A stretch of 63,866 nucleotides of DNA, filler included, from Reticulomyxa filosa (lineage: Eukaryota; Protista; Foraminifera): the NCBI GenBank assembly GCA_000512085.1. It is 23 parts of 23 records of this genome, joined end to end, with 100 filler letters (N's around TTAATTAATTAA, not from the genome) between each part and the next. Parts side by side here need not be neighbours in the genome. Positions count along the whole stretch, not along the records: positions 54,332 to 56,403 come from ASPP01026882.1; 22 more parts are not named here. One strand, written 5' to 3'. Both the position numbers and the translations under genes were made by a program. This document shows positions 1-63,866 of this stretch, piece after piece (positions within the stretch are counted from its first letter, which is position 1; each line of letters begins with the position of its first letter). The notes under the pieces were generated by a model. That model was given only the letters and a program-made list of their open reading frames with translations, was not told the DNA's origin and did not search any database.

Positions 1-605
1 CTCAACACACTGAAAAAGGACTCGACAATGCAAAAGGGGAGGATTAGTCGATTGAAAAGATAACGAACGTTCCCCAACGTATGACGATACTTAATGATCC
101 ATGTTTGATTAATGGAATCAGGATTTATCAATTGCTTCCATTCTTCACGTAATGCGTGTACGGCCAATCGCACTTGATAGTACCCAAAATAAAATCTTGC
201 CACCATCAGGGTCACTACTGGCTGTGTTGCTGCTATCGTTACCGTGCGTAATATATTCAACAAGTTCTTCGTTCTTGGTGACCAATTGTAACATGGTCCT
301 AATACGAGGAACGTTTGCTTTTGTTTGTTTCCATGTCAGTTGTAACAAACAATGTCACAAAGCACTTTATGACGTCCCCTTATCAAAAGAAAAAAAAAAA
401 ATTGGGTCTGTGTCACTAACTTGTACGAAAAAAAACGTTCCAACAATATAAATCCAATCCACTAGGAAGGGATTGCGTGCTCGGATTGGCGGTGCTTGAC
501 TGTTTCGCCGAAAGTTTATGAAAAAGAAGACTATTGAGGATAAAAAAATAACCAAATAATTGCAATAACGCCCACTCCCACAATTAAATCAAACGTGGAA
601 GCCAT
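1..605 (-). CDS. Multi-pass membrane protein, N-terminal part of a 7TM (RGS-fused GPCR-like) type; 3' truncated by window edge
   Basis: ATG at 605, exon 605-421, GT-AG intron 420-318, open exon 317-1. Reads MASTFDLIVGVGVIAIIWLFF(L)SSIVFFFINFRRNSQAPPIRARNPFLV...LMVARFYFGYYQV...EEWKQLINPD..QTWIIKYRHTLGNVRY. Needs one extra T in the T7 run at 542-548. TM1 followed by IRARNP resembles 7TM-RGS proteins; the RGS domain itself is not in the window. Confidence 0.6.
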
Positions 606-1116
606 GTTTGAGATTGCTTCTTATAATTGAGTTTTTTGTAGTCGCTTCTGCCCACCGAGACACAGTTTGAATGCAAGTTGTACAACGAACAAATATTTTG
701 AAAAATTTAACCAATAAATACAAAAAGCATAAAGAATAAATGAATTATTTAATTTTACGTCAAATAGGAAAGACTAACAATACTTTAATTAATAAGCAGT
801 TTTATTAAATATGAAACGAACAGGTAAAAGAAATTGGCGGATGTTTTAATAATATTACCTTTTTTATCCACTTCTGTCATGTGGTTATTGTGAGTTTTTG
901 CTGTTTCTTTCCCCTTTGACGTTGTCACCTCTGCCAGATTTTTGTATAGCATGTTATTTTTTAACTTTTGTTTTTCAAACCAATTTTGCCTTAGTTGAAA
1001 AAATGAAAATTCTTGGACATTGTTGTTCAATGAAACGTCTTTGCCTGCAGCTTTTGTAGGATTATGAGAACTTGGCATTACCTTTTGTTTTTTTTGTCTG
1101 CGTGAAGACTTTGGCA

Positions 1117-2267
1117 ATGCTTTAGAACAAAATCAGGAAATGGAGCAAATAGAAGCAATAAACAAGCAGGTCGAAGAGCCTTTTTTGTATTTGGAATGGG
1201 CTTGAAAACAATTAAATTTTTTTTTTTGGAGAAGAGAGGCAGTATATTAAAATTTTCGGCAAACGTTATCAGTCCGAATTTTTTGAGAACGTGTTTCATT
1301 TTTTTTAAAAAAAAAATAGCACGCAGAATTTTTAGATCAATTAACAAAAGATCCAACCTTAGCAGTACTTCTTAATCTAAGCAGAGTTGAAAGAGATGGA
1401 CTGTCGTCAAATAATTCATTGAGACAGCTAAAAAATGCATTGATTTTAAAAAACCGCTTAAAAAAAAAAAAGTGCATCTTTCATTGCGTTAATCTCTGCA
1501 GAAGAGAATAAAGTCAAAGACAAAACGTGCACTATTCAAAGCGAAATAGCATCTCCAAGAGCAATAAGTAGAGATGAAAAAAAGAAAAAGAAGGAAAAGT
1601 GCAATACTAATAATAACAATAGCATTAATAATAGTAACAATAATAATAAAAGCAGAGACGAAAAAAAATTACCGGATGTCTTGCCACATCATAACAATAA
1701 AAATTTTTCCAAATTGTCTGACGCTCGTTTGCAGCAAGAAAGTCAATCCTCACCTCACTTGTCCACATTTCATCTCGAAACATTGACACGAAAGTCCAAA
1801 GATCACAAAGAAGTTGACTTTTATGTCACAAGAAACGATCGATTGTATCATGCTAATCAACCGCATGACGAAGTTGCCAAAAAATTGCAGCAAGTCAACT
1901 TCTTTCTTTTTTGTTTACATCTTTGACAGCAAAAACAACGATGAAAAAAAAAAAAAAAATTTTTTTATTGATGCGCTTTTGCAATTGAACTTACAATGCG
2001 CTTCCATCCACAATTTCAATAACGCAGCAGAACAACACTTGTTTTTTTTAAAAAAAAAAAAAAATAATAAATAAACTGTAAAGATCTTGAAAGAACACGC
2101 ACAAAGAAAAATTGAAAAGTCAAAGTCATCTCCAACCTTGGCGCGTGGAGATGAACTGAAGACTATACAATTTAAAGCATTAAAGCCATTGACGTGGGAA
2201 GAACACATGGTATTGGCCGACGAATACGATTATAACAAAATAGTAATGAAAGAGATTTTAGATCAGG

Positions 2268-2306
<39 letters not shown>

Positions 2307-5300
2307 TGTGTATATATATATATATATATATAATATCGATGTTTTCACATAGCTCAAGTTTGAGTCGAGGGATTGCGCAAGTTTATTGGAACACGTAGTG
2401 GGTCGCAACGACAGCATCCATAATCAATTGTCGAGTGCGCTGAGATACGAACAGAATCAAATCGAGATCTTCAAAAATCAGAATCAACTACTGAACAAAT
2501 CTGCGACAGATTTGAAGATGCAATTGGCCGGTATCACGGGCGAGTACAATAACATATCGCAAGAAATCAAGGCATTCAATGAGTCACAAGAAAAGCACCA
2601 CCGGTCACTGCAGCTGTTCCAAAAACAAGCGACGGACGCAAAGCTGCAATTCCACGAGCAAGTGTTTTTGAACCATCAGCAATCGTCGAATTTGGAAGAC
2701 TATATCAACAAACAGGCAAAAATGGTCGATCACTTGTGTGCGCAATTACATTCGCACCACCAAGAATTGGCACAATACAAAGGTTATTCTATTTACGATT
2801 TGTTTGTGTGCAATTGGACCGTGTTGACTCCGTCCGAGTGTAATGCGAATCGATTGAACGACCGTTCTCACAGGCAACATACACCCGTCGATCTCAATAC
2901 TGTTCTCTTTGCTTGTTCTTCCAAGCCCCGACCGGATTTGGCTTCATCACTTCATCAATTACAAACCACCACCAATGTCGTCATTCTCATTGGCTTGAAG
3001 CACGGAATAAATTCATCACAAATCAAAAGCTTTTCGGTGCGTTGCAAATCTCCAGAATTAGTGATCCTTTCCCATCGGTACAATTTCATCCCAAAGCAGT
3101 TTAGTTGTTGGTTTTTTTTTTTTTTTTTTTGGTACGTGTATACGTACTTTTTTTTTTTTTTTAGGAAAAAAAAAAAAAAGTGAGGAATTTAAGTACTTTT
3201 TTTAAAAAAAGTACTTAAATAAAACATTTGCTGCTGCTATTACTTGTGCATGCGGAATAGGATCGAACACTGCTTCCTTATGCTGCAATAGTTGAAATGC
3301 CGAATAGCGAGCAAGCAGCTTTAGCTTGTGAGCTTTTGCATAAAAGACATGTGACGCAGTACAATATACAGCTGGAAGTGCACTTGGCCAAAGAGTTTCC
3401 AAACAGAATGGTAACAGTGTCCACGAAATTCAGTGAAGAGCAAGTCCTAGAATTGTACTTGCGTTATGCACATGTTGTCAATTTGTCTTTGAACGGGTCG
3501 TCTTTTATAGTGACATTTACAAGCGTTGCAGACGCTTGTATCGCTCTTATCAACACCCATGGCAAGAAAAGTTTGTAGCCATTTTTTTTTTTTTTATACG
3601 TAGCATTAAAAAATATTTTTAGAAAAAAAAAAAAGAAAGTAAAGGATTTACTCCTCTATGTGTTGCATTATGGAATGAAACAGCTTACAAGCGGCAAAGC
3701 CATAGAGACATTGGACGTAGCCTTTGTAAATGACGAAAAGTCACTAACTTTTGCACCCGACTTTCCCGACCCGGAACAACTGGCCAAAGATATTGAATCA
3801 AAAATCAGAGAACTGGCAAATCAGTTGGATTTTGTTGAAAACGACTTGTCTTTGGAGTATTTTCCAATGGAGCCCAAAGAAAAGCGAGAAAAGTTAAATG
3901 TGATTTGAAGGGAAAAAAAAAAGAGAGTGTGTTATGTAAATCCTGGTCAAATATGTCACAATACAATTAGGCGATTGTTACTGGAAGAACAAATGAAGCC
4001 TCCAAACAAAAGCAATACAGAGAGGCTGTATGCAATGGTGAATGACACCAAAAACAGAGTTGACGAGGCTGTCAAAGAAATTGAAATACTCAAACAAATT
4101 GCGGCCAATGTCGCACCGCTGTCTCACTTACGGAAATATATTGATCCTAAGAAGCCAACTATTGAAGGCACTCAATCCCTCTCCTTCCTTTTTTTCTAAA
4201 AATATTTTTAGCTCTCTCCCCCTTTTTTTAAAAAGTCGTTTTTAAAAAAATGCGACTTGACTGAGTAAAGATTTTCAAGCGCAGCTGTTGGAAAAAGAAA
4301 AAAAGATCGAAAAGTTGCAACGTACAATTAAAACATTGGAAAAACGATGCGGTTTGTTCGACGAAGAGCTAAAGAACTGTCGCCAAGCACTGATTGATTC
4401 CAGCCTTAAATACCAAGCTTTGCGTCGTCAAAAGCGTCTATGTCGTCATGTCTTGGGCAACAGCAATAGTGAAACGGCAATGAACTTTGGTGTCTCTTTA
4501 AGTGACGGCGAGATTGTGTCACCAAGAAAAAAGCATTTGTTTGGAGTGGACACACATCAACAAGACCAAAGCAATGACGGAAAAGAAATAGATGAAGATA
4601 GCGACAGTAGTGACAACGACAGTGATGGCGTTGTAATGAAACTGAAATTCAAACAAATGAAAGCAAAGGCCAAGCAATTGCAACAACAATTGGCAAGTGA
4701 ACAAAAACAACTCGACATGTATCGCAATCGACGGATGACAAGACCAGAAAACCTAAGCGACAAAGAAAATCAGAGATTAAATGAATGGGAAACACAAATG
4801 GTGCTCTTACGAGAGGAAGTGGATGTTAAAGATAAAGAAATGTTCACATTGAGAGACGATCTGTCGTTAGCTCGCCAGATGCTCGAGGAAATGGAACTGA
4901 AAATGAAACTTCATCCCATTTTCTCTCATTCTAGTGGTTCTCTCAAGGGTGCTAACACTAGTGTTTGTCTCAAAGAGTTGCAAAGTCAAGCCGATACAAA
5001 AGACAAGCCCATTGCAGAGCTGCAGGCTCAATTGCAACCACAACCCGAGTTTTGTTTTGAAAAAGGAGGAATCAGAACAAGAATATATGATTAACATGGA
5101 GAGAAGATGCCGTAAGGTTTTTTTTAAAAGGGGCGTAATGTTTGTGTTGGACAGGACGAACTTATCAGGCAAGGAAGAAAAGAGTCGCAATGAAGAAAAC
5201 ATTGCGATAGAGGAAGTAAATGTGGAAAATGAAAGTTTGAAAAAAGAGCTTGACACTTTAAGAATGGAATTGGAGAACCAAACAAATAAAATGAAGCTCA

Positions 5301-6480
5301 TGGAAGAAAAATTTCAGTCTGAAGTGGACGGTAACAAGTTTTTTTTACAAGCATTCAAAAAACTCACTCTATACTTTTAAATGAATTTCAATTTGTCTTA
5401 ACAGTGCTAAAGAAAGAAAGGATTTGCTTAAGCGACACGGTCACCATCAAGACAATGGAAGTAAATCAACTGATCAAACAAATCCAAAATATCGATCAAA
5501 AAGAAGGCCTGCAAAAAGTAGGACAATACAAAGCCGTCGATACAACGGTATAAATAAAATAAATCACTAAGAAATGGCTCTGTTTTTGGAATCCTTGTTT
5601 TGATGTATCACAATAACAATAATAATACTGCAAACAGAAAGTAAATAGTGGATCACACGAGAATACCGTAAGATCGGCGGCAAAAGGACGCAATGACATG
5701 AGACAACAAGTAGATAAAATGGATGAAGAGATGCACAAATTGCGATCGAAATTGGGAGTAAGAAAGAATCTTGAGCAAGGAAAAAATCTGGCAGAATCTA
5801 CTTCGCACCGAAAAGTGCACCGACGGAAAGAAAAAAAGAGTCCAATGCGTAAAGCGAAACACGGAGATATCACAAACAAAGAGACACCAGATACTGTCAA
5901 CGTGGAGGCCTCGTTGCAGGAAGAAAAGAGAAAGACAGTGATGTCTAGTGGCAAGTTGTCAGAAGATGTAACAAAAGAGAGTCAACCAAATGATGGATCC
6001 AGAATCAATACCGCGCCACTTGAAGAAAATGTAAAACACGAAATAAAGCTTATTCTTTTCAGGGTACGTACAAGACAGGACAAATATTATTTCTTAGATA
6101 TATGTGCATATATATATATATGTATATATGTATATATATATTTATTTTTTTTCTTCTTCATAAACTTTTAAAGCTTAAAATTGTGTTGTCACTTGAAACT
6201 GCCCATCCTCATGTAGTCAATGACCAGGACAATGAGGATATATCCCTTTGGACTGTAGAGAAGCTGCAAAGAACCGTCAAACAACTTCGTAAAGAACTCC
6301 AAGTTTGGAAGCGCTTAGTGTCCAGTCAAAACGCAACGGACAGGGATGCATCAACACGACGCACTCCATTTATCGTGAGCAAAGATAAAGGCCCCATTAT
6401 TTTGGGACAGCAAAAGCCTCCGAAACCAAGTTTAAAAAAACCAAACAATTTAACTTCATTAAAAAAAAAAAAAAAAAAAA
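1117..6480 (+). CDS. Large multi-exon coiled-coil protein with two tandem RRM-like domains (start approximate, 3' truncated)
   Basis: Chain of + ORFs (1681, 2087, 2386, 3297, 3660, 3927, 4288, 5698, 6102) separated by short AT-rich introns, with heptad-rich Q/E/K segments. RRM-like pattern at about 2970-3740: NVVILIGL...VEMPNSEQAALACELLH...LEVHLAK and MVTVS..FSEEQVLELYLRYAHVVNLSL...FIVTFTSVADACIAL...LDVAFV. Confidence 0.6.
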
Positions 6481-6485
6481 AAAAA

Positions 6486-6585
6486 NNNNNNNNNNNNNNN
6501 NNNNNNNNNNNNNNNNNNNNNNNNNNNNNTTAATTAATTAANNNNNNNNNNNNNNNNNNNNNNNNNNNNNNNNNNNNNNNNNNNN
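6486..6585. other. Artificial contig linker N44-TTAATTAATTAA-N44 (first of 22)
   Basis: The identical 100-nt linker with stops in all six frames recurs starting at 9889, 12585, 14026, 15949, 18679, 20607, 22331, 24631, 29033, 32792, 34479, 35654, 42301, 44757, 46345, 50339, 52434, 54232, 56404, 57537 and 61605. Confidence 0.98.
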
Positions 6586-8088
6586 TGAATTGAAAAAAGG
6601 ACAATTAAGTGAAGGAACAAAATCAGGAGAAGAAGGGGAGCCCTGTAATGAATCATATCCAAATTTAAATTTAAATTCAAAAAATAATTGCAATTGTAAT
6701 TTCAAAGGAAAAATGAAAGATTTAAAAGATCATTTGGATAAATCATGCAATTTGATTCCAATCAAACAAAGTATTCCATATGAAATTACAGATCAATTGA
6801 ATGTGACAAGTAAACAAATCAAAGAATTGCAAAATATGGTTAAAGATTTACAATCGCAATTACAAACTGAAAAATTACAAACAGTTTTATTATTATTATT
6901 TTTTGTTTTCTTGTTTGAATAAATCACAAACAAAAAATATTAACAAATTAAAAAAATGAACAGGTTAAGATTTTAAAAGCAGAATCATTGAGAAAAGATG
7001 AACAAATATTTGAACTAACAAAGGATATCAAACAATTCAAAACAGAAATGAATCAAACTATTATTGATTTAAAAAAACAACAAAATGAACAAATTGACAA
7101 CTTAAAACATGAATTACAAGAAAAAAATCAAACAATAACTACATTAACAAATAACATTCAACAATTAAAAAAAGATAATACTGAATTCAACAAACAATTG
7201 GAACAATATCAAATCCAATTCGATAAATTCAAAACAAAATTCGAAATTAAAGTAGAAAATCAAACTACAAATATTCGACAACTTCAACCTCAAATTGACA
7301 CTCAAATTGAACAAGAACAAAAAAATGAACAAAAAGAACAGCATAAAAACTGCGAGAATATGTTATCATTCATTCAAAGTTCGAATTTGAAAAATGGAAT
7401 TGATTTTTTATTGGTCACTGAAAATGAACAAATAATACAATTAAAAAATAACGAATGGAATAATTATAATTTTGGAATATTTTTACTTGGAGAAAATATC
7501 ACTTTAACTCTTAATTGTAATAAACTTGGAAATCTAAAAATTAAAACAAGTCATTTGTGGATTAGACATTCTTTATCCAAAATTGATTGCTCACAATTGG
7601 GATATCCAATGAATCGAGGTCCTGGAAAGAGTATGTTTAAAAGCGGTGGTGGTGGATATGGAACGAAAGGAGAAGGAAAGGGAGGTGGAGAAATGTATGG
7701 AGAAGAGACTTTGTTGAAACAAATTCATTTTGGAAGTGGAGGTGGAGGCATGCTTGGAGGAAGTGGTGGTGGAATAATTGAACTGATAATTGAACAACAA
7801 TTGATCAATCATGGATCGATTCAATCCAATGGAGGAAATGGAGGGGATAGATATGGTGGTGGAAGTGGAGGATCAATATTAATTGAATTGCAATGTCAAT
7901 CTCAATCTCAATCTCAATCTCATTTAAATAAATTGAAACAAACTTTTGGAACTATCACATGCATTGGAGGAAATCAAAATAAACAAAATGAAGGTGGAAA
8001 AGGAAGAATTGCAATTTATGGTATTGAGTTATCATCAAATGATATCAAAAAAATTGATCCAAAACCATTTAATAGACTGCACAAATAA
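6586..8088 (+). CDS. Multicopy-family protein: TRAF-zinc-finger-like remnant, long coiled coil and C-terminal glycine-rich domain (5' truncated)
   Basis: CNFKGKMKDLKDHLDKSC, intron about 6883-6964, then a 366-aa ORF with Q/K/E coiled coil and GGGGYGTKG...EETLLKQIHFGSGGG...GGSGGGIIELII...GGKGRIAIYG. Very low GC. Confidence 0.75.
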
Positions 8089-9718
8089 TTTTTTTTTATT
8101 TTTTATTTTCAAATTTTTTGAATTGAAATGATTTTTACTTTTGCCAGTTTCAAATTATTTTTTAATTTGAAAGTTGAAATATTATGAAATAGAATTTACT
8201 TTCAATGCTAACTTTTAGTTCAAATGGCATTCCCTCCACAGGAATAGCATCAAATTTTGTAAGATATTTGTTTTTTTAAATTCCATTGTAGCAACATATT
8301 TTTAATTTTTTCTCTTTTTGATCATCTTTTAGTTAGTCAATCTTGGGAGGAGATCACAGTTGATTGAAGTAAATTAGAATCTTCTCAACAAAGTAATAAT
8401 TGACATACAAGTATTTGAATTGGGTCAAGCAAAATTGTTGAGGAAGCTGGCAAAAGGTAAATCTATACCATGTGCAATTTTATATTGGTTGGAGAAATTT
8501 GCAAAGAAAGAAGTGAAACAACAATAGTGTCTCAATTTTCCTAATTTTTGGAATATTGATGCAGGATTTGGGTCACTCAGCACATGTGATGAAGTATGCG
8601 ATTGATTCATTGTCACAAATGATAAGATAATACGCACACTATATTGACTTGACACACGCTCCTTGTGATCAATTTCGATTGTGTTTTTTCATTACATCAT
8701 TTTAAAACCTTTATTTGTTATTTTAGAAGATTTGTTGCTGTCGAAAGAATTATCACCTTTGTGATGCTTTGGTATTGATCTTTATTTATTGGTTGGATAT
8801 CTAAATGAAAAAAAAACTAGTTTAAGACATAGCTGTGAAATCCAAATTCATTATATATGTATATGTATATTATTGTTGCTGTTATCAATTAATAATAGCA
8901 ATCTGCTTTTAATCTTTTTTTTGTTTGTTTTAATAACAACTTCTTCACAAATTAATATTTCTAAATTATATCTTATGTGTTGTTGATCTTGAAAAATTGG
9001 AAAGATAAATAGCTAATTTGTTGGTCATTTGGTGAACTCACTATCTTATATATTTGAAAGTGGAAGTAGGAACAATCCAGCATAAAACAGTGGATAAAAT
9101 TTGTTTCTTCGAATAACTCTTCCAGCCATAGCGTTATCTTTTTTCATTTGTCATTTGTATTTCAAAGTTTATCTTAAGCATTTCTATCACTTTTCCATTG
9201 TTAAGAAATTACATCAAAACTTATTAAATATATTTCCTTATTTTTTCTTTTTTGTCAATGAAATAATATTTTATTCAAAAACAAATTGGAGATTTTTGTT
9301 AAAATTAGAATGACTTTAATATACAAACAACATAATTGTGTGAATGGATAATTGGACCATGTTGTGTTCTTAATATGCTCATCATTTTGAATCAAGTTGT
9401 TATTTTTAAATTTTCTTTTCATAGCTTCATATAAATTAATCAATTCAAGTATTACTTTTGTTATTTCATCAACATAAATTACTTGATTAATATTAGTTTA
9501 TTTTTATTAAAAATCGATATTGCTTTCAAAGATTATCCAATTTATGTACACCTTTAGGACTTATTCATTCAAAACAAAACAAAACATTGAATATAAATTG
9601 CAGTTATTCAATTTACATTTCAAACTACTTCAACTTTCAACTTTAAAAATACTTCAAACTGACAAAAGTGAAGACCATTTGAAAACAAAAAATCATTGAA
9701 AAAATTTAAAAAATGAAA

Positions 9719-9888
9719 TTATTTGTGGAGTCTATTAAATGGTTTTGGATCAATTTGTCTAATATCATTTAATGATAATTCAATACCATAAATTGCAATC
9801 CTTCCTTTTCCACCTTCATTTTTTTTTTTTGATTCCCACCAATACATGTGATAGTTCCAAAAGTTTGTTCCAATTTATTTAAATGAGA
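9719..9888 (-). CDS. 3' end of a second paralogue of the Gly-rich family gene, converging on the first
   Basis: Reverse strand reads HLNKLEQTFGTITCIGGNQ..NEGGKGRIAIYGIELSLNDIRQIDPKPFNRLHK*, nearly identical to 7921-8088. Confidence 0.85.
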
Positions 9889-10215
9889 NNNNNNNNNNNN
9901 NNNNNNNNNNNNNNNNNNNNNNNNNNNNNNNNTTAATTAATTAANNNNNNNNNNNNNNNNNNNNNNNNNNNNNNNNNNNNNNNNNNNNGTATGAGATGAT
10001 AAACAAAGAAGAGGAAACGAAACAACATTTACACATGATACACACACACAAAGATTGTAGTCGTGAATGGCAAATTACCGCATCTCAAAAACACAACCAC
10101 ACACAACGACATAGGTACTCGAATTTCAAATACAAAAAATGTAAGGAATAATTCCACTAATGAAATAGGTCAAAATGGGAATAAGATGAATAATAATAAT
10201 AACATAGTAATAACA

Positions 10216-10246
<31 letters not shown>

Positions 10247-10619
10247 TGCAACAATAACAAATTCTTGTGAATTGAAAAAAGATACTAATTCGTCAGGGAC
10301 CAGTCCACAAGCGAATAGTAATGTAGATAACGACAATCACATGGATGCAATGGACGAAGAGTACATTGATCGTAATTATTTGATGACTATGTCCGTGAAT
10401 AGCAAGGATCTGAATGACCGATATGACCATAGTCACGATTCATATTATCAAATAGCCAACAAATATCATGACATCAACCAACTTCACAATCTGACCAAAT
10501 ATATTAATTAAATTTGATTCACTTTTATGCAAGTAAATTCATAATGAACTACGATATTCTCATATTCATTCAAATTTTTTAAATGTCATTTAACTGTTTT
10601 TGCTAATAGATTTTGATTG

Positions 10620-11749
10620 ATTCGAAATAAAGGCTGAGTGCATATATAATATTATCACTCCTGAAGAAAAGCTTCCAAGATATAAATGATTATAATTGAA
10701 TTAAAGTGTCTTAGCAAAAAAAAAGACATAGTTGCATATTCATTTGATGAACATACAGTTAAAGACAATAATTTAATACAATGTACACCTTCATTTGTTT
10801 TGATTTCTTTTACTTATCTGTTTTGAGATCCCAAAATTTGATCGTGTTATCTGCTGAACCGGAGCATATAATATATCCATCATGCACGTAAGGTAAATAT
10901 TCAACAGATGTTACATAATGTTTATGTCCTTCAAATTTTTTTACTTCTTTTTTCGTTCGTAAACCCCACAAACGAATATTTTATCAGCTGAACATGATAA
11001 TATAGTTGTTGATCCAAAACAAATATTCGATCCATATGGCGAATATTTAATATCCATTATATTGTCTGAATGTCCTCTAAAAATTGTATTGTTCCCTGTT
11101 TCAATATCCCAAACACGACACGTATTATCACCAGATCCTGAACATATTTATATCCGTTACTATTTTCATAGTTTTGAAGTTGAACGGGTGAAAAGTCAAT
11201 TTTACATACTTTTCATGACCTACATATTTATGTATAAGTTTGTTTGTACTTATATCCAAAATATTAATTGTTTTATCAAATAAAGAAATTGCCAAATATT
11301 GTCTATCGCAAAACGGTGATAACGCAATACAACTAATGAATTTTTTTCCAATTGAATTTCAGATTGTTTTTATGTTTGATATCACAAAAGTGTATATTTT
11401 CCATCGATGAAGATATAGCAGCCATTCTTTTACGACGCATTAGATTATAATTTGATAATTTGATACTTGATATTGATCCTTTTTGCTTTTTTTGATTAAT
11501 AATTTTTTTATATCTTAAATCGTATATAAGAATTTTACTATCTCTTGACCTAGACGCCATATAATAATATTTGCCAAATGACAAATAATCTATGTCATTC
11601 ACTGCATTTTTATGTCCATGAATATAATAACAACAATTTATATTAAATTTCGAAAAATCTAACATTGGCGATTTTAGTTTATTGCTTTCTTCAACAATTT
11701 CCTTCTTTACAATTTCTTTCATATAGATATCATCATCTTGCCTTGCCAT
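10620..11749 (-). pseudogene. Degenerate WD40-repeat gene
   Basis: GHKNAVNDIDY..MASRSRDSKILIYD, CSGSGDNTCRVWDIETG..IFRGHSD, EGHKHYVTSVEY..ICSGSADNTIKFWD, spread over several frames with stops. Confidence 0.75.
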
Positions 11750-12722
11750 TATGGTCTGCTTCTTGGTGAAATATTGAATAAAAAGATTAGATGAACTTTT
11801 TTAGTTGAATTTTTTTCCTTTTAAAAAAGATAAAGCAATATTAAAAAAATATCAGATTAATGATACATAACATTTGATTATATAAAAAAAATCTTTTGAT
11901 ATTTTTGTTAGTTTTTTTTCACAGTTTAGTTTTCTCTTTTTCTCAAAATGAATGTCATAAAATTTCTCAAGTTATTCCTATTGCAACATGCGAAAGATGA
12001 GTTTTTTTCTCGGACATGCTCTCATTTTTGAATTATTGACAAGAGTATTTCGTTGCGTTACCAAACTTGGTAATGAGAATGCTCATTTGGTTCAGAAGTG
12101 ATCACAGAACATTTTATACTGAACTTTTTTGTATCACATTTTTTAATGTGCAAAAAAAAAGTTGAAAAAAGAGCAATAAAACCACCAAACGAAGAATTTA
12201 CTTGTCGCACAAAGCAAAAGTTTAGAAAAAAACACACAAAAACAACAACAAAAAACAAGTCAAGGAAGTGCTCATTGATCGTCAGGACTATCATCTTGGA
12301 TCATGTCAGTGTGTTCATCGCTTTCCTCGTCTTGTATGTGTTCGAAGACAAGTGTCTGTACAAGATCGTCGGTTCCTTATTGTTGCAGCAACAAAACTCT
12401 TTGTCCCAAAATGCGATTGGAATCTTGCAAGCGTTTGATCATTCATTGCTCATAGACCGTCTCGAAAAAAACGAAATTATCAGATGGTTGAGTACTCTCA
12501 TGTTGTGGATGCACATTAGTGTGTTGGGTGGCCAATCTCTGGATCATTGAAAAAAATTGATTTCGTCCATTTTTCTTTTTTTTTNNNNNNNNNNNNNNNN
12601 NNNNNNNNNNNNNNNNNNNNNNNNNNNNTTAATTAATTAANNNNNNNNNNNNNNNNNNNNNNNNNNNNNNNNNNNNNNNNNNNNTTCACATTTCAAGCAA
12701 ACACACAGATACAATGAGATTT

Positions 12723-13960
12723 TTAAAAAAAAAAAAAAAAAAAAATGGAAGTAATACCGGAAAGTATCTTCATAATATCAGCCAAGTTTACACTTTTCAA
12801 AACCAATTGGGCTGCTGCGATTTGGTCCAGTTGAATCAATAGGACGACGCGGGCGAATAGATTCGTCGATTGCAAGAAGCCGAGCGTGGTGGGCCGAACA
12901 GTCGTGGGACAAATCCATTGATAGCTATCAGCCCAAGGCAAATGCGGCAACACGTGATTGGGCTCTCTTTCTTCCAGCCACTGATGGACCACATTGCAAT
13001 AATGGTCTAGCCACTGCAACACCTGCTTATTGAATTCGATCGATTCGCTACTCTCTTTTCTCGAAACGACGATCGGGTGCAGCAGCATCGTTGACAAGTA
13101 CGCGGGGTTGTGTTTGTTTACATCTTGCAATAACTCATGGATTTGTTTCAGTGACAAATTGTCCGATGATTTTTCCAAACACAATCTAATTGAATATTTA
13201 AAGTAGTGAAAGGGAGGAAGAAAAATCAAAACAGTTGTTATATCCATACTTTGAAAGCAGTGTAAAATACATATATACATATATGTATATACATATATGT
13301 ATATACATATATGCATGTATATAACCTATAAAAAAGAATAAGTCCATCCATTACATCACTCGCACTTGCAGCACGACTTGAGCCTGTTTTCTGAGTTAGC
13401 TGCTCCTCTTGCACCTCTTTGTATCTGTCCATGAGCAACTCGCGGACTACATAAAAGTCGCGATTGGATCGGATGTAATGTTGTGCGGCCAGATCGAATC
13501 GTGACTCCATCAGCAATACATCGCCAAGCAAGCCGTGACATTCTTTGCGAAGTTGTTGCAAGACGGTCCACTCTGACTTTACCAACACCTTTTGATCTCT
13601 CACCACGGCGGCCATTGGAAAAGGTCCCACATGTTCCCCGTCCAAATCCTCTGTGCCTTCCTCTTCATAGTTTGTCTTTTGATCTGTACCACGTCCACAT
13701 CATGTTAAAAGATTCATTACAAACTATGTTACACGAACAAACAAATGTGGCAAAAAGGGGTTACGTGTAACACCTTGACCTTGCGAAGGCTGATCCGCCA
13801 GTTTTTGAGCTTGTTGAGTCACCCATCCCCAAGCCGAGTCCAAGAATTTCGACCAGCTTTTGCTTCTTTCGTTCATTGCCCGCTGCGTCGACGACATGTC
13901 TTCTACTTTCTTATGACACAAAAACAGGACATTATGCGTTTTCAATATACCTTGCCACAA
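12723..13960 (-). CDS. Internal exons of an uncharacterised alpha-helical protein
   Basis: Three to four GC-balanced exons (ORFs 13724-14008, 13238-13645, 12723-13316) separated by (TA)n introns; TPR-like LLGDVLLMESRFDLAAQHY. Family not recognised. Confidence 0.5.
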
Positions 13961-14213
13961 ATTTGGAAAAAAAAAATATATATATATAAATATATAAATC
14001 AAACGCAATAAAAAAAAAAAAAAAANNNNNNNNNNNNNNNNNNNNNNNNNNNNNNNNNNNNNNNNNNNNTTAATTAATTAANNNNNNNNNNNNNNNNNNN
14101 NNNNNNNNNNNNNNNNNNNNNNNNNAAAAAAAAAAAAAAAAGTGATAAATATACATATTACATATATTATATATATACATATATAATATATGTAATATGT
14201 ATATTTATCATTT

Positions 14214-14838
14214 CTCCACAAAACGTTTCATCAGCAAAATTATCCGCAATGACCGTAACTTTGGCGGCTCCATCGTTTGCGTCGCTCACCGGACCAATTT
14301 GACTCTTTGGTCGAGCACGGTTTTCTAAATCTTCCCACAAATCGTAACCGATGGCTGCTAATTGTACTCCTGCTTTCTGTGCCTTAGATTGGGGGGCTTT
14401 TTTTTTTGAGATTTGGTCGGTGTTGCCGTTTGATGTAATCTGAAGACGAATTTTTTGCGCAAATTCACTGCTGCTGCTATCACTGTTATCACGCTCTTCT
14501 TGTTCACCAGAGTTCAGTCCTGTTGTATCGTGTGCTTTGATATCAACAACGGCTTGGTTATCATTTGACGCCATATGTATGTCTTGGCTAACATTCACTG
14601 GCTTTGTATTCACTGTTAATGCTACCTCTGGGGCATTTTTCATTGCTTCGCCCACATTAAGCAGTTGAAGTTTGTGCGTCACTTGCTCCAGTTGATCCAA
14701 TCTCAATTGCTCCTTGCAAAACCGGAACAAAACCATCATTACTATCACGTTAAACGCCACATACAACAGCATACTCAACGTCGATATTGAAATATGTTGG
14801 CCAAATCCAATATTTACTTCCCAACTCGAACCTGTCAT
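14214..14838 (-). CDS. Uncharacterised protein with an N-terminal TM helix (3' truncated)
   Basis: ATG at 14838 (MTGSSWEV...), hydrophobic LSMLLYVAFNVIVMMVLF, then a hydrophilic open frame up to a GT donor near 14213. Confidence 0.55.
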
Positions 14839-15490
14839 TTTTTTTAATATCAACAGTAACAAGGAAGCCACTGCTGAAGAAATATTAGGGAGAAAGGGAA
14901 AGAATTTTATTTTATTTTTACAAAAGTAGTTTTCTGCGTGCACGACCGGACATACATATTGTGTTATAAGAGAGAACCGATTTATATTCAACACAAAAAT
15001 TTGTTGAGTTAACTCTATGGTTGTAAAAACAATTTTCACTGGTGACTTTGATTTAAATATATCAAAATTTAATATGTCGTTCATTGTTCTACTAGTTGTA
15101 GCTATATGTGTTATTTGTCATTGATACTTAGTATTGAATGCATCAAGAGCTTACATAACTTTTGTTAAAAGTAGTTTTTAACTCTATTGTTCATTTATAT
15201 TTTCGCTCTTATTCCAAATCTGTTTTCAATTGTTTTCCTTTTGGCAAATTGGATATCCTAGTTTTTAAACTTGTAATTGTAATATGCTAGCGGCGATAAT
15301 GGGTAACATTGAGTTTGTCAATAATTTAAACTAAAAACTATTTTGGACAATAGTGATCAACTTTAGTGTTCTTTTTTTTTAAATAAACTAAGTTGTTTCT
15401 TCTTTTGGGCAGTTATCAGTAAACAGGGAGAAGAGTGTAGAAACTTTTTTTCTTGTCGTCAAAAGCAATTGCTTGCAGTTGTGGGACCTA

Positions 15491-15887
15491 ATGTTTGTTG
15501 CTTTGAGGCTTGCTCTTGCTTTGGTATTGATCTGGGATGTTCGTGTTGGACACTCAATTACTTGTCATCAAGTAAGCAATTCGACCTGTATTTTTAACTG
15601 CGACAGCACGACTAGCTGCAGTGGTGTAACGCTACATTGTGACAATTCAATTACAAATTGTCTGGTGAATTGCAAGTCATCATTTAGTTGTAATTCGTCT
15701 TCCATTGAGGCCAACGGTCAGAAGAGCTTGCAAGTGAATGTGTCCGCAAGTTCTGCGTTTTCAAATAGCACTATCAAAGGACAACGTATTACTAATGTTA
15801 GTGTTACCTGTTCAAATTCTGGTTCATGCAGCTACAATCGCTTTACTTTTGTAAACTCAACTGATGTTTATATTAATTGTCTTGCAG
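15491..15887 (+). CDS. Secreted cysteine/serine-rich repeat protein, first exon
   Basis: Signal peptide MFVALRLALALVLIWDVRVGHS, then regularly spaced C-x3-C-x4-SC repeats with many N-x-S/T sequons. Confidence 0.7.
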
Positions 15888-16048
15888 GTATAGTCAACTG
15901 TCGTATATACTTGTGTTTATACTTTTGCAACGTACCCTCCCCCCCCCCNNNNNNNNNNNNNNNNNNNNNNNNNNNNNNNNNNNNNNNNNNNNTTAATTAA
16001 TTAANNNNNNNNNNNNNNNNNNNNNNNNNNNNNNNNNNNNNNNNNNNN

Positions 16049-17060
16049 TAAAAATGCATTATGTCATATGTTCATTTGTCTTTTTATCTAATGGTTCAAC
16101 AATGAAATTAATTTATAACATGGTAGTAATAGGTGTAATTAATAACTCCATTATGTCCTTCTAGTACTTGAATTTGTCTTCCTAAAGACACATCATACAT
16201 TCGAATAGTTTTTCATTTGAATACGGAATAACTTAGAATCATCTGATAAAATTGTATTCCTCGCATATCGTGGAGTGTCATTGTAATATTCAAATTGGTT
16301 TTCCAGTCAATATATCACTTCGGCACGTTATAATTGTCTTTGCATTCCATTCATTTAATTTAAAATGATTATAAAAATATTTGACCAAATTGTTATTGTT
16401 TTTGCAATATAAGCGAAATATTTCATTACATGAAATAAACACATCCATGAATTGTTGTTGCTATTGTTGTGAAGTATTAGTTTGCTCGTTAAAATGTTTC
16501 CACAAATCTTCTCCTAAATAACGACAATATAAACTTTTTCCAGATCCAGGTCTTCCTTGAATTATCATTACTACAAATTTTATGGCAACCAAATACTTTA
16601 CTTTTTTTATTATCTTGATCAAAAATGGATTATTATTAGCTTGCATATGTTGATAATGCATGTAAGATGACTGTATTTCCTTTTTTTATTTCTTAATTCT
16701 TGTCTCTTGCAATGTTGTTCCAATATCTGAATGATTTGCTAGTTTACCTTTACCCATAATATATGCTTTATAATAATCAAATAATGTCTTATAAATTGTT
16801 GCCTTTTGATCTATTTGTCTTAAATTGAGAAAATTGATTATATATAAATTGGGCCAATTTCAATGAGATATCATTTTTAATATCTTCATTTGTTGTTCCT
16901 TTTAATTGAGGTGGCTCTATTATTCCATTTTTCAAATGTATTTGATAGCGATCTGCCAAACTTGTAATCTTTTTTTCTGTCATCCATTCGCAAGTAGTAT
17001 CAATAATCTTAGTTAATGTTTCATCACTTGTCTCTTTTAATTCCTTATCTTCCGTATTAT
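16049..17060 (-). pseudogene. Degenerate NACHT/STAND-type P-loop NTPase
   Basis: Walker A VMIIQGRPGSGKSLYCRYL at about 16515-16575; surrounding frames have many stops and shifts; very low GC. Confidence 0.65.
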
Positions 17061-18184
17061 CTATGTTATATGTGTGCTCTTATATTTTATAATACAAATG
17101 ACTAAGTTTAAAATATTCATTATGAAATTTTCTAGTGTTCAATATAAACTTCATATTTTTGAACAAATAGCTTGATATTGTGAAATCGATGATGCGTTTT
17201 TGATTGATTGTTAAAGTAATTCTTGTTTTTGGACACAGTCATTCCAAAAGTGTCCGCTTCTTGAAGAACTTTCACGGCTTTGTCCAATTTGGTATTGTTG
17301 TTGCATAAAATGGTGAATCTTCCAATATCAAATACTTGATTTCAATTTCCATCATAATCACGTTCTTTTTCTTCCTTTTCATTCTTCTTGTCTTCGCTGT
17401 GTCGATATTTCCGCGCGTTATTTTATCAAATGCTTCAAAAAAAAAAACAACCCAATCCTTTGAATGCACCAACAAAAAAACTTTGTAAAGTCTTTGAATG
17501 TAAATGGTGCAGAACCAAGCAGACTTCGACAGTGACGCGGAACTCGACGCAAATGTAATACCGAATTGCTGGTCGATATTGGTGATGTTATGCAATTGAG
17601 TGACGTAATAGTGAGCAATCTGATATAGAAGAAAGAGAATTGTTTTTTAAAATATTTTTGCTTTATTCGTTTGTTCTGAGTTTAATTTTAAATTTTATTT
17701 GCAATTTGTTAGTAGTGTATTTTAAGTATTTGATGAAATTATGTCCATTTGGGTTCGAATACAATAGCTTTTGCAATTTGTGGAATTTATTCTATGTTCT
17801 TATCTGCATAGTTTACAGACTGCAGTAAATCGTTCTTTTAGTTTTTGGTGATATTTTTGGTGTGTGCATAATAAATATACTTAAATTAAATTGTTATTAA
17901 AATATTTCAAACTAAAGTTTCATAGTATTTGCTCACTATTGAATTTATTACGTGCTTTAAGTAGAACTGTTGGGCATTTGATATATGTTAAACATTTTTT
18001 TAATTGATATGAATTTCTTGCTTTCTCAAAAGTATAAAAACCAAAATTCAGCTTTAGAACAAATTATTTCTCACATATCTTATTAAAAGGGTACAAAAAT
18101 ATTTTCTTTTTTAAGTGACAAAAATTCCAAAAATAAATCAAACAAAAATCCAAAGTATAAATTGAATAAATTAAAAAATAAAAA

Positions 18185-18678
18185 TCAAAACATAACTTCA
18201 TTCACACCCCAAACACAAATTCGACCTTTTTCTGAACTATAATATAAATGAACATCACAATCATCTTTTGATTTTTGCTCATTATTATTTACTTTCTTTC
18301 TAAATGATACAAATTTAAGACATAATATTCCATACTCTCCATCGTCTCTTTCGTTCACACACAATTCTTCATTAGTTGATCGAATATCCCAAAAACGAAT
18401 TGTATTATCCCATGATCCAGAACATATTACATTTGAATTACAAATACTATTCTTTATTACAAATGGTGAATATTCAACAGACAATACTTGGTCTGTATGT
18501 CCATTGAACACTCGAATTTGTTTACCAGATCGAATATCCCACAAACGAACACTTCTATCATCTGACCCAGATAATATTGTATTTAGTAATTCATTTGATC
18601 CATATTTTACACTATTCACAGCACCGGAATGCCATTTGAATAAATTGAATTGTTTGGTTGTTTCAATATCCCATATTC
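18185..18678 (-). CDS. WD40-repeat protein, C-terminal part (multicopy family)
   Basis: ILSGSDDRSVRLWDIRSGKQIRVFNGH, ICSGSWDNTIRFWDIR; closely paralogous to 43113-43715. Confidence 0.9.
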
Positions 18679-18959
18679 NNNNNNNNNNNNNNNNNNNNNN
18701 NNNNNNNNNNNNNNNNNNNNNNTTAATTAATTAANNNNNNNNNNNNNNNNNNNNNNNNNNNNNNNNNNNNNNNNNNNNCATATCGAACGTATTGCAATCT
18801 GATCATGTGTTAAGTAAGTTTGAAAAAATTGTTTATGCGTAGTTCAAACTTCAGATAATTTTATTGAACTAATTTAAAAAATCTTGTTGTGTGCTGTATA
18901 ATAGATAACGATATGGAAAAAATGTGAATAAGATTATCACCACTTGGAGTACGGGCAAC

Positions 18960-20600
18960 TTTGTCGTCATTGGATTTTTGGCTGTGGTCGTGGAGTTTGA
19001 TTATTATCGTTGTTGCAGCTGGGTGTTATCAAGTTGAGTTCCTGTAAATCGTGTTCCGGCGTTGAAGTTCGTTGTAAGTTGTTCCTGTCGTTATAAAATT
19101 GAGTTCCTGCAAATCGTGTTCCGGTCGTTGAATTGGTCTCAAGTTATTCCTGGTCATTACAAGCTGTTCAATATTGGATCGTGTGCAGTCGTATAGTCAA
19201 TATCGATTTTATTCATTCGACCCAAAAGTTTCGATAAATTGTATAAATGTCTTTTTTTTTTATGTAGGGATAACACGTATATAATTGTAAACTTGTCTGT
19301 GTGTAAATAGGTAATTTGGAAATAAAAAGTATGAAAAAGGGGAAAAAATGGAGAAAAAGGTCGTGGGAAACGATGTATACGTGTTGGTGGAGATGTGGAT
19401 TATTTATAATAACCTTCGCTGGCATTCCGGCAGAAAAGGGGTGAAAAGTTAGTAAATCCCCCATAAAAATGCGTTGTTGATTTGTGGCTATGAAAAATTA
19501 TGGGTATTATGATAATCGAAATTGATATACGTCCAGCCAATACTATCACAACTTCATATCCTTCGACTGCATCCAAATCAAATTACCATTTTATAATCTC
19601 ATTCACAATTTCTCCATGATCAACATCAATTGTGGTATCAAAGTGTCTTATCATACGCGCAATGACACGTTATTCATTGGTAAAGACTTGACGATCTCGC
19701 AATTCTCATTGGACTAGTCTGGCTATTAAAATATTTCGGTGGCATTGGCAAAGAAATATCCCGAAAAGTGTTGTAATTGCGCAATATCGTATGAATGTGA
19801 TGGCCAGCGGAAGTCGTTCGAGTGGCCAAAAGCGGAGAACATTGTGGTCAAGTGTTTTGGTGTTATTGCGATTCGTCGAGATGTCTAAAAGTTGATCTAT
19901 AAACAGTTCGTTTTTTGTGAGTAGACAAAACAAATAAAAAAACTTCTTTTTTAAAAAAATATATACGTACAAACATAAAAATAGGTTCTGAGAACAATCG
20001 ACAAGTCACTTGGGGAAAAGGTGAATCGAAAAGTCCAAAAAAAGAAAATTCACAAAAAAAAAAAAAAAAGATCATGCGAAAAATTTTTTGTGGAAATATA
20101 CGTGGCAGGGTCATCAATAGATATACGTACCTGATTCCTCAAGGATAAAAAAAGAATAGTATGTGCTTTGCCTCCTATCAACCAAAGCAACATCAGCACC
20201 AATGACCATTACGGTGGAAAGCACGTGCAAGAACGGCAGAAGGAAAAGAAATGGAATTGGCGACGATCTAGTTGCCACAAGGCAAAAAACGATTGGAAGC
20301 TGTTGCAGCCTTCAAAGTCGGAGATATAAGCAACTAAGCGGCGACAAGTCATTGGCAGCGTAATTGTTCTCCACTTTCACGTTCCTGAAATCAAAGTCTT
20401 GGGTCCGTACCTTGAAAAGTTTAATTATTTCATATATGTAATTAATAACTAACATCAACATACTCAAACAATATACGTATTCGAACTTGATGTGCGTTTG
20501 AAATATTTGGATAGGTAAGTAGACATTGAGTGTGCGACCAGGATGGAAAGCGCTCTTCATTCAAGTACACGATATGAAGGCTGCTTCTGGTCTGAATTCA
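18960..20600 (-). pseudogene. Intron-containing pseudogene of unknown family, with a ~75-bp tandem duplication
   Basis: Long near-open frames broken by isolated TGA/TAA codons, with GT-AG introns retained. The unit ttgagttcctgYaaatcgtgttccgg occurs at about 19034 and 19099. Confidence 0.4.
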
Positions 20601-20706
20601 CTTGAANNNNNNNNNNNNNNNNNNNNNNNNNNNNNNNNNNNNNNNNNNNNTTAATTAATTAANNNNNNNNNNNNNNNNNNNNNNNNNNNNNNNNNNNNNN
20701 NNNNNN

Positions 20707-21950
20707 AACACAATTGTGGTGTTCGTTCGAATCGCCGGTTCTGTGTCTTGCGCTTGAAGCTTCAACGGCACAGGCATCAACACTTCACGCAGAGTCTTCA
20801 TGTCCAATTTCGGTGCAAAGTGTAGCAATCATCGAACGGAGCATTTTCTTCGTTGGAGAATTATGTCATTCAACTATACATTAAAAAATATATTAATCAA
20901 ATTATCTGTCAAAAATAAATATTATTTATTTATTATACCTTAAAACTGATGATTGATCCATAAAATCCATTAATAGCACAATTGAAAATATCTTTAGAGA
21001 TAGTATTGATATACAAACAATGAATGAACTTGTACAAGGTTTTCAACAGATGACATAGAGGTCCTTTTCATTATTTTTAAACAAATTGATGATAACGAGC
21101 TTGACAATCTTTTTGGACTATTCTTGTGTAAGCATTTTTGAGATTTTCAAGACGCAAGACAATATGGATTGATTCTACTCCGAACAATGTTTCGGCAAGT
21201 GATTGATGGCAGGTATGATGATATACTTGCACCACTCTGTCGGAAACGACTCAATGTTTTGACCAAGCGCTTGTAGAACCAGCTATTTTCTTTGTTCGAC
21301 TTTCATCCAAAAGCTTCACCGTTCGAACCAACGAGCGTTCAAAAAAAAGTGACGACAAAAGATTGTTTGTTGTCAAACGCAGCTGTGCCTTCATTTTTTT
21401 TTAATAATTGCAATTTCTTATACGTTCTTCTTTTTCTTCATTTGTAACTTCATCACAACTGCTTGTGTGACTTAAGCGTATTACTTTTAGAGAAAAAAAA
21501 CAAACTAATTTAAATTGCATACAAAAAAAAGAAAAAAAGACAAAAATATAAATTTTTAATTTGAATAACTTTGTGCATTTGAATGAATGAATCATACAAT
21601 ATAAATAGTCCAACTATTTCATTCCAATCTTGCTCGCAACGATAACAAAATTCTTTTGTATCGAAAAACGATACAACCATTGATCGAACTGCAGTGTCCA
21701 TAGTCGTAATATTTTCCACCAACGTGGAAATATTACCAATTTGCGTATCTGATGTGTATTGTAACATTTGGAGTTACGTACAATATATCGCAAATACATG
21801 TGAATGCAATCAACACCAATATCTGATTATCTAGATAATTGAATTATGCACGTTGATTGTTTGTAATGAATTAGCCCATTTGACTTTGGATGCGTCTTTG
21901 AAAAGCTTAATGTTGTGCAATTGCAAACACGTAATATTTCCATTGTCACT
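20707..21950 (-). pseudogene. SCY1-like (SCYL1/Cex1) pseudokinase-HEAT pseudogene
   Basis: LHFAPKLD..TLREVLMP..LKLQAQDTEPAIRTNTTIV and IESFPTEWCKYIIIP...VLKISKML match SCYL1 HEAT motifs (LAPKLN..RLQAKDEQGPIRCNTTVC; FPEDFC.HK.LP). Several in-frame stops and shifts. Confidence 0.7.
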
Positions 21951-22430
21951 TGCGTTCGTTCCCATATATCATCCATAACAATCCCATCGCCTTAACGAAA
22001 TACGTGCCGTTACCTCCTAGGGATTTATTGTATTGGCTCCCTTCATTCACCTTTTCGCTGTAGCTGTGAATACGTCTTGTTTCTTTGCGCAAATACGTCG
22101 TAGTTGTCATCGTTCCTCTTTTTATATGATTGTTCATATTACTTGAATGGTCTCCACGACTATTTGCCCATTGTTTCTTTTTTTTCTTTTTTTTTTTCTT
22201 CTTTCTCTCACTCCAAACCAAGTAAAGCACCTCACAGAAATGATCTAGGTTCACATTGCTTTGATTGAAACATATTACAACCACTGAACATATGAAACAA
22301 GAATAAATATACAAACCAAACTTCAAATATNNNNNNNNNNNNNNNNNNNNNNNNNNNNNNNNNNNNNNNNNNNNTTAATTAATTAANNNNNNNNNNNNNN
22401 NNNNNNNNNNNNNNNNNNNNNNNNNNNNNN

Positions 22431-22464
<34 letters not shown>

Positions 22465-22482
22465 AATAATATCGCGACAATA

Positions 22483-24610
22483 ATGAGCTCAGGTCCAAAT
22501 GGAAACACAAATGTTAAGTCCAATGAGGATAATACGACAAAACACATAAAAAGCACCAACTCGAAATCAACAATGGGAAGCGACTTGACGAGACCAAATC
22601 AAATGGAAAGCGGTTCATTGAACAACAGAACGGCGAGTGTATCCAACTCATTGTGGAGTATAACACCCAATCTTCGCAACTTGAATGTTCCCAACGAGCT
22701 GGAGTTACTCAATAATCTCGACACAGAGGAAGTGACAATCGATTTGAAGAATAACGAGCGATTTCATCCCAAATATTTTCTGAAGGTGATTGCATTTGAT
22801 TTGGATAAGACAATGGTGCGAACCATATCATTACGCACAAAAGAGCAGCCCCAGCAGGAGCAATTTAAAAATGGCTATTTTATGTTCTACGACGACGAAA
22901 CAGGCGAGTTTCATCATGTGTACAAACGTCCTCATTTGTCCGAGTTATTGCAATTTCTCCAACGCGTCGTAAAAGAGCAGTACAATGTCACCTTAATTCT
23001 GTCCACACATGGCACCGAAAAGTACGCTCAGACCATTTTGAAGCGCTGCGGTGCATCTGATCTCTTTGCAGTTTTGTCGGAGATACAAATGTAGGACTGC
23101 TCACAATTAGCAGCAACTAATAAAATTTTTTTTTTTTTTTTTTTTACACTTTTTCATTCACTCTTCTCTTCTCTTCTCTTCTTTTCTTTCATTCATTCAT
23201 TAAAAAAATAAATAAAATAGATGATGATGCCCCGTCAAGATTGGCATCGCAGACAATTTGAAAATGATTACAAAACCCGTCGATTCAAAACGATTGCAAG
23301 AATGGCCGAGCGTTGCGATTGCACAGTGGAGGACCTTTTGATGATTGATGATGACCCCGCGGTGTATGGGCATGTCGACCGTTGTCAAGGGTCATTAATC
23401 CACATAAAGCCATTCGAAGACCCAACAATCCAAAGCGACGACAAAGAACTGCTGAAACTGAAAATCTGTTTGCACAATATACTCCAATACGGCAAAAACT
23501 ATTACAATCATCTGCTTTGCAGCAGCATTATCTATACGGGTCTTATCAACGAATACACCATCGCCGAAACACGTCGACAAAAGCAGCAGACGCAAACACA
23601 AATACAAACACAAACACAGACCAAGGACTCTCTCCTCGACTCTCCTTCTAAAAAAGATGTAAAGGATAGCACAGAGAAGAATAATCTTGTCAAATTGTCG
23701 AGCAACACGCTATATCTTCGAGATCGTCTTTTTCGTATGTATTTTACTTACTTATATTTGTATGTTTGTATTTTCGTATTTGCAATTTGCTCATTGCAAA
23801 CAACACAGTGCATCATCTGCGACTCCGTCTAAAAGTGCTATGGTGTCTACGATGGGAGTTTGGAATCGAAATGAACCCACAAGAGAGATTGGGAACATTG
23901 TATTTATTCGATCGTTTTCATCGAGAAAAAAAAATCGATTGGCGCAAAGCAGAACTACATTTTAGTTTGCACGAGTTTATCATATCAATGTTCGGATGTT
24001 TGTTTATCGCTCGACAATACCTATTTTCGGACAAAAAAAGACCAAAGCAATTCCGTCGTGACCCTTACTCATGCGAGCTCTGGCTTTACCACGTGGACTT
24101 GTATCAGACCATCATCACTCGCTTGACTGAGAAGCGCATTGCCTTTTTGGAAAAGTTGCAGCAGCAATGTGGCAGCGTCGATCACGACAGTTCTACCTGC
24201 AGTGATCCAAGTAATACAAACGTATTAGATCAATACCATCATGGCCTGGACTCATTACACTACCCTGTTCCATTGATACACCAGCGCAGAGCACACTTGT
24301 CGAATGACGACGGGGACGTGGAAATGGACGACTATCTCAAACCACAAAAGCAGCCGGACGAGGACGTATCCATGGTCATCAACGAGGTGGACGAACAAGA
24401 GACTATCGACGACAGCGGCAATCGAACGGGAGGAGAGGAAGAAGACGAAGATGAACTGGATAAAAAAGAGCAAAGCTCACATGCTCCCTTGTCCATCAAG
24501 GATGCCCCTGAGGATCATAGCATATTGCCTCATGACAAAAATCCCTTTATTGATGCTCATCTGAAACATGAACAGGAATCATTGGTTCTCTCCACTTCCG
24601 CATTACAGTT
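22483..24610 (+). CDS. HAD-superfamily FCP1/SCP (NIF-domain) protein phosphatase with a long C-terminal extension
   Basis: Motif I AFDLDKTMV, VYKRPHLSELL, motif II LSTHGTEKYA, motif IV LMIDDDP, IHIKPF...DDKELLKL. Exons about 22483-23070, 23221-23735, 23800-24610. Confidence 0.85.
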
Positions 24611-24730
24611 TGAAATATATTTATTTATTTNNNNNNNNNNNNNNNNNNNNNNNNNNNNNNNNNNNNNNNNNNNNTTAATTAATTAANNNNNNNNNNNNNN
24701 NNNNNNNNNNNNNNNNNNNNNNNNNNNNNN

Positions 24731-25116
24731 CATCCCCGTCAAGGTGGCTACGCTATTACTCTCGTCATCCGTGGCATTGTGAATGGCACCAAATGCAATG
24801 AGAGGCTGTCCATACTGTTGCATTTGCGTAAACACGACCGAATATATGTTCAATTGGCTACAGCTATGACAAATCACGCTGCAGTTGATGCCTTGTTCAA
24901 ATGAGCTTTCAATCACCCACAATCGAGCCAGTGTCGCTGCGACGTATATCATAGAATTGTACATGCCCCGAAACGTACTGCTCTGAATCGTTATATCAAA
25001 GCCTGTCTGCATATCCACGATATTTCCATTTGAGTCCGATTTCTGCGTTACCTTTATGATATTTCCTGTACACACAAACATATATAAATATACAAATATA
25101 CATATATACATATACA

Positions 25117-25149
<33 letters not shown>

Positions 25150-27554
25150 TTGTATATTGTTCAAACCGTGTATATTGTCGAATAAGACGTGTTGAAGAGT
25201 TGCATACTGAAGCGAAGAGCCTTTGACGAGAGAGATGTCAAACACGTGTTTGGCAAAGGCCTGGAAGATGGAGTGTGAGACATTGAAAGAAAGATCCTGA
25301 CGCTGAGTGCTGGCGATTACGAACAGAGTGGAGTAGGGAAGAGCGGAAGGGGAGAGTGGCGTGGTGGCAATGAAGGTGGAGTTGTGAACATCGAAAAGAG
25401 TGACTTGGGCGAGTTCAAAGGCGGCATCAACCACGTCGTCGTCGTTATCGTTGTTGTTGTTTGCTTTGTAGTCATAATCCGACACAAACTCGACGAAGGC
25501 GTTGCGAAGAACAAAGGTTTGGACATTGGCTCCATACAAGATATGTCCGGCGACATTTTTGCGAACACTCCAATTTTGCATCCACACTTGATATGCGTGC
25601 GATACATAAAAGAGAGTTTGATTGATAAGATTGGATTGGCCGTTTTCTGGGGAAGTACTACTTGTCACTGTCATTTGTGTTAGCATGATACTGACAACAG
25701 GAGAAGAAGAAGAAGAAGAAGAATTATCATTTAAAAAGCGAAAAAGATTCTGTCCTTTTCCGATGACAGAAAAAGAACAATCCGACATAGTGATTTGTAC
25801 AACGCCGTCGCCAGCATTCCAAAGTGTCCAAAACACGCGAGCGGTTTGGATACGCCAATCGATGCCAAGGATGGAGAGGGACACGGTCTGCAGATGCGTT
25901 TGAACGTTTGTGTTAAATTCGTAGTCGATACATACGCGAGCGGCGTTGGGACGACAAATGGAGGTCGGACAAAATTGAGCCATTTGCATGTACGAGGGGG
26001 ACGTGTAAATGATCTGTCCGGGAAGTTGTGACCATTGGCCATTGGCCATTGCCGAAATGTTGGCATACATGTCATTGGGATTCCATTGGGCACATATTTG
26101 ATTGTTTGGATTGTCATTGACCGTCATCGTCATCGTCGTCGTCGTCGTCGTCGTCACTATGACAAATTGACAAATGTGATAGTACGTCGTTGTCGATTTT
26201 ATGTTTTGGATGAAATTGACGCATGCCTCCATCGCGCCATTGGCAAACCATTGGCCACACATGATCTTTTCCAATGATTGAACTGGGGCTATGCTTATAT
26301 TCAATATTGTATTGTTGTTGTTGTTGTACACAACACTGCTGAAAGGCTTACAATCTTTCTTTCGATCCATGTCGTCGACGTCTTCGAATGAATCAAAAGA
26401 AGAAGAAGAAGAAGAAGAAGAAGAAGGAGATGACATGTCAATGAAAAATGTTGTAATCATTGTTAACAATTGCTGAGATTGGATTGCAATGCACCATTGA
26501 TACAAATGCAACTCTTCCGATGCTTGCGTTGAACTGACCGAAAGTCGATAACGACCAGACACTGGGGTGTTCTCAAATACTGCCAATGGCTCCAATGGAG
26601 TATATATCAACTGCTCGCTTTCTGACACATTCTGCAAATATCTTTCCGTCGTCGTCGTCGTCGTGTTGTCTTCAAATGCAATGGCATAATCTTCATTCCA
26701 CTCATCGCTATACTTTTGTGCCAACACTATTGTCTTGTCTCCTTTGCTCAAACGTATCGTTTTCTTCCCATTGCCATTGTTTTTCAAATACACATACACA
26801 CTTATCCCTGTTATTCGCATGTCATTCGTATACTCTCCTATCACCATTTCTTCCATCACTTGTCCCAAACCGCTCGCTTCTGACGAACAGTACATGTCTT
26901 GCACTTTTCATTTGTGTTCCATATTGTACAAATGTATATAGCATTATACGTAGTGTATGTGTATATATTTATATATACTGCATGTCACATTATTATATAT
27001 TTGTTCGTACCTTTTTTTTTTTTGGACTCCTCTGCTCCCCCCCCCCTTTCTTCAGATATATACACACATAAAAAGTACTTGCTAAACTTTCACATATGTC
27101 CTGCACCCAAACTTGTGCGTTATGTCCATTGCAACATATGCCTGCGTTCAACTCGGATATGTTGCATATGTGGCCGTTGTGCTGCTCACACCAACTTTTA
27201 CTTGAATCGAATGTTCTCTCCGTTACGTTGCTATTGCCGTTGTCCAGACATTCCATTTGCTCGTTGCTACAACAACGCACTTCAAGCTCCATTGCATTGC
27301 TCATACATTTTCCTGAATAGCTCGTGCTTTCAGATGGACAGGAGTTATATGACATATGTTGTTCTTTTTTTTTTTTTTTTTTTTTTTTTGTCGTCAGGAT
27401 ATCCGTTCATATTAAGTTTTTTTTTGTTTTTGTTGGGTGTACAGCTTACTCAACCGATTGTTGAAAACATTCCATTTGCGCACCAGCCGATCAAATTTTG
27501 CCATGATAATACAATAAATACCAGGAATAACAAACGCAAAGAATTTTGTGTCAT
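24731..27554 (-). CDS. Large secreted/surface protein: Cys-rich module, proprotein-convertase-P-like domain and beta-helix-like region (3' truncated)
   Basis: Signal peptide MTQNSLRLLFLVFIVLSW from ATG 27554. Exon VRCCS..C..TFDSSKSWCEQHNGHICNISELNAGICC. EPLAVFENTPVSGRYRLSV...LYQWCIAI resembles the P-domain C-terminus. A 616-aa ORF with alternating hydrophobic strands and poly-T/S/N runs. Confidence 0.65.
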
Positions 27555-28521
27555 GTGTTATCTTTGGAACGAACTTTGGAAATTCCAAAGTTCTGGTGCA
27601 ATTCCTTTTTGTTTTCCAAAGATCATTTAAATCTAAATAGCGCCTTTTAAAATCTAAACAGTAATCAAAGGAGAAGATAACACTTATATATATATATATA
27701 AATTAAGCTGTAAAGAAGGTATCTTACTTCATTTGGGTATCACTAAATGTGCACACGCAAGTATACTGAAAAGCATTTGAAGTGGCTCCAATAAAGGCTG
27801 AAAAATAATCTGTTAATTTCAGCACATATACTTAAACTCTCTTTATATGAGATTTTGTGAAGAGAGGCGGTTTTATGAACGATTCTCGATTTGTCAATTT
27901 ATTAGTCTGTTTAAAGTGTAAAACCAAGCTAAAAGGAATTCAAATTTTATTACAATAGAACATAAAATAATCAAACAATAAGCACTTTTTTAGGAATTGT
28001 GTTAGGCAAAACTGAAAGATGTGATTACAAGCAAGAAGTTTTTAAAGTTCTCTGTCTCTTCCACACAGCCATTTGTTTTACAGTTTGAGGGAGGCTATAC
28101 TTATGAATCTCAATTTCTTTATTACTTTCCAAAAGACAGAGCAATTTTTTTGGCTTAAAATTGCGTCATTATGTGACACTAACATTTTTTTTTCACGAAA
28201 AAAGGTGTATAAACAACTGAACGCTTGGGGGGGGAAGCAATTATGAAAAGAACTTTGAAAAGGCCGTCCATAATGTCTTTCCAGAGGAACAATAAGGTTT
28301 GATAGTCTTTGAAGAAAGCAAGCTGAGGCCAAAACAAAATAAATGTGACTACAATTCAAGTAATTATCTACTCAACAAATAACAAACAATAGACTTGCGT
28401 CAAGTGTCAAGTAAAAAAGTCTTGGAAGCAATCCATTGCTATATAAATTTTTTAAAACTCGTTTGAGAAAAAAAGAGCCAAAAGTGAAAAAAAATTATGT
28501 ACACATACGCATACAAAATAA

Positions 28522-28945
28522 ATGGGCAATGGTAAACAGTTTGAATTGACATTGCATGGAATCAGTGTCCCACCAAGCATCGAGGGTAAGTTGCCAGCAG
28601 ATAGTGGGTTCAGTATAGTTTGGAAACATGGACAAGAAAAGCGAATTGAATCGAGGCGATGTGACATACTTTCTGAAAGGGAGAAGAAAGACAATGAAGA
28701 AAGAAAAGAAAGACAATTGAGCCTGTTATGGCGTGGCGAGCCCGAAGTATTGCGAATGCGATGTACATTAATCAAACAAAGACAAGCTGACGAATACATG
28801 AGTAAGCCAAGTCGTTTGTTATTAAAACAAGTTTGCGACAGCAAAGCTACTCAGCCGACTGTTGCTATTGCCAAATTAGATTTGAGGGATTATGTGTCAC
28901 CTAAACAAATGTCACAAAACCTTAACATCCATTTCACCAAATGGT
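28522..28945 (+). CDS. NT-C2 (EEIG1/EHBP1 N-terminal C2) domain protein, first exon
   Basis: FELTLHGI..FSIVWKHG..LLWRGE..LRMRCTL..YMSKPSRLLLKQ..VAIAKLDLRDYV fits the NT-C2 pattern. Confidence 0.75.
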
Positions 28946-29205
28946 ATTTTATTTTTCAATTATCAATAAAAAAAGAGAAAGGGAGGAGGGGGATGAACTT
29001 GAAAACTTTTTTTTTTTTTTTTTAACAATCCCNNNNNNNNNNNNNNNNNNNNNNNNNNNNNNNNNNNNNNNNNNNNTTAATTAATTAANNNNNNNNNNNN
29101 NNNNNNNNNNNNNNNNNNNNNNNNNNNNNNNNTTTTTTTTTAAAAAAATTTTTTTTTTTTAAAAAAAAAAAAAAAAGTGCTTAGACTATCCCAACAACTG
29201 TCTCA

Positions 29206-29511
29206 TTACCTCGGCTGCGTCGTGTTTACTGGCTGTGTTCTTTGATCAACTCGGATACTTGGAGCCACTCTTTCCTCTGACTGTGGTACGCCCTTTTGTG
29301 GAGTGCTTTGCAACCGATCCCAACCAGCTACCAACTTCATTCGGGTTAGTACTGAAAACTGAAAGGCACAACACAGTTCTCGAAGATCATCCTTCGAGTT
29401 TCGCTTAATTACGTCCAAGGTCATTCCTACCTCAACTAGCTTTTCTTTCACTGTGGGATCGTCTACTTTGCACTCATTTAACCATCTTGACAATTCGTCT
29501 TCTAATGACAT
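29206..29511 (-). CDS. Protein with an N-terminal SAM domain, first exon
   Basis: LSRWLNECKV..VKEKLVEVGMTLDVIKRNSKDDLRELC..FSVLTRMKLVAGW; divergent from the next gene. Confidence 0.7.
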   Translation of the reverse strand: MSLEDELSRWLNECKVDDPTVKEKLVEVGMTLDVIKRNSKDDLRELCCAFQFSVLTRMKLVAGWDRLQSTPQKGVPQSEERVAPSIRVDQRTQPVNTTQPR

Positions 29512-29993
29512 TCTCGTCCAATTTTGTGTCTCAATTCAACAAAAATGTTGTCCTTTTAAACTCCTCTTTTTCCCTAGACGTACGTCTAAAGTTTTTTTTA
29601 CACAGATTGCCGTTTGTGTCGAGTGTCTGGATTAACCCTTTTTTGTTCCCAACTGTAAGACTTACTTTCAGGTTAATAGCTTGCATCGTTCTAAGAAATA
29701 ACAACGTATCATTTAAAAAAATAGAGACAGATTTAGTCTGTTTGAAAGATATTCATTTTGAATGTCTACAGCGCAATTCTGTCTATTTTAATTCATCATA
29801 AGTGCGACAAACTTTATGTAATTTCATTTTATGCTAATCAAACTATTACCGACTTAATTTAATATTTGGTTAAAAGCATTGGAATTTTTGATATCAGAAA
29901 CGTGAGCGTTTACAGATCGCAGCCACTTGTGCCAGACTGCTTTAAAAATTGGTTGAAAAAAAAGGATATCCCAAGAAAAAAAAAAGCTACATC

Positions 29994-31641
29994 ATGGCAA
30001 CTGAAGAACCAGTTGTAAACCGCAGGAAAGTGGAGATCGAATCAGATCTTCTTCTAGAATTCAATGAACATCAAATGGTATGAATATGAATATGTGAATA
30101 AATATGACAGAAAAGGGGATCGCAAAAGAAAAAAAGAGGGTTTTGAAGTGCGCTTGTGCGTGTATATAGGAAGTTTGGGACGCATTAAGTAAAATACAGC
30201 TCCCCGAATCAGAAGAGATTTTGGGATTGATGTTAAAATATATATCCAATGTAATGGATGATCCATCAAACCCGACATATCATCAAATCCGAGTGACAAA
30301 CAAGACCTATCAAAAAAAGATAGGCGCCACAAAATACAAAGAAGAAGCACTGCAAGTATTTCGACTGGGTAATTTTAAGCCAACAAGAATTGAAACTGGT
30401 AACTCCGACAATAGAGTAGTCGAAGAGTATCTGGTTATCTCCGAACCAAAGTCATTGGAACAATTGAGTGAATTGAGTGACGTTTGGTTTTTAATTCAAA
30501 TTAAACTATGGTTTGACGCATACGATGAAAGTTAGTCCAAATTAAAAAAAAATTTTTTGTAAAAAAAAAAAAAAAAGGGTTCAATTAAAAAAAAAACCAA
30601 ACAGAAAGCAAATCCTTCAAACTTCCAGATACATTGGGCGCCGCAATGGGGAAATTTTTGCAAGATGTAAGTATAAATTTAGTGCAATCGGGGGTTGTAA
30701 ATAGTATGAAAAGCTCGGGGTTCCAACATTATCTGAACGAATCACTGAAAGCAAAAGACGCGTTTTCGCGTTACGAAAATTTTGCACGCGCTTTGCAAAT
30801 GACCCCCCAGTTTTTTGCACCGGACAATGTCGGGCTCGACGACTTCTTTTCGTCTTGGATTTGTTGTAAATTCATTTATACTTCTTTTTTCACCGATTCG
30901 TCTGCTTTAAGCGAATCGACTTCAAAAAAAGAATCCAATGAGGAAAAGAAAGAGGAACAAGAAGAAGAAGAAGAAAAAAAAGAAGAAACCAGTGTTGATG
31001 CTGATACCAAATCGAAACAATGTTTTGTTTCAATGTTTTAATCTTATTTAATTTCCCCCCCCCCCCTTTTTTTTTTTAATTGGTATATGTATACGTATAA
31101 AAAAATTTTTTTTGGTATGTGTGTACGTAATGTTCGAAAGTGAATGAAAAAAGAAATGAAATTCGCATTGTCGATATTGGCTGTGGATGGGGCAATATTG
31201 GACGATGCTTAAGTGCTCATTTCCGGTCGAAAATTGAGAAAGCAGATTGGAGCAAAATGCAATTGTTTGGATTTGATATTTCTCAAGAAATGATTGATTT
31301 GGGGAAAAAAACAAGGGTTTGGAAACATTTACAAAGAAATGCACGTCTGGGATTGCAAAAACGAAAAGCTACGTATATTTGAAGATAACAGCATCGATTG
31401 CATTGTTAGTGCTAATTGTTTATTGCAAGATGCTGAAGTGGGACATCCTGATGAACAGTTTCTTGTCGAATGTAAACGCTTATTAAGACTAAATGGAACC
31501 ATTTTTGTGGTTCGAAGGAAATTAACTTATAACAATAATTTGGCCCCTTGGCGCAAAAAAGCTTTGGAATTGAATTTGAGTGAGGTTGGCTTTGGCCGAG
31601 TCAGAGAGTCCTTTTTTATTCAATGGCAAAAAATTGTTTGA
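29994..31641 (+). CDS. PUB-domain and class I SAM-dependent methyltransferase fusion
   Basis: Exons 29994-30077, 30170-30530, 30605-31021 and 31141-31641 splice in frame. PUB motif LMLKYISNVMDDPSNPTYHQIRVTNKTYQKKI. MTase motifs IVDIGCGWG, LFGFDISQEMI, FEDNSIDCIVS, ECKRLLRLNGTI. One A-run frameshift near 31305. Confidence 0.8.
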
Positions 31642-32891
31642 TCAATAGAGGGAAGGCAAATAGTTTTTTAAAGTATCACAAAAAATCCGATTTTCGGAAT
31701 ATACATTTACAAAACATTCCCCTTTCACAGTTTTCTTCAAACTCACTTGTACATGTTTCGATTGGCATTTGTTACTTTTGTTTCTCTTTCGCTTGGATTC
31801 CAATTTCCCTGCCTAAAAACTTTCGATTTTTGGAGGAACAAGTAGAACTACAAAACTTACAAAAAAAACGAAAAATTCGAAAAAAACACTCGAGACAGCC
31901 AGTTAGCACTTAAAATTCAAGTAGAACATATCATTTGAATTCTTTTTCAGAGATCATACCAAAAAACACTAAAACTTATCAATGATACCGAAACCACAAA
32001 AAAATGTGCAGAACGACAGTATTCTGGATAATTATTGGAAAACAATGATATCAGCAACATGTAGCGAATTTCTTTTTATTAATCCTACCACAAAACTAAA
32101 TTGGATTTCAAAGAATCAATTAAAGATGTTGAATTAATGTGATAGATTAGAAAAAAGTGAAATAGAATACTGTTGTGATGACCAGATGATAGAAAGAGAA
32201 TTACTCGATTGATTCTTCTAGGAAAAGATTGATAATGACCTTTTTCCAAAATATTTGTTTTTCAGAGAAATTATGTGTCACAAAATAGTAATCTTTGCAC
32301 AAGACAATAGAAAGAGAAACAAGTGAAATAGTAACAGAAAATTTGATTCGATCATCATTGACCAGGTTTGTATGGATTGAATAATTCAGCACAATAATTG
32401 CCAAATATGTATTAATCATTACTTTATGTTTGTTTAACTGTTCTAAGTTTGCAAAAAAAAAAAAAAAAATATATATATATCACCTTATCATCATTGGCGA
32501 ACTCAAGCCAAGAGTAGGTGGACAAAGCCTAAGTCTTAGTGAATGGACGAATGTCCAAATAAATCTCCCATGTCAAAATGGCGGAAAAGAAAGTTTGTAA
32601 CATTCAAAATGCGGATGTCGAAGGCACCCGAGCTTCAAATTATCAAACAAATGTTGTTTCTTTGTGTTCTAACTCCTGGGACTCACAAACGTGGATTACA
32701 TTTTGCTGGCAACAGGATTCATTGAGACATTAATGAATTAATTCCTTTTAGTGCTTTTACAAACCATTGGATATTTTATTTTTGAATCGTANNNNNNNNN
32801 NNNNNNNNNNNNNNNNNNNNNNNNNNNNNNNNNNNTTAATTAATTAANNNNNNNNNNNNNNNNNNNNNNNNNNNNNNNNNNNNNNNNNNNN

Positions 32892-34478
32892 ATTTTTTCA
32901 AGTAATTTCACCAATGATTCATCTTTAGAGTAGTTGTTTGTGTTGATGGAATGTTTGGAAACAAATATCAAAGCATTGAAAACTCCTTCCAGTTGTTTAT
33001 CATTCAAATTCGTTGAAATTACTCCAAGTGATTCTGTACATGATATATGAATATTTTTATCTTCATCTTTTAATCCACTTATCAAAGCACTGAAAACTTT
33101 TTCCAATTGTTCCTCACTCGCTTTTGCTGCAATTATTCCAAGTGAGTTTGCATATGATTCACGAACATAACAATCTTTATCTTTCAATCCATTAATCGAA
33201 ATGTTGATCGCATTTTCCAGCTATCTTTCATCCAATTTTTTTGAAATTACTCTAGTGATTTTACACATGATTCACGAACACAATAATCTTTATTTTTTAA
33301 TCCATGAAGGAAAGCACTTAAAACTCTATCCAATTATCTATTATTCAGTTTTGTTGAAATTATTTCAAGTGATTTTTTACATAATGCACGAATACATTCA
33401 TTTTCATCTTTTTTAATCCATTCAAACATTCGAAGACGTTACTCAATTGCTTTTTATTTAATTTTATTGAAAGATATCCAATAGATGTTGCATACAATTC
33501 AGTATAATCATTTTAAGTAGATTGCGCATATCTTTCCATTCACAAATTAAATAATTTAAAGCATTATCGAATTGTTTCCCAGATAATTTCAGTGTAATTG
33601 TCCCAAGTGCTTCTCTATACTTCCAATCATCATCTTTATTGAGCATGTCTTTTAAAGAATTGGAAGCATCATTCAATTGTTTTTTATTCCATTTTATTGA
33701 GAATTCTCCAAGTAATTGTGCATTTTTTACGATTATCTTCATCTTCCTGTTCATTGGATAATCGATCAATCAAATATTGAAAGACATCTCCTAATTGTCG
33801 TCCTTTGAATTTCATTAGAAATTGAGTTATATCACAATACAAAACAAAAAAATATGAAGAACATCTACAAATGAGATGTTGGAATGCATCCACCCAACTG
33901 TTTTTCTCCTAATCGTGATGAAATCGTTACAAGTCCTCAAAGATATTTATCAAACATTCAATAATATCACTCAAGTATCGTTCATTTAATTCCACTGATA
34001 TCCTACAAAGTAATTCTGCACACGTCTTGGCGTGTTTTTTAAATTTTTTGTAACATTGGACAATAATATCAAGTTTCTGTTGAAATACACAAAATTCAAT
34101 CGATCTTTCATTAATCTCATATCATTAAATGTATTGGATTGTGTTTGAATTATCTTAATTTGATCAATGATACACAAGTGGATATCTAGACGATGCAAAA
34201 CATATTGAAAATTAGGTAAATACGATTGCATCACTTTGTCCAATGGTCTATACTTATCCTTATCAAATTGAATCCAAAGAATGATCCATGGTTTGAATGA
34301 ATTAACAAGTAATTTATGATAAGTTCAAAGTTGTAATGAAAAAAATGGGCTATCAGTGCCTGCTTTACAAGCACCCAGATAATGCATAAATAACATCATT
34401 TGATGAATTGGAACAATTTAAGATGCTGATGAACGCAACAATTTCCAAAAATACAATAAACCTGATTAATAATGCATT
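32892..34478 (-). pseudogene. Degenerate HEAT-repeat gene (NACHT-HEAT family style)
   Basis: Repeats GLKDEDKNIHISCTESLGVIS, MKDKDCYVRESYANSLGII, QLEGVFNALI; many frameshifts. Confidence 0.75.
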
Positions 34479-34578
34479 NNNNNNNNNNNNNNNNNNNNNN
34501 NNNNNNNNNNNNNNNNNNNNNNTTAATTAATTAANNNNNNNNNNNNNNNNNNNNNNNNNNNNNNNNNNNNNNNNNNNN

Positions 34579-35570
34579 TGTTGTTGTTGTTGTTGACATA
34601 TCTCTGTTAGCAAACGTAACAGTCGCGAGTGGTTGCAATGTTCCAACAAAGTCTTGTTTTTGGTCGTCACTTGTTAGCTTGGCCCGTAACATGGGATTCA
34701 ATCCGAGTTCGGAGCATAGTGTTACCATTTTCTAATCACACAAGCACAATTATATTTGCACACATAATATTACATGTACAGCTATATTTTAGTATATATA
34801 ACATGCAAACAACTCTGATCTAATTAACATAAAATTGGAAAGTCAACGTATAAATATATATATATATACACATATATATGTATATAAGTAAATTGAAACT
34901 TTGAGATATGAAGTATATGCGACTGCGACTTTGGGTACTTGCGTAGTGAACATTTGCACAGTGATGTACCCTTGGGAGGGGTAATGAGAGGCGATCTTGT
35001 GTCGCAAAGGAATGATCTGCGGGAGAGCGAGTGTATTATATTCGGATAGGTGTATCATAGCTCGGCCGACGTTGACGTCGTTTGTGACACTGTCCAAGCG
35101 CAGCACGTCGATCAGCACAAAGTTCTCAGACTGCATTGCAAACTCGCATAAGAAATGCCACATTGGATTAGTCGACGCAATCTTACCACTTTGGCATGAC
35201 ATAAGTCCAATAGTAACCTTGCAGTAATACTCGTTCATCCCTGTCGTCATCCCTGTCGTCATCGTTGCGAGATCGCTTGCGCTTTCAACGTATATAATCA
35301 CTGATGCGTTCGATACTTCAGGCGATGACGACTGCTTTTGTCTTTGTGTACTCATCCTCTTCTTTTCTATATCTTCGTCCATTCTTTTGGATGTCATTTC
35401 CTCCCTTGTCACTACACTCGTCGCTCTTTTTTTTGTACTCGTCTTGCTCATTGCACTATCCTCCACTTTGTAGTACTCCTCCACGATAAATTTGCTATTG
35501 TTGTTCTCTTCCGACATGCTCATCCATCTTGTTTTTGATCTTACTGCTTCTCCTTCCGCACCCAACACTT
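34579..35570 (-). CDS. C2-domain protein fragment
   Basis: IIYVESASDL..YYCKVTIG..STNPMWHF..FVLIDVL..DVNVGRAMIHL..QGYITVQM; a further small exon at about 34579-34730. Confidence 0.7.
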
Positions 35571-35769
35571 TTTTTTCTTGGGGTTGAGATCGAAGTTGAG
35601 GAGGAGGAGGAGGAGGGAGAGGAAGGAGGGGGAAGAGGAACAGAGTTGGGTTTNNNNNNNNNNNNNNNNNNNNNNNNNNNNNNNNNNNNNNNNNNNNTTA
35701 ATTAATTAANNNNNNNNNNNNNNNNNNNNNNNNNNNNNNNNNNNNNNNNNNNNCTCTCTCTCTCTCTTC

Positions 35770-36613
35770 CCTATCTTTAGCTCAATAGAGCAGAGAGTGA
35801 CGTTTAACATGTGCAGCGTCGCTAAAGCCATAAATTGTTCGGACAACGAAACCGACATTCGTGATACACGATTGGTGTCAATTTGTCGCAGTAAAGAGAG
35901 CCACACATTTTGAATGGTGGCACTCTGTAGCGTGTCCGTCACATTCCACTCCTTCTGGCCCAGTAGCCAAAAGATTTGATTTCGAGATTCGACTGACAAA
36001 ATATTAATGAAATGGTCGATGATCACCAGCAAGTTATTCAACACATAATTCATCCCTGTCCACACCGGTGTAAATGTTAATTTCAAGAGATAACTATATG
36101 TCTTTTTTTGTTTTGTTTTTGAGGAGGTGTATATGTGTATATATTGCATTTTCATAATGATTGCATTGCTATATGAAATACAGACTTTAAAGTGTTCATT
36201 GCAAACCTAACTTGATTACAAGGAGGACCTCTTGTTGTTAGAAATAAGTAGAATAGACCTTTGGCTACTTGCTCCTGGTACCCATTATTTATCTAGTTTT
36301 TTTTTTGTTGTAAGCGTTTGTGTGTGACTTTGACATTTTATTAAGTTGGAACTCGAATACAACTAAATTACTCTTTCTTGAGTAAATACTCTTATCTCAA
36401 AAAAAAATTTGGCTAGTGATGATAATAACAAATGTGCGAAACTTGTGTTTGCAATGCACCTAAAGCGTTATTTGGCATATTTGTAATTGCGCGGTTACAC
36501 AACTGTAATGCTTCCACGCACTTTTGTTCGAACGCTTGACCTTCATTTAAAGACTTGCCGGTTGTCACTACTTTTGCATCTTTATTATTAAAAAGAGAAA
36601 AGTGCGGCTCCAT
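35770..36613 (-). CDS. INTS3: Integrator complex subunit 3 / SOSS-A homologue, N-terminal exons
   Basis: YQEQVAKGLFYLFLT, GMNYVLNNL..LSVESRNQIFWLL and NVWLSLLRQI..VSLSEQ align by eye with INTS3 QHEEICLGLFTLILT, DGMNIVLNKI..LQDTCRTQLVWLV and GVCMTFMKQI..IWLAES. Confidence 0.7.
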
Positions 36614-36987
36614 TTCTTTCCTTCACAGTGATATAAAGTTCACAAGCGAAGGAGAGGTATCAATAAAATGAAAAAAGATCAAAAAAGGTTAAGCACCGAT
36701 CTGCTTTTTGCTTTTTAAAGTTTGACCCCGGCTCAGGTGCTTTTTTGTGAGTTGTGTTTACACTACTTTTGTTTTTTCCTTGTTTGCTGATTCACGTTTT
36801 GTTTGGATTAAAAACGTTGCTTGGAATAAGACAGTAACGAAAAGATACTAACAATCTTTTTCATCAGTATTACTCTTATGAAATTTGCTTCACAGTTTTC
36901 TTTTTGCTTCACTCTTGCGTGTAAAACTACAAAATTTGAAAAAAAACGCGTTCAGAAAGTGTATTATTCTTTAAAAAGCAAGCAAAA

Positions 36988-39490
36988 ATGAAAATTGCAA
37001 AGCATCTTCCAAAACCAAATGAAGAACACGCGGAATCCATTTCATCACAGCCCATGTTTGCGGCACGTGGACGAGTGCGTAAATCCAAGCGGGTTCACTC
37101 ATTTTCACAAATAATTAACAAAGTTAAAATATTATACAAAGAGAAATAGGGTAGGGGATGGAGTATTGAGAACAAAATAGCAATGGATACATTTATATCT
37201 GAGCCATTTGCAAACTTGAGCAAAACTAAAAAAAAAAAGGACAAAATGGCGAGCAACGACTTGAAAATGAAAGAAACATTTGCAACAAATGAGGCAAGCC
37301 CAAAGCAAAGAGCGGCATTACCAAATGAGAGTAATATATTTCCAATGAGGTCAAAAGACCCTTTCAATGTCACAAAATTTGGACATGCCAGTTTTTTGTC
37401 GGATGTTCAACAAGACATTTCAATAGCTGACATCATTGAGTTCTCTTGTTGTAACTTTGGGGAGGAGGGAGGAGAAAGAGAAAGAAAAAGTAACATTTCT
37501 ACAACCCTTTTTTTAGTTAGCATATTACATATACTACGTATATGTTTTTGGATAATATACAACTCGATGGTGCGGATGGGGGGGTGACAAAAAAAAAAAA
37601 AAAAAAGAAGATATGAAAAGACGAAAGAATGAACGATTGCGACAAGATACAATGAGCAAAAAATCGTATTTAAACTCGAATCATTTATTGCTGGCAAGCA
37701 ATGCTCTAAACTCAAAAGAGGATCATGTTAAAAACAAGGAAGGAGAGGGAGAACAAAAAGTTTGACATATATCCATTTATGTATTTGGACATTAATAATT
37801 AATTGATTGTCGGCACAAAGCTTGACGGTGTACACACATAAGTTAGTCGAGCTCTTGGAAGAGGAGTGCAGAGCCCACACGTGACATGCAACGGGACGGT
37901 GAGCGGACATGGAGGACGAAAGGAGAAAAGATGGTAAAAGACAAGGAACAAGAGATGACAAAAATGCAAGAAAGGCTGGAAACACAGAAAAAAACAATTG
38001 ATGACTTACAGTGGAATATAACTCAACTCCATGAAGACTTTGCGAAGCAGCAGATGGAATGGGAAGACAAATTTTCAATCCAACAAAAACTGATCGATCA
38101 ATTTACCGCTTTAGATGATGATGAAGATAACAACGATACTTACAATACGAATAAAAATTCGATCGAAGAAATCTCGAAAAAAAATAGACGGCTGAGTGTG
38201 CAGTTGCGAATCGACGAGACTCTTCAAAAGAAGCACATATTGTTCGAGGATCACTCCACGTTGCAAACTGTTCAATTGGAATTGCGTAGCACGCTGGCCA
38301 AAATGTCCAAAGCCGAAAATGATTTGTCTCGCTTGCTTACGACGATTGGACAGGGCAGCCAACTGTATTTGCGATTGGAGCAAATCCGTCAGGCCATTGC
38401 CCAACATAACAAATTGGTCACTCGTGTCGAGCAAACGTTAAACGAAAAGCTGCAATCACATTCATCCGATTTCTTTGATATATATGACGACCATGACGTA
38501 AGTACAAATTTGTATTCACTCGATACCGACGATGAGGAGCACGATCATGAAGATCACTTTGGCAGAGCTGTTACAAAGGATGGCATCATTGCCCAAAGTG
38601 ACTCAGATGCCGATGTGGATGAATCACGTAACAATGCCGCCATTTTACGGGCACGTTCTCATCACATGGCGGTCAACTCTTTTGAAACCACAGCACTCTT
38701 GGCCGGGCTCAATTCCGATAATCGCAAAACGAATGATGGTTTGTTTCAGCTTTATCATTTTTTGTTATATGGCGTTCTCCATTTTTATATGTTTGTATAA
38801 CGTATGCGTGTGTAAATCAAATAAAATAAAACAGACAATAATCAAGGCAAAGAGAAAAAGAAAAATTCGCCACCTCCTCCTCCTTCACCGCCCAATGCGG
38901 TTTCTCGTCACAGACATCACAAATCACGTTCGTTGGTAAGTGGCAAATATTTGACAATGAATATGCTGCCTATTCAAGAAGCTATCAGCCAAACTCCTCG
39001 AGAAGGAGGAACGCCTCGTAGTATACACGAGTCCAATGACATTGAGGCGTTGGATATTGGTGATACTTATGGTACTGTTGTAAATGAAGATGAAACAATA
39101 ATCACGACCGCAAACAAGGATATTTTAGAAAAACAAAATGAAGCTATTTCAAACTCGGAAAAACATAACCCTGTGGACGCAAAAAATCCTGTTGCTTCCA
39201 CTCACAAACGCAAGTCTTCTAGTTTTAATGACTACCGGTCCCAACAAATGGCACAACTGCGACAAGACTGTGCGCAGATGAGATTACAAATTTTACGACT
39301 AGAAAAAGAAAAGGAGCAGTGGGCTGAAAATACGGATGAAGTGACCAGAAGTGCCAAGCGATGTGACCATCTTACTGAGCTATTGACTAAAATGACTGAT
39401 GAAAAGCTACAATTACGGCTTAAAATTGAAGAATTAGAATCACTACTAAGTAGATATAATTTTAATTCCGCGTTTTTTCAGCGCAAGTAA
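36988..39490 (+). CDS. Multi-exon uncharacterised coiled-coil protein
   Basis: ORFs 37886-38800 and 38933-39490 with heptad repeats, plus short upstream exons; head-to-head with INTS3. Confidence 0.65.
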
Positions 39491-40806
39491 ATAGTTAAAT
39501 ATTATCAGGGAAAAAGATAGTTTTTGCAAATCCCTAATATATTTTTTTCTTTATTCAAGGTTTGCTAGGGCAGGTAAATCGATTGTACACTGCTCAAAAA
39601 TCTAAGGTTTTGGTGTTTTTTTTTTTTGTGATGGTAGTATTTGTTCATAATTTTTTACTTTTTCTTCTTATCTGATAATTTTCGTCTAGAGTTGCTGATC
39701 TAATTATTCATGTATTACAAATCAAAAAGACAGTGAAGAGAAGTTTTAGTTGACTTTCGTCCTTCATCATAATTATGGAATTCTTATCACAGTATAGATT
39801 TCTTTCAAATGATTAAAGCTAACTCTTTCTATATGTTATTTAATTGATTTATTATATCAAATTAGTTTGTTGTTATTTCAAATTGTTCAAAGGCGTTGTA
39901 TTTATGATTGCACTGACAAATCAAACATAAGCAAAGTCAATAAGTCTAACATTATACATATTGTTCATAAGTATTTTTTAGTTTGTAATATAACTAATAT
40001 AGCAATATGTAATATTTTTAAGTAGACGTGCAGATCATCCAACTAGTCTCTTACCTGTGACAATTCACTGTCTAATCTTTAGAAATGGCCAGAAAACAAA
40101 ATACATTACAAATAAAAAAATAAAAAAAATGGAACTAGCCCCTTTTAAGATCTCTTCCTTCGGCAAGACTTTCATTGTTTGAAGCGAGACTAAAACAAAG
40201 TGAAACACAAATTTGAATACGAAATTGTTATAAGAAATTAGAAAGAGAGTTAAATAAATAATAAACTAGTTGAAGATTATATAAAGTGCAAATATATTTC
40301 TTTATTTTTATTTTGCTTGATGTCTTCAATATAATCTTATGGATCAATGTCCTAATAACGGTTTCACTCATATTGTAATTATTGTCAAATATAATATACA
40401 CTGAACGCTTGAGTGTTGTTACCTCAAAAAAAAAAATAATTCAATATCAACGATGATAACGTGACAAAAAGTAACAATATTCCGTGAATATCCAACAACT
40501 GTAAGATCAATTAGCTAAATTCTTAAAAGATTGACGGTTTCTCTGAAACAGCAATAGTTAACTCAACAGCCGAAAACACTCTAGTGCAAGTTAGTCATTA
40601 ATCGACCAAGGAAAAATAATTTAAAGGAAAAAAGGAAAATATAAAATTATTTAAATTAAAAGCAGAATCACAATAGGAAACATGTCCTCCTTATTGGAAA
40701 ACACAGCTTAAAAATAATAATGCTTCAGCACCAGCAAATATGCAAAATCAACAATACACAACCAAAATAACAATTTGAAATCACCATATATACAAAGAAA
40801 ACAAAA

Positions 40807-41136
40807 TAATCAAAATTTTTTTTTCATTTAAAAAAATATCTACGAATCGTGTAGTTTTTAAATATCATTTTGGTTTTTTATTAAGTCTTTCTAATTTTTT
40901 CAAAAATTTTAATCTTTCGTTTGATTTGGTAAAATTTCTTAAAAAAAGTTGACAATGGCAAATTTCATGATTACGAGAAAAATACTATTGTCAACTTTTT
41001 TTAAGAAATTTTACCAAATCAAACGAAAGATTAAAATTTTTGAAAAAATTAGAAAGACTTAATAAAAAACCAAAATGATATTTAAAAACTACACGATTCG
41101 TAGATATTTTTTTAAATGAAAAAAAAATTTTGATTA
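40807..41136. repeat. Long inverted repeat: 150-bp arms, 30-nt spacer
   Basis: 40807-40956 is the reverse complement of 40987-41136 with no mismatch seen by eye. Spacer ggcaaatttcatgattacgagaaaaatact. Confidence 0.95.
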
Positions 41137-41219
41137 AATGTTGTTTTTTCATGGAGAAACACGATCATCTCTATAAGGTGGCATTTTAGGTGCCGACTTT
41201 CTTTTTTATCTTACTGTAC

Positions 41220-42280
41220 TATTGTAATTTATATCGATGGAAATACATTCCCAAACCCAGTATATGGGGGAGTTGGATTGGTAGCCAAGATTCTGATACT
41301 TCAGAGTGGATTGAAATCGAATACCCAATCAAAGATACAATTACAAATCGGATGCGAAATTGAAGATTTGAAAAAAGCAATTGAATATTCAATTGAAAAT
41401 TATGAGGCAAAGACAAAAGAGTTGTGATTCTAAGTGATTGCAAATTTGCTGTTAATGCAATACTAAACAAAGTACATTCTGATAAATACGAAGAACAAAT
41501 ACAAAATGTCATGATATTCTACAGTCTCTTGGAGAACAAGACACACCAGATATATACTGGATCAAGGGACATTCTGGAATCCCAAGAAATGAAAAAGTGG
41601 ATTGTCAATCAGGACTGCATCAGATTGTGAACAAGGAAAAAATAATTATTAACAATCCAGGACTGGCTCCATCCTATGCAATGAGTGGAACCGTCACTGG
41701 ATAAATGAAGGGTCAGAATAAAGAAGACACCAGCATCCGAAACAATTTATAAGAATTTAATTGAAGCGCAATTGTTTGAAAAGATTGTACTCAATCGATC
41801 ACAAGCACATGAAAGAAAGATTATATGTGGACTAATAAAGAGAAAAGTTAGGTTGAATCAATACACGCATATTATCAAAAAAGCAGAATAATCTAAATGT
41901 AGATTGTGCATACAAGAAGTAGAGTCTGTGGAACATTTTTTGATGAAATGTCCATACTATGAATCAATTAGGAAAACCTGGCATTCAAACGTCAAGATTT
42001 TAGTACCAGAATCACGGAAGAAACTTAAAATTGAAAGAATTACTCATAGGACGGACAACATGGAGACCTGATATCAGAGTAAAGGTTGTGCAAGAAGCTG
42101 TAAAATTCGTAGTAGCGTCAAAAAGAAATATATAAAGTCAAATAACGAAATGGAAAACAACATATACAAATACATCGAGCTATGTAATTGAGAAAATAGT
42201 TGATTTTTTTTTCAAATTGCGTATAACAAGCAAGTTAGAGTGCCCTGATCCAATGGATATAGCACTATTAAATAAAATAA
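41220..42280 (+). mobile_element. 5'-truncated, degenerate non-LTR retrotransposon (LINE): RNase H, CCHC knuckle and 3' tail
   Basis: RNase HI motifs VIYIDGNTFPNPVYGGVG, GCEIE.LKKAI, VVILSDCKFAV, YWIKGHSGIPRNEKVD. Knuckle CRLCIQEVESVEHFLMKCP. Ends in a stem-loop and A-rich tail at about 42238-42280. Multiple frameshifts and stops. Confidence 0.85.
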
Positions 42281-43112
42281 GAAACAATCGCAAAACAAAT
42301 NNNNNNNNNNNNNNNNNNNNNNNNNNNNNNNNNNNNNNNNNNNNTTAATTAATTAANNNNNNNNNNNNNNNNNNNNNNNNNNNNNNNNNNNNNNNNNNNN
42401 ATCGCCAAATATCCAGGGGGCCAACTTTTGTATACGTATGTAATGTTTGCGTGTGTGTTTTTTTTTCTTTGTTAATTCAAATATTGTTTAAAAAAAAAAA
42501 AAAAACAAGTGATGAAATAACGTATTGTCGTCAGTATTGCATAGCAAATTGGGTGCGAAAGCACTCAACCGCAAACAAAAAGAATCTAAAAATGAAAAAC
42601 TAAACAACCAATAATTAATTGTTTTTTTAAATCTTTCAAGTTGCAGTAAGCAAAAAATAATTTATTTTTTTGGTGAGATTTCAGATAATTGCAAAAAGTA
42701 AAAATAACCATTATCTCAGTGGCGCTAAAAAAAAGAATAACATGACAAAGACTTCTCAAAAAGTAAAATTATTTATTGGCAAGTTCAAAATATTGCAGCG
42801 TGGTATTCAAGAACGACTTATATTTTTTTAGTATTGAAAAAAGAATATTGTGTAACAGCCAAGTAATAAAGAGAGTAATGGCTATCTCGTTTTGTTTAAA
42901 TGAACAAAAACAGTGAACAGTGAATTCATAAAATAAGTGCAATTATACATTAACAAGCTCAAGAAGATTTAAAAAAATTTTTCATATTAAATATATATCA
43001 ATACATTTGTTAAAAGTATGAACATAACACTCAAAAACCTTTACATTTTTTTATGTGAGACTTTTCAAAGAAAACAGTCAGAATATTTTCATTTCTTTTT
43101 GGAAAACATGCA

Positions 43113-43715
43113 TTATTCCCAAACACGAATGGGACCTTTGGCCGAACCATAACACAAATTGAAACTATAATCACTATTCTTTTTATTTTCATTGTTTTTC
43201 TCTTTCTTTTTAAATCCTAAAAATTTAAGACATAATATTCCACCATCTTCTTTGTCGTCTCCTTCAATCACATACAATTCTTTCTTATTTGATCGAACAC
43301 CCCAAAAGCGAATTGTATTATCCCATGACCCAGAGCATATTACATTTCCACCACCAACTTTGTTATTGTTTACCACAAATGGTGAATATTCAGCAGTATT
43401 CACTTCATTTGTATGTCCTTTGAACACTTGAATTTGTTGACCAGATCGAATATCCCACAAGCGAACACTGCAATCATTAGAGCCAGATAATATTGTATTT
43501 GCATTACCACTAATTCCTGATTCATTTGATCCATATTTTACAGTATTCACTGCATATTGATGTCCTGTCAATATAACCGATTGTTTGGTTGCTGCAATAT
43601 CCCACACACGAATAGTTGTATCAAATGATCCAGAACAAACCGCATATCCATTACCACCAATCATACCAACACCATTACTTTTGCTATTGTCATTTTTATT
43701 GTTATTGCTTTGAGT
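43113..43715 (-). CDS. WD40-repeat protein C-terminal fragment lacking its 5' half
   Basis: IGGNGYAVCSGSFDTTIRVWD, ILSGSNDCSVRLWDIRSG, ICSGSWDNTIRFW; the frame closes upstream near 43723. Confidence 0.85.
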   Translation of the reverse strand, partial: TQSNNNKNDNSKSNGVGMIGGNGYAVCSGSFDTTIRVWDIAATKQSVILTGHQYAVNTVKYGSNESGISGNANTILSGSNDCSVRLWDIRSGQQIQVFKGHTNEVNTAEYSPFVVNNNKVGGGNVICSGSWDNTIRFWGVRSNKKELYVIEGDDKEDGGILCLKFLGFKKKEKNNENKKNSDYSFNLCYGSAKGPIRVWE

Positions 43716-43764
43716 GGTATATTAGAAAAAGGATGTAAGGTATCTTTTTTTAAAAAAAAAACAG

Positions 43765-44720
43765 GTCTACAAGGACAATGTTATTATCTGGCAATGAATA
43801 AGCAGTTTGAAAAAAATATGCTATTAATAACTGGATTGAATGTTGTGGTAATGGGCATGAGTTATGAAGGCGAGTCCGACATGTATGCGTACGCATTGCT
43901 TGAACTAAATTTGCTGTTTACCATTGTATATTTTATGGAGGCAATGATAAAGCTAATTGGATTTGGAGGGGCTCAATATTTTAAAAACAATTGGAACCGA
44001 TTTGAATTTGCCATTATGATCACAACCGTGGCTGAAGTATGCTTGCAGCAAATACTAGACGTTGCTTCGCGAGACACTGTGGTTATGCGAGTATTACGTT
44101 CTTTCCGTGCCTTGATAGTAGTGCGCATTATCCGACGTGCCGGCCGCCTAAAAATTTTAATGAAAACATTGAGGCTCTCCTTACCCTCTTTAGCAGGTGT
44201 TGGAGGGCTTCTTGCTTTGGTCTATTTTGTGTTTGCCATTTTAGGAATGAATCTATTTGGCCTCGTCGAACGTCACAATTGTATCACATACAATGCTAAC
44301 TTTGAAACTTTTTGGCTCAGTTTTTTGACCATGTTTAGCATTTCAACAGGTATCAATGTTGCATGCAACATATATATTTACATATATAAATATGATTTTT
44401 TTGTTTTTAAGTTAAAAAAAAAAAAAAAAAAGGAGTGTGTATGATAAGCTATAATAATGTATATATTGCAGTTATACGTATGTTTGAGATATTGTTTATA
44501 TGTGTGTATACGTGTTCAAAGGGGAAAATTGGAGTTGTATTATGGAGTCTGCATGCAATGAAAGCAAAGGAGGCATTCGGCAATGCTGGATATTTTTTTT
44601 TAGCTTCTATGCTCTTGTCGGCTTTGTTCTCATAAGTTTACTTGTTGCCGTTCTGCTAGACAGCTTTTTAACAGTGTCCAGAAAGCATATCAATAGTGTG
44701 GATAATGTGTTGCCGGAACG
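43765..44720 (+). CDS. Voltage-gated Ca2+/Na+ channel alpha subunit, one S1-S6 repeat (repeat IV-like)
   Basis: YFKNNWNRFEF, S4 MRVLRSFRALIVVRIIRRA, FAILGMNLFG, ANFETFWLSFLTMF. Pore STG|ENW across intron 44350-44521. S6 ISLLVAVLLDSF. Confidence 0.9.
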
Positions 44721-44856
44721 TAAAAAAAAAAAAGCCAACTACACATGAAGAAAAATNNNNNNNNNNNNNNNNNNNNNNNNNNNNNNNNNNNNNNNNNNNN
44801 TTAATTAATTAANNNNNNNNNNNNNNNNNNNNNNNNNNNNNNNNNNNNNNNNNNNN

Positions 44857-44890
<34 letters not shown>

Positions 44891-44949
44891 GTATACATAT
44901 TGCTTTACAAAATTAATAAATCAATGCACTTTTTTTTTTTTTTTTTTGA

Positions 44950-45361
44950 AGAGAGAAGGAAATCATCAATATTGGTGGAACGAAAGTGTCGGCTGGATGC
45001 CTGAATGCTTTGCGTTACATCCGTTAAAAGTGTTTATCAATTATGACACTTTGGAAGGTAGGCTATATTTGTGGAATGGAGGTGGCAACACGAAGAATAC
45101 TCACAAGAAAAGCAAAGTTATGCACTTCAAAGAGATGATACATCCGAAAACGAGCAAGAACAGCCCTCCAAGGTTTACAAACGAACTTGGACTTTGTCCA
45201 CTAATATCTTCGATCCTACCAAACAATATATTTTGCCGTACATGATCAAATATCACACTGAAAATGATAGCTGCGATACTAGGTGCTTGGGAAGATTTGG
45301 TCCTTTGTCTGTTTTTCTTGCTCTCAGAGATGTTAAAAAAGACGAAATTTACAAAGCTTAA
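44950..45361 (+). CDS. Last exon of an uncharacterised gene (probable frameshift near 45070)
   Basis: Overlapping ORFs 44946-45245 and 45071-45361 following a (TA)n/poly-T intron; no family recognised. Confidence 0.35.
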
Positions 45362-45829
45362 ATTGCGAGGAGAGAAGGGGGGCTTCAATTGTTGATACTG
45401 CTTTTTATTTTCATTGTCATTGATATCGTTGCTCTATCGAACATGCTTCCATTTTTCAGCTGTAATTCTTTTTTTTTTTACGGTGCTGTGGATTAGATTG
45501 AATCATTAATTTCTTTTTGTCTATTTTAAGCCCAAATGCTGCGAATTTTTAGCATTACTATCATTTCTTCCATCCTCGTTTAAGTATTAAAGCTCCTCAC
45601 CAAGAGGGCACAAATTTTCCTGTGTTTTAGTAGCCCATGCCTCGATCTGAATAATAAATTTAATGGAATGCTATCAGTGAGTCTGTCGAGATTTACTTAA
45701 AAAGGATGTATGCTCTGTCATATATACATTGACTTCAATTCGACAAATAAACACTTCAAACTTAGATTTTCTGCGAGTGGGCTCAACAAAACTCCAAAGT
45801 TCAATTAAAAATTGAGAAGAAAAGCGAAT

Positions 45830-46344
45830 ATGATAACAACTTTTGGAAGAGGATTACTTAGACGTGCTTGTCCCAAAAATTCATCAATCTGGGCTTTCTC
45901 TCCTTTAGTAAGCAGAAGTAGACAACTTCAAAGCACAAACCAGCAACAAATCTTATTGGAAGAACAACACAAGGATGCTGAATACAGAAAAAAATTGAAA
46001 GGACAACAAGGAGCATTGTTGAAAACAATATCACCACCAGAATCAAGACATGAAAGATTGTCGATTCAAAAAATGAAAAGCGCTAAAGAAATTATTCAAT
46101 ACATCAAATACAATCAATTTCAACATACTTCCATTTATGCTTCTGCTATCAAGAAATGTTCAGAGTTAAAAGAATCTAATGCAATCAAAACTATCATTGA
46201 CATTGTGCATCAAAAACAAATATCATTGGATATTATATTTTGTAACGCAACCTTACATTATTTAGGTATGTGGCACAAATCCGATTGGCAAAAATATTAT
46301 TTCGAACAATGGTTCAATCATCAATTAAATCATCAATTAAATCA
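45830..46344 (+). CDS. Pentatricopeptide-repeat (PPR) protein with a putative mitochondrial presequence (3' truncated)
   Basis: R/S-rich, acid-free N-terminus MITTFGRGLLRRA..SRSR; PPR-like SIYASAIKKCSE..IVHQKQISLDIIFCNATLHYLG. Confidence 0.65.
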
Positions 46345-46444
46345 NNNNNNNNNNNNNNNNNNNNNNNNNNNNNNNNNNNNNNNNNNNNTTAATTAATTAA
46401 NNNNNNNNNNNNNNNNNNNNNNNNNNNNNNNNNNNNNNNNNNNN

Positions 46445-47563
46445 TACGTGTGCTCCCTCCTTTCTCTCCTTGCACTTTCAAAAGTGCGCTTTTGCGAAAG
46501 TCACATATGTCATGCATATGCGCAATTTCGCAACTCTGCGTACGTATACGTGTGTGCATGTACGTATTGCAAGTCGCGACAAGCAAAACAAACAAACAAA
46601 AAAAAACAAACAAACAAACAAACAGTTGGAACAGGAAATGGAAGACAATCAAGGTAATGGCAAGTGGAACTCCATTTATGTTCGTGTGTCATCTTTATTA
46701 GTTCCAACAGCCGTTCTGGGCTTTCATTGAACTTCTCCTTTTCAACGGAGTCGTGCACCTGATGCAACAGGCACCGCTCGTCCGTGAATATGTACACGTT
46801 GTCGTATAGTTTCTTCTTCTCTTTTTTGCCGTCTCCGCTGGACGGCGGCATTTCCTTGGACTCTATTGCGTCCGAGTCATCATCATTCAACATTTGCGCC
46901 ACTGTGTGTCCATTTGGATTCGCATCCGCGTTTGTATTTGTATATGGGTTGCTGTCTTCGTTCTCACTCAGCGATGTCAAGTCGATCATAGCCGCCTTCT
47001 TTACTACCTAAGGAAAGAAGAAGAGGGGGAGTGGAGGGGAACAACAACAAAAAAATTGCATGCTACGTATACTCTTCTCCCCCCCCCCCCCTCTTGGAAA
47101 AAAGGGGTTTCACGGAACTTGAAAATACGTACACTGATACGTATACTTTTTTTTTTTTCTTATAACACACTACTTGAGAAGAAATTTTTATTGGAAATGA
47201 AGAGGAGAGAAGAAAAAGAAAAGGACTGAGAAAAAAAAACAATAATAATGATACATTGCTGGGCTGTGCAATTCGAGGCAAACATGGTCCCATCACACGC
47301 TTTTGGTCTTGGCACACATGTATCCTTTCACTTTCATTTCTGTTTAGAAACACTGGAAGTTCACATAAAGAATCGCTCGTTGAGAAGGTGTTCAACAACT
47401 TTTGTTTTTTATGCTGCACTTCTTTTGGTGCTTCTTCCAACTGAGAAAAACTTCGTTTCTTCCCTGGTCCTTCACAGATTCTGTTTATTATTGATTTATT
47501 TTTGGAACGTATATGCTTCGGTATGCAACGAGTACTCACAGGCTCGCTTACAACAAGCGACAT
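46445..47563 (-). CDS. Histone deacetylase (class II-like) N-terminal exons
   Basis: YIFTDERCLLHQV...FNESPERLLELI matches the YDERMLLH..HPE.P.RL..I start of HDAC domains. Upstream basic NLS-like KKRSFSQLE..HKKQKL. Catalytic core not in the contig. Confidence 0.6.
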
Positions 47564-49354
47564 ATCCTTGATATTTGCAAAGTGAACTTTTGAAAATAAA
47601 AACCCCTTTTATTGTGCGAAATCCCGAGTTTTTCCTCTCCCCAGAAAAAGGGGGCGCGTAACGTTCGCTCACAAAACTAACACTGTATCAACACAAAGTT
47701 TGTGCTACTTATTCAAGGTTGTTTCTTGTTACAACAGTATAAAATGTGCTTTGAAAACACAGCAAAATACTTTCTACTTTGTGTCTAACATTGAAAAACT
47801 TAAAGAAATTTTTCTCAAACTCTTATCAGCTTATTTTTGGCTAATGGTATTGATTATTTATCAAAAAGAACGTAGACATGCTATAATGATGAGAAGTTTG
47901 AAACATTTTTTCACGTTTAATAATTACCTGTAGTGGAATGTTTTCCATCGAAAAAACTTTACAATTAACTTTTTCTCTTTTACTTGGAAAAAAGCGTAGT
48001 AATCATTTGTTTTAATGACGTTTTTAAAGAAAGCTCGTTTTCAGGAATTTTCTCACTTTTTCTGGTTTTGTTAACGAACAAAAAAACACATTCTAAATAA
48101 TAAAGAACCAAAAGCAAATTGAGCAGAATATAAAGATTTTTCTTGCAAAAGTGTAAAATAACAACACCATGAAGTTGAACTATTAGTAACGCACGAACGG
48201 AAAGAAGAAAACAAGAACAACATTAAATAATAAAAGCGTTTTTGTCATCTCTTTGACAAATGCTAGTGTCACAATAAAACTTGGAACATATCACTCGAAG
48301 CTTAGGTAATTATTACTTACATAGTTTTTATTTTTTCATATCATTTAAAAAGTTTGAAATACTTAAGCATTATGTTTGAATTTTGTAATAAAGGTGTTTA
48401 ATGTGATGTACTATATTGCATTATAGAGATTGTCAAAGGCATTGATAAAATATATTCAAATTTTTTATTACAATTGAACACTTGTATATACAACGCATGA
48501 ACAATAAAGCCATTTAGCACAATGTAAATGTACACAACATTAATAAATTGAATGTGTACTAGTAGCTGTCAATAATTTTAGTTAAAGTCTATTTGATACT
48601 TTTTTTCATATGTTACATTGTCATAAAATGACAAAGAAATTCAAATATGGGACTGCGCATAATAAGCATTTTACAATCATTTAAAAAGATTTAAGGCAAG
48701 GTAATAATATTTGATGTCAAGGTTCAATTAAATCGTGAAATCCCTTTTCCAAAAACTTATCTTCTAACTTATTGCCCACTTTATATCGTTTCTTCTTGTT
48801 TTGTTGTCTATTATCATTCTATTCTTCGTTGATTTAATCAACTTGTTTTTATTGAAAAGTTGCTCAAGAGCAATATTTTCGTATTACACTTGTACCAGCC
48901 AACTACACAAAAACAATAGTTATTTTTTTTCAAATACATATATGTGGTTCTATTGTATTAAGTGATACCAATCTTTAATTTTTATAAAAATTTCAAAAAT
49001 GTGAAAAAATATTAACAATGTTTTCCTCACTACGTTTTTATTAGATCAACATGGCGCGTAGAACCATTTAAGCGATGATTTTTCATGAATAAAATTACAA
49101 GTGTTTATGTTTTTGAGATAAACATATTTAATTGTTTCAATAATAGAAGACAATGTAAGTAATACAAAAATTGATTAACTATAGAAAAACGCTTGTAACA
49201 ACTTGGTGCACGAAACAAATAGTGATTGCACCACGTTGTTCATGATATCTTCAAAAGCCTCTTTGATAACTGCATTTAAGTTTCAGCAAAAAAAAAAAAA
49301 AAAAAGAAAAGACAGAGAAAAGGTATTGTGCGCAATGCAAACTCAAATAATACT

Positions 49355-50310
49355 TTACTTGGAATCGGAAGACGGTTGTATCGGCTCGAATGAGGACTTA
49401 ACAGTGTGTTTGAAATCATCCAATACCTGATCATATCCAGCATTGGTCATGAAGAGTTTCAAATCATTGGCCAACGTCAAAGCTCTATCAGTGATGGCGG
49501 TGGAAATGCCGGCCAGTTTTGCGGCGTTGATGCCGTACGAATTCTTGCACAGTCCTTGTTTGAGTTGATACAAGAAGACAATATCACCATCATTGGAATT
49601 TTTGACGGGAGTATCTTCGACGAAAGACATGTATTCATTAATACAAACGGGATCGTGTGCAATACTAAGTTCACTTAATTCGACGTAATGAGTAACAAAG
49701 AGTACTAGACATCGTTCATTCTGCAAGAGTTCATTCAGCACACTGTAAGCAATGGCACAGCCATCAAAAGTGGACGTGCCCCTCCCCAGTTCATCCATGA
49801 TGACCAAGCATCGATTCGTACCATTTCCTCGAAACACATTTTGCAAAATGTAAGAGCACTCACTCATTTCCATAAAGAAAGTGGACTTGCCACTGAAAAT
49901 GTCGTCTTTGGCACCAATTCGAGTGCCAATGTATTCCATCGGCGATAAACGCATTTCATCGGCGCACACGTAGCTACCAATTTGTGCCAAGATCACAGCT
50001 ATGGCTACCGACTTGATCAGCACCGACTTCCCGCCCATGTTGGCCCAAAGATTACGTGACATCGTCCCTTGCTCGACGCCATCGACACATCGTTCGGGAT
50101 AAAGTTTCCCGCTTGCCGTTGTCCCAGCAGGATCTCCTCCACCATCGGGTGTCTGGCCTGTACGATATTCACCACCGCCTCCTCTTTCGAGTCGGTGGTG
50201 TCCACGATCTCGGGCAACGTATATCTGTCATGGCTCGCAAACACACCCAGTGATATCAGGCAATCCAGTTGCGCGAGCATCGACACAAAGTTGCGTAGCA
50301 ATTGTCCATT
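49355..50310 (-). CDS. MutS-family mismatch-repair ATPase C-terminus, MSH3-like
   Basis: LAQLDCLISL, ARHPMVE, FIPND, Walker A GP(N)MGGKS (one A missing near 50043), LAQIGSYV, STFFMEMSE, Walker B IMDELGRGTSTFDG, LFVTHY, SYGINAAKLAG. Confidence 0.9.
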
Positions 50311-52104
50311 GCGACCAAAGCCCTTTTTTTTTTTTTAANNNNNNNNNNNNNNNNNNNNNNNNNNNNNNNNNNNNNNNNNNNNTTAATTAATTAANNNNNN
50401 NNNNNNNNNNNNNNNNNNNNNNNNNNNNNNNNNNNNNNCCCCGTTATTGTTGTTGGCGGTTATTAAAATATTATCATTGTATTGTTTTTAAACTATAGGA
50501 TTGGGATAAAGAGCTGACAAATTATTTGTGAGAAATAAAAAGAAAAGAAGAAGAAAAGAATTTGTTTTTGCTATTATTATTAATTATTAATACACAAAAT
50601 AAATTCGAAAAAAAAAAAAACAAAACAATGATTTGTTCAAATTCGGTTGAACAAAAACAAACTTTGAGATGATCGAGAAATGCACACCACGCTTTGTTGA
50701 AAAAAAAAAGAGAGAACAGAGAGAACCAACAATCGATGACAACTTATTTTTTTTATGTTTTGTTTTGTTTTGTTTTTTTTGTTTTCCATCAAAAAATGTG
50801 CAAAGTCAGGTTTAGTTTTAGATTAAAAAGTTTCTTTTTTTTACTTTTTTTCAAAAAGTAGTGGGAAAAAGGATTTTGCCGTATTATTAATAATAACTTC
50901 CTTTATGGGTGTATTTCTGTTGAGCGTTTACTTCTCTCGTTTTTTTGTTTTGTTTCTTTATTTGTTGTTTGATTCCTTATTCCCCCCCCTTTTTTTTTTC
51001 CGTATATGGTCGAAATTTCAAAGTCTTTACAATCGGTGTTACTTTATGATTGTTGGATATTTAATGAAAGTTAACATATTTTTGTTTGTTTTGTTTTGTG
51101 TTTGTGTTTGTTTTTTTGTTATTGTGTGATTTTTGTTGTTTGAATGTTCATCAGCGGGGGTGTTTCTATCTGTGGAACTACACTTTGTTTTTATGGTTGT
51201 TTTGTTTACTTTTTTTTTACTTTCTTCTCTTCTTTTTCGTCACTCATTTGTTGGAAAAAGAAGATTGACAACAAAAAAAAAAGAGAAAAAGGTATCGTTT
51301 GATTGTACTGATGCTTTGAGGTTGAAATTGTGAAAAGTGATGTTCAAGTGTTGCTCTGTTTGTTGTTTTTTTGGTTGCAAATTTTTTCGTTATGTGAGAA
51401 CTGATACCTCCTCCAGCCCACAGTTAATTTTCAGATTTACCTGAAAGAAAACATTTGACGACGCGCATCCTTCCAATTCAAAATCCATGCATTCTTTTCT
51501 TACTGTGCGACAGGACAAGCAGATGTGCTCGCATAAACTTTCACAGATAGTGATCCACTTGTTGTTGAAGTTATACATTGAGCACAATGCAAAAAATCAA
51601 TAACTGTCTTAGACCTCTCAGTTTGTCATATTAATTATTCAACACATTTATTGCACCATTCAAACAAGCATTATAATTTGACTTGGAAAAAATAAACAAT
51701 ATTTTTGTCAATTAAAGATTTACAAGCTTTCAGAGCTTGAAAATGAAATGAATAAATTCACCATATTTTCATTTATCAAACTTATTTTGCAAGTATACCT
51801 AACACCGTTTGAACCAAAACAAACTCAATTTGTAATATTGTCTTTATTGTATTGATTTTTTAAACTAGATAATATCTTTTAAGTCTTGATTTAGTCTTTT
51901 TGATTCAGTAACTTTAAAACAATTAATTTTTTTTAATCTAAAAAGATATCATTTTCACAATAATCCATAATATGATATTTATAATTGTTTATAAATTCAA
52001 AGATCATATTAATATGACAATATTCCAATTTAGCTTTTTTTCTTAGTCGCCGCAGTTAACTAGAGTATAATGTAAAGTAAAGTTGACACATAAAATGGTA
52101 CCTA

Positions 52105-52433
52105 TTAAAAAACAACATTCAGACATAATTTTTTTTTATTTTAAAAAATATCTATAAATATTGTAGTTTTAATATATTATTTTGGTTTTTTATTAAATCT
52201 TTACTAATTGTTTAAAAAATTTGATATTTATTACTGTATTTCAAAAGTCAAATTTTTAAAATAGTGTTTCTGCAATATATTGTATATTGTTTTTTTGAAC
52301 AAAAAATATGTCACAAAATCATTAAATTTTAGGTTATTTATTATTTAATACAGTATGTTGCAAAGAAAACTGAACGCCTAAAACATATTTTATGATGATA
52401 ATTGATTTTTCATTGAGAAAATCAATTATCATC
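52105..52433. repeat. Diverged second copy of the 40.8-kb palindrome arm, plus a 16-bp hairpin at the contig end
   Basis: 52105-52230 aligns with the reverse complement of about 41030-41150. The stem gatgataattgatttt/aaaatcaattatcatc at 52394-52433 ends exactly at the contig break. Confidence 0.75.
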
Positions 52434-52651
52434 NNNNNNNNNNNNNNNNNNNNNNNNNNNNNNNNNNNNNNNNNNNNTTAATTAATTAANNNNNNNNNNN
52501 NNNNNNNNNNNNNNNNNNNNNNNNNNNNNNNNNGGGGGGGGGGAAAGTGTGCTATACGTATACACATATGTCATTGCCGTATATACTTTATATTGCGTGG
52601 TGGCCGGAAAAAAAAAAAAAATGGAGATAGACCCTAATCATTATTGTGCAG

Positions 52652-53755
52652 GTGTGGAAAACTTTTCGTTGGTGCTGGGACATTTTTTTCAAACCACGAC
52701 CTTGACTCACAATGGTGCTCTTATTGCCAAATCGAATGCACAAATGAGCGGTTATCTATTTTGGAGAAAACAGCCAAACAAAAAAATATTATTATTATTA
52801 TTATTATTTTCTCCTCCTCCCTCCTCCCTCCTCCCCCCCCCCCCCTCAATTTTTCTGTTATTGGAGACGATGAGAAAAGATTTTGCTTTGTAAATGTGAT
52901 AAATAATACTAGGAGCATTATATGATAGCAATGGGAAAGTACTTAATCGATATCATTCGGAAAATACAGATACAATCCCTTTGTCGCTATTGCTGCAAGC
53001 ATGTGATGTCAATCTGGACGATGTGACCGATTCGCCGTTGGAGCAAAACCAGGGATTGAGCATTCGACGTGCAGGAGTGATACTTGTTGTCACGATAAAA
53101 TACACCAACCGTGACAATGGCGGTGAACAGGTACACTATAGCTACGATGTCAATAAAATATCTGGGACCGAGTACCGGGTCATTACCCAGCAAATGTTCA
53201 ATACGAGTCATCGCTTGTTGACCGACAGACATGGAATTAAAGTATTTTTTGTCTTTTCGGGGGCTATTGTCCAATTCAGTTTTCAAACCCTGGTATAAAT
53301 GATATTCAATCAAAAAAAAAAATAATAATTCTTATACAATATACTTACGGTACTTTGTTTTGCTTTGGTCCGAAAAAATATATGCTCTGTTTGGGTGTCA
53401 TTCATTTGTTAGCTGTTCCATATTGGCTCAAGTTTGGCATTGTTGGGAATTGCCACGATTCTTACTGTTAAAATCTGCTTCATTAAAACAAAACAATTTT
53501 GTGTGTTTTTTTCAACTGTCTACAAACTCACATAAAGTATGGAGGGAATGAAAAAAAAAAAAAAAGGATTTTTTAATGTTGTACCCACGTCGATGTCGTA
53601 ATTCATGTCGTGTATTCTGTCCAAAGTTATATGCTTGTGTGTGCGCATGCTCATGCCCTTCTTACGAAGACCAAAAATTCGAAATAACTGCGCGTCTTGC
53701 AGACACACGAAAGACGACTCTACCGGGCAATGTTAATAATGAAATCGTATCATAA
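52652..53755 (+). CDS. P2X purinoceptor (ATP-gated cation channel), C-terminal half
   Basis: Exons 52652-52750, 52913-53292, 53413-53466 and 53567-53755 splice in frame: VENFSLVLGH..LLQACDVNLDD..SIRRAGVILVVTIKYTN..RLLTDRHGIKVFFVFSGAIVQFSFQTLLFHIGSSLALLGIATILTDFLMLY..SYEDQKFE (YxxxK motif). Confidence 0.88.
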
Positions 53756-54333
53756 ATTATTCCTGTTTAGAAGGAATCTATAATATCAATTTTTCTCTGT
53801 GTATTTTGCTTGCCTATTTCATCACACAAAAAGTAAGAATCTAATACTATCTGCAAACTGCTGTGTTTTTTTTACTGGAGTGTCTTGACATGTTTTTGCA
53901 TAATATTAATTCTTGACGGAATATTTGTGAAGAGCTTTTGTTGCAAAGTGATCACAAATGTGAACGGTAAAAAAAAAATAACATCAAAAACTTTGGTATG
54001 TTACTCAATATTGTTTATTTGAAAGATAAATATTAACAGATCAGCAAATAAAAAACCAATTGGAATGTCTATCAATTTTTGGATCAATGAAAAAAAAAAG
54101 ACTTTTGAAAGGAAAAATAAAATGATTGAATATCAAGCCAACATCTCACAGATCGGCCAAAGGCTTGTGGGGAGTCTACAGTGAAGAGCTTCACTAAATG
54201 TAATATGAAAGAGTGTTACTCTCAATGAGAGNNNNNNNNNNNNNNNNNNNNNNNNNNNNNNNNNNNNNNNNNNNNTTAATTAATTAANNNNNNNNNNNNN
54301 NNNNNNNNNNNNNNNNNNNNNNNNNNNNNNNCG

Positions 54334-55392
54334 GATTCATCAAAAGGTGTATTCATTTCGAATATCGATGTTCAATTCATACACTCAAATCAAACTCCAT
54401 TGTTGCCAACGGTGTTTGCAGTGTATGTCGCTTCGTCAAACGAAAACATGTTTGCAAATGGAGTGCTGGTGCACAATGGAAGCGAGCCAGAGCAAAAGAC
54501 GGCAGTGACCATTGAACCCGCTATTATCAAAGTGAAGGCCTTGGAGTTCCCCCTCTGTTCGAATGCCAATATATGAACTCATGGATTGCTCGCGTGTTGT
54601 TAGAGGAATCTACAAATGCTCTCTTTGTGATCGAAGTAGCCTTCCCGAATCCGTGGTGTATCAATGGTAAAAAAAATAATACACATATATATAAATATGT
54701 ACATATATGTATATGTATACGTATACGTATATATATATATATATGTATATCAAAACAGCCCGAAAAACTCAAGGCATATACTGTGTGAAGCATGTGGGAA
54801 AGAAACACTGAAATTTGATGAAATGGACGGTTTCAGTGTACCTTTGATACGTGATAAACGCTACCCTGTTCGTGTGACCTTGCAATATTACAAGGCCACA
54901 AGCAATGGAGTTGTGACGGATGAAGTAATGACAGAAATCAAAGCTCAGCTTGACAATTCTCAAAAGCAAGCAGATTTCATTGGCTCTTTGGTCACTGATG
55001 GCTTGACTGAAAGACCCACTGATTGGGAGGCCAAAGAAATTGAGAAAATTGCATCAAGTTTATCTTTCAATTGAATTTTTTACATCACTTTTTTTTTAAA
55101 ACAAAAAAAATGTGTATACGTGTATATAGACAGTGACAACGACAAACATGTGAAAGAGGCATTGGTTAATTTGGGATTGTTCAACACTTATTATGAAAGT
55201 TTCAAATCCAATGCAGTTGATGATAAAGCATTGTTGGCTTTGACTGAAAATGATTTGAGTTCATTGTTGCCAAAGATTGGGGATCGTGCCAAATTTCGAC
55301 AATGGTTGGATGAATACAAGATAATGCGCAAACTCTTGGATGAAGAAGAACCTGATACCGATTTTGGAGTGAATGATAACATCTTCTTTTAA
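54334..55392 (+). CDS. Multidomain protein C-terminus: Hint (intein-like) end, Cys-rich Zn-finger, conserved-looking domain, SAM
   Basis: Exons 54334-54666, 54759-55057, 55130-55392. VFAVYVASSNENMFANGVLVHN (ends 54477); YKCSLC..VYQCP..HILCEAC; RDKRYPVRVTLQYYKATSNGVV..ADFIGSLV; SAM LVNLGLFNTYYESFKSNAVDDKALLALTENDLSSLLPKIGDRAKF. One 1-nt frameshift between 54549 and 54572. Confidence 0.75.
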
Positions 55393-56699
55393 CTCCTTTT
55401 TTTAAAAAAAAAATGGTGTAAGCACTTTTGATTGAAGGACAAACTTTACTTTGCAATGTACTTCAAGGCACGTTTGAATGCAATTATTAATTCTAAATTG
55501 AAATGCTTTTTTTGACGCTGTAAAACAGACCGAATGTTTTTTGGCTCATTGATACACTCAAAATGAAATGCTTATCCGTTTATCTCTAATTCGTCGTTAT
55601 TATTGCAAACTTTTACAAACTTTTTCTGATACATCATTACATTAGCACATGATTATCTCAATGAAAATATTACGCAACAAAAATTGTTTCACCTTGATTA
55701 CAGAATGCACAAGATACTGTAAAAATTCTGAGAGTTTTTTTAAAAAATTAATAACATATTAGCTCAGCGCTATTTCGGAACAACAAAACTGTTTGGTACA
55801 GTCATTTAACTACTTTGTCGTAAAGTTGAAGTTAATCTCATTTACTAACAGAACATTGCGGTCAGCAACATAACAAGTGCTTGAATATATCTTCAATCGC
55901 TCAACGAAGAAGGGCAGAACCCAGCCAGAATTCTTTTTTTCCTCCAAATGTTATCTGCAAGTGTTTCTACAAACTCACTATACTCGGAGCAAGTGTATAT
56001 AAATTACTTTGCCTTAGAATGGAATGAAGGTTTGTGTTGTTTACTTTTGTCTCTTTTTAAAAGCAAGCCTTTCACACGTTTATTTTTTAAAATAAAAGTG
56101 ACAACTAAAAAAGGCTATCGACAGATAATTGCAGCTGATACTATCAAAAAGCTAATATTTATAGTTGTCGAATATAAAGATCGTGACTGACCAGAAACAT
56201 TTCATATGAAGCTTCTACTGTAATTAGTAGGGCATTGCACTATAAACGTGTGTACACAGCTCAAAAATTATTTAATTGTTTTTAATATGAACAAATTTCG
56301 TTGCAAATATTAAAAAACTGCAAATTTTTTTTTGCAGCATATCTTGGTCATACTTTTGGCTTCGCAGAATATTTTCCAACGCCCACAGATTTTTAACGTT
56401 TGTNNNNNNNNNNNNNNNNNNNNNNNNNNNNNNNNNNNNNNNNNNNNTTAATTAATTAANNNNNNNNNNNNNNNNNNNNNNNNNNNNNNNNNNNNNNNNN
56501 NNNGAAGATAGTGGAATAATTTGTGTTAAGTTTTCACAATTAAAAAGGAATGAGAAGAAGAGAAAAAGTAATGATGATATTGGTTGTGGTATTAATTTGT
56601 GTTACGGCTCATATAGTGGTTTGATTCGTATTTGGGAATAGTGAACATGTTGTTGGTTGATTTGAATGAAAATGATAATTTTTTTTTATTGAATGAAAA

Positions 56700-57536
56700 G
56701 AAAGAAAAGTATGATAATTAGTATTGTCACTTACACTCTTAATCACCGTGTTGACTCTTTCAAATTGGCTGTGATGATAAAATGTATTAAACAAGCTGTG
56801 GACGAAAAGCACACCAGCTATTATATTTTATTTTAAATTCAAATACTTAAGCTTAAACAAACAAAAATAATTATTTTTCTAAATGGATGTTCAATAATTT
56901 ACAATTTAAGAAACTGGAGACAAAAAAGGAATGACTTGACAATGAAACACATTAGTGTAAAAATAAACTCGAACCCATTTCTTATCAATTTCTTTGAAAT
57001 CTTTAATAAATTTTGGGAATTTGGACTTATAAAATCGATAAAAATGGACTCGTTCTGTTGAATTAAGACAAAATTAAAAATAAGTTTGATTAGTGGATGC
57101 ACCACGACGATAAAATGCTCCTGTTTGAATGGTGTGGGTAGTTTTATCAATTCTGAGTGACTGAGAAGCTGATCAATGTTCAAACCATTACATTGAAAAA
57201 ATGCAATTAAATAAGATTGTATCAAATCACTTTCATTCTTTGGATGGTGTGTATTCGATGAAACTGTTTTTATCCACCGGTTATCCAAACTTAAGTAAAT
57301 GCAATGATCTTTATAACCAACCACCGAACTCATTTCATTACATTTATTTGATGAAATTGTTTTCATATTCATCAAACGATCCACCACATTGCAACTCCAA
57401 TCTTCAATCAAATCTGGACATTTATGTTTGTATTCTTCAGTGATAACATAATCCCAATAAGTTATCAATTGCAGTTTATTCACTTTGTATGTCGAATTAT
57501 TCAAATTTTACTACTGATGCAATAAACTGGAATAAA
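56700..57536 (-). pseudogene. Low-GC degenerate multicopy-type gene fragment
   Basis: 201-aa ORF 56899-57504 with coding-like composition that degrades downstream; no domain recognised. Confidence 0.35.
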
Positions 57537-57636
57537 NNNNNNNNNNNNNNNNNNNNNNNNNNNNNNNNNNNNNNNNNNNNTTAATTAATTAANNNNNNNN
57601 NNNNNNNNNNNNNNNNNNNNNNNNNNNNNNNNNNNN

Positions 57637-57673
<37 letters not shown>

Positions 57674-57789
57674 TAAAATACACTTATTTTAAATTTAAAT
57701 TATTCAAATCTAATATACGTACGCTCATATATATGTATACGTATATATAAATATGATATATTATTCTTTTCAAAAAAAAAAAAAAAAAG

Positions 57790-58400
57790 AATAACTTGTT
57801 CGAGCAACTGGTCCTCAATTTCCTTCTTTTGTTTTAGCACACTTGTCAAGTACTCATTGTCTTGTTGCATCTTCCCATTCAACGCTCGAATGCACTCACT
57901 CAAAATTGCGTTTTGCTTTTGCTTTTCATTTTATGTGTGTATGTGTGAGATGCAACTAACAGGACAATAATATATATGTACATATATACGTATATGTACA
58001 TATATATATTAGTCTATGTGTGCATAAAAAAAAGCACAAACTCATACTAGAGGCTCCACTTGTGACATTAATTGGACTTTGCTTTCTTCAAGCTTTTGGA
58101 TTTCCTGTTTTGTTGGAGAGAACCAATTTGAATGAATTTGGTTGTTGTCTTTTATTTCATGCAATATACACATATGCATATTATGCCAAACATAACTGAC
58201 TCCAAATCTTTTGTGGCATTCTTCATTTTCACCACTTCGTCCTACAAAGTATTGCAAACCTTTTGTTTTGATTAGCAACTCTTTTTTTTAAAAAAAAACG
58301 AAATTAAAAGTTACCAGATCCAGTTTGAAATTCTCCAGCTTGGCTCTTACGTTTTTATCTATGTCTGCTTGTGGCAATAGCTCCGCTGTTAATAGGTCGC
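57790..58400 (-). CDS. Short exons of a coiled-coil protein
   Basis: Exon-like segments IQKLEESKVQLMSQVEPL and SECIRALNGKMQQDNEYLTSVLKQKKEIEDQLLEQ between (TA)n/poly-A introns. Confidence 0.4.
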
Positions 58401-61400
58401 TCTAGTTGTTATAACATATTATTCCAAACTAAGACAATCGTCTTTTAAATAAAACAAACAGATTACCAATGACTAACCATTGTTTCTATTCTTTTTGTCC
58501 ATCCTTTTATCTGTTCTAGTGCTTTGATCTGTAGGCATGAATAACCATAATGAAGTGGTTACAAAAAAAAAGGAATGAGAGTGGATGTATTAAACATATA
58601 TTTTTTTAACTCCTGTAAAACTCGACTCTTTTACATTTTCTCTCGCTGACCTATTGTAGAGCCAAGTTTGCTCGCTATTCTTCAATAGATGAAAACAGAT
58701 AGATATGTTAACATGTTTGACAATAATCTAAGTTTATGGAGTCCCAGGATTTTTTTTAAGGTGAACAGTTAGCACTGCCTTATTTCAATATGATTGCCGA
58801 AAGTGTTGCCATAGAAAATGTTTTTGTCAAATTTTTTCAATTTTCTTTCTAGAATGAAGAACAATTTACAAATCAAAGTATATTGTGAATATATAACTCA
58901 GTAATTTCAGACAAAATACAAAGATTCATATATGTACATAAATCATAAGAAAAAATCATCTATAGTTTATTCGTATACTTGTGCAAATCACGTTATCGAT
59001 TCACATTATTTGCCATTTTCTACTGCCTTGAAAGTTCTAAGATACCAATACACAAAAATTATAACTTTGAACTTTTTGTTTCCCAAAAAATCAACACATA
59101 AAAGTGTTAGCTGATTTTGTGTCAACTATTGTACAATTCATACAAAATTTCATTACTGTTTTTTTTTTTTCCCCAATGTTATTACTTGCATTTCAGTAAG
59201 TGCAGTGAAACCTTGGAAAAAAAGGAAACGCTTCAGTTTTAGACACTCATCTAATATTCAGCATAATTTCTAATAGATCTAAAATGACAACTCTTTAGAT
59301 TGGATGAAACAATATTTAAAAGTACAATAGTCAGTTAAAATAAAAATAACGCAGTTTCACAACAGCATTGTATTTGAGAACATCTATTCACGCTCCTTAA
59401 TTTTGTATCTATTGTCCTTAAAGAGCAAGAGACAAAGAAAATAAAAATGGTGAAACTGAACCAGCTAAAAAAAGATGATAAAAAATTTCATTTTGAGTTA
59501 TTTGTCTAACATGAAGTAGATGCAATTTGAAGATTGCCATGTCAAACAAACCCAAAAAAAATGTTGTTTTTTGTCAAATTTGAAAACTTGCAACAGTCAC
59601 AAACACTTCACTTTTACTTTTCTTTTTAAAAAAAAGTCAACAAACCAATAACTCCTTTTTTTTGTTTTGTCTTTAGAGAGCTCTCTTAAATTGTGTCATT
59701 GTGATAACATAGGTTTTTTTAGACAATTATTATGAAGTTTTGGCTTTATCCATAATAGAAGAAGTTCATTCTTTGGATGCATCTCTTTCTCTTTTATCAA
59801 TTTCAATCTAGAGAAAAAACGGGAGGGGGAGAAGATTACACGATCGCAATTGAGTTATATTTGTTATGTTTTGTTGTATTTTATTTTACGTTACTTTTTT
59901 TTAAAATTGTCTTTAAAAGAGAACAAATAAATGAGCGTGAAAGAACTGAGGTTGCAACCCAATTTAAAATTAAAAAAGGATACCTTAATTAAATCTGTTG
60001 TTTTCTTGGTTCGTATTTTTAAATCATGCAAATGTTCAGCGCTGCATTGTGATACCAGCATTCGAACTGTCCAGTGATGGAATTCTGTTAAGCCTAGAGC
60101 AGTGATGTCGCATGCCTTTTTTTTTTTTGTGATCAATTCACTGCCCGATGGTATCTCATCATTGCAACGACAATTGCAAATAATTTCAAGTTTTTTTTAA
60201 CTGCCGTGCGCAAGCCTTTGGTCTTATCTAAGCCACGCTTCACGTAAGGTTCAATTGCAGGCAGGACTTGCTCTTCCATCAATTTATAGACAAATCCAAA
60301 TTGCTATTTTTTCCAAAAAAAAAAATTGCTCCAAGATAACCCCCTTTTTTTAAATAAAAGTCTTCCCCTTTTTCTTCTCTCCTTTGTTAATTGAGTTTTT
60401 TATACGTCCTTTTCTCTTTTGTTTCGGTATTTCCTCTTTATTTTTTATTTTGTTTGCTTAACTTTGTCTGAGACGACTACAGCTAGTAATAGCATAACTT
60501 TGATGATGGTCACAATTGTTCCAATCAGGAACCTTCATTTTTAAAACACAATTTTTTTGGGGGAGGGGGGCGTGAATGGGACGGGTAAAAAAAAATTGAT
60601 TGTTGGATGTGGAAATTTTATCGTGATTTTAATCTTTTTTTTGTAAAGAAGGGGACAGTTATAAATCCGACAATTAAAAAAAAGATTGTTTGAAACCTAC
60701 CAAGACGAAAGCCACTCAACCCATGGGAAAAAAAATAATATGGCAAATAACACCACCCAAAATTCTAATACTTTTTGTTGATTTTTAGGCTCACTGTCTT
60801 CTAATGTTGCATAAGTACGATATGATCCACGAAGTAAACCCAATATGCTGTATTTTTTGTTTGTTTTTTTACCTTTTTTTTTGGTAGCTGTTTTTTGGAA
60901 GAGAAAAATCTATTTGTAAACATACACCACAGGATAGGTCACCAAATCCCAAAATGATAGTCCCATGATGCAAGCTGATGTTTTGATTAAAAGTTATTAG
61001 CACTAAAATTAAAATAATTTTAACAAAGAAGTTTTTCTCGAGTTTTTTCACCCTTTTGTCAACAATTTTTCTTTTTAGTGTTGACGAGGTGCAAGTATTT
61101 GAACAAACGATTTTAAAAATAATTAGTACTGAGCATTTTGGATGAATTACACAGCAATTGACACAAAATTGGTTGACTTATTTTTCTATGTCGAGTTTTT
61201 GGGAAACAAAAAGTTCAAAGTTGTAATTTTTGATGTTGGCAGATATTGAGCAATATCCAAAGCAGTGAGAAACAGCCAGAAGAACAACAAAGTGTTGGTG
61301 TGAATTTACACAGTTTGATATTTTATTGCGAAAAATATTGTGGGATTTTTCCTGAGAAAAAAACTTAGTTTTGTTTTATAGTATTTTGAGTTATTGAAAT

Positions 61401-61799
61401 ACTTAATCCCTGATAAAAAACAATTTTACAATATTATTGTGCTGTGAAAATTATGTAATACTACTTATTTCAATTAACTCCACTAATCTAAATGAGAAAT
61501 AAACTAAAAAAAAGAATTGATATAATTCGCTATGTGGAAAAAAGAAAGATAGAATATTAGTTTGTGGGACGTCAGCTGGAAGAGGTTATACTAAATGTAA
61601 TACGNNNNNNNNNNNNNNNNNNNNNNNNNNNNNNNNNNNNNNNNNNNNTTAATTAATTAANNNNNNNNNNNNNNNNNNNNNNNNNNNNNNNNNNNNNNNN
61701 NNNNAAAGGGGGGGGGGGAAGGGAGGACATCAACATCAAAAAAAAAAAAAAAAATTGTGAACCTTTTATTTAAATTTTTTTTTTTTTTTTTTTTTGTAG

Positions 61800-63810
61800 A
61801 CTCGGGTGAAAATGGAAATGATCAAAAAAAAGAGACTTGCTTTCGGACGTGTCCGAATTCATCTCACGACACCATTGGTTCAAAGAAGAGTTGTTTGAAG
61901 ATTGCTTGAGAACAATTAGTGTAAATCTATTCCGTGCATTGCCTTACCAATTCCGTCCACCCACTCTCATGTTCTTCCACGAAAAAGTGTTTGATAAGGA
62001 AACCACATACGAAGATCCTTCGTGGAGACATGTCAAGTTGGCTTACGATTTGTTATGGAGGATTATCAACTCCAATGAAGTCACTGCTGCAATCATGGAG
62101 GTTTTTTTTGTTTATTTGTGTATGTGTGTATGTTATGTGTTTACCGAAAGTGTTTTTTTTCTTTTTTTTTTAAACAGAAGAGTGTACGTAATGTTCTCAT
62201 TTTTTTTTTTTTTTAAAAAAAAAAAAACAAACAAACAAACAGAAGTACATGCCAGGTTCGTTTTTGCGAAATTTTGTGGAGCTTTTTGGTAGTGAGGATG
62301 GAAGAGAACGTGGGTATGTAACGATGATTTTGCACAAAATGTACGGACGTTGTTTGAAGTTACGGACTCACATCATTGATCTAATTTCCTATTATTTGTT
62401 GCGAATTATATATTCTCCAGACACGGAGCATTTCAATGGTGTGACTGAGTTGCTCCAAATCATTTGTTCCATTATTCCGGGATTGACTGTCCCTGTTAAA
62501 GACTCATGGCAAAAATTTCTCAGAAGTGTTTTAGTGCCACTGCATAAGGTAAACAGATTGACAAAAAAGGGGGGAAGGGGAAAAAAAAAAAGGGGGGAGG
62601 GGATTTTTTTAATTTTTTTTAAAAAAAGTTCAACAATTGATACCAAAAAAAAAAAACAAAACAAAAGTGTCGTGGTCTTCAAAAATTTTGGGAGGAATTG
62701 ACGCAATGTTGCGTCAACTATGTGGCGAAAGACGGCCAAGGAGGGGCAATAATCCTTGGCGGATTGCTTCGATATTGGCCGAAGCAGTCCCCAGAGAAAG
62801 GGAGATATTTATAATGGAAGTGGTGAATATAATCAACGTGCTGTTGAACCACCAGGACGGATTTGATTTTCCCTCGTACAAACAGATATTAATGGCCTCT
62901 GCGGAACAATTGACACAGTGTATGCGATCGACCCGTCAGCCCGTCGCGGAGCGAGCCATAGCCGCGTGGAAGGAAGTACCAATGCAACAGCTCGTAGATT
63001 ATGACCGCAAGTCGTTTTTGCCGCCATTAATCGAAGCGTTTTTTTGGAATCGAAACCATCCCAATCAACAGTTTCGTCTGACGACTCAAAATGTTGAAAA
63101 AATTTATCGAAACAAAGATGTGGAATATTGGAAAGAAATGCAACAGTATTTGACAAAAAAAGAGGCACGCGAAAAAGATGCCGAAGAGGCAACATGTCGG
63201 GCTTTGGCCTATGGCAAATTGCCCCCGTTTCCATTTAAAGTTGGCAATCGTTATACCAATGTCGGAAAAGAGGTTGCCGATGCACGAGTGCACGAATGGA
63301 TGAACACTGGAACGAGTAGTAGTAGTGTCCTCAGTACCGATAGTAAGAATACCGAGCCCGAAAGTATCGAGCCTTTACCCTCGGATCTCTCCGCTATCCC
63401 CAGCACCGTTGCCACGACCATCAATGAGTCACTTCATCCCGACCATCTCAAACCCAATGACACTCGACATTCCACCGTCGCCAAAAAACGTGCCTTCGAT
63501 AGCTTCGTCATTTTCACTCTCGAAAAGTTAAACGAAATCGAGTACTCCCCGCTCGTCCCTCGTGTCAAAAAGTTCGAACGAGAAAACGCCCATAAGCGAT
63601 CCAGATATTTGACCAAAGTTGAAAAACAGGTACTCTTTTGTAACTTTTTTTTTTTTTTATACTATACCTATACTATACTATACTGTATTATTTGTTTGTG
63701 ATGATGGAACATAGACAAGACGAAAAACAAATTGGGAATTAGTCAAAAAGATGGCTAAAGAAAGGGAACAACAACATGGGGCAACTGAGAGCAATCAAAA
63801 TGATTGAAGT
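61800..63810 (+). CDS. Protein phosphatase 2A regulatory subunit B56/B' family, divergent (ends truncated)
   Basis: ISVNLFRALP, EDPSWRHVKLAYD, LFGSEDGRER..LHKMYG, NGVTELLQII.SII.G, VLVPLHK, GLLRYWPK.SP.K.EIF, VAERA; 1-nt frameshift near 62790. Confidence 0.9.
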
Positions 63811-63835
63811 TATCACGTTTTGTTTTTTAAAAAAG

Positions 63836-63866
<31 letters not shown>

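What the first reader, a model, noticed from the sequence alone, without database searches (positions are those of the whole stretch)
54334..54490. Hidden intein-like Hint domain ending HN|G, upstream of a Zn-finger / conserved domain / SAM module
Seen: the frame opening at the contig edge (absent from the ORF track) reads ..VFISNIDV..PTVFAVYVASSNENMFANGVLVHN-GSEPE, with His-Asn at 54472-54477. Established: this matches intein/Hint blocks F and G (VYxLxV..NF.ANG.LVHN). Canonical splicing needs Cys/Ser/Thr at +1. Here +1 is Gly, as in bacterial-intein-like (BIL) domains that self-cleave by Asn cyclisation; eukaryotic Hint types include hedgehog and ciliate ubiquitin-flanked BILs. Inference: a self-processing precursor that releases a C-terminal Zn-finger + RDxRYPVRVTLQYYKATSNG domain + SAM polypeptide. 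I recall the RDxRYP domain from uncharacterised protist proteins but have not verified this, and I do not know this architecture as described. Spliceosomal introns in the same gene argue against bacterial contamination.
Basis: partly seen in the sequence, partly recalled or inferred. Interest (0 to 1): 0.85.

Follow-up and report, generated by a model that had tools for sequence, protein, structure and literature searches.

The report
Self-cleaving Hint insert in foraminiferan protein
A freshwater foraminiferan has an intein-like self-cutting domain, kept under strong selection, inside a floppy loop of a widespread protein of unknown function, where it most likely nicks that protein after it is made; this arrangement was not found in other organisms or in the papers searched.

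Summary
The Hint domain is real. The piece is Reticulomyxa filosa contig ASPP01026882.1 (RFI_30690; the annotation misses this exon). The LVHN end passes the TIGR01443 intein C-terminal cut-off. A paralog (RFI_21501/37977) supplies most of the rest: block B TVNH, Pfam Hint above cut-off, Hint fold (TM 0.83), best PDB relative Tetrahymena BIL2. The window's frameshift (single bases missing after 54558 and 54572) is absent from six sister copies, so it is probably an assembly artefact. dN/dS of the Hint end is 0.03-0.08 across three paralog lineages. It is the second half of one roughly 365-residue beta-sandwich domain (pLDDT 94) found in bacteria, protists and giant viruses, and the Hint sits in that domain's disordered loop. 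Cleavage at Asn|Gly would nick the loop, not release a free fragment. About 320 other family sequences lack the Hint; one has ubiquitin in the same loop. It is not a canonical intein (+1 Gly; F4 Ala; F13 Glu/Lys) and works most like a type A BIL. Block A was not found, and activity and expression are untested.

The parts
54334..54477 (+). C-terminal 48 residues of a Hint domain, cut by the contig edge
   Evidence: TIGR01443 above cut-off; 72% identical to P0165, whose twin P0164 passes Pfam Hint; dN/dS 0.03-0.07 against paralogs L005 and L008
54409..54453 (+). Block F equivalent; F4 = Ala (54418-54420), F13 = Glu (54442-54444), where Asp and His are usual
   Evidence: Sequence; alignment to BIL2; usual residues from PMC4031507; numbering is my alignment to the block consensus
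54457..54477 (+). Block G, NGVLVHN, with penultimate His and terminal Asn (54472-54477)
   Evidence: invariant in all copies
54478..54507 (+). +1 Gly, +2 Ser and a short variable spacer (rest of the host loop); predicted cleavage site between 54477 and 54478
   Evidence: HN-GS invariant, spacer variable in length among copies
54508..54537 (+). Host-domain beta-strand that follows the loop (TIEPAIIKVK, family consensus xVExAxI)
   Evidence: Family alignments; strand 279-291 in the host model
54556..54795 (+). ZZ-like Cys-rich finger inserted in the host domain, interrupted by intron 1 and by the frameshift
   Evidence: Same insertion in Hint-less orthologues; PF00569 ZZ weak on Elphidium P0018, E 0.009; not matched by Pfam in the window itself
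54559..54572 (+). Out-of-frame stretch between two single-base gaps; probable assembly-consensus artefact
   Evidence: Open frame in L001, L004, L005, L006, L007, L008; both gaps fall on columns that differ among copies
54667..54758 (+). Intron 1, GT-AG, 92 nt, splits a Cys codon of the finger
   Evidence: same junction in annotated paralog P0165; no transcript evidence
54796..55026 (+). C-terminal part of the conserved host beta-sandwich domain, with RDKRYPVRVTLQYYKATSNG (54850-54909), GSLV and RPTDW
   Evidence: 324 relatives at E<=0.001; host HMM positions 306-386, E 1e-31
55058..55129 (+). Intron 2, GT-AG, 72 nt
   Evidence: same junction in P0016/P0162 annotation
55130..55392 (+). Last exon: SAM-like domain (Pfam match 55150-55296), acidic tail and stop at 55390-55392
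   Evidence: PF00536 E 0.0012, below cut-off; UniRef names the protein SAM domain-containing; SAM passes E 1e-5 in one family member

Best explanation
A domesticated, type A BIL-like Hint domain inserted in the disordered surface loop of a conserved single-domain host protein in one R. filosa paralog clade. Shown: Hint identity, His-Asn end, Gly at +1, block B TxxH in paralogs, strong purifying selection, position just before the post-loop strand, absence from Hint-less orthologues. Inferred: after folding, the terminal Asn cyclises and cuts the Asn|Gly bond; an N-terminal thioester probably forms too (block B kept) and is mostly hydrolysed. The result is a nicked, two-chain host whose halves stay together through the shared beta-sandwich, with a new Gly-Ser N-terminus on the half carrying the finger, the RDxRYP strands and SAM. 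The loop cut would act as a maturation or regulatory switch. Because F4 and F13 are non-canonical, the reaction may be slow or conditional.
For: Hint assignment. Selection: dN/dS 0.03-0.08 for the Hint end and 0.05 for the block B half, as low as or lower than host (0.04-0.22) and SAM (0.13-0.16); Fisher p<1e-8. His-Asn-Gly-Ser invariant. Host is one domain with a low-confidence loop at 241-275; single Ig-like domains align weakly over residues about 30-320, across the loop; 12 of the top 40 covarying pairs cross the loop. Host N-terminal parts lie upstream of the Hint in L001 and L004. Type A BILs end in His-Asn, lack the +1 nucleophile, and cleavage products dominate; F13 His is not required in all inteins (PMC4031507). 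BILs sit in variable regions of their hosts (PMC5874633).
Against: Block A (residue 1) was not found in any copy, so N-terminal chemistry is unverified. F4 = Ala and F13 = Glu or Lys remove two usual helpers. No RNA or read evidence. The N-terminal insertion point is bracketed only between host HMM positions 186 and about 296. The host model is of a Hint-less homologue, not of this protein, and the covariation signal is noisy (about 100 effective sequences).
Confidence: 0.5

Rival explanations
1. The Hint ligates rather than merely cuts. After Asn cyclisation the freed Gly amine attacks the N-terminal thioester and re-joins the host (type A BIL splicing), helped by both ends being held in one folded domain; or a lysine of a partner attacks it, attaching the host N-half to a target as Tetrahymena BIL2 does with ubiquitin.
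For: Block B TVNH kept in two lineages at dS near saturation; invariant Gly at +1; aminolysis mechanism described for type A BILs; BIL2 is the best PDB match and forms isopeptide bonds (PMC8616854); homologue P0141 has a ubiquitin domain ending LRLRGG in the same loop, which would also give an activatable N-half and a Gly-initiated C-half (inference).
Against: Cleavage dominates in tested type A BILs; residue 1 unknown; the ubiquitin insertion is a single metatranscriptome contig out of about 320 sequences; BIL2 similarity is weak (E 5e-4) and BIL2 keeps His at F13.
Confidence: 0.25
2. The C-terminal site is inactive: the domain cuts only at its N-terminus (hedgehog-like), or is a catalytically dead folded insert kept for binding or structure.
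For: F4 Ala and F13 Glu/Lys; the best Pfam score of the paralog is the hedgehog-type Hint module; purifying selection shows use, not catalysis.
Against: His-Asn is invariant with synonymous change at the Asn codon; no sterol-recognition region follows (Pfam match stops at 133 of 213); F13 His is dispensable in some inteins.
Confidence: 0.18
3. This particular locus is a decayed copy: the two single-base gaps are real, so the window's gene makes no full protein. The family-level finding would still hold through intact paralogs.
For: R. filosa holds clearly decayed copies of this gene with internal deletions (L001, L002, L003, L004); no reads were available to check.
Against: L006 starts at the same base, differs in the coding part by only these two gaps, one substitution in the middle exon and one synonymous change in the last exon, and is open; both gaps fall at columns where copies differ (C/G and G/A), as expected if a consensus dropped mixed bases (inference from known pyrosequencing-assembly behaviour, not tested).
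Confidence: 0.15

Closest known systems
Type A bacterial intein-like (BIL) domains, e.g. PDB 2lwy
   Same: Hint fold, about 150 residues, no endonuclease, C-terminal His-Asn, no Cys/Ser/Thr at +1, inserted in a variable region
   Different: Eukaryotic gene with spliceosomal introns; sits in an internal loop of one folded domain rather than between domains; F4 Ala and F13 Glu/Lys; residue 1 unknown
Tetrahymena thermophila BUBL1 BIL2 (PDB 6y75, 6tmm)
   Same: Best solved relative by sequence, E 4.6e-4, sharing TVNH and FANGVLxH; eukaryotic; lacks the +1 nucleophile
   Different: BIL2 is flanked by ubiquitin-like domains and forms isopeptide bonds; here the flanks are halves of an uncharacterised beta-sandwich; BIL2 keeps His at F13
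Class 1 mini-inteins
   Same: Blocks B and G present; Hint-less orthologues of the host exist
   Different: +1 is Gly, the insertion is in a variable loop and not a conserved motif, F4/F13 differ, and the domain is kept across old paralogs and appears to contain an intron
Hedgehog/Hog and VWA-Vint eukaryotic Hint proteins (PMC2362128)
   Same: Eukaryotic, domesticated Hint; Pfam Hint module is the top Pfam hit of the paralog
   Different: No sterol-recognition region, no VWA/Vwaint upstream, internal position, intein-type His-Asn end; Vint profile not hit
Pretoxin HINT (PT-HINT) of polymorphic toxins
   Same: HN end followed by a C-terminal region; weak PF07591 hit, E 3e-5; TM 0.79 to such clusters
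   Different: Below the Pfam cut-off; what follows is the second half of the host's own domain, not a toxin; no secretion or immunity context

Membership tests
Hint superfamily | Profile match to Hint/intein models | tested here: met
   TIGR01443 16.5 vs 15.6 on the window; PF01079 33.1 vs 29.7 on paralog P0164
Hint superfamily | Hint horseshoe fold | tested here: met
   Atlas model of P0165:13-165 has TM 0.79-0.84 to Hint clusters; my single-sequence model of L004 failed, pLDDT 33
Class 1 intein | Cys/Ser/Thr at +1 | tested here: not met
   Gly in all copies
Class 1 intein | Cys/Ser at position 1 (block A) | tested here: inconclusive
   Off the contig or deleted in every copy found
Class 1 intein | Block B Thr-x-x-His | tested here: met
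   TVNH in L004, L007, L008; not on the window's contig
Class 1 intein | Block F Asp/Cys/Trp at F4 and His at F13 | tested here: not met
   Ala and Glu/Lys
Class 1 intein | Insertion in a conserved motif of the host | tested here: not met
   C-terminal junction is in the variable, low-confidence loop
Type A BIL | C-terminal His-Asn without +1 nucleophile | tested here: met
   definition
Type A BIL | Inserted in a non-conserved region of the host | tested here: met
   only the C-terminal junction is seen
Type A BIL | Sequence membership of the BIL-A/PT-HINT family and bacterial host | tested here: not met
   PF07591 24.7 vs 27.7 cut-off; 2lwy only E 0.039; host is a foraminiferan
Type A BIL | Self-cleavage or splicing activity | not testable with these tools
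   Needs expression and mass spectrometry
Ciliate BUBL | Hint flanked by ubiquitin-like domains | tested here: not met
   No ubiquitin hit in P0165, P0164, P0036, P0017 or the window's exons
Hedgehog/Hog | Sterol-recognition region after the Hint | tested here: not met
   PF01079 match covers only 20-133 of 213 and the domain ends in His-Asn followed by host sequence
VWA-Vint | VWA and Vwaint domains upstream; Vint profile | tested here: not met
   Upstream sequence matches the host family HMM; no Vint hit

The most novel reading that the evidence does not exclude
The loop of this uncharacterised family is a processing site that different eukaryotes have fitted with different bond-making modules: ubiquitin in one lineage, a self-activating Hint in R. 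filosa. In R. filosa the Hint would make an ATP-independent thioester on the host's N-half and either re-ligate it to the Gly-initiated C-half or attach it to another protein: a eukaryotic, nucleophile-free splicing or conjugation system inside a single folded domain.
Probability: 0.2. Interest if true: 0.82.

Novelty: new variant of a known kind. Interest (0 to 1): 0.58.

Why it matters
Eukaryotic Hint domains are described mainly as inteins, Hog and Vint proteins and the ciliate BUBL domains. This adds a further type in Rhizaria: a His-Asn|Gly domain with a non-canonical block F, fixed under strong selection inside a loop of one folded host domain. It is a natural test of Asn cyclisation without the usual F4/F13 residues, and of amine-driven ligation when both ends are held together, which is of interest for protein-ligation tools. 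It also draws attention to a large family (hundreds of bacterial genomes, protists, giant viruses) with no Pfam, NCBIfam or PDB match, and suggests its loop tolerates, or uses, cleavable inserts.

Tried and rejected
Pfam on the window's Hint fragment alone: no hit. PDB sequence search with the fragment: only a chance LRR match. Sequencing runs: none listed. Search for block A through the host part of P0036: only itself. Hint relatives in viral contigs, metagenome contigs, phages and plasmids: none; these reach close relatives only. Single-sequence fold of the L004 Hint: unusable. Host family: no Pfam, NCBIfam or PDB sequence match, no significant solved fold (Foldseek best E 0.026, VIA best Z 4.4), no conserved bacterial gene neighbours beyond local synteny, no hit in IMG/VR with one narrow pattern. 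Rfam: none. Literature: no paper with Hint plus Reticulomyxa or foraminifera in the searchable library; the primary BIL papers and the genome paper were not held. Rejected: bacterial contamination (identical to an R. filosa contig, introns, same GC and GC3 as host exons); chance motif; canonical intein; Hog; Vint; BUBL.

Full report
Source and observation. The piece is identical to Reticulomyxa filosa contig ASPP01026882.1, a freshwater foraminiferan. Its annotated gene RFI_30690 (207 residues) starts in intron 1 and misses the exon in question. Frame +3 is open from 54334 and ends the Hint-like stretch with His-Asn at 54472-54477, then Gly-Ser. The 48 residues pass the curated cut-off of TIGR01443, intein C-terminal region (16.5 vs 15.6 bits). 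Pfam does not see the fragment alone.

It is a Hint domain. Searching with the downstream exon returned R. filosa paralogs that reach further upstream. P0164/P0165 (RFI_37977/RFI_21501) hold about 150 residues of the domain: Pfam Hint 33.1 bits against a cut-off of 29.7, Intein_splicing E 4e-7, PT-HINT E 3e-5. The best solved relatives are Tetrahymena BIL2 (E 4.6e-4), then an intein-domain entry, the bacterial BIL 2lwy and hedgehog. The Atlas model of this part matches Hint clusters at TM 0.79-0.84. The window's fragment is 72% identical to P0165. Block B reads TVNH; block G reads NGVLVHN followed by Gly-Ser in every copy. Block F is non-canonical: F4 is Ala and F13 is Glu or Lys, where Asp and His are usual (PMC4031507). 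Block A was not recovered: L007 and L008 start in an apparent intron just after it, L004 has lost it by deletion, and direct searches found nothing.

The frameshift. Against sister contig L006, which starts at the same base, the window lacks one base after 54558 and one after 54572; the other coding differences are two substitutions. All six other copies that cover the site read an open CxxC there, and P0165 is annotated as one chain from Hint through finger and RDKRYP to SAM. Both gaps fall on columns where the copies carry different bases, which fits a consensus that dropped mixed bases; this is inference, since no reads were listed. A true decayed copy is not excluded, because such copies exist in this genome.

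Selection. Three diverged paralog lineages keep the Hint. For its last 45 codons dN/dS is 0.03 (window vs L005) and 0.07 (window vs L008), with synonymous sites saturated between L005 and L008; Fisher tests give p<1e-8. The block B half gives 0.05. Host exons give 0.04-0.22, SAM 0.13-0.16 and the finger 0.3-0.7. The insert is therefore maintained, not decaying.

The host. The RDxRYP motif belongs to a family with 324 representatives at E<=0.001, at least 597 hits in bacterial genomes and close giant-virus members, with no Pfam, NCBIfam or PDB sequence match. A 122-sequence model of a Hint-less member is one compact 365-residue domain (pLDDT 93.6, pTM 0.91) with a single low-confidence loop at about 241-275, between the QVPLK strand and the xVExAxI strand. 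Weak matches to single Ig-like domains span residues about 30-320, across that loop, and 12 of the top 40 covarying pairs join pre-loop to post-loop residues (shallow alignment). In R. filosa, host positions 5-50 and 137-186 lie upstream of the Hint in L001 and L004, and 287-386 downstream; the Hint ends a few residues before the post-loop strand. Foraminiferan-type orthologues, including Elphidium P0018 and R. filosa RFI_03655, have the same inserted finger and SAM-like tail but an ordinary linker. No Hint was found in about 320 other family proteins and loci. The Hint-bearing copies form one supported branch (99/100) on the side of the tree that holds the finger-bearing proteins (75 columns, inner branches mostly unresolved), consistent with one gain. 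One metatranscriptome member has ubiquitin ending LRLRGG in the same loop.

Mechanism. Canonical splicing needs a +1 nucleophile and is excluded. Type A BILs end in His-Asn, lack that nucleophile, can splice by aminolysis, but mostly cleave; F13 His is not needed in all inteins. The most likely working (0.5) is autocatalytic cleavage at Asn|Gly, probably with N-terminal thioester formation and hydrolysis, giving a nicked host whose halves stay together. Ligation, either re-joining through the Gly amine or attachment to a partner lysine as with BIL2 (PMC8616854), is the main rival (0.25). N-terminal-only or no activity follows (0.18), given the block F changes. All chemistry is inferred; none was observed.

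Comparison and novelty. It is a member of the Hint superfamily and works most like a type A BIL, but it fails membership tests for class 1 inteins, BUBL, Hog, Vint (PMC2362128) and, by profile cut-off and host, BIL-A/PT-HINT. No paper in the searchable library links Hint domains to Reticulomyxa or foraminifera; subscription papers were not covered, and automatic Pfam hits on the paralogs exist in databases. Verdict: new variant of a known kind, interest 0.58.

Limits. No expression data; block A unseen; origin of the Hint unknown (nearest feature matches are phage and bacterial clusters, which does not show transfer); host function unknown.

Noticed in passing
L009:3-1355 (P0141; JGI 3300030740): A host-family member with a diverged but complete ubiquitin domain ending LRLRGG inserted in frame in the same loop that holds the Hint in R. 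filosa; the only such case among about 320 sequences.
   Followed up: partly
L001, L002, L003, L004 (R. filosa contigs): Decayed copies of this gene with many internal deletions; in L001 one deletion bounded by a shared GAGTG removes the middle of the host domain and all of the Hint except its last residues. The 3' non-coding region shows deletions too.
   Followed up: partly
L007:1-31 and L008:1-51: Both contigs begin in a T/A tract ending in AG just upstream of the Hint's second strand, which suggests a spliceosomal intron inside the Hint domain just after block A. No transcript confirms it.
   Followed up: partly
L007:655-2212: After the first intron this contig goes into unrelated sequence (a 372-residue low-complexity ORF), whereas L008, nearly identical in the Hint exon, continues into the RDKRYP exon: a mis-join or a rearranged copy.
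   Followed up: no
L008, about 945-960: The otherwise complete paralog changes frame just after EVMAEIK; the annotation bridges it, so this copy also has an indel or sequencing error.
   Followed up: no
Host model of L092:74-1168: The host fold matches uncharacterised giant-virus proteins closely (Marseillevirus LCMAC202 A0A481YYX2, Moumouvirus goulette M1PVX0; E about 1e-45) and, distantly, wsv390-like, baculovirus AcORF17-like and fungal DUF7918 proteins: a large unnamed beta-sandwich superfamily.
   Followed up: partly
P0134, P0110, P0161, P0044, P0145: Other family members carry PB1, CUE, RRM or ZZ domains (eukaryote-like) or signal-peptide-like N-termini (bacteria-like); many polar residues in the core are near-invariant, as in an enzyme or a ligand-binding site.
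   Followed up: no
L011:6004-8634: Two host-family genes in tandem in a cyanobacterial MAG.
   Followed up: no
window 55393-56403: AT-rich 3' region with no match to any fetched protein and no Rfam hit; an 80-residue ORF at 55948-56190 was not searched on its own.
   Followed up: partly
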